From Heterodontus francisci (lineage: Eukaryota), in the NCBI RefSeq assembly GCF_036365525.1, contig NC_090372.1:33289437-33353436 (forward strand): a DNA stretch of 64,000 nucleotides, given 5' to 3'. Positions 1 through 64,000 of the stretch are shown piece after piece (position 1 is the first letter of the stretch; the number at the start of each line of letters is the position of its first letter). Below the pieces are notes generated by a model that was given only the letters and a program-made list of their open reading frames with translations, was not told where the DNA came from and ran no database searches. The position numbers and the translations under genes are program-made.

Positions 1-1314
1 CTCTAAAACCTTTCCTTCATCGTCCAGCTGGATGAGACTGCACTCGCCTGGTTCCACTCTTAGCTATCCTGTCTAGGCAGAGAATCACCTGCAATGACTT
101 CTCCTCCCATGAAAGTGCTTCTATTTTTAAAATATTTTTTGAGGATGTGTGTTTTAGAATTATAGAGATGGATTCATTGGAAGACTGAAGTGATTCCATA
201 GATGCTGGACTTTTTTTTCAAAGTGTCATTGGAAGAACTCTATTTAAAAACAACATTTACTGAATGTCACATGTCGTCAGCTAAGTAAACAACAGTTACT
301 TTCTGACTATGGGAGTTATTTATTTATTTTATTTAGAGATACAGCACTGAAACAGGCCTTTCGGCCCACCGAGTCTGTGCCGACCATTAACCACCCATTT
401 ATACTAATCCTACACTAATCCCATATTCCTACCACATCCTCACCTGTCCCTATATTCCCCTACCACCTACCTATACTAGGGGCAATTTATAATGGCCAAT
501 TTACCGATCAACCTGCAAGTCTTTTGGCTGTGGGAGGAAACCGGAGCACCCGGAGGAAACCCACGCAGACACAGGGAGAACTTGCAGACTCCACACAGGC
601 AGTACCCAGAATTGAACCCGGGTTGCTGGAGCTGTGAGGCTGCGGTGCTAACCACTGCGCCACTGTGCCGCCCAAGAGAAGTGACATGTCAAGATTTATG
701 GTGCTCAAGAGTAGGTTTCATTTTTGAAAACTGTTTTGAGTCAGTTAGGTTTGTAGCCTGCTGAAAGAAACACCCAGCTCATCTTTTCTCCACCTCTCTG
801 AGAAACCTGCAAAAAAATTCAACGTGTGATAGCTGTGATGCCTGATGCTGCATTTCTCCTAAGAAGTTTTTGGATCACTTCCTCTCGACATCTCCTGAAC
901 GAACTGCTTCTGAAAATATCCCCTTGACCCATCTATGTGTACCTGGGCCCTAAACTGTATGCCATCTGGAACATAACATATCTTATCCTTTTTCTTCAAG
1001 AATTAACAAGTAGCCAAAGCATCTTTATTCTTCCTTTAACTGTTATGTGTGTCTGTGTGTATGTGTTGGGTATTTAGAAGGGAATGTATATATTTACTGT
1101 CATATCTCAAACTGTGTGTTCAAACTGTTTTATAATAAATTAATACTTTTGTTGTTTATTAAAGAAACCTGGTTGGTAGATTGTAATCTGAAACTAAAAT
1201 AGAGTATATAATTGGCCACATCAGTAAATGGGTACACATTTAAATATATGTTGTGACCTGTGGAGAAATGGAACTATTGAAAGACAGTGCACTCCTCCTG
1301 CCTTGGTTGTAACA
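1..1314 (+). mobile_element. Probable LTR (3' part), interrupted by a SINE
   Basis: Ends in TGTAACA (1308-1314), a typical LTR terminus; AATAAA at 1134; non-coding. The 5' end lies outside the window, so no TSD check is possible. Confidence 0.4.
316..673 (-). mobile_element. tRNA-derived SINE (HE1/V-SINE-like)
   Basis: Minus strand starts GGGCGGCACAGTGGCGCAGTGG (A box) and has GGTTCAATTC (B box), a V-domain-like core GTGGGTTTCCTCCGGGTGCTCCGGTTTCCTCCCAC and an (AAAT)n tail. Near-identical copies at 11232-11420 (tail) and 60293-60740. Confidence 0.85.
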
Positions 1315-2795
1315 CCACTCCCGCATGAATTTTTCACTCGATTTTAAATATTGAAATGACTGCCAAAGTACTAGGACGGACTTTCATTGATAATAGAGAG
1401 AAGAGCATAATCCATCTGAAAAGTATTAGACAGATACACAAGGACAATGGACTGAATAGTCTCCTTCCGTGTGATAGGATTCTATACAGGTTGAGATTTC
1501 TCTCATTGCAACTCCTGAGTGTGTTTCGAAGTACAATTGGAGTCATGCCTCACTAGGGATAAGGGACTTGGCTTTATTCCTGTTGGCATTTTAAAAAACT
1601 TAGGAGATGGGTCAGCAATTTTACAGACCTTCATCTGAATTATTTATGCTGTCACTTCAATGGTAACTGATTAGGTTCAGCCTTTATGCCAACATTTTAC
1701 CTGGCAGTCATTCTTGCCTCTTAGTAATAGTTACTTGAAAATTAATAAGGGAGTCCAGACCAAATCTCCATTGAGAATAAAATAAATTAACTTAGCTTCC
1801 TCAGACAGTTTTCTATGTTGCATTGCAATAACAAGGTACAAGTGAGCAAACTGCAAAGACAGCTGTCTCCCTGATTTGAACTCATTGGTTGCCAGGAGCT
1901 CTTTAAAGATGTACAAAATTGTACTGAGTTACCAGTATCAAGAACAGCAATCCAGTTAGTTCCACTCCCTGGATCTTTCTCCATAATCCTGCAATTTTTC
2001 TCCTTCAGTATCTATCCAATTCCCTTTTGAAGGCTACTATTGAGTCTGTATCCACCACCCTATCGGCAGTGCATCCCAAATACCAACCACTCATTGTGTA
2101 AAGAAGTTTTTTCCTCATGTTACCTCTGGTTCTTTTGCCAACAACCTTAAATCTGTGCGCTTTGGTTATTAACCCTTCAGCTATTGGAAAGTTTATCTTT
2201 ATTAACTCTATCCAAACCCATCATGATTTGAAACACATTTATCAAATATTGTCTTAACCTTTTATGTTCTAAGGAGAACAAACCCAGTTTCTCCAGGTAA
2301 CTGTAATCCCACATCCCTGGAACCATTCCAGAAAACCTCTCCTATACTCTCTCCTAAAGTGTGGTGCCCAGAATTGTACACAATGTTCCAGCTGGGCTTG
2401 AACTAATGTTTTATATAGGTTTAGCATAACTTACTGGCTTTTATATTCTATGCCTCTACTTATAAAACCAAGGATTCCAAATGCTTTGTTAACTGCTTCA
2501 CTAACCTGTCCTGCCACCTTCAGAGATTTGTGCACAAACCACTCCCAGGTCTCTATTCTCACACCCGCTTTAAAATTGTACGATTTAACTTGTATTGTCT
2601 CTCCTCATTCGTCCTACTAAAATGTAGCTTGTCAAACTTTTATGCATTGAATTTCATCTGCCATGTGCCTGCCCATGTCATCAGCCTGTCTACGTCCTCT
2701 TGAAGTCTATTACTATCTTCCTTACTGTTTACTACACTTCCAAGTTTTGTGCCATCTGCAAATTTTGAACTTGTGTCCTATACCCCCAAATCCAA

Positions 2796-3475
2796 GGGCT
2801 GGATTTTACGTCAGGCGGATGGGACCTGGCCACCGACGTAAAAGTCGATGGCGAACCCGCTACTGCCTGGCCCGGGGATCCGACCGACATTTTATGGGTC
2901 CCCAAGCTTTAATTGTTCCGAGGTGGAACTTCCACCCGCTTGAGAGAGGAAGTCCCGCCTCATTGAGCTGCTGGCCAATCATTGGGCCGGCTGCTCTTAG
3001 TCCCAGCAGAATCACCGGGAGCGGTGGCCACTGCTGGGACTGCATCCCAGCCGAGGAGCCAGGAATACAGGTAAGTTAGGGTTGCGTTGCCGGGCTAATC
3101 GGTCGCACCCCAGCGAGGCAAGGATGGTCGTTTGGGAGGAAGAGGGAGGCATCTCGGGTCCTGGGGGTGGTTGGGGAAGCGGGGGTGGCCCTCAACCAGG
3201 CACCCTGTGCCCGTCTGTCCGGGCCGCAACCCCCAGCCCCACCCCCCCATCCCCGAGAGGCCACCAGGTTTCATTGGGCGGCCTTTCACCTCTCCCAGAC
3301 GCCCGCTTGCCACAGGTAAAATCCCTGGTAAGTGTCCGTTAAGTGACCACTTAAGGGCCTTGATTGGCCTGGGGTGGGTGGCCCATTTCTCACTGCCCCC
3401 CCCCCCCCGCCCTGGGCCATGTAAGGTGGGGCGGAGGCAGGAGCGGGTCATTGGGGTGGCGTAAAATTCTGGCCC
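2796..3475. mobile_element. Non-autonomous PIF/Harbinger-like MITE
   Basis: Imperfect TIRs GGGCTGGATTTTACG / CGTAAAATTCTGGCCC; 3-bp duplication (CAA or AAG) of host sequence; GC-rich interior. Confidence 0.7.
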
Positions 3476-3541
3476 AAGTCATTAATGTACATCAAAAATA
3501 GCAGTGGTCCTAATACTTTAACCTGCGGAACACCACTCTTT

Positions 3542-3901
3542 TAAAGGCTTGCTCGAGTCTGCAAATGAGACCCCACCCAAGTCAACAGAACCCCATCCGA
3601 CCCCAAGCCTGACCCGGCTCGAGTCCTTCCATTTTTTCCCACACCTGACCCGACCATCAGTTAACCTACCTTCCGTTTTTCACTTTGTTCCTTACCTGCA
3701 CAAGCTTAAAATAACTGTAACAAAACCACCTTTAAAGTCCAAAAAATTAACATTAGAGTCACTTACCTGAGGTCGTGATAGAGCGTGTCTGATTCGGCCT
3801 GACCTGACCCGAGCCCGAATGCCAGACCCAGATGTGCAACCCGACCCGAACCCGACACATCATCAGGTCCCATTGAGTTCGGGTTGGGTAGCAGGCCTGT
3901 G
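3542..3901. mobile_element. hAT-like MITE with subterminal CCCGA repeats
   Basis: Termini TAAAGGCTTGCT / AGCAGGCCTGTG; 8-bp TSD CACTCTTT / CACTCTAT; many (A)CCCGA motifs; related copy at 49943-50363. Confidence 0.7.
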
Positions 3902-5403
3902 CACTCTATCCCTTCCTCCAGTCTGAAAAACAGCCATTCACCACAGCTCTTTTTTCTATCCCTTAGCTAATTTTGTATCCATGCTGCTCCTGCCCCTTTT
4001 ATCGCATGGGCTTCAATTTTGCTTCCAAGCTGAATATGTGGTACTTTATAAAACGCCTTTTGAAAGTCCATATGCACATCAATTGCACTGCCCTCATCCA
4101 CCTTTTATGGTATCAAAAAACTCTATCAAGTTAGTCAAACACGATTTGCCCTTAACTTTAACTCATCACATGGTTTCAGGTGGGGTAAGGAGGGTATATA
4201 TTGCAGACCATTTGTTTTTTTCCTGTCTGTATGTTCATACTTGAGCACACAATTTAGATTGACTCCAGTGCAGTACTGAGGGAATGCTGCACTGTCAGAG
4301 GTGCTATCTTAATAGAGCTCTAAATATTGATGTCCAACAGGGGTACTTGCCTCTGATGAATGTGGCCCCATAATTAAGGTTAGGTGGGATATCTTAGGCT
4401 TGGCTGCAGCCCACCTAGCAGAAGGTACTCCAAAGATTAACTGTGAGGAAAACAAAAGGGAACCAATTCAGTTACTCCTCCCTAGTAAGTAGCTCAAGAA
4501 TCTTGTGTGTGAGACATGAATTAGAACACCATGGACAGACTATATATGTTGGCATACTTCGGGAGAGCTGGCTCTTGGTATCCATGAAACCAATGTCTCG
4601 GATATATATACCTGATATATGTAATATGTATATATAGGTGAATTGTTCCTTTGAGTGTCAGCTAATAAACATCAGTTCTATATGAACAACTGATGATTGA
4701 TATCAATCTTAGGTGTAGATAAGATGAGGTAGATAGGAACATCAAATATTAGGCAAATGCATGAAAAGTTCAGGGTGATGTCAAGGAATACTTCTTCACA
4801 CGAAGGGTAGCGGAAATCTGGAACCTTTTCCCCCAAAAAGTTCGAGACTAGGGTCAATTGACAACTTCAAACTAAGATCAATAGATCTTTGTCAGGAAAT
4901 GGTATTAACAGTTACAGAACCAAGGTGGGTGAATTGAGGAAGATACAGATCAGCCATGATATAATTGAATGGCAGAGCAGGCTCGAAGGGCTAAATGCCC
5001 TACTGTTGTTCCAATGTTGCTAAGGAGAAGAAGGAGCATGAGCTGCAAATATGGCCAACCAGGCAGCGGCGACAGGGAGAGCGAGGTGGCAGCTGGGTAA
5101 GTGAGTTTACAACTTATATAAACTTACCTTTTTGTTTTGGCGGTTTCTTTTTGCAGCGGCGACAGGGAGAGCGAGGTGGCAGCTGGGTAAGTAAGTCCTA
5201 TATATTTGGGCAGCGACTGAACCCAAGACACTACATTTGTAGTGTCTCCCACCCACCCTCCTCCTCTAACCAAAAAAAAGGACTCGGTGGTGTGCAGATA
5301 AGGTAAGGCTTTTTCTATTTATTTTTTTTCGTGTGATTGGTAAAAACTTTTCGTTCCTTTTTCATTTATCTAAGTTAAGACTAAGTTAAGCTTAAGATTA
5401 AAA

Positions 5404-6351
5404 ATGGCAGGAGATCTCAGACCCGTGTTATGCTCCTCTTGCTCAATGTGGGAGCTCAGGGACACGGCTGATGTCCCTGACTCCTTCACGTGCTGGAAGT
5501 GTGTCCAGCTGCAGCTCTTGTTAGACCGCATGACGGCTCTGGAGCTGCGGATGGACTCACTTTGGAGCATCCGCGATGCTGAGGAGGTCGTGGATAGCAC
5601 GTTTAGTGAATTGGTCACACCGCAGATTAGGATTGCTGAGGGAGAAAGGGAATGGGTGACCAAAAGGCAGAGAAAGAGCAGGAAGGCAGTGCAGGTGTCC
5701 CCTGCGGTCATCTCCCTCCAAAACAGGTATACCGTTTTGGATACTGTTGAGGGAGATGGCTCACCAGGGGAAGGCAGCAGTAGCCAGGTTCATGGCACCA
5801 TGGCTGGCTCTGCTGTTCGGAAGGGCGGGAAAAAGAGCGGAAGGGCTATAGTCATAGGGGATTCGATTGTAAGGGGAGTAGATAGGCGGTTCTGTGGTCG
5901 AGAACGAGACTCCTGAATGGTATGTTGCCTCCCAGGTGCACGGGTCAGGGATGTCTCAGATCGGCTGCAGAACATTCTGAAGGGGGAGGGTGAACAGCCA
6001 GTTGTCGTTGTGCACATAGGCACCGATGATATAGGTAAAAAACGCGATGAGGTCCTACAAGCAGAATTTAGGAAGTTAGGAGCCAAGTTAAAAAGTAGGA
6101 CCTCAGAAGTAGTAACCTCAGGATTGCTACCAGTGCCACATGATAGTCAGAGTAGAAATGAAAGAATAGTTAGGATGAATGCGTGGCTTGAGAGATGGTG
6201 CAGGAGGGAGGGGTTCAGATTTTTGGGACATTGGGACCAGTTCTGGGGGAGGTAGGACTATTACAAATTGGACGGTCTACACCTGGGCCGGACTGGAATC
6301 AATGTCCTTGGGGGTGCGTTTGCTAACGCTGTTGGGGAGGGTTTAAACTAA
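5404..6351 (+). pseudogene. CR1 ORF1: zinc finger/leucine zipper plus SGNH esterase; 2 premature stops
   Basis: CxxC...CxxC followed by a leucine-rich heptad; IVIGDSIVRG, VHIGTDD and DGLH motifs; in-frame stops TGA 5914 and TAG 6253; natural stop TAA 6349-6351. Confidence 0.88.
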
Positions 6352-9311
6352 TGTGGCAGGGGGATGGGAACCAAATGAGGAGGTCAGTGGACAGTAAGGA
6401 GGTAGTAACTAAAGCCTGTAAGGAACTAGATAATGAAGTCAGCGTGACTAAGGGAAAGAGTAGACAGGGAGCAGATGATGAACGCAAAGGGACTGGTGGT
6501 CTGAGGTGCATTTGTTTTAATGCAAGAAGTGTAGTAGGTAAGGCAGATGAACTTAGGGCTTGGATTAGTACCTGGGAGTATGATGTTATTGCTATTACTG
6601 AGACTTGGTTGAGGGAAGGGCATGATTGGCAACTAAATACCCCAGGATATCGATGCTTCAGGCGGGATAGAGAGGGAGGTAAAAGGGGTGGAGGAGTTGC
6701 ATTACTGGTCAAAGAGGATATCACAGCTCTGCTGAAGGAGGGCACTATGGAGGACTCGAGCAGTGAGGCAATATGGGCAGAACTCAGAAATAGGAAGGGT
6801 GCGGTAACTATGTTGGGGCTGTACTACAGGCCTCCCAACAGCGAGCGTGAAATAGAGGTACAAATATGTAAACAGATTATGGAAAGATGTAGGAGCAACA
6901 GGGTGATGGTGATAAGAGATTTTAATTTTCTCAACATTGACTGGGATTCACTTAGTGTTAGAGGTCTAGATGGAGCAGAATTTGTAAGGAGCATCCAGGA
7001 GGGTTTTCTAGAGCAGTTTGTAAATTGTCCAACTCGGGAAGGGGCCATACTGGACCTGGTGTTGGGGAATGAGCCCGGCCAGGTGGTTGAAGTTTCAGTA
7101 GGGGACTACTTTGGGAATAGTGATCACAATTCCGTAAGTTTTAGAATACTCATGGACAAAGACGAGAGTGGTCCTAAAGGAAGAGTGCTAAATTGGGGGA
7201 AGGCCAACTATACCAAAATTCGGCAGGAGCTGGGGAATGTAGATTGGGAGCAGCTGTTTGAAGGTAAATCCACATTTGATATGTGGGAGGCTTTTAAATA
7301 GAGGTTGATTAGCGTGCAGAAGAGACATGTTCCTGTAAAAATGAGGGATAGAAATGGCAAGATTAGGGAACCATGGATGACAGGTGAAATTGTGAGACTA
7401 GCTAAGAGGAAAAAGGAAGCATACATAAGGTCTAGGAGGCTGAAGAAAGACGAAGCTTTGAAAGAATATCGGGAATGTAGGACCAATCTGAAATGAGGAA
7501 TTAAGAGGGCTAAAAGGGGTCATGAAATATCTTTAGCAAACAGGGTTAAGGAAAATCCCAAAGCCTTTTAATAATATATAAGGAGCAAGAGGGTAACTAG
7601 AGAAAGGATTGGCCCACTCAAGGATAAAGGAGGAAAGTTATGCGTGGAGTCAGAGAAAATGGGTGAGATTCTAAACGAGTACTTTGCATCGGTATTCACC
7701 GAGGAGAGGGACATGATGGATGTTGAGGTTAGGGACAGATGTTTGATTACTCTAGGTCAAGTCGGCATAAGGAGGGAGGAAGTGTTGGGTATTCTAAAAG
7801 GCATTAAGGTGGACAAGTCCCCAGGTCCGGATGGGATCTATCCCAGGTTCCAGAGGGAAGCGAGAGAGGAAATAGCTGGGGCCTTAACAGATATCTTTGC
7901 AGCATCCTTAAACACGGGTGAGGTCCCAGAGGACTGGAGAATTGCTAATGTTGTCCCCTTGTTTAAGAAGGGTAGCAGGGATAATCCAGGTAATTATAGA
8001 CCGGTGAGCCTGACGTCAGTGGTAGGGAAGCTGCTGGAGAAGATACTGAGGGATAGGATCTATTCCCATTTGGAAGAAAATGGGCTTATCAGTGATAGGC
8101 AACATGGTTTTGTGCAGGGAAGGTCATGTCTTACCAACTTAATAGAATTCTTTGAGGAAGTGACAAAGTTGATTGATGAGGGAAGGGCTGTAGATGTCAT
8201 ATACATGGACTTCAGTAAGGCGTTTGATAAAGTTCCCCATGGTAGGCTGATGGAGAAAGTGAAGTCGCATGGGGTCCAGGGTGTACTAGCTAGATGGATA
8301 AAGAACTGGCTGGGCAACAGGAGACAGAGAGTAGCAGTGGAAGGGAGTTTCTCAAAATGGAGATGTGTGACCAGTGGTGTTCCACAGGGATCCGTGCTGG
8401 GACCACTGTTGTTTGTGATATACATAAATGATTTGGAGGAAAGTATAGGTGGTCTGATTAGCAAGTTTGCAGACGACACTAAGATTGGTGGAGTAGCAGA
8501 TAGTGAAGGGGACTGTCAGATAAAACAGCAGAATATAGATAGATTGGAGAGTTGGGCAGAGAAATGGCAGATGGAGTTCAATCAGGGCAAATGCGAGGTG
8601 ATGCATTTTGGAAGATCCAATTCAAGAGTGAACTATACAGTAAATGGAAAAGTCCTGGGGAAAATTGATGCACAGAGAGATTTGGGTGTTCAGGTCCATT
8701 GTTCCCTGAAGGTGGCAACGCAGGTCAATAGAGTGGTCAAGAAGGCATACGGCATGCTTTCCTTCATCGGACGGGGTATTGAGTACAAGGGTTGGCAGGT
8801 CATGTTACAGTTGTATAAGACTTTGGTTCGGCCACATTTGGAATACTGCGTGCAGTTCTGGTCGCCACATAACCAAAAGGATGTAGATGCTTTGGAGAGG
8901 GTGCAGAGGAGGTTCATCAGGATGTTGCCTGGTATGGAGGGCGCTAGCTATGAAGAGAGGTTGAGTAGATTAGGATTATTTTCATTAGAAAGACGGAGGT
9001 TGAGGGGGGACCTGATTGAGGTGTACAAAATCATGAGAGGTATAGACAGGGTGGATAGCAAGAAGCTTTTTCCCAGAGTGGGGGATTCAATTACTAGGAG
9101 TCACGAGTTCAAAGTGAGCGGGGAAAAGTTTAGAGGGGATATGCGTGGAAAGTTCTTTACGCAGAGGGTGGTGGGTGCCTGGAACGCGTTGCCAGCGGAG
9201 GTGGTAGACGCGGGCACGATAGCGTCTTTTAAGATGTATCCAGACAGATACATGAATGGGCAGGAAGCAAAGAGATACAGACCCTTAGAAAATAGCGACA
9301 TGTTTAGATAG
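6351..9311 (+). pseudogene. CR1 ORF2: APE endonuclease plus reverse transcriptase; in-frame stops
   Basis: NARS, ITETW, YRPP, DFN and SDH endonuclease motifs; NYRPVSLTS, DFSKAFD, GVPQGSVLGP and FADD RT motifs; stops at 7299, 7494 and 7569-7574, all in one frame. Confidence 0.93.
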
Positions 9312-11066
9312 AGGATCTGGATCGGCGCAGGCTTGGAGGGCCGAAGGGCCTGTTCCTGTGCTGTAATTTTCTTTGTTCTCTTTGTTCAGTAGAGAATGAA
9401 GGAATGTGGGAAATAAATTCCACTCAGATTTCCCTTCCCCTTTAAGAAAATGACTGCTAACCCACCATCTTGTAAAAGAATGACAGCCTATCTATATCTA
9501 TTTGATGTTGTAGAGGTCAGATTGACAAGGAGTAGTCCATGAATGACACTGGTCTGTACTACAGACAACCAGTAAAACAATTGCTCTGGTTAAGTAGAGG
9601 TAAAATTCAATCCATTTATTCAAGTGAAGCCGTTTCAAATTGATTTTGTCTACAACATTCTGAAATTTTGTCTGTGATGGGGACAGATATATTTTTTCTA
9701 GCAGTCTGATTTCATCCTGTTTTCTTATTTTGAAAAATAGTTAAAAAGATTGTTTTAAAGTGTATGTATCTAAACCTTCTACTGCAAATGTTTGTAATGT
9801 ATTACTGCCTGGAGAGGACAGAAAGGAGCAATGGTTGGCTGGCAGTGTGCCTGGCAATTGTCAAGAAAGCTAACAAACAACATTGCAGAAAAAGACCAGG
9901 CAGATAAGGACAGGGTATGTCTGTTGACTAAATATACTGGGTTACTGGTTGACATCAGAGCAAATACTGAATTAAATCAATGGTTCCACACCATTCCAAG
10001 TCAAGCAATATGGAGATCTGTGCATGTCCACTTACGCAAGCTTAAAGAACTCCACTCACTGACACCAAAGCTGAGTAAAATTATTAATGTGAACAAAGAG
10101 CTGACATTCTTTGCTGAAACTAAAAAGCCTGAACATAAAATGTAAGCTATTTGTTGCTAATTCATTAATTTTCAGAGCTTGTAGTCCATATGAAGCCAAA
10201 GTGGCACTAGACTATACCTATGAGATGGCCTCACTTCTGTTAAACTGGATTGCTGCAGTTAAATTGCAGATGCTGCATCAAATGAACACAGAACATGCAG
10301 TATAACTGACTTGTGTATATTTGGTGTCCAAACTGGACATACACTGCAAATGAAAGCCAAAAGCTGTCACTGACCAGCTGCCAACAAGTCCCCTGACCAA
10401 ATTAGGCTATGATCCAAGACAGTGTTGCTTGATTTTAAACTATATTGAAATATGAATAGCCAAAAACTTTGCTTCAAGGACTGAAAGTTGACCTAATTTT
10501 ACTTGAATGTGGTCAATTGGTCGTATGCTGAGTTCTACTTGCAGTTGTGATTACATTACAATCTTGAGGTCATTCACCCTTTTTAATATTTTGCCAATGT
10601 CTATTAGCCTTGAGATTTAGAACACTTCTAATTCAATTTAATATTTAATTTTCTGTGACATTATCCTTTATTGGTACCAAAATATATTCATTCTCATCAC
10701 TGCTAGTCCTTGTAAAACTCAGAAATACTGCAAACAGTCCAAACCTATATTTCATTGGGTGAATCTACAGATTACCAACTCTTGTTATAAAGAGTTTATT
10801 AAAGTTTGTGGTTCTGCGTATTTACATGTAGTCATTTGACCCATTAGTCAGAGAATCACTAACACCAGGTGCAATTGGCTTTTTTTTAACTCTTTCATGG
10901 GATGTGAGCGTCACTGGCAAAGCCAGAATTTGCTGCCCATCCCCAAATGTTCTGTTCTATAGAAAGCTTTGGCAGTCTACAGAATTTAAAGCCAGAAGTT
11001 GCCATACACAACCAACAAAATTTCCTCAAGCTCAGGAACAACGAACTCTTGCGACAGGCTTTAAAC

Positions 11067-12403
11067 CAGGGTTGTCCAACCTTTACGGACGGAGGACCGC
11101 ATTATGATTTTTGCTCAGCCCAGGGGGCTGGTGAGAAAATTTCAAAAGATAAAGGCATTAAAAATTTATCTTACTAATAAAAACAACAACAAATGTGCAT
11201 TTTTGTGAAGAGGCTTTAAATGAGAAGAGCAATTTTTTTTAAGAGATACAGTACTGAAACAGGCCCTTTGGCCCACCAAGTCTGTGCCGACCATCGACCA
11301 CCCATTTATACTAATCCTACATTAATCCCATTACCCTCTCACATCCCCACCTTCCCTCTATTCCCCTACCACCTACCTATACTAGGGGCAATTTATAATG
11401 GCCAATTTACCTATCAACTGACTTACTTTCTTGTCACTATATTGAAAACTGATTTAGTGACATACCTGGCATTGTTTTTGCTTGCATAATAGTCAATCTC
11501 TGCTTGCACACTTAATGTAGCGATGCAGAACATTCTGGATAGATTTCCATCTGTCAGGAGAGACCTTGTTCTCTCCTTGGTCTCTCTCTGCACATGTTTC
11601 TGTCTCTCTTTCCCCCTCTCCCATCCCTAGGACTAGGGAACACAGATTTAAAGTTTTCGGCAAAAGATGCAGGGGGAATATGAGGAAGCACTTTTTTTAC
11701 ACAGCTGGTGGTAATGACCTGGAACACGCTGCCCACAGGGTGGTGGAAGTGGAGACGATCAATGAAGGCAAGAGGAAGTCAGATGGCCACCTGAGAGAAA
11801 TAGACTTGCAGGGATACTGGGATCAAGCCAGGGAGTGGGACTGACTGCATTGTTCCAATGAGAGCCAGTTGGCCTCCTTCTGTGCCTTAATTACTCTCTC
11901 TCCAGCCCCCGCCTGTCTGTCTCTCTCCAACCCCCACCCCCCCATATCCCCCACTCTCCTTTCAGTGTTACCACTGTGTTCCCCACTCCTCACTCAGTGT
12001 TCCTCACACCTGACTCAGTGTTCCCTGCTTACTGTTCCCCACAGCAGCCATTCCCACAACTGGATAATTACCATGCCTGCATTATTTAAGTTGGGGTGAG
12101 TGAAGATGGAAACCTGCCTAGTGTGCAGAATACAGGACATTTACTGAATTGCTCAAAAGCAGCAGGGGTGGCCGATCCCAGGGTGCCTGCGGCGCTTTCC
12201 ACCAATCAGCGCTAGTGCTGCCCGGGCAGCCCCTATGAGTTACAAGGAGTGACCAATCACAGACAGGGGTCCCCCTGCCTGTCAGACACAGGTCCCACCT
12301 ACACCCTCTGCCTGATGTACATGGGAATCGTCAATCAGAGCTGAGCCACAGGCAGATTGGCGGGCCAGATTTTGGCCCGCGGGCTGTATGTTGGACAACC
12401 CTG
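11067..12403. mobile_element. Non-autonomous hAT (Charlie-like) DNA transposon with nested SINE tail and CR1 3' fragment
   Basis: Perfect 14-bp TIR CAGGGTTGTCCAAC (11067-11080) / GTTGGACAACCCTG (12390-12403); 8-bp flanks CTTTAAAC / CATTAAAG (6 of 8 match). Confidence 0.8.
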
Positions 12404-12429
12404 CATTAAAGAGACAATATTTTCTACAG

Positions 12430-13185
12430 TAAATAAAAACAGTGCGGGTAATACTCAGCAGGTCTGGCAGCATCTCTGGAGAGAGAAGCAGAGTTAACAT
12501 CTCCGGTCTGTGACCTTTCATCAGAACTGGCAAAGGTGAGAAATGCAATAGGTTTTAAGCAAGTGAAACAGGGGTGGGGGGAGGAAAGAGAACAAAAGGG
12601 AAGTTGTGTGTTAAGGCAAAGGGCAGGAGAGATTAAATGACAAAGATGTCATGAGACAAAGGCAAAGGGAGTACTAATGGTTGTGGTGAAAGACAAAGCA
12701 TTAGTCCAGATAGTGTTAATGACAGAATATGAACAGCTCTGTCCAAAAGCACAAAAATGAAAAACCAAGTTTATGACAGGTAACATGGTTAAAAAATAAG
12801 AGGCCAGTTATGCTCTGAAATTATTGAACTCAATGTTGAGTCCAGAAGGCTGTAGAGTACCTAACCGGAAGATGAGGTGCTGTTCCTTGAGCTTGCGTCG
12901 ATATTCACCGGAACACTGCAGCAGACCAAGAACAGAAATGTGGGCATGGGAGCAGGGTGGTGAATTGAAATGGCAAGCAACCGAAGCTCGGAGTCTTGCT
13001 TACAGACCGAGCGGAGGAATTCCGAAAAGCAGTCACCCAATCTGCGTTCAGTCTCCCCACCGTAGAGGAGATCGCATTGTGAGCATTGGATACAGTATAC
13101 TAAATTGAAAGTACAAGTAAATTGCTCCTTCACCTGGAAGGAGTATTTGGAGCCTTGGATAGTGAAGAGATAGGAGTACCAGGGC
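12430..13185 (-). mobile_element. Penelope-like element 3' fragment (GIY-YIG endonuclease plus terminal repeat)
   Basis: ORF 12861-13196 reads FTCTFNLVYCIQCSQCDLLYGGETERRLGDCFSE (GIY-YIG-like); homologous to 51240-52620. Confidence 0.85.
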
Positions 13186-14907
13186 AAAGAGTACAATGGG
13201 TATTATTTACTCATGGATTCCCCATCCTCTTATTTCCTGAAGGTGCTGGCAGCCCTTCAATACAGCATCAAGCCACCATTCTTTAATCATGAACCTAGAT
13301 GTCATCAGTAGATTATTCAGCTATCAAAAATATCACAATTTGAGCCTAATCCTGTTCACATGCACAAACATTCCAGTGATGATCCAGAGTAGGAAAGCCA
13401 ACCAAATTTTCTCTCCCTTGCTCAAAAACACAGGGGCAAACTTTGGCATCTTGCAGTCCTTGCTGAAATTGACAAAAATCAAGAGATTATTCTGGCTTAC
13501 CCTATGGAGAGGCATATTTACCTACTGAGCTAAGGACTATGTTATGGGTCATGACTGAAGCTAGGAGATTCTGAACGGGCAGGTATCATTCTGACCTCAT
13601 TGTTGAAAGCCACCTGCAGCCCTCTAACCTTCAAAAAACTGTTCCTCCAGCTCTGGATTCTTGTGCAGTAACAGTCCCCCATCCCCTTCCCCCAGTTTCA
13701 TTAGGCTCTCCTTTGGTGGCTATGCCAACTTTCTAAGCTCAAAGCTCTGCAATGTCCCCCTACATCTACCTCTCCAGTCTTTTAGGTCTCCTACCCCACA
13801 CGCTCCTTCTTTGGCTTGATGTCCATTTTTGTCCGATTACATTTCCATAAAGTGTCTCAATGCACCACTTTACATTTATATAATTACCTTTTAATGTAAA
13901 TTGTTATTGAATGACTTTCTTACCCAAAATGTAGAGCATTATCTAAATGACAGACATGGTTATAGATCAGAAAAAGCTTTTAGTCTGCCAACTAGAATGC
14001 TAAAAACATTTATAAAGTCATGGCTTTGATCACATATCTAAATTTCATAGGTAAAATTGGCCATTACAAAAAAATAATCGCCCCTGGTGTATGCAGGTGG
14101 TAGGAGAATTGAGGGGATGAGAGGGGGAAAATGAGATTCATGTAGGATTAGTATAAGTGGGTGATGGTTGGTATGGACTTGGTGGGTTGAATGGCCTGTT
14201 TTGGTGCTGTATCTCTTTAAAAAAAAAAATTAAAACAGAGAAAGAAAACACCAAATTCCTTGCAACTGTTAAGAAACTAATCTCTTAAGGATATCAAATC
14301 CAATAATGTATGCTGCTATGCAAAATTACATGCTGAAAATTTGAAACAGGAAATGCTGGAAATTCACTTGCTGTATTTGCAACCTGCTTTCCACCTTGTG
14401 TAATATTTTTAATTGATGGTCCTTCAGTCATCACTTCACACTATTTGTGCATTCATTTTTCCTTTCAACATCCCTCCATCGCCTTATTACCAATTTTTGT
14501 AATGACAGTTTTCTACTAAGCAATTTGAAAGCCATTTATCACAATGGTCACATGTAACATCTGCATTTTCTTCCTTCTCCGTATAGACTTGGAAGTCATT
14601 TGTCCCAATTACCTTTTCAGCACAGCTGGGTTAAATTTCACTGTGCTGTATCAGTTCCTGGGCGAAGTACATTTTAGTTCAGATCATTGGAATTGGTTCA
14701 CCAAATTTGCTCCTCTGAACACAGGCATTTGCTCAACTGTATTTTCATAGCTGGGAACTTTACTGTCCTAAAAAGGTTTCTGTTTAACTAGAGAACTAAT
14801 GATCATATGGTAGGTAACAAATGACTTTTAGTTTGCCCATTAGGAAACCATTTAATAAAACATTTAATATACCAAAGTGAAAAGTGAAAAAAACTTTACA
14901 AAAGTAA

Positions 14908-14913
14908 TTTATT
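14908..14913 (-). terminator. Candidate GMNN polyadenylation signal (alternatives at 15029 and 15259)
   Basis: AATAAA on the minus strand in the AT-rich region downstream of the GMNN stop codon. Confidence 0.5.
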
Positions 14914-15288
14914 ACACAAAATGGTGTATACACTAAAATATAAACTAAAAACAAACTTAAATATACACTTTCCTGGAATGCATTTACATACCAAAAAAAG
15001 GACAGATTTAGTAATCTTGTCCATCAAGTTTATTGGACAACTATTACATTGGTGACCTTTTACATTTCCTTACATAAAAAGGAATATTTTACACATGCAA
15101 TTATCAATTTGTGCATGGAACAAAATTCCACAAGACCACTTGTACGAGAGATGACAAGAATGGCAGTTCATAACTGGCAGTCATTGTTGTAGCACTGAAG
15201 TTCTTTTGAAAACTATGCAGGGGAAATAAGTCTCCCTCCTGTTTGGCATCAGCAGCTTTTTATTAAGCAGTCTAGAATATAAATGTAC

Positions 15289-15423
15289 CTAATCTTCCTC
15301 ATTAGGCCCTATCTCAGGACTCTCAATGAAAGATTCATCTTCTGTAGCTTCTGTGGTCACCTTGGACTCAGCTTCCTGTTCCAACTCTGCATTGAACTCA
15401 TCAGAACTCTGTCCAGTGAGCTT
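15289..15423 (-). CDS. GMNN: Geminin coding exon 6 (last; acidic C-terminus)
   Basis: Polypyrimidine tract plus CAG acceptor; KLTGQSSDEFNAELEQEAE...EED*; phase 0 matches the preceding exon. Confidence 0.88.
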   Translation of the reverse strand, partial: KLTGQSSDEFNAELEQEAESKVTTEATEDESFIESPEIGPNEED

Positions 15424-15734
15424 CTGTTTGAAAGTATGTAGAAAAAAAAAGTTAGAGAAAAACAGAAGCAAAGAGAGAGAGAGAGTTTAATTAAAAAGGA
15501 ATACACAATTATATTTGCAGCCTCAATTAAATATAGTGGGCCACTGTAATTAGTTACAGAAACTGGCTGAAAAACATCCAGGACAGTCAACTCTGGCACA
15601 AGTACAATGACATTCCAGAGAAAACATTTTGTTCGCACACAACTCTGCTCAAACTCAATAGTTATGAAGTCCACTGTACATGAACAAATTGCAATTAGGT
15701 ACAAGATACCAAACTAAGGAACAAATATCAGTAT

Positions 15735-16030
15735 AGGTACAGTAGCAGAGTGGATGCATTACTGGACATGTAATCTACTGGCCTGAGTCATTAGTTCAGG
15801 AGTTCAAATCCCACCACAGCAACTGGAGAATTCAGTTAGTTCAATAAATTTGGAACACGCTAGTACAAATAATGACCATGAAACAACTAGATTGCTGTAA
15901 AACAGCATCTGGTTCACTGATGTCCTTAGGGAAGGAAATCTGCTGTCCTCATCTGGTCTGGCCTATGTCTCACTCCATATGTGGTTGACTCTTAACAGCC
16001 CTCAATTTGCCTAGCAAGCCACTCCGTGAT
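15735..16030 (+). mobile_element. tRNA-derived SINE-like head
   Basis: A box TAGCAGAGTGG (15743-15753), B box GTTCAAATCC (15802-15811), then a body containing CTGGTTCACTGATGTCCTTAGGGAAGGAAATCTGC. Confidence 0.65.
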
Positions 16031-16099
16031 AGCAAACCAGTGACAAAGTATAATAAAACCAGAACCATCAGCCAGCATCAGATTCTGACAATAAAGAGT

Positions 16100-19000
16100 C
16101 ACACAGCCCAGTCAACCCTGCAAAGTCCCCTTAATTATCTGGCCACTTGTACCAAAATTGAGGAGCTATCCAGACAAGTCACGCAACAGTCCGACGGTCA
16201 TACACACAGAATCATAGTTTTCAGCCAACGTCCCAGATTCCTTCATCACCATCCCCAGTTATGCCCTGTTCCATCAGCAGTACAAACACACCAGAGGTAG
16301 CAGCAGAGTCATATACAGAAGGGAGTCATCAATATTGGCTCTACACCCCATGAAGTCTCGTAGCATCAGGTCAAACATGGCCAAGGAAACCTCCTGCTGA
16401 TCATCACCCAACACCCTCCCTTAGCTGAAGCAGCACTAAGGGTAGCAAGGGCACAAAACACTCTGGATATAGGACATTGATGTCAGTCATCGAATGGATC
16501 AGCAACACTACTGACGGAGTTAGCCCCATCCTGAAGGGCATAGCTGCCAGACTGAAAAGACCAATAAGAAAAACCTGACATCTTCACAAATCTACCAGTT
16601 TTAAATGCTTCTGTCCATGAAAGTATTGTTAGGACTGACCACACAGTTCTTGTAAACAAAGTCCTACCTTCACACTGAGGATACCTGTCATATTGTATGG
16701 TACTACCACCATGCTAAATGGGATAGGTTCAGAACAGATCTAGCAGCCTCCAGACTAGGCACCGGGCCACCAGCAGTAGAAATGTATTCAACCACAATCT
16801 AACCTAAGGACAATATATTCCTCAGTTTACCATTACCATCAAGCTAGAGGACCAAGACTGGCTTAAAGAGTGCAGGAGTGTATGCCAGGAGCAGCACCAG
16901 GCATACATAAAAATGGAGGTGCAAACCTGGTGAAGCTACAACAAAAGTGACTACAGGCATGCTGAACACCAGAAGCAGTATGCTTTAGACAGTTATGCAA
17001 TTCTACAACCAATGGATCAGATCAAAGCTCTGCAGTCCTCCCACATCCAGTTGTGAATGTGATGGTACAATTAAACTAATTGGAGGGGGGGGGGGTGGAG
17101 GAGGAAGAGGAAGTGGTGGTGTTAGTGGCTCCATGAGCATCTCCATCCTTAATGATGAGAGTCCAGTTAGAGTACAAAAGACAATGCTGAAGCACTTGCA
17201 ACCATCTTCAGCCAGAAGTGCCAAATGGATGATTCCTCTCAGTCCAGGACACCCACCACAGAAGCCAGTCTTCAGCCAATTTAATTCACTCCCCGAGATA
17301 TCAAAAAATGGCTGAGCACACTGGATACTGCAAATGCTATGGGCCCAACAACATCCTGGCTTTTGTGCCTGTGCTCCAGAACTAGCCATGCCTCCAGCCA
17401 AGCTGTTCCAGTACAATTTCAACACTAGCTTTACCAGACAATGTGGAAAACTTCCCAAAAAAATCCAATTCCAACCACCACCCCATTAGCCTCTCAAAGT
17501 GATGGTGTTGTCAATATCAAATGGCACTTACTCAATAACCTGCTCACCAATGCTCAGTTCAGGTTCCATGAGGTCCATTCCACTCCAGGACCTCATTACA
17601 ATTTTGGTCCAAACATGGACAAAAGGAGCTGAATTGCAGAAGTGAGGTGAGTGACTGCCCTTGATCAAGGCAGACTTTAACGAGTGTGGCATCAAGGAGC
17701 CCTAGCAAAATTGGAGTCAATGGGAATCAAGGGGAAAACTCCCTTGGCTGTAGTCTTACCTAGCGCAAAAAGATGGTTGTGGCTGTGGAGTCAATCCTTG
17801 CTGTGGAAGTTCAAGGTAGTGCCCTAGCCCAATCAACTTCAGCTGCTTCAATGACCTTCCCTCCAGCACAAGGTCAGAAATAGGGATGTTCGCTGTTGAT
17901 TGCGCAGGGTTCAGTTCCATTCCCAACTCCTCAGATAAGGCAGCAGTATGTGACTGCTCACAGCAAGACCTGGACATCATCCAGGCTTAGGCTGGAAGGT
18001 GGCAAATGACATTTGTGCCACACAAATGGCAGGCAATGTCATCTTCAACAAGTGTCTAACCACCTCCCCATAACAGCATTATCACTGAATCCCCACCATC
18101 ATCCTGGGGGCTCACAATGATCAGAAGCTTAACTGGACAAATCACAAATATTGTGGCTACTAGAGGTGGTCAGAGGCAGGGCATTCTGCAAGATCTACAG
18201 CAGGGTAGAGTTACGCTACAGCTAAACAAAGCCCTAGTTATACCACACTTGCAGTAGAGTAGCAGCTCTGGCCCCCACACTTTAGAAGGGTATATTGGCC
18301 TTGGAGGAAATTTGGCACAGATTTACCAGAATGATACCTGGACGCCAAGGATTTAATTACAAGGGGGTTTCACAAGCTCAGTTATGCATCCCAGAAAATT
18401 AAGGGGTGACTCACTTGATGTTTAAAGGTATTAAAGGGAACAAATAGGGTAGTTAGAGAGAAACTGTTTCCAATGGTTGGAGAGTCCAGAACTAGGGTGC
18501 ACAACCTAAAAATCAGGACCCACAACCCCCCCCAAAAAAGTGGTAGAAGTTTGGAATTCTTCCACAAACAGAAATTGCTGCTAGATAGATGGTTAACTTT
18601 AAACAAGATTGACAGATTGTTAACCAAAGGTATAAGAGATATAGGGCAGATGGTATTTGGAATTAGGTCACAAGTCAGCCATGATCTCATTGAATGGCAG
18701 AACAGGCTCAAGGGGCTAAATGATCTCCCCCCCATTCCTATGCACAAGGCACATATCAGGACTATGATGGAATACTCTCCACTTGCCTGGACGAGGGCAG
18801 TTTCAACAGAAGCTTGACACCATTCAGGACAAAGCTTGCTTGATTGGCAGCTCATCTTGCACCACTAGTTATATATAATGTGTACCATCAACAAATACAT
18901 GGCAACATCCCCAAATTGGATCTCTACCACCCAGGACAACAGCAGCAGGTACATGAAAACCCCTCAAAGTCACACACCATCCTGACTTTGATGTACATCT

Positions 19001-19160
19001 CTGTTCCTTCACGGTCTGACTAAAGATCCTGGAACTCCCTCCCCAATAGCACTGTTAGGTATACCTACACAAGGATTGCAACTCATCATTACCAACTTCT
19101 CCAGGGCAATTAGAGATGGGCAATAAATGCTGGCCTTGCCAGTGACACAATTGAGTGAAT
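16100..19160 (+). mobile_element. Degenerate non-LTR retrotransposon ORF2 (EN+RT) in GMNN intron, with a CR1 3' fragment at ~18200-18740
   Basis: Frameshifted remnants RVWHQG, LAQSTSA/FND and MFAVD; 3' tail GGGCAATTAGAGATGGGCAATAAATGCTGGCC, also seen at ~31415 and ~56990. Confidence 0.65.
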
Positions 19161-19880
19161 GAATTTTCAAAAAAAGTACAGAATGGTGCAGTCAGAGACA
19201 TTGGCCTTTCACCCCTTGAGGCCTCAGTTCCAATCTAGTTTAGATTGGATCAAAGGAATGAAAATCTCCCATCTGCTGGCTTTTCTGGTCATGGAAAGCC
19301 ATTTTGATCACTCTGGATAGTCTTGATCCAGCTGTAAGCGGAACTCATTTGTTAACCTCATTTCCTACATTACAACAGTGACGACAATGAGTGATGCAAA
19401 TGCAAGTGTTTCATTTATTCATTCAGAAGGCCAGAATGACTGGTGGGGGAAGTGGAAAAACATCACCTCATGCAGAACAGAGCACTTTATTTTGCACCAT
19501 GCTATATCTGACAGTGCTTGTTCCTGACATCAGCTGCTTGAAATGAAAGTATCCATTCCCAACAAATGTCTGCCTATAGAATATGAAATTGACCCAACTA
19601 AAGTTATGAAAAGAATGCAACGTGACAGTGGACAAGGAATATATTGTAATACATGGTAAAATATTATTTGAAATAGATGAGACACAAAACCATTTAGTAG
19701 CTACAAGTTAGTGAATTCCAACCACGACCATGCTTACACTAACTTCAGGTAGGAAGTGGCAAGGATTAGAAATCCAGTTACAAATTCTGCGTCACAACAT
19801 GAATTGAGGGATCCTCTTGGTCATGAGATTGAAAAACAGCAACTAGATCACCACCTTCTCCACACAGGAAGTCTTCTCAC

Positions 19881-19991
19881 CTCAATCAGATCAGCCATGT
19901 ACTGTACATACTCTGCTAACTCTGCTAGCTCTTGGTTCTCCTTCTGTAACTTCAAAATGTCTTCATCTTTATGTTCAATTTCTTTGTGTAG
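19881..19991 (-). CDS. GMNN: Geminin coding exon 5 (coiled coil)
   Basis: [37 protein letters not shown]; CAG acceptor, GTGAGA donor. Confidence 0.96.
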
Positions 19992-20090
19992 CTGGAGGGG
20001 AAATGTTTAAAAGATCACATTTCAAACATTTCCAAATGTTGTTCATTTGAAATGACTGACCACACGAAGAATAATCTCAAAAGTACATAC

Positions 20091-20173
20091 TCTTTCATTT
20101 TCTTGTAGAACCTTGAACAAGGCTTTTCTTCGCTCTTCTGCCAATTCCTTCCAGTACATGGAACTTGGGTTAG
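20091..20173 (-). CDS. GMNN: Geminin coding exon 4 (Cdt1-binding region)
   Basis: (T)[27 protein letters not shown], the geminin signature; TAG acceptor, GTATGT donor. Confidence 0.96.
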
Positions 20174-20286
20174 CTATAAAGATTGCCAGAATTCAGGTTA
20201 AACTAGAATTTAATTCATTAGGCAACTTTAAAGTTTCTCAATGGGTTTTAATTTTCAAAAACGGTTAAAACCAGAACAGTACGTAC

Positions 20287-20446
20287 TTTTAACTAGAAGT
20301 TGGTAAGCTTCTTTTGTCATGTCTTGACTTTCCAAATTCTCATTATTGCATTTTGTGCTGTCTTGAGCAATCTGTGTGCGCGATTTCTTGCAGCTCTTTG
20401 GTTGATCATCATTCCAGTGTTTTCTTTTGGGAGACTGCTTTGGTGA
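20287..20446 (-). CDS. GMNN: Geminin coding exon 3
   Basis: SPKQSPKRKHWNDD...MTKEAYQLLVK; CAG acceptor, GTACGT donor; 160 nt, phase 1 fits the 83-nt next exon. Confidence 0.92.
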
Positions 20447-20734
20447 CTGCAAGAGGAATGCAAATCTTCATGTATCTGGCATTTTTGCCATACAGTACAG
20501 TAACAAAGACAATCAAAACATACATGAGTCATTCTCAAATGCACTGAAACTACAATAAAGCACACACAATTTGCACCACTGAAGAAAAAGACTGTGGGGT
20601 GGGGGTCAAAAAGATCATAATGTTGAAACGTTTTCACCCTTTGCCATGTGCAAATTTTCTCTTCAGCATGTAAATGACAAATATATCAACTGTATTTCTA
20701 AAGCAGCGTAAAATGCTCTGGTAAAAAGCAAAAC

Positions 20735-21672
20735 ACGAATACACAAACAAGGAGCAGGTGTAGGCCACTTGGCCCTTCGAGTCTGCCACACCATTCAAGA
20801 TCATGGCTATCTAATTGTAACCTCAACTCCACATTCCTGCCTAACCAGATAACTTTTCAACCCCTTGCTCAAGAATCTATCCACCACTGCCATAAAAATA
20901 TTCAAAGACTCTACTACCATTGCCTTTTGAGGAAGAGTTCCAGAGACTCAACCCTAAGGGAGATATAAAAAAAAAATCGCTCATCTGTCTTAAATGCACA
21001 ACCCCTATTTTTTCTTTTATATAAAAAAAAGTGATCCCTAATCCTAGAATCTCCTACAAGAGGAAACATCCTTTCCACATCCACCCTATCAAGACTCCTC
21101 AGGATCTTACGTTTCAATCAAGTCACCTTTTACTCTTAGCTCCAGTGGATACAAGCCTGGCCAACCTTTGCTCACAAGACAACCTGCCCATTCCAGTTAT
21201 TAGTCTAGTAAACCTTCTCTGAACTGCTTCCAACGCATTTATATCTTTCATTAAATAAGGAGACCAATACTGTACACAGTACTCCAGATGTGGTCTCACC
21301 ATTGCCCTGTATAACTGAAGCACAACCTCCCTACTTTTGTAGTCAATTCCCTCACAATAAATGACATTCTATTGGCTTTCCCAATTACTTGCTGAACCTA
21401 CATACTAACTTTTTGCAGATTCATGCACCAGGACACCCAGATCTCTGCAATCTTTCACCATTTAGATATGCTTTTTAAAAAAAAAAATTCTTCCTGCCAA
21501 AATGGATAATTTCACATTTTCCCAAATTATACTCTATTTGCTAGATCTGTGCCCACTCATTTAACCTATCTATATCCTTCTGTAGCCCCCTTATGTCCTC
21601 TTCACAAGTTACTTTCCTACCTATCTGTCATCAGCAAGTTTAGCAACCATATTTTAGGTCCCTCCAAAGTCA

Positions 21673-21708
<36 letters not shown>

Positions 21709-21825
21709 AAAAGTTGAGACCTCAGCCCTGATCAGCACACTACACATCTTGCCAACCAGAAAATATGACCCATTTATGCCTACTGTTTCCTGTTAGCTGG
21801 CCAATGCAGCCCTGTAATTCTCGAT
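20735..21825 (-). mobile_element. CR1 LINE 3' fragment
   Basis: MLQLYRAMVRPHLEYCVQYWSPY...LEAVQRRFTRLI on the minus strand; internal (TA)n at ~21679-21705. Confidence 0.85.
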
Positions 21826-22327
21826 TAACATTCCAACATGCAATAGAGCCTCAGCAATTAACATTAATCACATGCTTAAACAACTGAGACTTAAAAACAG
21901 CTCCCTCTCCAACAATCCCTGCTGAAAGTGCACCTGTGGGTACATGAGGACAGAGGTGGTCTGGGACACCCTTCATGTTGCTCCACTATTTCAACATCTA
22001 CCATGAATCAGTGCCTTCAAGGAAAGGAGTGGAGAAAATTGGTAAAGAATTTAATAAAAGTGTTAAACAGGTTACAGCAGTGACATTTTATCTTCATAGA
22101 CTATACAAATCAAATTATCGGGTTTTAAAAGCTTACTGTACACCATCCCTTACGATCTGGGCAACCCCAATTTAAAACAATAGCTGTTATAAATGTTTTA
22201 TTCCATCAGTAAAAGTTCCACTTCAGTTCAAATTTTACACTTTTGAAAGCAAATTACATCAACTAACCCAACACAGCAGTTAACCAGCCAAACCTGAACC
22301 ATCAAGTGGGAGAAATTTACATATTAC

Positions 22328-22432
22328 CTCATTTAGCCTGCCAACAAGTTGATTTGAAGTAGCAAGTGGTTGAATCACTTGTAAAGTCCGTCTCAGTGTA
22401 GTATTACTCGTAGTTCCGCTAGTAAAGAAACT
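22328..22432 (-). CDS. GMNN: Geminin coding exon 2 (destruction box)
   Basis: SFFTSGTTSNTTLRRTLQVIQPLATSNQLVGRLNE contains the D-box RRTLQVIQP; TAG acceptor, GTAATA donor. Confidence 0.92.
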
Positions 22433-22999
22433 CTAATGGAGATAGGAAAGGGAGGAAAAGGAAGTTAACATTTAAGCTTAAACAGAGTCATGTAATCAAA
22501 AGATTATTTACAAACAACTTTTGCAGCTCAGACAAATATAACCTGCTTATTTATAAAATTTCTCCCATCTCTTGCCTTGGCATACGAGCAATTAGACAAG
22601 TACAATTCTGTTGCTGCGCCTGACATCCACAATTGCCCACTTTCCAAGAACATATAAACTTGCATCTATATAGAACTGTTCACCACTCAGGAAATGCTGC
22701 AGAGCCAATTTCTGTAAACAAACGGGGCAGTCAATTTGCACACCAGATCCCATAAATAGATGGTAAAAACCAGCTGTAGTAATAATGCTGGTCTACTTTG
22801 ATATATCATTACATCAATATGTACAGCAGATATGTAGGCAAAGTTTGTAGTAGTGCAAAAACAATAGGGCAGTAATAGTAGGGGATTTTAACTACCCCAC
22901 CATTAACTGGGACAGTTTTAGTGTGAAAGGAATTGAGAAAGCAGAATTTTTGAGGTGCATCCAAGTTAACTTTTTTTGGCCAGTATGCATCAAATCCAA

Positions 23000-25270
23000 C
23001 AGAGGGCACAGTTTTAGACTTAGTTTTAGAAAATGACAGGCAGATGGAAGGAATGGCAGTGGGAGAGATTTTGGTGGTTGAGATCATAATTCAGTAAGCT
23101 TTAACAATTATAGAAAAAGGACAAGGATAGAACAGGAGTTAGAGTTCTCAATTGGGGAAAGGCTAATTTTACTAAATGAGTGATTTTGCGAAATGGACTG
23201 GAAACAGCTACTTGAAGGTTAATCAGTATCAGAGCAGTGTGAGGCAAAGGGGTTCAGAGTATACATGTTCCCACAAAGAAAAAAAAAAGGGTGAAACGGC
23301 CAAATCTAGAGCCCCATGGACCTCAAAGATAAGGCAGAAAAGGAAAGTTTATGTCCGACACAGAGCTCAATGCTACAGAAAGCAGAGGGGAGTATTTAAG
23401 CAGAAGGGTAAAATCAAAAAGGAAATTAGGAACGCTAAGAGACAGCATGAAAGAATATTGGCAAGCAAAATCAAGGTGAACCCAATGATGTTTTATCAAT
23501 ACATTAAGAGTAAGAGGATAACTAAGGAAAGAGTAGAGCCCATAAAAGACCAAAAAGGTGTAGGGGCAGATGAGGTTGGTATTGTTCTCAATGAATACTT
23601 TGTGCCTGTCTTCACAAGAGGGGGACGATGCAGATATTGCAGTTAAGGAAGAGAGGTACGACGTATCGGATGTGATAAACATAGAAAGAGAGAAGCATTA
23701 ATGGGATTAGCATCCTTGAAAGTTGATAAAATCACTAGGGCTGGATGAAATGTACACCAGGCTGTTAAAAGCAGCTAGAGAGTAAAAAATAGCAGAAGGT
23801 CTGACCATCATTTTCCAGTCCTCACTGAATACAGGTGCGGTGTCGGAGGATTGGAAGACTACTAAAGTTGTACCTCTGTTTAAAAAGGGAGCAAGGGATA
23901 GACCAAATAATTACAGTCCAGTCAGTCTAACCTCAGTATTGGGCAAATTATTGGAATCAATTCTGAGACACAGGATAAACTGTCACATAGAAAGGACAGA
24001 TTAAATCAAGGACAGTCAGCAGGGATTTAAGGGAAGATCTTGTCTGACAAACTTGATCGAATTTTTTGAAGTATAACAAGGAAGATAGAGGAGTGTAGTG
24101 CAGTTGATGTGGTCTAGGTGGATTTTAGCAAGGCTTTTGACAAGGTCCTACATGGCAGACTGGCTAAAAAAAAAAAGCCCATGGGGGTCCAGGGAAATGC
24201 AACATGGTGGATACAAAATTGGCTCAGTGGCAGGAAACAAAGGGTAATTGCTGATGGGTGTTTCAGTGACTGGAGGGCTGCTTTTAGCAGCATTTCGCAG
24301 GGCTCAGTACTGGGTCCCCTGCTTTTTGTGGTATATATTAACAATTTGGATGTAAATGTAGGGGGCATGATCAAGAAGTCTGCAGACGACAAAGATTAGC
24401 CATGTGGTAGATAGCGAGGATAGCTGTAGGCTGCAGAAAATGTTGATGGTCTGATCAGAAAAAAGTGGCAAATGGAATTCAGCCCAGATAAATGTGAGGT
24501 GATGCATTTGGGGAGGTCAAACAAGGCAATGGAATACACGATTAATGGGAAAATACTAAGTGTAGAGGAAGTGAGGGACCTTAGTGAATGTCCACAGATC
24601 CCTGAAGGTAGCAAGACAGATCGATAAAGTGGTTAAAAAGGCATGTGGAATGCTCTCATTTATTAGTCAAGGTATAGAATACAAGAGCTTATGCTGGAAC
24701 TGTATAAATCATTGGTTAGGCCACAACTTGAATACTGTTTGCAGTTCTGGTCACCTCATTACAGAAAGGATGTAATTGCACTAGAGAGGGTACACAGAGG
24801 AGATTTACAAGGATGTTGCCGGGACTAGAAAATTGCAGTTACGAGGAAAGATTGGATAGGCTGGGGTTGTTCTCCTTGGAACAGAGAAGGCCAAGGGGAG
24901 ATCTGACTGAAACGTACAAAATTTTGAGGGACCTGGATAGAATGGAGGTGAAGGGCCCATTTACCTCAGAGGTCAGCGACTAAGGGGCATTGATTTAAAG
25001 TGATTGGTAGAAAGATTACAGGGGTGATGAGGGAAAGATTTTTCATCCAGAGGTTGCTGGGGGTGGGGGGCGGTTCTGGAACTCACTGCCTGAAAGGGTA
25101 GTTGAGACAGAAACCCTCAACTCATTCAAATAGGAGTCAGATATGCTCAAGTGCTGTAATCTACAGGGCTACAGACCAAATGTTGGAAGGTGGGATTAGA
25201 CTGGGTGCCTCATTCTTTGGCTGGCACAGACACAGTGGGCCAAGTGGCCTCTTTTTGTGCCATAAGCTAT
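23000..25270 (+). mobile_element. Degenerate CR1 LINE ORF2 in GMNN intron
   Basis: DFSKAFDKVLHGRL, WIQNWLSGRKQRV, QGSVLGPLLF; multiple frameshifts. Confidence 0.88.
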
Positions 25271-26329
25271 GATTCTAGGTGTACAGCGCAACAGGCCAAT
25301 GAGCCCAAATGGTTTATGCTGGATTTATGTTCCACATCAGCCTCCTCCTATCCTACTTCATCCAGCATATTCTTTTTTTCCTCTCTCCTTGTGTTTACCC
25401 AGACTCCCTTTAAATGCATCTATTCTATTTACCTCAACTACTCCTTGCAATAGCACATTCTATATGTTGAGTTTCTTCAGAATTCCCCATTAGATTTATT
25501 AGTGACAATCATATTTATGACCACCACTCTCAAAAAGTTAAATATTAAAAACATTCTAGATCGGTGACATAGAATAGCAGTATCAATCTACAGCACTGAA
25601 ACTACCTTGGCCCAATTGTCCAAGCCATAGAGTCCTAGTTAAGCTATAGCCTGTAGGAAAGGAAGAGAATGAAAGCAACCAAGCCAGGCAGTCAGGAAAT
25701 GTTCAGGAGCAGGGTACTGAGCTATCTCTCACAAAAGATCTACAATATATTTTTAGCATTCATCCATGACATGCCAATAGGCTCTGGGTACAGCACTTGT
25801 TAGGTACCATTACAGTGCTACCCAAGTACCCCAATCAATTCAACATAATGGGCTATGATGCAAAAAAGCTTGCAAAGACTAATCTTTTTATTGAAATATC
25901 AAAAGGTACCCAAAGCACATTCAAAATATTCTAAAAGCAATTATAGCTCTAATTTAGATGAATTGCACTACTTACATCACAGATTAGATTCATAAACACA
26001 CAGCAAAGTGAAAACAGCAGTGATTCAGGGGGATTTAAACCTAAAAACACACTTCAAAACAGTCTGCCTTACATAATTTTATATTACATTTACAGCACAT
26101 TGACCTGCTGGGCCAAATGCTCTGTTAATGTTCTGCTTCTGCTCCACAAACCTCCTCCAACCTACTTCATCTTACTTTATTATTGCTATTACTTTATCCC
26201 TCATGTGCTCATCTACCTTCCCATAAAGAAACTCAAGATTAATAAAGCCAACCTTCAACTTTTGGAAAACATGTCCTTTGATTTATAATAAATATTTAAA
26301 CTCTCAAAACAAGTCCGCTTGTTCAAATA

Positions 26330-26505
26330 CAAAATAAAAACAAGAAATGCTGGAAACACTCAGCAGGTCTGGCAGCATCTGTGGAGAGAGAAGCAGAGTT
26401 AACGTTTCAGGTTAGTGACCCTTCAGAACTGGCAAATATTAGAAATGTAAAAAGGTTATAAGTAAAATGGGGGTGGGGCAAGAGATAACAAAGGAGAAGG
26501 TGTAG
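26330..26505 (-). mobile_element. Penelope-like terminal-repeat fragment
   Basis: Matches the terminal repeat at 12430-12600, 52480-52620 and 63610-63790. Confidence 0.75.
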
Positions 26506-27626
26506 TTATCACTGGCATGATTCCAATGATAACAACATTTGCCACTGTCAGTCCATAATTTCACAACAGAAGCACACTGTACCCCTCGAGTATGAAAGCA
26601 AGTTCCTTCAACCGGGTAATTTTTGGTAATAGCAAGATTGCTATAAATAGCAATAATTATGAACCCTTGATCTAACAGAGACCACTTACAAGTATTAAAA
26701 TCACAAACCTTTGACAAAGTCACAATACCAAATAATTTTAAAACACTATAGCATAAGAACTCTTCACTCAACCTAGCCACATTTTACCAATCCCAGTGCA
26801 ACTCTCACTAAATGATCTTCAGATCAGAAGAACACAACTTTATTTCACTGGTCTGATACATACACTTCAAAACACATTAGCTCCAACAGTTGAAGAGGGC
26901 CTACCAAGCTATTGTTCTCTGGGCTGGAGCACTGAGTTTATCACTTTACCTGACCTTAGTACAAATGGCTTTTATTTACTAAAGTTGGAATCCATTCATC
27001 TTTCCTAATGATTAATTAAACTTCCACCATAAAAACCAGCTAACAAAGGTAGATTAAAGGCATGATTAGGATTGATGCAAGTTGTATTCATGCATTACAC
27101 TGCAAGCGTGGGAAAATAATTTATACTGTACTGTGTACGTGTAGCAATAGAATTCCCACGGTAAAGTTATTTCACTACAGATTATGACTCCTGTGGTGGA
27201 CACACCTTACCAAGCGTGGGAAAGTGCTACACAATAGGTCGGTAGACATCATTAAAGATTAAACCACACAGATTAGTTATTCCTTCCAAGGTGAATATAT
27301 GCCAACAAATGCTGTTTCAGCAGTTAACCCATCACTTATAAAACAGTACTGGAGTACAATAACATTAGAGTAGCACATATTTTGTAAGTTTTGTACAGGT
27401 TGCATTTAATTTCAGCCCTTTATTGTATATCAGTTTAGCTATGGCAGCATTTCAGGTAAATTGAAATTGAATTCATTACCACTATTGACTGACCATCAGC
27501 TTGCTGTTCAGAAACAGAGGAGTTCCCATTTTCACTATACCTTTCATTTCCAGAATCCTGCCTGTCTTACAGAGGTTTATCTAAAATCCTCTATGATAAT
27601 GCTGGTGTTGGGAATTCTGGACTTAC

Positions 27627-27683
27627 CTTTATGGTTGGTGTGGGCTTATTGGCATCAAATCGGTGGTTCATATTGGTGGTCAT
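27627..27683 (-). CDS. GMNN: Geminin coding exon 1 (start codon); full model 216 aa, join of 6 exons 15289-27683
   Basis: MTTNMNHRFDANKPTPTIK then GTAAGT donor; resembles the amphibian geminin N-terminus as recalled; AAG acceptor at 27692-27694. Confidence 0.82.
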
Positions 27684-28054
27684 TGTTAGAGCTTAGGAGG
27701 GGCAGGGGTGGGTAGGAAAGAAAATAAGATGTCAGTCAAAAGCACCAACTTTAAAAAAAAAGTACATACAGGAAAAGGTTCCAAATGCCTTTGCCTTCCT
27801 TTTTTTAAAAATGTTATTCCCTTCTTCTTGACAAACTGCTCATAAATGATGGCTGCCCCCTCACAGGTTGCGTTTTATTTGTAGCATTTCCAGCCAGATG
27901 CCAAATTACTTATGCATTGAGCCTCAACTCCCAGAACAAACACCCATCCTCTTACAGCAGATTCAGACAGGTACTGGTAAGCTGAGGATAAACAAAGAAA
28001 GAATGCATTTCAACACTCAGCTTCAATGACATTAAAAGTGACTGACCCAAAAAA

Positions 28055-28478
28055 GTTAGCATTTATATAGCACCTTTCACGACCACCAAGTGTTTCAAAA
28101 GCATTTTACAGCCAATGAAGTTCTTTATGTAGCCACTGTTGCAATGTAGGAAATGCAACAGCCAATTTGTACATAGCAAACTCCCACAAAAGCATGGGCT
28201 AATGACAAAATTATCTGTGTCTTATGGGAAACACTGGCTAGGACACTGGGGATAAATCTCCTGCTCTTCTTTGAAATAGTGCCATGGGATTTTTTTTTTT
28301 GTTTTTTTACATCCACTCGACAGGGCCTTGGTTTTAACGTCTCGTCCAAAAGACGGCACTTCCTCAGTACTGCACTGGAGTGCCAGACTTGATTTGTGTG
28401 TTCAAGTCCTAGAGTGGGACTTGAACTGACAATCTACTGAGCCAAAGAGGAGTGCTACCAACTGAGCCATGGCTGACA
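28055..28478 (-). mobile_element. tRNA-derived DeuSINE-like (SacSINE1-like) element
   Basis: Minus-strand A box TGGCTCAGTTGG, B box GTTCAAGTCCC; Deu-like core GAGACGTTAAAACCAAGGCCC...TCCCATGGCACTATTTCAAAGAAGAGCAGG. Confidence 0.7.
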
Positions 28479-30614
28479 CCTTAAAGATTTATGCAATCTG
28501 AGAAACCATAAATGACAACATTTGAGAAGTCCATGGTAAGGTTTATGGAGAGAAATTAGAGGCCCTGCTTAAAAAAAAGGCTTCGGCATCCTGCTATATT
28601 AGATTGCTTCAAGTTTGTCCATAATCTTAACACACTTTAACTTGTTCTCTCATCTCAAACGTTATGCTAGCTTGACTATCAAAAAGGCCGCATTAACTTA
28701 ACCCCTTTAGTGTAAAGTCTGAAATTTAACTTTACGGCAAAATTGCAGATGAGTTGAGAATTTTCCATAATCAAAATCACTAAAATTGCAGTGAGTACAA
28801 ATATGGAACACAAGGCATAAACACTACATTTATTTTACAATTAATTAGGTTTAGAACTTCTCCCCTTCCCATTAAAGAGGTTATAAGAGCTAGGTAAAGG
28901 AGACATGCTTATTACATTTCCACATTTTTTTCAAGGCTATGCTGATGCACAATTGTACAGACTCATTGGTGGGCTTACCTGTGTAGAGAAACAGGTTTCA
29001 CAAAAAACAAGCAGGGCTTGAAGTTGAGGAATGACCATTCATTTCAATCACTCTATGCAAACATCCCCCAGGTTTACAGGTTCAATGCACCATTTTAAGG
29101 AGCCAGCAATGGGTTAGAACATCAACCTTTCATTGCTTAGACCTGCATTTGAACTCAGCCCAGGCTAATGAATGGAAGCACTGCAAAAATTGCCTTGGGC
29201 AGTCTCAAACCAGGTGACAGTGATTGAAATTGGGAGCACAGATCTACTGCAATTTGACACTAATTACTTAGCTTTTCACAGTGCCTACTAGAATGGCTGA
29301 CGAGCTGAAATGTCACATGGGTCACAGAAATTAAGTGCTGATGTAGAGGTGACAGCATATTGTTCAGCCAGAATAGCAGCTCTGCCCCCACATTACAACA
29401 TGTACTTGATGGACAGGGTTGGAAGATATTCCAGTTCACAGTACAGACAGTCTTCACCTTCCTGAACATAAAAATGCAAAAAAGGCAGTTTAAAAAAAAG
29501 TCAGACCAATGTGTTTGCATTGGTGGTATGCCTGAATCAGCGCAGTATATTTAACTGAGTAGTTCCCCATAGCATATTCGTTATTTGGACAGAAGGGTCT
29601 TTATTAAAAAGGAAATCAGGAGCAAAGGAGCAACAGTAGTCCTCGACCAGTAGCAGGCTTGCTGCACTGTAATCAGCTGAGAAAACTAGTGGGAGAATAT
29701 TTATACTTCCTCAAAAAAGCTAATTTGGTCTTTCATAGTATCGCACAAGAATGTAATCTACATAAATAGCCATTTTATAAAAGGCGAGGTAAACTGCAGT
29801 AGTGTGTATGAGAAGTAACTATTTTTCTTTCAGCCACCAGAAGCTACCAAAGCTCCACAGAAAGTTTTACAACCTATCTTATTTCAACATCTTTCATGTA
29901 CCCTCAAATCATATTTGCCTTCTACCCGTCCAGATCCACATTATCTTGGAAGGATGGTTTTGTGTTAATACAAAATAAAATTTATGTTGACAACTTTTGC
30001 TCCACAGCAACCAGATAGAACCTTAACGTACCTAAAATGCCCTTAAAATAATTTTTAAAATTTATAATTCGTTTATACCAGACAACATCTAGCCTTGGAT
30101 TTCAGTACTCTGAGTAAAAGTGTCATGACCTAACTGGAACTAAAGGGTGTTCGCTTCCAGCTTTCCGCTGATACACAAGCGAGCGATCAATGTCAGGAAA
30201 CAACTCAGATGGAAAGAACAGTTACTGCAGACATGATCCGTACCGCCCGTGTCAGTAGGAAGCACCCCATACCGTTCGAATGGAGATCATCACTCCTCAT
30301 ATTCTCTCAGATCATTAGGTACCACGACACCCACCCAGAAAATGATTCTACTGCCGCTTTAGTTAATGAAAAAACTCCATGAAAGAAAATCAAACCACTG
30401 ACAGCCGCCGATCCAGTTTCCCGGTAGGGATCCATTTCTTCCCCCCCACCCCCACCCCAAGGGACTCTTACCCCAGACACAGTCCGGCATGGGCTCGGCC
30501 AGGCCCTGAAGGGGGTCCCTCACAGCCTGTACACGTTCGGACCAAAACTGAGCGTCTCAATTTACACAATTTTTTTTTTGTAAAGCACACAGCAAACAGT
30601 CGCAGATGACTCAC

Positions 30615-30740
30615 CGTCAGTCTATGTCTCTCTAGGTTTAGTTCCCCACCCCTGCGGGCTGGGTGGCACGAACAGAGGTGCTCCGTTCCTGTGATACTAC
30701 ACTAACCGCCAACCACCCGCCCTCGCGCTCTCTCCCTCCG
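30615..30740 (-). other. GMNN: Probable non-coding first exon of GMNN
   Basis: Strong donor G|GTGAGT at 30609-30615 directly below the CpG-rich promoter; TSS position is estimated. Confidence 0.55.
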
Positions 30741-31020
30741 GGTATTTTTGCCGCCTTTGGATCGAGGTTAAAATATCCTCCGGTCACGTGACGGAAGGTG
30801 GGCGGGGAAAGCGAAAGGCGCTGTGGGTAAAGGGGTGGCGGGGTCGACAACAAAAACAGTAAAAGACGTTTCTTTATCCTACAAATATAGCCTAGGAAAC
30901 GTAAATTGAGAGATATTAAAATATTTAAAGTTAATTGGCTATCTAAACGGCCATCGGCAAGTACATGGAGGTCACGTGACAGTGACCCCGTTTGAATCGA
31001 GCGGGTCCAACACGTGCTCA
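30720..31020 (-). promoter_or_regulatory. GMNN CpG-rich promoter (E2F-like sites, GC boxes, E-boxes)
   Basis: TTTTTGCCGCC (~30745), GGGCGGGGAAA (~30800), GTCACGTGAC at 30783 and 30971, CACGTG at 31011, TTTGAA at 30991. Confidence 0.65.
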
Positions 31021-31634
31021 AGCTTGTGACAACAAACTAAACGCTGCATAGACTTTACATATACAACAACGCACAGGATCAGGCCATTCAGCACAACCAG
31101 TCTGTGCCGGCGTTTATGCTCCATTGCAGCCTCCTCCCATTCTCATTTAACTCTCATAAGCAAAACCCTCTATTTATTCATTTCTCTCTCATGTGCTTGT
31201 CCAGCCTCCTCTTGACTTAAACCACTCCCTGAAAAAGTGAGTTCCACATACCCATCTACTTCTTCTGAATTACCTTTTTGGTTTCTTGGTGACTATCTCA
31301 TATTAACAGCCTCTAGCTTTGCTGGGTCACAACCCCCAACAAAAACACTGCCGGTGTACCAACACCACATTGACTGCAGCGGTCCAGGAAGGTGGATCAC
31401 CACCCCCTTCTCCAGGGCAATAAAAACTGGCCTTGCCAGTGATGCTCACATCCCAGGAATGAATAATAAAAAGCAAACTGCGATGGGAGCTCAGGAGCAG
31501 CCGCTTACTAAAACCTGGCCAAACTGTTATAGAGTTAGCAACCAAATCAATCTCCCCACTTCATTAAAAGCAAAATACTGCAGATGCTGGAAATCTGAAA
31601 TATTCTTGTTTTTATTCCTCACTTCATTAATTGA

Positions 31635-31905
31635 CCCACCCACATTCATACCCACAATTCATTTACTCCCCATCCACATTTGTAACCTCAATTCCTTTAC
31701 CCCACACCTATGCCCTCAATTCCCCTACTCCCCACTCACATGCATATCCTTAATTCCCCACCCACATTCATGCCCACAATTCATTTACTCCCCATCCACA
31801 TTTGTAACCTCAATTCCTTTACCCCACACCTATGCCCTCAATTCCCCTACTCCCCACTCACATGCATATCCTTAATTCCCCACCCACATTCATGCCCTCA
31901 ATTTC
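31635..31905. repeat. ~122-bp tandem repeat (~2.2 copies) built from ~30-bp C-rich subunits
   Basis: CCCACCCACATTCAT recurs at 31635, 31757 and 31879. Confidence 0.85.
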
Positions 31906-32409
31906 CTGCCCCCAGCCAGATTCGTACTCGCCACTCTCATTCCATTGCACACTGAAACCCTCTATTTCTATATGCGGGTACATTTCTGATTTTTACGAAA
32001 AGTCCTTCATTGGCTGTAAAGCAGTTTGGAGCTTCCTGAGTTAATAAAATTTACTACGTAAATACGAGTCTTCCTTTCTCAACACCTCCCACAATAATAC
32101 TCCATCTGACTCTCTCCCAGTATAAATTCCACCACTCCTGAAACCTCCATATAACCTTTCATTTCCTGACTCCCTTTCTCAATAAAATTCCACTATTCCC
32201 CTCATCACCTTCCGTGCTGAAATCCTCCATTGCCTAACCCTTCCTATACTCTCTCTCCACTGAACTTCAACTCTCCAGTTCAAACCTCTGGATTAATCCT
32301 TCATCTTGTAATGAAACGATTGAATAACAATATAAATATAAAATCCCACTTAAGAGTATAACAGCGCTCAATCAATCCATCCCCACTAATTTACATGAAT
32401 TTCGCTAGA

Positions 32410-32700
32410 GTAAAAGGTCACGCTCAGGGTCAGAAGCAAACACGTGACATGCCGTGACGTACGCTGGTCTGTTTACATAGTTTGAAATTAAACTGGAATT
32501 TGAAAAATTATAACAATAATACAAAACATTGACGTTTGTACGCTAACAAAATATGTTAAGTTTAAAAAGATGTTTTTTTTTTAAAACAAGTTTTGCAGTG
32601 AGTGGGTTGTGACGTCAGTGCAGCCATCTTGCCCCGGAGAGGCGGTGGCGGTGGCGGAGCAGTAGCTTTAGCAGCAGCTTGTAGTTTTTGGGGAGGGAGG
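32410..32700 (+). promoter_or_regulatory. C6orf62 promoter / TSS region
   Basis: CACGTGAC at 32441, GTGACGTA at ~32454, full CRE TGACGTCA at 32610-32617, YY1 motif GCCATCTT at 32623-32630, then GGC repeats. Confidence 0.65.
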
Positions 32701-33009
32701 GGACGAAGGACCACAGCATCTGGAGCGGGGAGTGAGAGGCAGGGAGAGAAAAGCGGATAGATAGAGAGCAGGCCAGGGCAGGTCTCCATAGCGAACGTTG
32801 TGAGGGAGAGAGAAATCTACCCGGAGGCAGGCTGAAGTACCCGAGGGCCAGGCCGCTTCTTTGTGCGGTTTTCTCAAACCAGTAGCCCGCTTTAAGACTA
32901 TGGGTGATCGAGAGCGCAGAGAGCGCGGTTCGCTCACACTGACGGGTTTGACCGGGTTCGTGGTCTCTTCTTGACATGGGCGGGGAGTGACATTGAACGT
33001 TGGTTTGCA

Positions 33010-33041
<32 letters not shown>
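33010..33041. repeat. (TA)n microsatellite
   Basis: Direct reading. Confidence 0.9.
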
Positions 33042-33935
33042 GTTAAACATAAACAGCTTAGGAGAGGACGGCAGAGAGAAAACCAAAACAAAAAAAGGAA
33101 GCAGCAGAAACTCAACATCTGAGCGAGAGGATCTGAAGGAACAAACATGATAAATGATTTAATTTTTTTTGTTTTGTTTTTCAGTGCAAGGAAATGTCAG
33201 GAAACGGGGTAAAGGTTTGCCACCATGGTGTTGATTGAACTCGTCTCTTTGATAAAGTTAGAAATGTCTTTTGCTTGGTTTTTTGTTTGTTTCTGCCTAG
33301 GTGCCAGTGAGCAGCGCCATGTAGTTGATGTGCCAGCGCAATCCTCCTCTTTCCCTTTTATTGTCTACCCTTAAAACAACAAAAAAAACAATCTAGTCAA
33401 ATATGTTTGAAGACAGCCATGTTGGAGGCTGTAGGTAGAGTTTTCAGGCTGATTTTTCTGTAAGAAGGCAAAATCCTGGCTTGTATGTAAACATGGGATC
33501 TGGCTGTGTCATTTCTGTGTCATCTTTGGGCACACGCAAATTGCAGTTAGGTGTTTAATTTGTTAGATTCATTGGCATCCATCATTGTAAACTAGTTTTA
33601 GTTCAGCGGGTTAAAATCTAGCATAATTTGGATTGCTTTGGTTTGTAGGTTTTGTTAATGTGAATTAAAAACAAAGTCTAATTTCCTGCACTCCCATGAA
33701 ACCATGTATATATAGGGACTGTTATCATGATTGGACTCTGGCCTACATTTATCCTAAGTTTTTGCACAACACCGTTTTAGACTTTCTGGTCTAGTAGTTG
33801 TGGTAGAATTTTTTTTTTCAGTTAGCACTACCAGACTTGTTCTGTTGCACTGTTTTCTTTTGAGAGAAATTGCCCTTATTAGGTTTTGTCAGTTTCTGGT
33901 AAGCTAGAAACAGGGTTGCCACTCATCCAAACAAA

Positions 33936-34064
33936 ATGGGTGACCCAAACTCTCGGAAGAACCAGACTTTGAATCGACTGCGTGCTCAACTTAGAAAGAA
34001 GAAAGAATCTCTGGCAGATCAGTTTGACTTCAAGATGTACATTGCCTTTGTATTCAAAGATAAG
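33936..34064 (+). CDS. C6orf62: C6orf62 homolog coding exon 1; full model 230 aa, 5 exons 33936-45207
   Basis: [43 protein letters not shown] then GTAGGT; nearly identical to the human N-terminus as recalled. Confidence 0.96.
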
Positions 34065-34946
34065 GTAGGTATTTTATTTTGTCTTGTCTCAACACATGTG
34101 GCAGCACTAAAATTTAGAACAGTTGGTACCCACCAGACATGGAATTGTGACATATGTAGAATGGCAATAAGAAGTTCTGATTTCTATTTAGAGTGTAATA
34201 TTAGACTGCATTTACGCTGATGTTTCTGATCTCAGAATGGCTGTATTGTGGGTTCCAGCCAGGCAGCCACATTGACATTGGCTGGAGCTATACCAGTTAT
34301 GTGTCGAAGAGAGAGCTCTGACATGCCTGTATCCAGATGTGGGCAGACCTTTCTGGAAAGTCAGGAAGGAATAATTCCTGCTATTGGGTGGGTTTATAAA
34401 ATGATAGTTACAGTGGACCCCTCAAGCACTTAATTTACACTCTGGCATCTGACTGTCCCAGGGAATCTTGTTTACCTTGCTCCAAAATTAGGTTGGGCCC
34501 TAATTTTGAAATTACACTGTCAGTTTAGCTTGGATATAAAGTTTAAATTGCTTTGCCCTTTACTCATAAACTGCAGGGTAAAATTCAAATTGTCTGCAAA
34601 AAAAAAAAACTTGCTTAGAGGTAGAATGGATTTCATTTGAATGATTCTAGCCTTGTTGTTTCTCCTGCCCTTTCTTGACTTATTCCACTATCTCTTTGCT
34701 ATCTTCACATTTGCATGCTGTGTAGTCCCAAATTCAAAGGTCCATTTGGTGGTGTCAACCAAAATTTGTGAATGTCCACATTGCGTTTCTGGTAATGCAC
34801 TGTTAATGTATTTGTCTTAATGTATTGCCATCTCATACTGTGGAGACCAAAATATACACCTAAAGCCACTCAAATATCTTGCACTGCTTTCATCAACATC
34901 TAGGAACATAGGAACGTGATAGGCCATTTCATCGCTCAAGCCTGAT

Positions 34947-36290
34947 CTGCCAATCATTGAGTTCTTTGAAGGAGTAGCATGCGCTGTAGATAAAGGGGAA
35001 CCCATTGATGTACTTGGATTTCCAGAAGCATTTGACAAGGTGCCACATAAAAGGTTATTGCGCAAAGTAGAAGCTCATGGTGTAGGGGGTAACATAGCAT
35101 GGATAGAAGATTGGCTGGCTGGCTGGCAGACAACAGAGTATGCATAAATGGGTCCTTTTCTGATTGGCAGGATGTGACAAGTGGAGTCCTGCAGGGGTCT
35201 GTGCTGGGGCCTCAACTTTTTACAATTTATATCAATGACTTGGGTGAGGGGAGCGATGGCATGGTAGCTAAATTTGCAAATGACACAAAGATAGGTAGGA
35301 AAGTATGTTGTGAAGAATATGAAAGGAGCTGGTAACTGATATAGATAGATTGAGTGAGTAGGCAAAAATTGGCAGATGGACTATAATGTGGAAAAATGTG
35401 AAGTTGTTCACTTTGGCAGGAAAAATAAAAAAGCAGAGTATTTCTTAAATGGAGAATGACTGCAGAGTTCCGAGGTGCAGAGGGGTCTTGGTGTTCTAGT
35501 GCATGAGTCACAACAAGTTAGTATGCAGGTACAGCAAGTAATAAAGAAGGTTAATGGATGCTATCCTTTATTACGAGAGGAATTGAAAATAAAGGTAAGG
35601 ATGTTATGCTTACATTATACAGGGTGGTGTGACCACATCTCGAATACCGTGTGCAGTTTTGGTCTCCTTGTTTAAGGAAGGATGTAAATGTATTGGATAC
35701 AATTCAGAGGAGGTTTACTAGATTGATACCTGGAATGAGTGGGTTGTCTTCTGAGGAAAGGTTGGACAGACTGGGCTTATTTTCACTGAAGTTTAGAAGA
35801 GTGAGGGGAGACTTGATTGAAGTATAAAAGATCCTGAACGGTGTTGACAAGGTGGATGTGGAAAGGATGTTTCCTCTTGTGGGTGAGTCCAGAACTCGGG
35901 GGCACTGTTTGAAAATTAGGGGTCACCCATTTAAGACAGAGATGAGGAGAAATGTTTTCTCTGAGGGTTGTGCAACTTTGGAAGTCTCTGCCTCAGAAGG
36001 AGGTGGAAGTGGGGGTCATTGAATATTTTTAATGCGGAGTTAGATAGATTCTTGTTAGGCATGAAATCAAAGATTATCGGGGGTAGATGGGAATGTGGAA
36101 TTGGAGACACAGGTCATTGAATATTTTTAAGGTGGAGGTAGATAGATTCTTGTTAGGCATGGGAATCGAATTATCGGCGGTAGATGGGAGTGTGGAATTG
36201 GAGACACAAACCAATCAGCCATGATCTTATTGAATGGCAGAGCAGGCTCGAGGGGCCGAATGACCTACTTCTGCTCCTAGTTCGTATGTT
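34947..36290 (+). mobile_element. CR1 LINE 3' fragment with ~98-bp tandem duplication near its end
   Basis: DFQKAFDKVPH, SGVLQGSVLGPQLFTIYINDL, KFANDTK; block GGTCATTGAATATTTTTAA...GGAGACACA repeated at ~36014 and ~36112. Confidence 0.85.
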
Positions 36291-36920
36291 CATATGTAGA
36301 TTGTGGCTGATCTGTGACCGAACTCCATATAACTGCCTTTGCCTCATATCCTTAATACCTGTGGTTAACAAAAATCTATCAAATTGATTTAAAATTAACA
36401 AGCATCATTTGCCATTTGCAGAAGAGAGTTCCAACCTTTGTGTGTAGAAATCTTTCCTAATTTCACACCTGAAAGGTCTGGCTCTAATATTTAGGCTATG
36501 ACCCCTTGCCCTAGATTCACCAACCAGCAGAAATAGTTTCTCTCCATCCTATCTGTTCCCTTTTATCTCAAAACCTTTGTTCAAATCATCCTTTAACCTT
36601 CTGAATTCCAGAGAATATAGCCTTAGTTTGTGTAATTGCTTGTGATTTAACCCTTAGAATTCAGTTATCATTCTGGTAAATCTACAACGCAATCTCTCCA
36701 AGAGCAATATATCCTTCTTACGCTGTTGTGCCCAGAACTGAACAACATACTGCAGGCTTTATATAGTTGTAGCATAGCATCTCACCCCTTGTATTCTAGT
36801 TCTCTAGATATGAAGGCCTTTTGATTATTTTCGGTTCCTGTTTATGACATTTTAATCTCTACCTGGACCCCCATGTCTCTCTGCGCCTCCACTGTTTGTT
36901 TCTAGCTTTTCACCATTTAA
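36290..36920 (-). mobile_element. CR1 LINE 3' fragment (tail-to-tail with the preceding copy)
   Basis: Reverse complement has the CR1 tail GGTCACAGATCAGCCACAATC and VQFWAQ remnants. Confidence 0.7.
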
Positions 36921-36944
36921 AAGGTTCTCTTTTCTATCCTTTCT

Positions 36945-37500
36945 CTCATATACGTTGATGACACCAAGCTCTACCTCATGACCACCTCTCTGACCCCTCC
37001 ACTGCCTAAATTGTCAGATTGCTTATCCGACATCCAGTGTTGGATGAGCAGAAATTTCCTCCAATTAAATATTGGGAAGACTGAAGTAATTGTTTTCAGT
37101 CCCTGCCACAAACTTTGCTCCCTAGCCACCGATTGCATTCCTCTTCCTGATAACTGTTTGCAGCCTTGAAGTTCTATTTGATGCCAATATGAGCATCCAA
37201 CCACTTATCCGCACCATCACTAAGACTGCCTATTTCCACCGTAGTAACATTACTGATTCTGCTTCTGCCTCAGCTCATCTGCTGCTGAAACTCTCAAACA
37301 TGCTTTGTTACCTCCAGATTTGACTATTTTATTGCACTCCTGGATGGCCTCCCATGTTCTACCCTCCGTAATCTTGAGCTCATCCAAAACTCTGCTGCTT
37401 GTGTCCTAAATTGCACCAAGTCCCATTCACTCATCACCCTGTGCTCCGGATTAAGCAACGCCTTGAGTTATAAAATTCGCATCCTGGTTTGCAAATCCCT
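36945..37500 (+). mobile_element. L2 LINE RT fragment
   Basis: YVDDTKLYL...LSDCLSDIQCWMSRNFLQLNIGKTEVIVF, typical of L2 RT. Confidence 0.8.
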
Positions 37501-38429
37501 TCACTGGCCAAAAGAACATATGTTAAAAGTACCTTTTCCTAGCTTTTGCACTAATTTCACCATTTGAGGTTTTGTGCCACTTCTTTCCTTGCCATCTAAT
37601 AGACCTAGTACTGTGCAGTACACCAGTCAGTTTTACAGCAACTTGAATTTCTGTTGTAGTCATCACAGAAAGGGAGACATCTCTGCATTATGTTAAGGAG
37701 GACAAAGCAGAGGGAAAGAGGGAGAACTGGAGAGAGGGTGTGAAATAAATGGAACAGCTGAAGAGATGGATTTTGAGGTTTTTGACAATGGAGTGCGAGG
37801 TGGCAAAACAGTGGGAGCTTACAGAAGTTTGAGAGGAGGAGTAGTTAGTCGCTGAGCAAGTGAACATGGACAATACAACCAGGGTGTTACAGGAGTGGAA
37901 GTAATGGACAAGGATGTATGGCAAAAGATCACATTTAACTTTCAAGGGGTTGAGATTGGGTTGAGAATTTTCGGGTCAACTTATTTGAAGAAGTCTGAGA
38001 AGTCAGTGCAGTTTGGCAAAGACTGGTATGTGGATCTTGAAATGTGAGGATATGGTATTTTGCATGATTAGTTACTGGAAAGTGCAAAGTATAATCAAAT
38101 GTAAAAATGTTCAACTGTCGGAGGGCTAATTTCAGTGAGATGAAGGGATCTGGCCCAGGTGGATTGGAATCAGATTCATAGGTAAAACAGTAAATGAGCA
38201 ATGGAAGGCTTTCAGAGAGGTAATAGTTCAGGTACAGACTGGTCACATTCTTCTGTCCTTGCTTTTGTATTCTGTTCCTCTCTTTATAAAGCCAAGAAAC
38301 ATGTACATTTTTTAAAAAAGTCTTCTCAATTTGTCCTGCCACATTCAAAGGCTTGTGTACATGCATCTGCCTGTGTTCCTGCGCCCCCTTAAAATTGGAC
38401 CATGTAGTTTATATTTTCTTCCCTCATTC

Positions 38430-38820
38430 TTCCTGTCAAATATTTCATGGAGTAGATTTGGGCAAGGAAAGAGAGCAACAATGCAGCATTCGATGATTCT
38501 GCCAGACTTGGCAGTGGACAGTCTGGTTGATCACTCACCATATACATTTGAGTTTGAGCCCATGGAAGCAGTTCTTGTACTGTGGGTGCGATGCCGGGAA
38601 GATGAGGGTATCAAAAGTGGAGACGAGGCTGCTGAGAGAAGCTACACATGTATCCATGTCACCCAGGATGGGAAGTAATAGAGAGGTTACTTCTGTGTTT
38701 GCGGGGGGTGAGGTAGGTCGGGGTGGGGGGGGGGGATAGAAAATGCCTATGGAGGACTTTGAGGTGGGGTTGGAGCGTGGAGATGAGAAAGAGGTCAGAA
38801 AGAGCTGTGCCATTGATTAA
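38430..38820 (-). mobile_element. L2-like ORF2 fragment
   Basis: Minus-strand SLSSLVSTFDTL...LKLKCIW...QVWQNH resembles the L2 EN-RT linker. Confidence 0.4.
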
Positions 38821-40519
38821 TCTCAGGCCTGGAGGCCACGTTTGATGACTAGATTGAGAGCTATCTTACCCCGTTTGCTCTCTTGTGGGAGCTGAAGACT
38901 TCAGTTCTTTGCAATATTCAGTTGGTTTCAGTACCAACACTTTAAATTGTGTTTGCTTACTGGGAGGAACTAGATATAGAGATTTAATTTATTTCCTGGC
39001 AGGCAGTTATTCATGTAAGTCTTTTCTGTATTCATAATCATCATACACAAGACAACATTTAAAATTTTGAAGCCAATAATGATTTTCCAATAACTTTACT
39101 TGGGGAAACTTTGCTTTTTGACCTTCAGTCTATTCAAATTGTCACAGAAAATAAAACATTTTTTATTTATGTATTTGTTCCAATGGCCATTATTAGTGTT
39201 GTTGGATGAGAATTCTCAGTGTCCATTTTTTCCCTCTTAATTTTTGGCCAGGACAAAAATATGGCGAGTACTACATCACAAAGTGTACTGAAACTTTGCC
39301 GTTGAGCTCAATGATGGTTGAAATTAAGATGTGTGTCATCTCAAAGTCTTTATTCTGTCAAGAGCCTATATTGCTCAGTCATATATTTTTCATCAAATTT
39401 ACAGAATTCCAAAAAGTTGAACCGTACTCTTATTAATATGCATGATTATCCTGTTTCATGTCATGATTAGCTGCAGTTAAGTAGGGTTCAGTCAGCTCGA
39501 GATGCTTCGTTTCTGTGACTTTATGCCCATGTATGTTTCTTGATTTAGTGAATTGACACTTAAAACAATGGTTGGGAGCTATGGTTGACAATCCTATGTT
39601 TGTATCTGCCTCAGAAAAGAGAGTGCAGAATTTAGTGGTGAGGGGATGGGTCTCTCACTGGCTACATTTGAGGTGTCAGAAGGGCATGCACTCTTGAAGC
39701 TGTGGAATGACTGATGATGATTGAAATAGAGTGGAGTCAACTTAATAGGATTGATAGATGATGGAAGGGGAATAGAGTGACATGGGATTAGAGTAAGCAA
39801 ATGGAAGTAGGACTACTGCTGATATAAACAACACAGACTGGGTTGAGTATCCTGTTTCCATGTTGCACTTTCTATTAAATTATGTGTATTCTGTTTTTCT
39901 CTCTTTCCCCACCCCCTTGCCATGCACGTGTGCATACCATGTGATTCATTCTTGTTTCTGGATTAAATTAATTCCATCTGTCATTCCCATACTGATTTTT
40001 ATTTTACCTCCCTATGATGCATTGCTCTTGGTTCCCTTTGAAAATGGTTTGACTGGAAATCATTCCTTTAAATTCACAATTATTTTAAACCTTTTATAGT
40101 CTTCAGTATTGAAAATGAAGTCTGGCAAACGAATCAGGATTAATACTATAGTTTTATAAGTTTCCCTTTTATTCAAAATTTTTGAAGAAAAAAATGCCAG
40201 AATTTATTTAAACAGTGAATTATTTACTTCATAATTGTCAGTATGTTGCACCATGTTGGAACACTTCTTCAAAATTAATGGCCCCTTTGCTCAATAAATG
40301 ACTAGAATCCTGTGGAATGAAGAAGTTTTGTTCCTAATCTGTCCTTTTCATCCCTTTTTCAAAAAGAGCCAACTGCCAGACCATCACTGACTCCAAATAT
40401 TACAATTCCAGTGTGAGATATTTAGCTTTACAGTTGTTAAAAATAGAAATTTTAAAAAGATATAGATAGAAAATTGGTCCTTTTTTATTTTAAGAATGTG
40501 ATTCTGGTATGTTTTTAAG

Positions 40520-40696
40520 AAGAAAAAGTCAGCACTATTTGAAGTGGCTGAAGTGGTACCGGTTATGACCAATAACTATGAAGAAAATATCCTCAAAGGC
40601 GTACGGGAGTCCAGCTACTCACTGGACAGTTCCATAGAGCTGCTGCAGAAGGATGTAGTTCAGCTTCACGCACCTCGCTACCAGTCCATGCGCAGG
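40520..40696 (+). CDS. C6orf62: C6orf62 coding exon 2
   Basis: [59 protein letters not shown]; AAG acceptor, GTAAGT donor. Confidence 0.96.
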
Positions 40697-42334
40697 GTAA
40701 GTAGGATGAACCTTTTTGTTTCAGTAGAATATTAAATGTTCTAGTTTGTTTTCAGACCAGCACATAATCTCATATCTGGTAGCCTGCTATAAGTTGGTAC
40801 TCTGGGTGTGGGGGGGGTGTTCACATCAGAAAATCAAAACCAAAAATACTGGAATAACACCGCAGTTCTTTCATCTTAACAGTAAAAGTAGGTTCGTGTT
40901 TTGTGTATTTGTCAACAGATGAAACAACTATTAATACTCTTGCATATGTATAACTATTTATCTATGCTGATGCAGACTTTACCCTGATTGTCTGTTGTTT
41001 CTGCATTGTATCAATACGGAATCTAATATCCGGCTGGATGCCGGCTCAGAATTCAAAGCTGGAGTTTCCGTCTGCCAGAGTGGGGTTTGACCACTGCACA
41101 GTCTGACCTAGAGTGGGAATGCTACCGCTAAGCCAAAGATTTGCTTGTGGATTGGGCTATTATTCAATATTTTATAATTGTTGAAACTGGTGTCCATTGA
41201 CAGTCGTGCAAACTGACTGCATTAAGTTATGTTGCTGGCTCTTTTCTCAGGCAAAATTGATTTGTGTACAGACTTGCATCCATCTGTTCACTCGTATCGA
41301 CCGATAGCTTTTTACTGGCACCAACAATGCTAATGGGATGGTTGGTTCTTTACTAATTAAAAACAAAGGCAGTCCAGGAAACTTTTGAAAACATTTGCTT
41401 GGTGCTGCTGATCTTGCAATCTAATAAATCATAGATTCTGCATTGCTTACCCATTGTCTCTCGAGACAAGGAGGCCAAAGAAGATGATGATGCAGAAATC
41501 ACACCACTTCTGCTAAATCAATTCATGCTTGGATTGTTTGATGTAAAACGAAGTTATACTAGATTCTCTGTGTTGTAAAGTCATTTCAAATAGATGCAAG
41601 CTTTGCATTATAAATTGGCCCTGTAAACCACCCAGATACCTCATTTTAATTTGAAGAGACAGGGTTCCTTTGACCTACTGGCTTTGTTCCTATTGGCAAA
41701 GATGCTGGATAACCACAAAGGAAACCTGGAAAGTAATTTGGCTAGGGAAATATGATCATCTGCAGGGAGCAATTTATTCCAACGAATAACCTAACTTTGT
41801 TATTCACGTTGGTTATGTAGTATATCGTACATAAGCTGTTGCTGGGTAGATTATGTATATAGACCTTGAGCAGCATCACAGGATGTGATGTCACAAGTCT
41901 GAACCTCATGTTGCTCAGTGTTCATGCAGATACTTTAGAGATGAGACCCCTGTAAATAAACTGCTGTTACTTTGACCCAAAGTCTACTATGCTCATTTAA
42001 TACTAACAGCACACTGACAATGTCGTACAGGTTAAATTCTTAACTACTCCTTTACAAAATGCATATGGATTCTTCTGTTCTAAATGTAGACTGGCGCTGA
42101 AATACAAGATGCTTGCAGCCTTTTGAACCAAAATAAAGGATACTGTGATAAGACACTGGAAGCTGAAAATCCATAATGCATCTGACCTCCAGTTTATCTT
42201 TTACCCTGAGCTACAACCATAGTTATCAAACTTGACCAGCAAAGGTGGCTCAGATTGAGATCACTAAAATTTGGTTGCTGTTTCTGATACGAATGCCATT
42301 TAATGCTGATGTGGGAATTTTCCTCCTCTGTTAG

Positions 42335-42460
42335 GACGTAATTGGCTGTACGCAGGAGATGGACTTTATCCTTTGGCCACGGAATGACATAGAGAAGGTG
42401 GTCTGTCTCCTGTTCTCCAAGTGGAAGGGTACAGATGGTGAGCCTTTCAGGCCTGTTCAG
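42335..42460 (+). CDS. C6orf62: C6orf62 coding exon 3
   Basis: [42 protein letters not shown]; TAG acceptor, GTACTA donor. Not present in the ORF track. Confidence 0.95.
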
Positions 42461-43184
42461 GTACTATTTCACCATTCATTGTTACATAAGTATATAGAAT
42501 GAGTTCTGTCCATGTAGCTTTTTCCTCTTGGCTATGACTTTTCCAAGCTTGTTGACAATTGCTGACTTTTTTTTTTCCAATTGGTTCAACGATTTTTGTC
42601 TAAAAGTCATGTTTGTACAAACTGCAGACAATGTGTTTGAAGTTTGGACTGATGTTGCAAATGATTCTTCGTGACTGAATATATGGGATTCATTTCAAAC
42701 ATCGTTCTCAAGTGTCACCTGTGTTTTGATTAAATGGATCCTTGTATAGTACATGCAATGTTGTTTTGATAGTGTGTAGATTTTTTTTTCTCATTTCTCA
42801 GTTTTGCCCCTGCTGGGTTAATTTAAGGTACCTTGTTAAAATAGATTAGTCATATGTGAAGCTTGGGTGGAGTGCTTACAGGTTATTTGACTATGGGACA
42901 TTATAGCCAAGCCTGACCCTCTACTTACCTGGAGTCCCACATACATGCAAGGGTAACTGGATAGAGGCCAGAAGCAGGAGTTCTGGCAAATATGAGGAGA
43001 GGCGATGAGACCAATTGCAGCACCCCTACATCCATTCTAACTGAAATCAGTTGGACCTGAAATTGAACCTGGGGCCGTGTTTGCTCAGTTATTCACTGGA
43101 TACTTGGTGAGCTCGCGGTTAAGCCACAAATCTAATCTTATTTTTTAATGCCATCGTATTTTAAAATATTTACTGTTTATGCAG

Positions 43185-43319
43185 GCCAAGTTTGAGTTTC
43201 ATCATGGTGATTATGAGAAACAGTTTCTGCACTTACTTAGCCGAAAGGATAAGGCAGGACTCATCATAAACAACCCAAGCCAGTCCATCTTTCTGTTCAT
43301 TGATCGTCAGCACTTGCAG
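43185..43319 (+). CDS. C6orf62: C6orf62 coding exon 4
   Basis: [45 protein letters not shown]; CAG acceptor, GTGAGT donor. Confidence 0.96.
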
Positions 43320-44519
43320 GTGAGTATAATGCTGATTGCCTTTGTTTTTTCTAAAGATATTCAGTTCCAGCTACTGTTTAACTAAGGGGATATGGAAATA
43401 GTGGCATGGCAGCCAGTTTTAATTGTTGATTGCTATTGGTGTTTACAACCTGATTCATTCATCTGAATTTTATGCTGCTTCATGTTTTTTAACTTTGTGG
43501 ACTGATGTAGCAGCATTTTAATGGTACATTGATGGAGCTGTGCTATTAACTCTGCCATTCTGTGTGACAGTTCTTCTCTACATGATTCCATATAATTACT
43601 GCTAGGTTTACATTCTAGGACCTGTAGGAGACTATTCCAATTTGAATGCATTTGTTGACTTGCACTGTTGACATGTTATAGGGCTATGGTTGCTTTTGCA
43701 GAAATGTTTGCTGTGAAAGAAGCTCTTTTTTTTGATTCAACAGGATGCCATTTTCATGTATTGATAGTGTGACTGCGGACTATAAATTCAATATTTTTAA
43801 GAGTTAATTTTGAGATTACCTAATTGGGGTTAAGCTTCCATCTCACATTGGACCTTCAGTCTGTACAAAAGTAACTGCTCTCAGTTTAGGTGCTGCAGTT
43901 GACTCCAGAGTGCCTGCATTAGAGGAGGGGGTGTGGGGGGAGATAATCAGTCAGGGTTCTTGCTCCTGATCACTGTACTGTACCAGGGTTTCCAGTGTAT
44001 GGACACTGGGTGAGATGGGATTGGCTGTGCTGTAGTCTCCATACCGAGAGAGTCTGCTGGCACAGGCTGTCGAGGCTTAAATATGAATGGCAACTTGAAT
44101 GAGGTACTGGAGGATGATCTCAGTCTGTGGAATCAAATCTCAGGAAGACCTCAGAAGGGTGGGGAAAAAATAATCAAGTTGGAAGGAATTTTATGACTGA
44201 TAGTAAATGTTTCATGAGCTCAGTGTAGATTATTCTTTCTAGCAATTTCATTTTGGCCATAAGTCTGATACTGTTATATTCAAATAGGCTGAACATAAAG
44301 TAACTGTTTAATTTGGGGTTTGTGACCCAAATGCAATGTTTTTCTCCTGCAGGGAGACCTTGGGCTTTGTCTGTGCCTTGTATGCAAAGATGCCCTATTT
44401 GCTTATCAGAAGAGTTAACCCAAAATCAGAAGGATTACAATGTAATCATCAAAAATGATTTGTAATTTTGATTAAAGAGAGATTATTTGGAATTTATTTT
44501 TCCTCACTCCTTACCGCCA

Positions 44520-44543
44520 CCCCCCCCCCCCCCCCCCCCCCCC
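44520..44543. repeat. Poly(C) tract
   Basis: About 24 consecutive C residues in C6orf62 intron 4. Confidence 0.9.
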
Positions 44544-45081
44544 AAAAAGTGTTTTTCTCCACAGAATTTTGAAGTTTAATTTCTGTTCCCTGGTGTAGTA
44601 AAGCTCAGCATTTGCCAATTCTAAGGTGGTAATGCATTCTTCATCCACAGAAGCCTTGCTATTACTATCCTGGTCAGTAAAGCAAGCCATTTTTCACATG
44701 TATGTTATGGACTCTTCTGGTGATCAGTGCCAAAGCTGACAACTGCAAAAATGTATGTTGGTAACCTTTTAAATCAATGATAGGTCTCTGGAAGTTCAAA
44801 GTAACATTAAACTTAACTTTGGCTTTTAAAGAAAAAAAACATACTTACCTCACTAGATTGAAGAGGAGAGTACGTTACATTGGAACGACTGACTCTTGCA
44901 TGTTCTGATAACATGATAATCTGCAAGTACCCAAAATGAAAATAATGCATCTCTTACAATTTCTAAATATTGACTTTTGAAGTAGGGCCATGAAAGTACT
45001 TCACAATCTAGTTTTTGTTTACATTTAATGTGCAGCTGTATTGCAAATTAACCGTCATGGAATTTTTTTTTTATTTTGCAG

Positions 45082-45207
45082 ACTCCAAAAACTAAGGCCA
45101 TAATTTTCAAGTTGTGCAGTGTCTGTCTTTACCTGCCACAGGATCAGCTTACCCATTGGGGAGTTGGAACCATTGAGGACCACCTCCGTCCCTACATGCC
45201 AGATTAG
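45082..45207 (+). CDS. C6orf62: C6orf62 coding exon 5 (last)
   Basis: [41 protein letters not shown]; CAG acceptor, TAG stop. Confidence 0.96.
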
Positions 45208-46805
45208 GGGCAACAGCCAGCAAAAGAGGGAAGACCATAAGAGCCAACAACAGTGAACTCACATTTCATCTTTATTTCTGAGTTTATGATCCAGTCATGA
45301 AAAGAACAGTCTGTTACAAAGCATACTCATGTTGAAATTTAGTTTTTTTTTCCAGTCATGCATATCTCAGAACTTTTTCTTTAATGTATTAACCTGCACA
45401 CTCACTGTAATAGGCTGCTTTGCAGTTAATCTGCATTGTGTCAACTCCAAATGGAAAACAAAAAGGTGAAATTTGAAGAGATTGTTATACATTGATGCAT
45501 ACATACCAGAAATGTACATATTAGTCTTCTCGTTTGTGCTGGTTATGTACCCTGACAATTACAGTAGATGTTCTAAGATGTAATGTTAGGGTGAGAGTGC
45601 ATTTGACAAGGATTTCAGCAATTAAAGGATACAACTTAGATGAGTTGTCCAGATGAAGGGCTTTAAAGCTGAATAGCACTATCATTACAGTCCTGATAGA
45701 TACATTTATATTGGAGACCTACTGGTCATAATTTAATGACAAGCAACTGAAAGGGGTGAAAGTAATCTTAAAGTACTCATTTAAAAATCTCTTGTGTAAT
45801 GTAGGTCCTTGTAGCTTGTGTGGGCTACATTTGAGTTTGCTGGCATGTTCTTTTTGGATCTCTTTCCCTGAGTTGCTATATAAACGTACAAAGGAGTTTT
45901 CCTTCTATACTTTGGGGAGTTTTTAGCAGGTTAATAATGGGCAGACTCTGCAAATAACAGAAATGGAGTCTCGAGGAGCAAAACAGCTACAAAATCGTCA
46001 CTAAAGTTCAATGTTACTGGAATTTTTTTTTTAAAAAGCCTTCCTGTAGCTGAAGCAGCTTATTTACCTAGAAAGTGAGGTTGGGACTATAAGATGAAGG
46101 TAGAAAGATGGTGCAAAATATGCTGGTTGCTGATAGCACAGCTGTGTAAAAGTTAATAAAATGACTAATGGAGAATTACCAGTACTTGCATACAAGAAAA
46201 TGCACCTAAATTGCTTCTTAAAAAAATCTTCTGGAGTCTTTCAATTTGGTTATTAAGGGGATTGTTTGTAAGACTTGATTTTGAGCTTGTGCAATTAACA
46301 TGAGGCAGGCTGCCGAGATGAATCGAAGGGGAAAAAGCTTTTCTATGGAGCTGTAAGAAGTCTGAGCTTTCTGAGGTTATTTATGCATGCCTGGCCACTT
46401 CAGATAAGAACAGAGCTAACCAGTAGGAAATTTGTACTCACCTTCTGTTCAAATTGGGAAAAATGAAAATAAATCTTTAATCCATATTGATAATTGTCTG
46501 AATTGTTTCTTGAAAAAATGGTTTTGATTAGCAATTAGAATATGGTAACAACTGTTGGTAGATATACACCATTTTACTGTTTCTACAGAGTTACTGGTTG
46601 GTTCAGTAAAAGTGATCCTGTCATTTCGTACTAACAAATGTAATAACCTGTGAGCAAGGAACATTGCACCAAGTGAAATGAAATTTAAAGGAGATAGGAG
46701 CAGGTAGCAATTAAACATTTGATCTCTGGCACCGGGGTTGCCTGGCTCTAACAGACGGAATAAAAGTTTCCCCTGTTTGCTGCCTCTAAGGATGGTATGA
46801 ATAAA
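45208..46805 (+). other. C6orf62: Probable long C6orf62 3' UTR with several AATAAA (46155, 46759, 46800)
   Basis: Repeat-free AT-rich stretch after the stop codon; true end unknown. Confidence 0.5.
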
Positions 46806-47984
46806 GTTGGGCATTTGTAACCTAGTTCTTAATTAGTGTTGGGATGGTAGCAGTTGCAGTAGCTAGTGCTTTTCCAAGGTTGTGTGATGTATTTTTAGGA
46901 AGTAGAGTTAGAGTAAATCTCTAAGTTGTATTTCTGACCTGAGAATAGTTGACCTTGGCACATGCTGCCGGAAGTGCAAATGTTTTTAACCTCGATGAAC
47001 ATGAAAATTCTATTTTTAAATAACTACTTTTTTTTAAAGTTGAAACGCGTAACAAAATTTGGCAGCAAGTTTCATTTTTGTAACTTGGCACCCTAACATT
47101 ATCAAGAGATAATTCTTTAGGGTGGGTTGATTTTTGAAACTTTAACAGTTATCTCAGCATTTTTTATTTGTCTGCAAACAGACGAGCTATAAATGTTTCT
47201 TCTGAAATTTTCAAACATGTCTTGTCCATTGACCTCCCAGGCTACTGGATATCTGTGCCCAATGAAGCTACCTTCAGCAGTACTTCACTCACTAAATATG
47301 TTTAAGATTGTGTGTTTTGTGGACTTTCACCTTGCCCCAGTAGTGTGTCTCATCACTGCTGAATGATGTGTAAATGGCTAGCAAATGCTGTTTTAATTTG
47401 GACCACACCATCCTGAAGAGTACTGAGCTTTTTAAAATAACTTTCAATCCAAAAATATCCTTTTACACAGTATTGGAGCTATTACTGGAGGTCCAGAACT
47501 ATGTTAACGGCTTGCCTTTATATCGTACCTTTAACATAGCAAAATTTCCCACGGTGCTTAATGAACAATACAAAAAGATTGACACTGAGCCACAGAAGGA
47601 GATATTAGGACAGATGAACCAAAGCTTGATCAGAGGTAAGTTTTAAGAGGCATCTTGAAGGAGGAGAGAGGTTTAGGGAGGGAATCCCAGAGCTTGGGGC
47701 CAAGGCAACGAAGTATGGCTGCCAATGTTGGAGTGATTAAAAGCGGGGATGTGCAAAAATCAGTGGAGCATAAAAATCTTGAAAGCTTGTAGAGTACACA
47801 AAGAGGGGATGTATTTCACTGTGACCCACCTAGTCTAATTCTATGCTCCTGCTTACACCCCGCATTTTACACACACAATTCTCGGTGTAGCACACATGTT
47901 TTTCAAAACTGTTGAATATATATAGTTTCTCGAGGTTTGGTGATGCATAGAAAACTTGTGCATTTACTGGTGATACACACAATA

Positions 47985-48521
47985 GCCGGAATTTTACACC
48001 CCCCGCAGGAGCTGGCAGTGGGGGGAGGATGACCATAAAATTGAGTGGGAGGGGAAGGGGCCGTTCCAGTCGCCTTTCCGCCCCTGCTGCAATTTTGCAA
48101 GCGGCGATGATGAGAAACAGCCTGCCCACCCCAAGCCAATTGGGGTCGGTGGCTCAGGACCACTAGGAGGCTGCCCAGCAAAGCCTGGCGGCCTCCTTGT
48201 TGGCTGGTGGTGGGGAGATCCTCCTGATTGGGCACCCTGTGCTCCCTGGAGAGCCCCTCACACACAAGCCACCCCCACTGCAGCACATTTAGCCCCCTCG
48301 ACTGACCCACCGCTCCCGGTGGCGCTGCTGGGACTGAGCTGCTGGCCCACTGATTGGCTGGCAGCTCTTGGAGGTGGGACTTACTGTCTCGGGCAAAAGT
48401 CCCACTCGAAGCCAATTCAGGGCTTGGGCCACAAAATCATGGTGTGGCTTACAGGCCAGGCGGAGGTGGGCTCCCCCCAACTGTTTGGCCAGTGGGTGGG
48501 GGCTCCAACATAAAATTCAGC
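47985..48521. mobile_element. Harbinger-like MITE related to 2796-3475
   Basis: Termini GCCGGAATTTTAC / ATAAAATTCAGC; GC-rich interior shares GCTGGGACT...GCTGGCC...GATTGGC motifs with the first copy. Confidence 0.55.
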
Positions 48522-49284
48522 GTGTACTGCTGTTTGTGCATATCTCACTCTAATATCAGATTAGCTACACTTGATTAACAGGTTTATGAAACTTAATCTC
48601 TGATCTGGTATTAACAATTCTTATTGCAAATCCATAAGAATGATAAAGCACACCTAGTCCTAAATGCTAAATACCATGCAGTATATGCTCAATAATGCTG
48701 GCTTTCCTTTCTTGTCTGTCTATAGTTGCATGTTGCCAGAAGGGGAAGAAAGTGCTTTGTCTCGTGACTTCCATGCCAGGTCCAGCCCTATTTCTATATC
48801 CCCCTTCTCCGCACCCCTGCCACCAACCCCCCCCCCCCCACTCCCCCAGTTCTCTTTCCTCCTTGCCCCATGAAATTCATCAATGGGCAGAAGATTGAGG
48901 AAAAAACAAGGTAGGTGAGATAGAGTACAAATAGTTCAGGGTAACAGGGCATGTGATGTGCCCTTCCCAAGGGACTGCCTGACCTTACCCATCTCCTGTG
49001 AGATTACACTCCCCACTGTGTGGTATTAGCTACGGATTTGCCATTCTATTCTGTGTTGTATTGCAGTATCCGGGGGAGGCACTGGAGACACAGGCTCTGA
49101 TTGAGTACAGATCCAGGATATAACCTATTTACTCTCATTCTACCTACTAATTACTCTGGTAAATAATTGAAAGCATAATCCACAAAATGTGAAATTAAAT
49201 TATTTAATTTGTGTTACATTTTTCTTGGACAGAGTAAGTCCATTCAAGCACGAGAAGAACATTTTCCGTGAGTCAAGAAATTGT

Positions 49285-49441
49285 TCAGCTGCCTAAATAC
49301 TTTGTGTGTCGACCTTGAGCTAGAAGATTTCCTGTTACTTTGCTCGTCAAATCTACAGTTGTAAATGCGAGAGATTTACCTTCCTTTAGCACCTGAGCAG
49401 TTATGATAATATCCTCTCCCAGTTTCGCTGCATTCATGTAT
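49285..49441 (-). CDS. ACOT13: ACOT13 coding exon 3 (last)
   Basis: YMNAAKLGEDIIITAQVLKEGKSLAFTTVDLTSKVTGNLLAQGRHTKYLGS*; TAG acceptor; ATTAAA at 49203-49208. Confidence 0.95.
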
Positions 49442-49779
49442 CTAAAAGGAGCAGTAATGACCAGTCACACAATAATAAATTTACAGCTATCGAGAAAATC
49501 ATAATTGTTATTGGACAGTGACAGTTTTTTTAAAAATCAAAAATAAATCCTATTGTGCAATTTCACTTTCCTCCTAAATTAACCCCTATTCATACTATTT
49601 TTCCTAGCTGGTCCACCAGAATACTCTAATTCATAAATATCTCCAACAAGGCCACGCTGTTGCTCTTTAGTTGATCTACTTGTACTTGATCAATATGGAA
49701 GTGGAAGTAGCCAATCTACATGCCATAGAAGGTAGATCGAAAAGATGGGTATACCCAAGCTTCACATGCATTGTCAACT

Positions 49780-50525
49780 GAGTCTGGGTTCAAATCCCAC
49801 TCCAGAGACTTGAGGACATAATCTAGGCTGACACTCCCAGTGCAGTACTGAGGGAATACTACACGGTCAGAGGTGTCATCTTTTGAATGAGACATTAAAC
49901 CGAGGCCCCATTTGCCCTTTCTGTATGTAAAAGATCCCAGGTTAGAGGCCTGCTCAGGTTGGGAAAAAAGAACCGGACCCAAGACTGACCCAGCCCAAGT
50001 CCCCCCGATTTTGCCCTGAGGCCAACCCGACTCAAACCCGCCCTGACTCGACCCAACCCGAGCCCGACCCAACCATCCCTTTACTTGCCTTCCTGACACT
50101 GAACCTGCAAGAAGCTGCAGCGCATGCGTGATGAGGTCACTCAGTCACTGCGCAGACTCAGTTTTGTCCCGAATTCCCAGCTCATAAGTTTTTTTAATTT
50201 CAATACTTACCTGCAGAGCACTTACCGCATGTGTCCAACCTGATGCAACCTGGACTCGGCCCGACCCGAGCCCGAAAGCTATGCCCTGAAGATAGGCCCG
50301 ACCTGACCCGAACCCGACACGTCGTCGGGTCCCCTCGGGTTCGGGTTGGGTAGCAGGCCTCTACCCAGGACACCTTTCAAAGGAGGGCAGGGGAGTTATT
50401 GCTGGTGTCCTGGCCAGGCAATATGTTATTCCTCAATCAATGGAATATTTGGTCATTTATCTAATTGCTGTCTGTGGGACATTGCTGTGTGCAAACTGGC
50501 TGCAGTGTTTACAACATTACAACAG
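49780..50525 (+). mobile_element. DeuSINE-like element split by a hAT-like MITE
   Basis: B box GGTTCAAATCCC; Deu-like core GAGACATTAAACCGAGGCCCC...AAAGATCCC continues after the insertion. Confidence 0.7.
49943..50363. mobile_element. hAT-like MITE with CCCGA repeats
   Basis: Perfect 12-bp TIR TAGAGGCCTGCT / AGCAGGCCTCTA; CCCAGG duplicated in the flanks. Confidence 0.75.
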
Positions 50526-50826
50526 CAATGGGGTTAAATCGATAGCTCTTTGAAAGAGCTCTGACAAAATGGGTTGACTAGCTTTCTTCTGTGCTATGTG
50601 AATGTGTGCCCAGCTTTTTTAAAGTTCCATTTCTCTGCTAACGAATATCTAGATGGTTCTAAATGTCATTAGCATCTCCACCACATCTTGCATTTGAAAA
50701 CAATCCTCTATGTAGGATGCTATAAATTATTGGCAGTGAATTTAGATGCTGTGCAACAAGACTTCAGTACTGCTACCATACCATCAAAACAGTTTATATT
50801 TACCAAGTTCTGAAAATTGCACTCAC

Positions 50827-51011
50827 GTTACATTCATGTCTACACTAACTCCCGGTAGTGCCCGTTCTGTATTAAGTAAGGCTGTCGTTGATACCACGTC
50901 AACAAGAGTAGCAGTCAGTCCTCCATGCAGTGTGCCTGCTCGATTCACATGTTCCTGTTGCACTTTCATTTCGCAGACTATTTTCCCAGGACTAGCTGAA
51001 ACAACAGTCAT
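50827..51011 (-). CDS. ACOT13: ACOT13 coding exon 2 (hotdog-fold thioesterase HGG motif)
   Basis: MTVVSASPGKIVCEMKVQQEHVNRAGTLHGGLTATLVDVVSTTALLNTERALPGVSVDMNV; TAG acceptor, GTGAGT donor; 185 nt. Confidence 0.96.
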
Positions 51012-51239
51012 CTAGACAAAGGTGCAATTGTAATTCCATTAGAAATTAGTTTGCCTTTTAAAAATACTATTTTGCTAAATAACGAGTACTGTTCCTTATG
51101 AGACATTAAACTGAAGCCCTGTCTACCTTCTTGGATGGACATAAAAGATTTTATGGTAGTATTTTGACGATCTCCCAGCGACCTTGCTGTGCACACATTG
51201 GCTGCCGTGTTTCCCACAAAACAGTAACGACACTTCCGC

Positions 51240-52677
51240 CTGGAACTGGAAAACTCTATTAACTTTGCTTCTAATTTCCACCATTCTCTCACCTTTACAT
51301 GGTCCATCTCTGACACTTCCCTTCCCTTCCTCGACTTCTCTGTCTCCATCACTGGGGATAGGCTGTCTACTAATATTCATTATAAGCCCACCGACTCCTA
51401 CAGCTACCTGGACTACACTTCTTCCCACCCTGCCTCCTGTAAGGACTCCATTCCATTCTCCCAGTTTCTCTGTCTCCGACACATTGCCCTGATGATGCAA
51501 CCTTCCATGACAGTGCTTCTGATATGTCTTCCTTTTTCCTCAACTGAGAATTCCTCCCCACTGTGGTTAACAGGGCCCTCAACCGTGTCCGGCCCATTTC
51601 CCGCACTCATTCCATCTCCTCCCAGAACCGCGACAGGGTTCCCCTCGTCCTCACTTTGCACCCCATCAGCCTCCACATCCAAAGGATCATCCTCTGTCAT
51701 TTCCGCCACGTCCAGCGTGATGCCAATACCAAACGCTTCTTCCCCTCCCATCCCCTGTCAGCATTCCGAAGGGATCGTTCCCTTCGCGACACCCTGGTCC
51801 ACTCCTCCATTACCGCCACCACTTCGTCCCCTTCCCACGGCATCTTCCCCAGCAATCGCAGGAGGTGTAATACCTGCCCATTTACCTCCTCTCCTCACTA
51901 TTCAAGGCCCCAAACGCTCCTTTCAGGCGAAGCAGCAATTTACTTGTACTTCTTTCAATTTAGTATACTGTATTCGCTGCTTACAATGTGGTCTCCTCTA
52001 CACTGGGGAGACCAAACGCAGATTGGGTGACCGCTTTGCAAAACACCTCTGCTCAGTCCAAAAGCTTCCGGTTGCTGGCCATTTCAACACACCCCCCTGC
52101 TCTCACCACATCTCTGTCCTGGGATTGCTGCAGTGTTCCAGTGAACATCAACGCAAGCTTGAGGAACATCATTTACCAATTAGGCATGCTACAGCCTGCC
52201 AGACTGAACACTGAGTTCAGTAATTTCAGGGCATGACGGGGCCCCCCTTTTTATTATTTATTTGTTTATTTTAGTTTGTTTCTACTGTGCCTACTCACTG
52301 TTTTTTTCATGTTTGTGCTTGGGGCCAGGGCTGTTCATTTTTCTGTCAATTAACACCCTCGCTGTACTAACGCTTTGTCTTTCATCACACCATGAACATA
52401 CCTTTGCTCCATGACCTTCTGGTCAGTTATTCTCTGTGACCTTGTCCTATCAACACCTCTTTTATTATCTTTTTCCCCACCCCCACTTTACTTGCTTAAA
52501 ACCTATTACATTTCTAATATTTGCCAGCTCTGATGGGTCACTAACCTGAAACATTAACTCTGCTTTTCTCTCCACAGATGTTGCCAGACCTACTGAGTAT
52601 TTCCAGCATTTCTTGTTTTTATACCTGAAACATTAACTTTGTTTTTCTCTCCACCGATACTGGCAGACCTGCTGAGC
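51240..52677 (+). mobile_element. Penelope-like element (RT C-terminus, GIY-YIG endonuclease, partly duplicated terminal repeat)
   Basis: FLDFSVSITGDRLSTNIHYKPTDSYSYLDYTSSHP (RT end); CTSFNLVYCIRCLQCGLLYTGETKRRLGDRF (GIY-YIG); frameshifted. Confidence 0.88.
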
Positions 52678-53070
52678 ACCACCACCTGCAGTTTCCCCTC
52701 CAAGTTACACATCGGACTGAATTTAATGAACCCATCATGGGTCCCGGCAGCGGAACAGGAAATAGTTGCTGTCACCACTCGTCACGTGTGTGGCCAGCCC
52801 ACCGCAATCACGTGGTGGACAGCCAATTATCATAAAGGAGGCATGGGGCCCGTCCAATCATCTGACTGGGCGCGTGGTTCAAGGGACCGAATAATTGTCA
52901 GATGACTCCAGAGCAGGTGCTGACGCCACGTTTAAAGCCCTGCCAGACCTGCTTTCATTGCTGTCTTTGAGTCATTTGCTGATTCGTGTTCTTTGTTAAA
53001 CCGGTGTTGGCGTGATCCCTGGACCCCTTAACCCACCACCCCCCTCACACCCGGAGAAGGATAGTGCAGT

Positions 53071-54800
53071 ATGACAGAGGCAAGACACCAGGTGACCCTA
53101 CGGTTTAGCGATGCCTCTCTGGAGAATCTTCTCCAGGCTGCAAGGGAAAGGCATGAGGTCCTCTTCCCCAGTGATGGCAAGGACATGTCCTCCTGCCTGA
53201 CAAAGCAAGCCTGGATGGAAATTGCAGAAGAGGTAAGCAGCTGTGGGGTCACCGCCTCCTCCCCCCACCCAGCCCCCCGAACATGGGTCCAGTGCAGGAA
53301 GGGAGTCAACGACCTCCTTTGTTCTGCCAAGACGAGTGCTCCATATCTCTCCCCTTTTTGCAGATTGCATGTGGCTATGCAGGAGCAAGCGGGACATGGG
53401 CAGGGAGGCACCACAAAGTCGCTGGCAAAGGGAGTTAGATATCACCACATCCTGTCAAATGCATGGCTGCATCTTGACCAGATGACACCTTCTTTCACAT
53501 CTCATCCCTATTAACCCCCTGAGAGCTGACGTGAGGATGAACCATATAGGAAACTCCAGCAGAACTGTCCTGATGCTCTTTCGCCGATGTATGACTATCC
53601 CTCTTTCGACTTGCAGGACATGCTGTCCCATTAACAACAGGGAGACCTCGCAGACTGGTGGAAGAATTTCAGACATATGGCCACTCTCGACAGCTGAGAA
53701 TGAAGTACTGGAGTTGGTGGGGACCCAGGGTGGCCGCTCAATAGCGTATGGTGAGACTGGAGTCTCCATGCAAGAAGAGTGAGAATTGTCTTCAATTGAC
53801 ATACGGTTTACTTCTGGAGATCCACATCACACATGGATATCACGACAAGATCTGCATAGCCTAACTCACAGATGTCTGTGTTCTCTCATGCTGGTAGGCA
53901 TCCTCAGGTTACTCCAGCAGAAGGGGGACAGCAGTCAACCTCTGAGGAGGAGGAGCAGTTAGAGGATGCACCGTCACATGACTCTCCTGCACCTTACAGT
54001 GCAGATACTTTCACCTCAGTGGGTTTAGGCTCAGCTTTAGAATCAGGGTCACAAGCTGGTGACAGCGCTGCACACGCACCCGAGCAGCTGGCTAAGGCTG
54101 AGACAGCCGAGGCCTCTGACAGTCAGAGGACTGTGGGTGGCCAGTCCCATGCTGAGCCTCAAGCTCATGAGGAGTCTCTGGTGTCAACAGCACAAGGCAT
54201 GTTGGAGCTGCAGAGTGAGGTAAGGCAACATGTGACCGAGATGTCAGATGCAATGCGCAATCATGAGCGGACGATGGAGGAGTCCATCCGTGCCATGAGT
54301 GCTGCCATGTCTCAGGCATGTGAGCACATGGCTTGTTCCACGGAGAGCCAGATCCCACAGTTGCACACAGACATGCACACCATCGGCTTGGCCATGAGCT
54401 CAACGCAGCAGAGGCAAGGCGAGAGAAGAACGTAACACCTGGAGTCATCTCCAGCTCCTTGTCTTCTGGTCAACATAAGCCTTGAAAGGGAGGAGGAGAG
54501 GCTGACCACCACAGCTGGGTGCTTCTCTCAGGCTGTTCAGAGTGTGGATAGTGGCCCCTCAGTCCCTCCGCCAGTGAGCCCAGCTCCAGTAGCCGTGACG
54601 CCTGAGGAAAGTCTTACACCTGTGCAGGAAACCCTCAGGTAGCTGGGGCCCTCCAGGCCTCAGGCAGCTAGAGGACACTTGCCAAAGTCATCACAGGCCA
54701 AGGGGTAGCCTGATCAGCAGGCTGCCTCCAGCCCAGCTTCTTACACAGGAGTCACACCTCATGGAAGCACTCTAAAACATATAAAGACCACCTAGACACA
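53071..54800 (+). pseudogene. Harbinger Myb/SANT-like DNA-binding protein (spliced, degenerate)
   Basis: RFSDASLENLL...KQAWMEIAEEVS...RTWVQCRKGVNDL; second exon with SQTGG at ~53616-53778; third exon ORF 53872-54435. Confidence 0.78.
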
Positions 54801-55109
54801 CTTGGGGTTTCCTGAGTGTTTGACATTTGCCATTTGTTTTGTCATAAAGTTTTCTTGTTTTTGAAATTAACATTCATTGTGGAAAATGCTTATTCTTTCA
54901 TGCTTTAATCATGAGATGCTGACTTCACCCTTCTCCCTTAGTGGGCTGCTAGTGTAAGCACAGCCCTCCTTTGGTAAGTGTTTTACATGGGCCAAAGCAT
55001 ATAGTTAAGCTGGGGACTCGGCACAGAACCCAACAGAAAGGAGGTAACAGACAATGCACTGAGGTGAATCTTTATTGAATTCACTATGAAAGGCTATCAT
55101 GGTGGCTGG

Positions 55110-56200
55110 AAACAGGTCAGTTTGAGACTGTCTCCTTGCCTCCTTGGCCCGTCGCTCAATGTGACTGGCCTCCAGTGCAAGGGGTTTAACATCCAGTGCT
55201 GCCAGCTCATCACCCTCTTCCACATCCTCCTTGTTGGTCGAGGAGTGGTGATCAATCATGTCCTCTTCATGCAAGGCCTTCTCCCTCTGTCGTGCTAGAT
55301 TGTGCAGAGCACAGCAGAACACGACGAGATGCGAGACCCTCGCTGGGACATTCTGCAGGACTCCATCGGATCGATCCAGGCACCAGAATCTCAGCTTCAG
55401 CAGCCCAATAGCCTGCTCGATGGTCGCTCAGGTGGAGCCGTGGCAAGTGTTCTACCTCTCTTCTGCTGCAGTGCGAGGGTTCCTCACAGGCATGAGTAGC
55501 CATGTCTTTAATAGGTAGTCCTTGTCCCCAAGAACCCATCCCTTAAGGTGAGTGGGGAGAGTCTGAAAAGCTGTCGCACTTGGGATTGTCGAAGTATGTA
55601 GGAGTCGCGGCTGCTTCCCGGGAACCTGGTGCACACTTGTAAGAAATGCTTTCAGTGGTCGCAGACCAAATGAATTTTGATGGAATTAAAGCTGTTCCTG
55701 TTGATGAAGGCAGCTGGCTGGTCCATTGGAGCCTTGATGGCCACATTCTTACAATCTATCACACCTTGCACTTGGGGGAATCCAGCGATGGCCCCGAATC
55801 CGACGACCTTCTATGCTTGACTGTCAGGGTCAGTCATTAGCACACATAGCCACCAGTCCTCTTGAACAGGCATTGGTTACCTCCTTGATGCAGTGGTGGG
55901 CTGCAGCCTGGGAGACCCACGGATGTCCCTGGTGGAGCCTTGAAATGATCCAGATGCATAAACATTAAGTGCCACAGCAATCTTCAAGGGCATAGGGTGA
56001 CCACTGAATCCCATAGGTCGCAACTCGCCCTGCAGCATGGCACATAAGTCGGTGACAGCCTCCCCCGGGACCCAGAGAGTTTGCTGACAATGCCACTGAG
56101 ACATCTGGAGGTAGCTGATTCAGTCCAGTACATTCTCTGGCACAGGTGCATCCTTCTTGGCACGGTCGGCTGCTGCTGCTCTTGTTATGCAGCTTCACAG
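55110..56200 (-). pseudogene. Harbinger DDE transposase (HARBI1-like), frameshifted
   Basis: ALNVYASGSFQ, AGFPQVQGVIDC, PGSSRDS, WVLGDKDYLLKTWLLMP and IEQAIGLLKLRFWCL motifs occur in order. Confidence 0.88.
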
Positions 56201-57637
56201 ACAGGCGCAGCTGCCTCTTGGCTCTGCCTCTGTCAGGTGCGCTACATCATGCCACAGGGTCCATAAAGACCGGGTGTATGAGACTTCTACCAGGTGATCA
56301 GTAGGCCTCCACAGCGCTGTCCTTGCGGAGATGAAGTTGCCTTGGCAGCTTTGCCTTTGCTACTCCTCTCGACTTCCTTCCTAATGGCCCTCACTGCCCA
56401 CCCTTCCTGAGAGTCAACCCTCTCACCCGATAATATGGCCACTTGGGCAGATCACCCAGCAACATGCCCACCCAGGCAGAGTTGACATGAGTGCAGGCTG
56501 ACAATGTCCTCCACACTGCACCCCCACCCCCCCACAGCTGCCTTCCCCTATCACTGCATTGAGATCTTGCCTCAGTGTGCACCTTTCAATGGCCGGGAAT
56601 CCAAAGGCATGTGAGGGCCACCCATCGTCCACTTTAATTCCAAGCACCCCACTGAATTGCTTTCAATTGTATGCCAATGTATTTTAAGAATCAGTTTAAC
56701 AATTTAAATTACACTCCCATCGTACTGGGGAGGCAAGGCCGACTTGGTGCTTTCCCGCCGTTGACTAAATCTGGAACCGACATCGGATTTCCAGGCGGTC
56801 GCCTCCAGTCCCGCTCCAAACAGCCTCACCAAATTCAGCCCATCATCCTGACTTAGATCTGGAGCGCCGCTATTTCACTGTCGCTGGGTCAAAATCCTGG
56901 AACTCCCTTCCTAACAGCACTGTGGGTATACCTACCTCACATGGACTGCAAGAACCAAGGAACCAAGAAGGTTCACCACCACCTTCTCAAGGGCAATTAG
57001 GGATGGGCGACAAAAGCATCAGTTTTTGAGTGTGTCTGAATGTGTAAAAGATACTCATTACTACAATTGTTGTTGATTACTGAAGTCACTGTGACTGTCT
57101 GGGATATCAACACAAATGCTATGACATTGGGAACTAGGCTGATGCTGCTCAAATGTTAGCCACCAGAGGGAGATTTTCATCTCATTCAAATCCCGGTCCC
57201 GAAGGTTAAAGGGCATTGCGCTACCTATTGTGCCTTTAAAAGTCATATTGTTAGTGTTTGCAGCACCTTTTAGTATCTGGGGAAGGTGCTATTAAATATA
57301 CCACCACATAAAACACCGACTGTGGAAGTAAATAAATTAGATTCAGGCATTGATTAGTACAGCATTAACAACCTGGATTAATTTCCCTAAATCATATCAG
57401 TGCAGTCGGAACAACTGCATGCACTCCATCCCCAATCTGGGAACTATTACCATTTTCGACCGAATTGTGTGAAAGCAAATTTAAAAAGCTAAATCATGCC
57501 CATCAGAATCAGATCTCTACTGACGGTGTGGGCATGTCCTGGAGGGCTATTTACTGTTAGTTTTCTGAGATGCCCTTGATTAAACCAGTGGACTTTGCTT
57601 CAGTAAAAGTTAGTAATCCTGTCAGCTATCTGTCTAC

Positions 57638-57721
57638 CTTATTCAAAACCCGATCGAAGCCGGTTCCTCCCGTTAAACCCTGGACGACCTGTCTGAGAAC
57701 GTTCAAGGACGAAGAAGCCAT
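57638..57721 (-). CDS. ACOT13: ACOT13 (acyl-CoA thioesterase 13 / THEM2) coding exon 1; full model 141 aa
   Basis: gccATGG context; MASSSLNVLRQVVQGLTGGTGFDRVLNK then GTAGAC donor; phase 0 joins exon 2. Confidence 0.88.
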
Positions 57722-57799
57722 GGCCTGAAATCTAGTGCAGGTTAAAGTTGCAGCTTCACAGACGACGGGAAGATTCCAGTTACAGACAGGTCTTTACTT

Positions 57800-57900
57800 G
57801 CAGCAGGTTATATTGTTACAGCGCCCTGGGTTCCAGCTCCTGCTGATTGGCAGCTCCTCCCCCGCGCTGGATCTCACACAGCGCTGCAGCTAAACTTCCT
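57800..57900 (-). promoter_or_regulatory. Candidate ACOT13 promoter
   Basis: CCAAT box (CTGATTGGC at ~57843) and GC box-like CTCCCCCGCG in a locally CpG-rich patch upstream of the ATG. Confidence 0.4.
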
Positions 57901-58054
57901 CAATCCTATCATTCCCCCTGCTAACACAACTCACTAACTTTCGTTCCTTGCAGCATTTTTGTTTTCGAACTGAGCAAGTTTTAGTCGATCTAAGGCGCAT
58001 TTTTAGCCTGTATATTAACTGAGGGAAGGGGAGAGTGGGGTAGACACAGCCGCC

Positions 58055-58690
58055 TATGTGTCCATCCCCCACCCCCCTGTGTGTCCATCCCCCTCTCTGC
58101 GTCCATCCCCCCTCCCCCTCTCGGCGTCCTTACCCCTCTCTCCTCTGCGTCCACCCCCTCCCCTTTCTGTGTGTCTATCCCCCTATCCATGTGTCCAGCC
58201 CTCTCCCCTCTCTGTGTCCATCCCCCTTTCCGTGTGTTCAGCCCCTCTCCACGTCTCTGTCCATCCCCCTCTCCCCCTTCCTCCAACCATGTCCATCCCC
58301 TCTCTCCCCTCTCTCAGCCAGGGACATAGGGGCAATTTGTCTGCATATAAAGTGTATAGCCAACCTAATGCCATCAAAACAATCCAATTTAAAACACATT
58401 TCTCTATTTTTAATGAGATACCTGGCATTGTTTTTGCTTGCACAAGTAGTCAATGTCCGCCCTCACATTTGGTGTAGCGAAGCAGAGAATTCAGATAGAT
58501 GTCCATATGACTGGAGTGATCGTGATCTCTCCCTCTCCCCTCTCTGTTTGACCATCCACCTCTCTGCATGACCATCCCCCTCTCTGCGTGACCATCCCCC
58601 TCTCTCTGTGTCCCTCCACCTCTCCCCTGTGTCCAGCCCCCTCTTCACTCCCCTCTGTCTGTCTCCCTCTCTCCCATCCGTGTCCATCCC
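58055..58690. repeat. Pyrimidine-rich degenerate minisatellite (TGTGTCCATCCCCCTCTC-like) with a core shared with the hAT element at ~11460
   Basis: Recurrent GTCCATCCCC units; ATACCTGGCATTGTTTTTGCTTGCA occurs at ~58419 and ~11462. Confidence 0.7.
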
Positions 58691-59725
58691 TGTTACGGCC
58701 CTCTTGCCCTTCTCTTATTTGATCGCAACAGGGTTTATTCCTTTTAAACAGTGCTTGTGCTTACCACCTCTGTGAGTGTTTTATCTTTTTCTTTTACTGT
58801 GATCTTAAAGAACCAATTGGACAGGTTTTCTTGAGTTTAAACAAGAAAGAGATAAGTTTGTTATACTTAACAATCTAACCCCGATTTAAAATAATAAGAA
58901 ATACACTACACACTCACGCACAAATTCATACAAGAATCACACACACACAATAGATTACAGAGGAAAAAATAGATTGGTGGTTGGATTAAAGTCCAGAATA
59001 AATGGAACATAAATATACAGTCTGTGAAGTGGATGTTCTGGTAGTCCTCTGGCTGAAGCTGTATTCCTGAAGTCCTCAGTTGGTCAAAGTGAACTTTGTG
59101 GTTGGCCTGCTTTCCTCGGGGTTTTCTTGAAGGCAGACTGGTAGGTGGCTCTCTTCCCCTGGTCTCTGGCTGTAGCAGTTTGTCGGCTTGGAGGGTCCAC
59201 AGTCACAGATGGTTTTCAAACTTGATGCTTTCTGGAGAGACAGAGAGAAAGGAAAGCAAACAGTGTTCTCTGCTGCTGCACTCTCAGTTACTGCTTGTTT
59301 TCTGTGAGTGTAACAAAACTCCCAGATTTTTCAGAGATGGACACATGGTCACATGATTCTCTCAATCCCCTTTGTTTTTAATGAGGTCCAAAGTCTAAAA
59401 CCCAAGAACTCTCTTCAGTGGGGTTATCAGTGTTAATCCGCTGGAGGGACGTCTCCACTTATGAATGTCTCAAGATAGCGCTGACTGTCCCGCTAATGAG
59501 GATGATCTGCATAATCTACTCAAATCATTGTTCTGGCTGGGCTTCTGGTTAGACTTTTGTCTCCAGTTCAATCTCCTGGTATTTCAGATGCAAATTGCAG
59601 TGGCCATCTTGGCTGCTAGTTTTTTTAAAAAGTTAGCTGTCGGACTTTTTCCATTAAAAGTGTAATGTAAGTTTCCAACTGATGAAATTAATATTCCTCA
59701 TTTAGCATATGGGGTTTTCTTGACA
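58691..59725. mobile_element. Probable solo LTR
   Basis: TGTTA...TGACA termini; flanks ATCCC / ATCCT; interrupts the minisatellite, which resumes at ~59730. Confidence 0.6.
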
Positions 59726-60292
59726 ATCCTCCTCTGCCGTCTCTGTGTGTCCAACCCCCCCCCCCCCCCCACAATGCCCTATTCCCCTGCTCTCTGAGCT
59801 GGTGCTTCTTTAAAGGGGTACCCAGCTCTCAGCGTGCTCCTTCCATGCTGTGCCTCTGGCTGCATGCAGACCCACTTCCTGCTGTCCTCTCAGCCTCTAT
59901 CTCTCTCTACCCCACAGTAGCCATTCCCTGAACCGCGCAACAATGGCAGGGGCGTTCAGTCCCAGCGCACCTCTGCCACAAACCACCAGTCGTCGTTCAC
60001 CCTGCCCAGGCTGCCTGCTGTCAGTCACAGATACTGTGCAATCATAGCCAGATGGTTGGCATCCGTCAGACGCAGATCCTGCCTCCGGCTGACATACACT
60101 TTAACAGTAAAGCCATCAATCAAAGCCAAGTCATGGGCAGCCCGGTGTCAGTCAATGAGGATGGCGAGCTGGACGGAAACCACGGACCTCAAAATTTTTT
60201 ACCACGAACACTGGTGTCTGTGTACAGACATGTTGTTGATCCTTGCCTGCAATTTCAGCACTCTCCAAAAACGTGTGAGGAAATTGGATGGT

Positions 60293-60740
60293 TTAGTTTA
60301 GTTTAGAGATACAGCACTGAAACAGGCCCTTCGGCCCACCGAGCCTGTGCCGACCATCAACCACCCATTTATACTAATCCTACACTAATTCCATATTCCT
60401 ACCACATCCCCACCTGTCCCTATATTTCCCTACCACCTACCTATACTAGGGGCATGTGGGAGGAAACCGGAGCACCTGGAGGAAACCCACGCAGACACAG
60501 GGAGATAAAAGCAAAATACTGCGGATGCTGGAAATCTGAAATAAAAACAAGAAATGCTGGAACCACTCAGCAGGTCTGGCAGCATCTGTGGAAAGAGAAG
60601 CAGAGTTAACGTTTTGGGTCAGTGACCCTTCATCGGAACAGACACGGAGAACTTGCAAACTCCACACAGGCAGTACCCAGAATTGAACCCGGGTCTCTGG
60701 AGCTGTGAGGCTGCAGTGCTAACCACTGCGCCACTGTGCC
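60293..60740 (-). mobile_element. HE1-like SINE interrupted by a 133-bp Penelope terminal-repeat insertion
   Basis: Near-identical to 316-673 apart from an internal deletion and the insert at 60506-60638. Confidence 0.85.
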
Positions 60741-61299
60741 ATGTGTGTGAATGTCAGGCTGTCTGTCCCCAGATTCTGCTTAGAAAATATGGTCACCCTA
60801 CAGTAGGAAGTTATTTACTCCTTGAAAGATAAGAAACTAAAATGGCATGGAGGAGCAAAGCAATCTAGAAATACAGATTCATAAATGACAAAAAATAGCA
60901 ACACAAGTTTATGAGGTCGGTCACAAAGAATACAAAATACTGAGGTTCATTTCTAGATGAATAGAATATGAAAGCAGGGAAATAATGTTAAAACTAAATA
61001 GAACCTTGGTTAAACCACACTAAAACAGATTATTGGGTCATTATCTCATTACTAAGTGCAGGAGTTTGCTGTGTCCAAATTTCCTACATTACGACGGTGA
61101 CTACACTTCAAAATGTGCCTCATTGGCTGTAGAATGCTTTGGGATGACCTGAGGTTGTGAAAGGTCTCTCAGGTGGATATAAACTAATCCATAACATTTT
61201 TTGAAAAAGAGGAGGGGAGTTCTCCTGGTGTCCTTGCCAACATCTAACATCATTAACATTATCCAGTATCACTACAACAGACAATGTAATGTAACGTGA

Positions 61300-62660
61300 A
61301 GATGATTAGGAATAACATTATTGTTCTGGATGATTTGGATCATAGATTTCTTGATTTTGGACAGAGAGGGAATGAATGGAGTAAAGGGAGTGGAATTTCT
61401 GAAATGTGTACAGAACTCCCTGTTCCAGCAGCACATTTTAAGGGCTACAAGGGGGAGGTGTTGCTAGATGTGGTTATCAGTAATGGATTGGATCAGGTAG
61501 ATGAGCCAAATGTGGGAGTAGTGACCACAATATGATAAGGTTTAACATCCAATTATAAAATGAATAGTCATTATAAAAACTAAAGCCCCAGACTGGATTA
61601 GGGCAGATTTTACAAAGATGAGGAGTGAGCTAGGTGAGGTGAGGTAGAAGGAGACATTTGCACACAGGAATGAGAACAACAGTGGGATATTTTTTAAAAG
61701 GTACAGAATAAGTATTTTCCATTACAAATGATGGAAATTACTAGTAGTTTTGGGATGCCATGGATAAATAAAGTTGTTAGAAACCAATTAAAGTTGAAGA
61801 AGAGGCCTATAAGAAAAAATGATGAAAAGGGAGACCATGAGAAAAAGAATAGGTTAAGAAAAAGACATGGAGGGAGTATGAAGAAAACTATTTCAAAACA
61901 TCATAAAGAATGGTAACGTTTTTTAAAAATCAGTAAACAGGGAAATGAAGGAGGAAATTGACGACGCCCAAGATATTTTTCAAAGCTCTATTGAGTGTGG
62001 ATGTGTACTGGAGAACTAGACATCGGACAATGTAGTACCCCTTTTATCAGAGGGTATCAGAGCTAAGTACAGGCCAGTTAGTTTAAAGTCTGTGGTAGGG
62101 AAAATTTTTGTCTTTAGTTAAGGATAAAGTTTCAATGTATCTAAATAAAGAGAAAATAATTAGAAGTACCAACATGGATTTCAAAAGATATGCTCTTATT
62201 TAACAAACCTCATAGGATTCTTTGAGGAGGTAATAGTAGATGGGGAAATGCAGTGGCTGCTGGTGTATTTGAAGTTTAGAAAAGCCTTTAACAAGGTACC
62301 ACACGGTAGATTATTAGGGAAAATTAAGGGCATTGAATTAGGAGAAGACAACATACTATTAAAAATTGGTTAGAGGGGAGAAGAGAGAGAGTAGGAGTTA
62401 AGGACATTTTTTCAGAATGGTTGTAAGTAGGTAGTGATTTCCCCACAGGGTTCAGTTCTGGGGTCACATCTGTTCATTGTGTATGTCAATGATTTGGATA
62501 TAAGCTTAGAGGGAGAGGTGTCAAAATTTGCAGATCATACCAAAATAAGAGAAATAGTTAATTTATTAGAAGACCAAAGGAAACCGCAAAGGAATATTGC
62601 TAAGATTGGGCAATAGGTTAAAAGGTGGCAGGAGGAATTCAGTGTTAGTAAATTTGAGGT
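61300..62660 (+). mobile_element. Old CR1 LINE ORF2 fragment
   Basis: YRPVSL, KAFNKVPHGRL, PQGSVLGSHLFIVYVNDLD, KFADHTK. Confidence 0.75.
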
Positions 62661-62998
62661 AATGCTCAAGAGGAGGGCACTAGTAGTGTAGCTCAAAAAT
62701 AAATTGAACTAAATTATAATTTTGTCCTCATCATTTATGATACAAGTAAGATCCTGTGGTATCTACCAGTCACAGAAGGCCTCGAGCATACTGGTGAAAA
62801 CTGTGTGATCTCTCTCCTGGGTGTACTTTAGGCCATAAAACAAAGGCAGGACGTCAGAGCGACCCTCCCTGTGAATCCTGGACGTGTGAATTTTGGCCAG
62901 GCCCTGGAGCAGAGCCATAAGATGATCCTCCAATCTGCCAGCTCTACCACACTCCAACACAGACCCCCACCCACACCGAATCTATCAGGTGGTCAATT

Positions 62999-63232
62999 GG
63001 GTTGCCAGCCCTCCAGGATTGCCCTGGAGTCTCCAGGAATTGAAGGTTAATTTCCTGAAAATTACTGTGAGCATTCCAGGATAAAAAAAAGAGCATTAAA
63101 AAAGTGCATCTCTTTCATTTTCTTTGAACATTTCTGTTTATGAGAAATATAAAAAATGCAAATGGGGAAGAATGGATATTTGACCAGTTTTATGTGGGGG
63201 GAATCATGTGATGAAATCAGAGTTGGCAACCC
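62999..63232. mobile_element. Small MITE with hAT-like termini
   Basis: GGGTTGCCA...TGGCAACCC inverted termini; TSD not evident. Confidence 0.45.
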
Positions 63233-63609
63233 TTGTGGTCAAAATTCAGGAGCATCAGGCTGAAGTGCTGCCAAAAAATTGAGGAGTGTCCCCTTTAATT
63301 AGTGGAACAGGGGCTGTAACCTTTCACAGTCCAAATAAATATGAAAACTTGCCAGCATGCCGCAGAAAGGGAGGTGCAGCGAAGGTATCGTGTTCGAATG
63401 AGTGTGAGCAGGGATCACAACAGCTCCAAGCTAAAAATGTCAGTCCCAGTGAGGGACATTTGAAAGTTTGTGCTATGCTGCAGTCTCCCTGCTGATGGGG
63501 CTAGAGAGTGACCGGAAACCAGAGACTACCCCGCCCTCCTCCTCCAATCACCTTGGTAATGCTGAGAGTGCGCAGTCCATGTGTCCGGAGGAGGGGGATG
63601 GAATCGGAA

Positions 63610-64000
63610 TAAAACAAAAACAAGAAATGCTGGAAATACTCAGCAGGTCTGGCAACATCTGTGGAGAGAGAAGCAGAGTTAATATTTCAGGTCAGTGTCC
63701 CTTCATCAGAACTGGCAAATATTAGAAATGTAATAGGTTTTAAGCAAGTAAAGCGGGAGTGGGGCAAGAGATAACAAAACGGAAAGTGTTGATAGGCCAA
63801 GGTCACAGAGAATAACTGACCAGAAGGTCATGGAGCAAAGGCAAATGGTATGTTAATGGTGTGGTGAAATACAAAGCGTTAGTACAGAGAGGGTGTTAAT
63901 TGATGGAAAAATGAACAGCTCTGGCCCCAAGCACAAACATGAAAAAAAACAGTGGGTAGGCACAGTAGAAACAAACTAAACAAACTAAAATAAAATTAAC
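63610..64000 (-). mobile_element. Penelope-like element 3' end (runs off the window)
   Basis: Reverse complement of 52250-52620. Confidence 0.82.
63677..63713 (-). ncRNA. Minimal type I hammerhead ribozyme motif
   Basis: Minus strand reads AGTT CTGATGA A GGGAC ACT GACCT GAAA TA TT AACT: stem I AGUU/AACU, core CUGAUGA and GAAA, stem II hairpin, palindromic loopless helix III. Confidence 0.62.

What the first reader, a model, noticed from the sequence alone, without database searches (positions are those of the whole stretch)
63677..63713. Minimal hammerhead ribozyme in Penelope terminal repeats (five copies in the window)
Seen: the Penelope terminal repeat has the by-eye consensus AGTT-CTGATGA-A-GGGTC-ACT-GACCY-GAAA-CG-TT-AACT. 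Copies lie at 12492-12528(-), 26397-26430(-), 52526-52559(+), 60604-60639(-) and 63677-63713(-). Only this last copy keeps both catalytic boxes, and its helix III stays palindromic (ATAT instead of ACGT). Established: Penelope-like elements carry minimal type I hammerheads whose loopless palindromic helix III implies dimeric folding, and an extra A after CUGAUGA is a tolerated variant. Inference: this shark family self-cleaves after the U17 of GUU/AUU. The plus-strand copy in ACOT13 intron 1 is antisense to that gene, while the 26397 copy is sense to GMNN pre-mRNA and has lost 3 core nucleotides.
Basis: partly seen in the sequence, partly recalled or inferred. Interest (0 to 1): 0.7.

Follow-up and report, generated by a model that had tools for sequence, protein, structure and literature searches.

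The report
Worn Penelope retrotransposon hammerhead copies
The five motifs are real but damaged copies of the tiny hammerhead self-cutting RNA motif already known from Penelope-like jumping genes, and short copies elsewhere in this genome begin at the motif's first letters rather than at its predicted cut site, so the RNA that gets copied into DNA is likely uncut.

Summary
Observation confirmed, interpretation partly supported. The five motifs exist and sit in the terminal repeat of a Neptune-type Penelope-like element: a full copy has a 924-aa RT/GIY-YIG frame between two motifs 3.3 kb apart. About 390,000 copies are extrapolated from a 1.4-Mb sample. This is the published minimal hammerhead of Penelope repeats.

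Corrections: no window copy passes a hammerhead descriptor; 63677 keeps both boxes but has an A·A mismatch in helix II. Its ATAT is best read as CpG decay (ACGT 38, ATGT 17, ACAT 9, ATAT 1 of 75). The youngest subfamily has C4, not U4 (56 of 60). Among 79 young copies, 24 start at +1 to +5 of the motif and none at the predicted cut, about 30 bases behind a TATA-like box. The motif is therefore likely the first 37 bases of the transcript, weak or protein-dependent, and mostly uncut when copied. Cleavage itself is untested. The scan noted this family and this reading before, on other DNA of this and other genomes.

The parts
63677..63713 (-). Minimal hammerhead motif, middle-aged class (U4, G10.1·U11.1). 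Both boxes intact; A·A mismatch in helix II; helix III ATAT; predicted cut between 63681 and 63680
63612..64000 (-). 3' untranslated part and terminal repeat of a 5'-truncated element of about 1.35 kb that runs about 945 bases past the window end; intergenic between the ACOT13-like and TDP2-like genes
63738..63743 (-). TATA-like box about 30 bases upstream of motif +1 (inferred promoter element)
60505..60639 (-). Young short copy (95.6% to L076): starts at motif +2, ends at +136 (long tail), sits inside another repeat. Motif 60604-60639 has subfamily C4 and a G12-to-A lesion
51233..52622 (+). 5'-truncated, frameshifted element (RT thumb, linker, GIY-YIG remnant, terminal repeat) in intron 1 of the ACOT13-like gene, antisense
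52526..52559 (+). Motif with 3-base core deletion, helix I and II mismatches, helix III ACAT
52623..52676 (+). Partial sixth copy (motif +22 to +75) directly behind the 52526 copy
26332..26505 (-). Terminal-repeat fragment in a geminin intron, sense; motif 26397-26430 has a 3-base core deletion and a helix II mismatch
12433..13176 (-). Old-class truncated element (A10.1 class); motif 12492-12528 has GAGA for GAAA, a broken 10.1-11.1 pair and helix III ATGT
31557..31600 (-). Tail-only fragment (+100 to +143) of the same family, no motif

Best explanation
The motifs are mutated copies of the minimal type I hammerhead in the terminal repeat of a very abundant Neptune-type Penelope-like retrotransposon; the motif likely forms the first 37 bases of the element's transcript, is likely a weak ribozyme that needs a dimer partner or the element's protein, and is likely uncut in most RNAs that are reverse-transcribed. 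Shown: element anatomy, copy numbers, subfamily states, where copies begin and end. Inferred: transcription starts at motif +1, behind a TATA-like box at about -30 and an initiator-like sequence. The element's RT starts at one of two tail sites (+98 to +103, +135 to +140) and either runs off the RNA 5' end, giving 100-140-base stubs such as 60505-60639, or copies from the downstream repeat, giving longer truncated copies such as the other four. Cleavage after U17 would need two motifs paired through ACGU and is likely slow (4-bp helix I, U17, and either U4C or a non-canonical 10.1-11.1 pair). After insertion the copies decay neutrally, fastest at CpG; all five window copies are likely inactive.
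For: L076: truncated copy + repeat + 924-aa frame + repeat + tail; RVT_1 E 4e-6 and GIY-YIG E 0.0017 (both under Pfam's cut-off), DKG and YIDD motifs, C-x4-C-x2-C linker. The motif lies behind the frame in 14 of 14 long-frame loci and on both sides in 4 of 14. Core letters G5, A6, G8, A9, G12-A15.1, U16.1, U17 are 92-100% conserved across three subfamilies while N7, the loop and 10.1/11.1 vary; 10.1-11.1 is A-U 25, G-C 22, G·U 13 of 62 and never A·C. 79 young copies anchored downstream of the motif: 24 start at +1 to +5, 0 at +31 to +37, 27 run more than 280 bases upstream; 3' ends fall in two clusters; enrichment holds for the 24 short copies without an inverted arm (15 at +1 to +5). G precedes 7 of 13 exact +1 starts, a weak cap-like sign. 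TATAA or TAAAA at about -30 in 19 of 26 long copies (counted by eye). Literature agrees: low in vitro activity of minimal motifs even as dimers (PMC4209133); protein-assisted cleavage, uncut RNA the main substrate, no reads ending at the cut in Anolis (PMC11167929); U4C lowers activity (PMC3088659).
Against: Absence at the cut is modest for solo copies alone (0 of 24, p 0.08). In the unselected sample 8 of 93 copies start at +31 to +37; three share an unrelated flank and two are arms of inverted pairs, one of them starting exactly at +34. Covariation rests on about two subfamily changes: covariation score 0.194 against 0.165 shuffled (7 of 500), other measures not above shuffles; RNAalifold does not recover the hammerhead fold. 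The 79 young copies all come from the first 11 Mb of contig C1 and include both arms of inverted pairs.
Confidence: 0.75

Rival explanations
1. One reading: the family is an efficient dimeric ribozyme that routinely cuts after U17, releasing unit-length RNA and cutting host pre-mRNA when sense.
For: Core letters and the ACGU palindrome are kept across three subfamilies; paired motifs lie 3.3 kb apart in 4 of 14 long-frame loci; one inverted arm starts exactly at +34 (L170). Cut RNA might simply be a poor template, which would hide cleavage from the DNA record.
Against: 0 of 79 young copies start at the cut. No copy among 53 has both U4 and G10.1-C11.1. Predicted dimer energy favours a helix II-helix II duplex (-24.8) over the helix I/III-swapped form (-13.7 kcal/mol). 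Published minimal motifs are slow (PMC4209133).
Confidence: 0.12
2. The motif is catalytically dead, at least in the young C4 subfamily, and is kept for another job at the RNA start: core promoter sequence, protein binding, or fold-back priming of the cDNA end.
For: C4 is fixed in the most successful recent subfamily (56 of 60; 48,716 exact matches to its flank). The motif overlaps the inferred start site. Many junctions at +1 to +13 are head-to-head fold-backs. Naiad elements spread without canonical hammerheads (PMC8557442, passages).
Against: All other catalytic letters stay fixed while neighbouring loop and N7 letters change, as expected for a ribozyme under selection. U4C viroid variants keep enough activity in vivo (PMC3088659, passage). 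The Anolis motif does cleave with protein (PMC11167929).
Confidence: 0.25
3. The pile-up of copy starts at +1 to +5 comes from a 3' splice site (AG at +1,+2), as in Drosophila Penelope where the intron end meets helix I, not from a transcription start.
For: The upstream sequence is pyrimidine-rich with a branch-point-like stretch and ends in CAG; PMC4209133 describes this overlap in D. virilis.
Against: Copies starting at +1 to +4 share no upstream exon; 18 of the 49 listed starts at +1 to +4 begin at +3 without the G that an exon end would usually supply; no GT..AG joint to +3 among the joints shown from RNA contigs (19 joints were not shown).
Confidence: 0.07
4. Chance resemblance of a repeat to a hammerhead.
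For: Rfam reports no hammerhead.
Against: Full minimal-hammerhead anatomy at the expected place in a Penelope repeat; descriptor 16 hits against 0 in shuffles.
Confidence: 0.01

Closest known systems
Minimal hammerheads (min-HHR) in the terminal repeats of metazoan Penelope-like elements (Cervera and De la Pena 2014, PMC4209133; parts 1-2 of 4 read, 2 of 3 supplement files searched)
   Same: Type I, 4-bp helix I, extra base between 9 and 10.1, palindromic 15.2-16.2 without loop 3, located in both repeats, mostly solo copies, nearby pairs on opposite strands; reported for Neptune, Poseidon and Xena elements of fishes.
   Different: Here U17 is fixed, the young subfamily has C4, and the 'highly conserved' G10.1-C11.1 is G·U or A-U in 38 of 62 sampled copies. 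No shark entry was found in the supplement files searched (file 1, not searchable, may hold such variants).
Neptune clade of endonuclease-positive Penelope-like elements (Craig et al. 2021, PMC8557442; passages read)
   Same: Single RT-then-GIY-YIG frame, CX2-5CxxC linker, partial tandems, inverted 5'-truncated neighbours, optional 30-40-base tail.
   Different: Clade assigned by the linker only; Nematis shares it and no tree was built.
Poseidon element PAc of Anolis carolinensis (Frangieh et al. 2024, PMC11167929; passages and the second part of the main text read)
   Same: Two RT start sites defining the tail; hammerhead not needed for insertion; uncut RNA the main template.
   Different: In PAc the frame starts inside stem II; here the main frame starts about 170 bases after motif +1, and the motif lies at the inferred RNA start.
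Non-LTR retrozymes of animals (bioRxiv 10.64898/2026.07.22.740005; part 1 of 5 and passages read, supplements closed)
   Same: Derived from Penelope repeats, type I hammerheads, found in one chondrichthyan genome; depleted in introns in Xenopus.
   Different: Retrozymes are tandem arrays; the window copies are dispersed truncated elements and stubs.

Membership tests
Endonuclease-positive Penelope-like element | Single frame with RT followed by GIY-YIG endonuclease | tested here: met
   924-aa frame in L075 and L076, RVT_1 and GIY-YIG hits under cut-off but in order; window copy 51233-52276 is 87% identical to it
Endonuclease-positive Penelope-like element | Partial tandem forming direct terminal repeats, inverted truncated neighbours, optional 30-40-base tail | tested here: met
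   3' ends at +97 to +111 (39 of 79, mostly +98 to +103) or +133 to +140 (38 of 79) by the printed tally; inverted junctions listed
Neptune clade | CX2-5CxxC linker between RT and endonuclease | tested here: met
   C-x4-C-x2-C in P0001
Neptune clade | RT phylogeny separating Neptune from Nematis | not tested
   no reference set was fetched
Minimal type I hammerhead of Penelope repeats | CUGANGA and GAAA boxes with NUH site | tested here: inconclusive
   Met in the two older classes; the young class has C4. GUU obeys NUH (PMC3138052, passages). In the window only 63677 keeps both boxes
Minimal type I hammerhead of Penelope repeats | Helix I, helix II and an extra base between 9 and 10.1 | tested here: met
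   90.6% of cells paired in 28 distinct rows; slid controls 6-49%; extra A in 57 of 58. Broken in all five window copies' helix II or core
Minimal type I hammerhead of Penelope repeats | Conserved G10.1-C11.1 pair | tested here: inconclusive
   G-C in 22 of 62, A-U 25, G·U 13: paired, canonical only in the young class
Minimal type I hammerhead of Penelope repeats | Palindromic loopless helix III | tested here: met
   ACGT is the family state (38 of 75; 26 others are CpG-decay forms)
Minimal type I hammerhead of Penelope repeats | Mg2+-dependent self-cleavage as a dimer | not testable with these tools
   needs a bench assay
Rfam hammerhead families | Match to a curated covariance model | tested here: not met
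   none in the window or in an intact young repeat
Non-LTR retrozyme | Tandem units each with an intact hammerhead | tested here: not met
   dispersed copies only; one partial head-to-tail piece at 52623

The most novel reading that the evidence does not exclude
The hammerhead is the capped first 37 bases of the element's RNA and is kept deliberately slow: each successive subfamily carries exactly one weakening feature (U4 with A-U or G·U at 10.1-11.1, then C4 with G-C), and positions 4 and 11.1 change together as alternative partners of base 10.1, giving an on/off fold that the element's protein would switch, so that cutting decaps the RNA only at a chosen step while uncut RNA is the template.
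Probability: 0.2. Interest if true: 0.65.

Novelty: new member of a known kind. Interest (0 to 1): 0.3.

Why it matters
The useful part is the family's fossil record: tens of thousands of young, near-identical copies map where the template RNA began and ended, which bears on the open question of what Penelope hammerheads do. An intact natural element (L075, L076) with a C4/U17 core gives a direct test of whether such a motif cuts, and whether the element's protein is needed.

Tried and rejected
Rfam scans: no hammerhead among 8 matches in the window or 1 match in L076; uninformative for loopless motifs. RNAalifold on 38 full motifs gave only a 3-pair hairpin at -0.55 kcal/mol. ATAT among the best genome hits to the 63677 copy was rejected as evidence because those hits were chosen by likeness to that copy. 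RNA contigs of four organisms (RNA status only guessed) show the repeat is present, with C4 the majority by summed depth in organisms A, B and C and no change at N17 above 4%, but cannot show starts, ends or expression; no splice joint was seen among those shown. Three copies starting near the cut share an unrelated flank; I guessed a DNA-transposon insertion there, but the check found only 3 occurrences of that flank and was inconclusive. One search used a mis-set anchor (22 copies) and was replaced. One search timed out. Lunse et al. (dimer cleavage of small Penelope hammerheads) could not be read; I know it only from a review's citation (PMC6765202, passages). Paper searches for Penelope with shark and Neptune, Penelope with 'shark genome', hammerhead ribozyme with shark, and Penelope-like, hammerhead, capped, transcription start listed no paper on this family; subscription journals are largely not held. 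An intron-orientation test was not possible: no annotation, and the window's n is 2 intronic copies.

Full report
Numbering: +1 is the A at the start of helix I's 5' strand (window 63713 for the named copy); the motif spans +1 to +37 and the predicted cut lies between +33 (U17) and +34. Hammerhead position names follow the standard numbering, recalled and as used in PMC4209133.

1. Observation. The five motifs are at the stated places. Only 63677-63713 keeps CUGANGA and GAAA. Lesions: 12492 has GAGA for GAAA, a broken closing pair and ATGT; 26397 and 52526 each lack 3 core bases and have a helix II mismatch; 60604 has G12 to A; 63677 has an A·A mismatch in helix II, a G·U closing pair and ATAT. 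None passes a descriptor that asks for both boxes, a palindromic 15.2-16.2, a 4-bp helix I and at least 4 pairs in helix II; the +1 to +37 fold of 63677 does not form either helix. A partial sixth copy follows 52526 and a tail-only piece lies at 31557-31600.

2. What the repeat is. Upstream of 52526 is a broken frame with a GIY-YIG remnant (E 0.0034). A protein search of the genome (40,239 candidates, 150 scored) listed open frames up to 924 aa. I fetched 14 loci with the longest frames: all 14 have the motif behind the frame, 4 have it on both sides about 3.3 kb apart. L076 is a textbook partial tandem: truncated copy, repeat, 924-aa frame with DKG, YIDD, C-x4-C-x2-C linker and GIY-YIG, repeat, tail. 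The linker marks Neptune or Nematis (PMC8557442, passages). The window copies are 5'-truncated members; the named copy is about 1.35 kb and runs past the window end. Host genes, named from Pfam hits and recalled motifs and synteny: geminin (-), a DUF4566 gene (+), ACOT13-like (-), and TDP2-like (+) starting about 1.1 kb beyond the window. So 26397 is sense in a geminin intron, 52526 antisense in ACOT13 intron 1, and 60604 and 63677 are intergenic. The genome is a 6.0-Gb vertebrate one; 'shark' was not tested.

3. Abundance and subfamilies. The intact U4 form has 12,820 exact matches, control 0; a flank of the young class has 48,716. 140 evenly spaced 10-kb stretches (1.4 Mb) held 91 distinct copies, about 390,000 if extrapolated. 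Three classes follow the 10.1-11.1 pair: G-C (flank identity within class 94.7%, n 21), G·U (91.1%, n 12), A-U (84.3%, n 21), so A-U is oldest and G-C youngest. The G-C class carries C4: 13 of 14 long-frame loci, 56 of 60 anchored young copies. U4 with G-C was 0 of 53 in the sample and rare elsewhere (1 of 60; a few of the 100 rows listed), as CpG decay of C4 would give. Across classes the catalytic letters stay at 92-100% while N7 (50%), two loop letters (79%, 61%), position 4 and 10.1/11.1 vary. This is the pattern of a selected ribozyme, but formal covariation is thin: two helix II pairs change on both sides, score 0.194 against 0.165 (7 of 500 shuffles), the other measures within the shuffles.

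4. ATAT. Helix III reads ACGT 38, ATGT 17, ACAT 9, ATAT 1, other 10 of 75. The CpG decays freely after insertion and usually breaks the palindrome. ATAT is a double hit, not a compensatory change.

5. Where copies begin. 79 young copies were picked by an anchor wholly downstream of the motif (70 loci among the first places listed, all in the first 11 Mb of contig C1; two places already held and a few second hits were not refetched). 27 run more than 280 bases upstream, 3 stop between, and 49 start within 30 bases upstream of +1 or inside the motif; of these 24 start at +1 to +5 and none at +31 to +37 (p 2e-15 and 0.006 against a uniform spread, though inverted pairs are counted twice; for the 24 without an inverted arm, 15 and 0, p 4e-12 and 0.08). 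The unselected sample agrees less sharply: 21 of 93 start from 2 bases upstream to +4, 8 of 93 at +31 to +37. +1 sits in an initiator-like sequence (consensus recalled), about 30 bases behind TATAA or TAAAA in 19 of 26 long copies, and G precedes 7 of 13 exact +1 starts. The TATA lead came from earlier scan notes. 3' ends cluster at +98 to +103 and +135 to +140, the known tail. Window copy 60505-60639 is such a stub (+2 to +136).

6. Mechanism. Most likely the transcript starts at +1; RT begins at a tail site and, when it uses the site near the RNA's 5' end, runs off after 100-140 bases, often folding back to give head-to-head pairs. Since these cDNAs contain the whole motif, their templates were uncut. 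This matches the Anolis element, where cleavage needs the protein, is not needed for insertion, and leaves no read ends (PMC11167929). The motif has several weakening features: 4-bp helix I, no loop 3, U17 (GUC and GUA are the fast natural triplets, PMC3138052), and U4C (lowers activity, PMC3088659) or a non-canonical closing pair. Energy models favour a helix II duplex over the swapped dimer, a rough result since they cannot score the catalytic core. One unexplained point: base 4 can pair with base 10.1 in 38 of 38 aligned motifs (U-A 15, C-G 13, U·G 10), so 4 and 11.1 track each other as alternative partners; this rests on one or two ancestral changes and may be coincidence.

7. Against this reading. 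No RNA end and no cleavage was observed; contigs cannot show them. Cut RNA could exist and simply not be copied. A splice acceptor at +1,+2 is not excluded. Earlier scan notes report a few percent of copies starting at the cut in this and other genomes; I found 0 of 79 young copies and one exact inverted-arm case in the unselected sample.

8. Novelty. Minimal hammerheads in Penelope repeats of fishes, Neptune included, are published (PMC4209133). I found no paper on this family or on the motif lying at the transcript start in the searches named under Tried and rejected; unread supplements and the unavailable Lunse et al. paper may cover C4 or U17 variants. The scan's own notes hold the same reading many times (1136 findings with these words; 79 in this genome). 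Verdict: a new member of a known kind, window copies inactive relics, interest 0.3.

Noticed in passing
window 5374-9308 (+): Long LINE-type (CR1-like by recall) element with endonuclease and RT frames; RVT_1 E 8e-37 at 7575-9308. Older relatives near 23200-24800, 35200-35900 and 62000-62500.
   Followed up: partly
window 53065-55427: Myb/SANT-like frame (+, E 1.7e-5) and DDE_Tnp_4 remnant (-, E 4e-5): a Harbinger-type DNA transposon (name recalled) in ACOT13 intron 1 directly behind the 52526 copy.
   Followed up: partly
L076 3059-3170; window 63560-63676 (-): Downstream of the motif lie three acceptor-like stretches (pyrimidine run plus AG) and an upstream AUG that is in frame with the main frame but closed by a stop; in L078 that stop is absent and the frame opens from the upstream AUG.
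   Followed up: no
L122, L138, L222, L237/L238, L249, L265, L282, L288 and others: Frequent 200-280-base head-to-head pairs of stubs whose junctions use small self-complementary stretches of the motif (around +3 to +10, helix II, or helix I), suggesting fold-back priming of the cDNA end.
   Followed up: partly
L130:4837, L149:1297, L171:1866: Three copies that start at +32 to +34 share a similar 12-14-base upstream flank from another repeat; cause not resolved.
   Followed up: partly
window 60297-60740 and 323-669: The young stub 60505-60639 interrupts a short interspersed repeat that also occurs intact near 323-669; flanks look like an imperfect 11-13-base target duplication.
   Followed up: partly
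motif +28 to +33: The overlapping palindromes around the cut (A14 to U17, and G16.2 to C1.3) could allow inactive dimers; the same stretch lies at the spacing of a downstream promoter element, and resembles the one named for Drosophila Penelope (PMC2377424, passages).
   Followed up: no
window 31635-31878: Near-perfect 122-base tandem duplication (99%) between the geminin and DUF4566 promoters.
   Followed up: no
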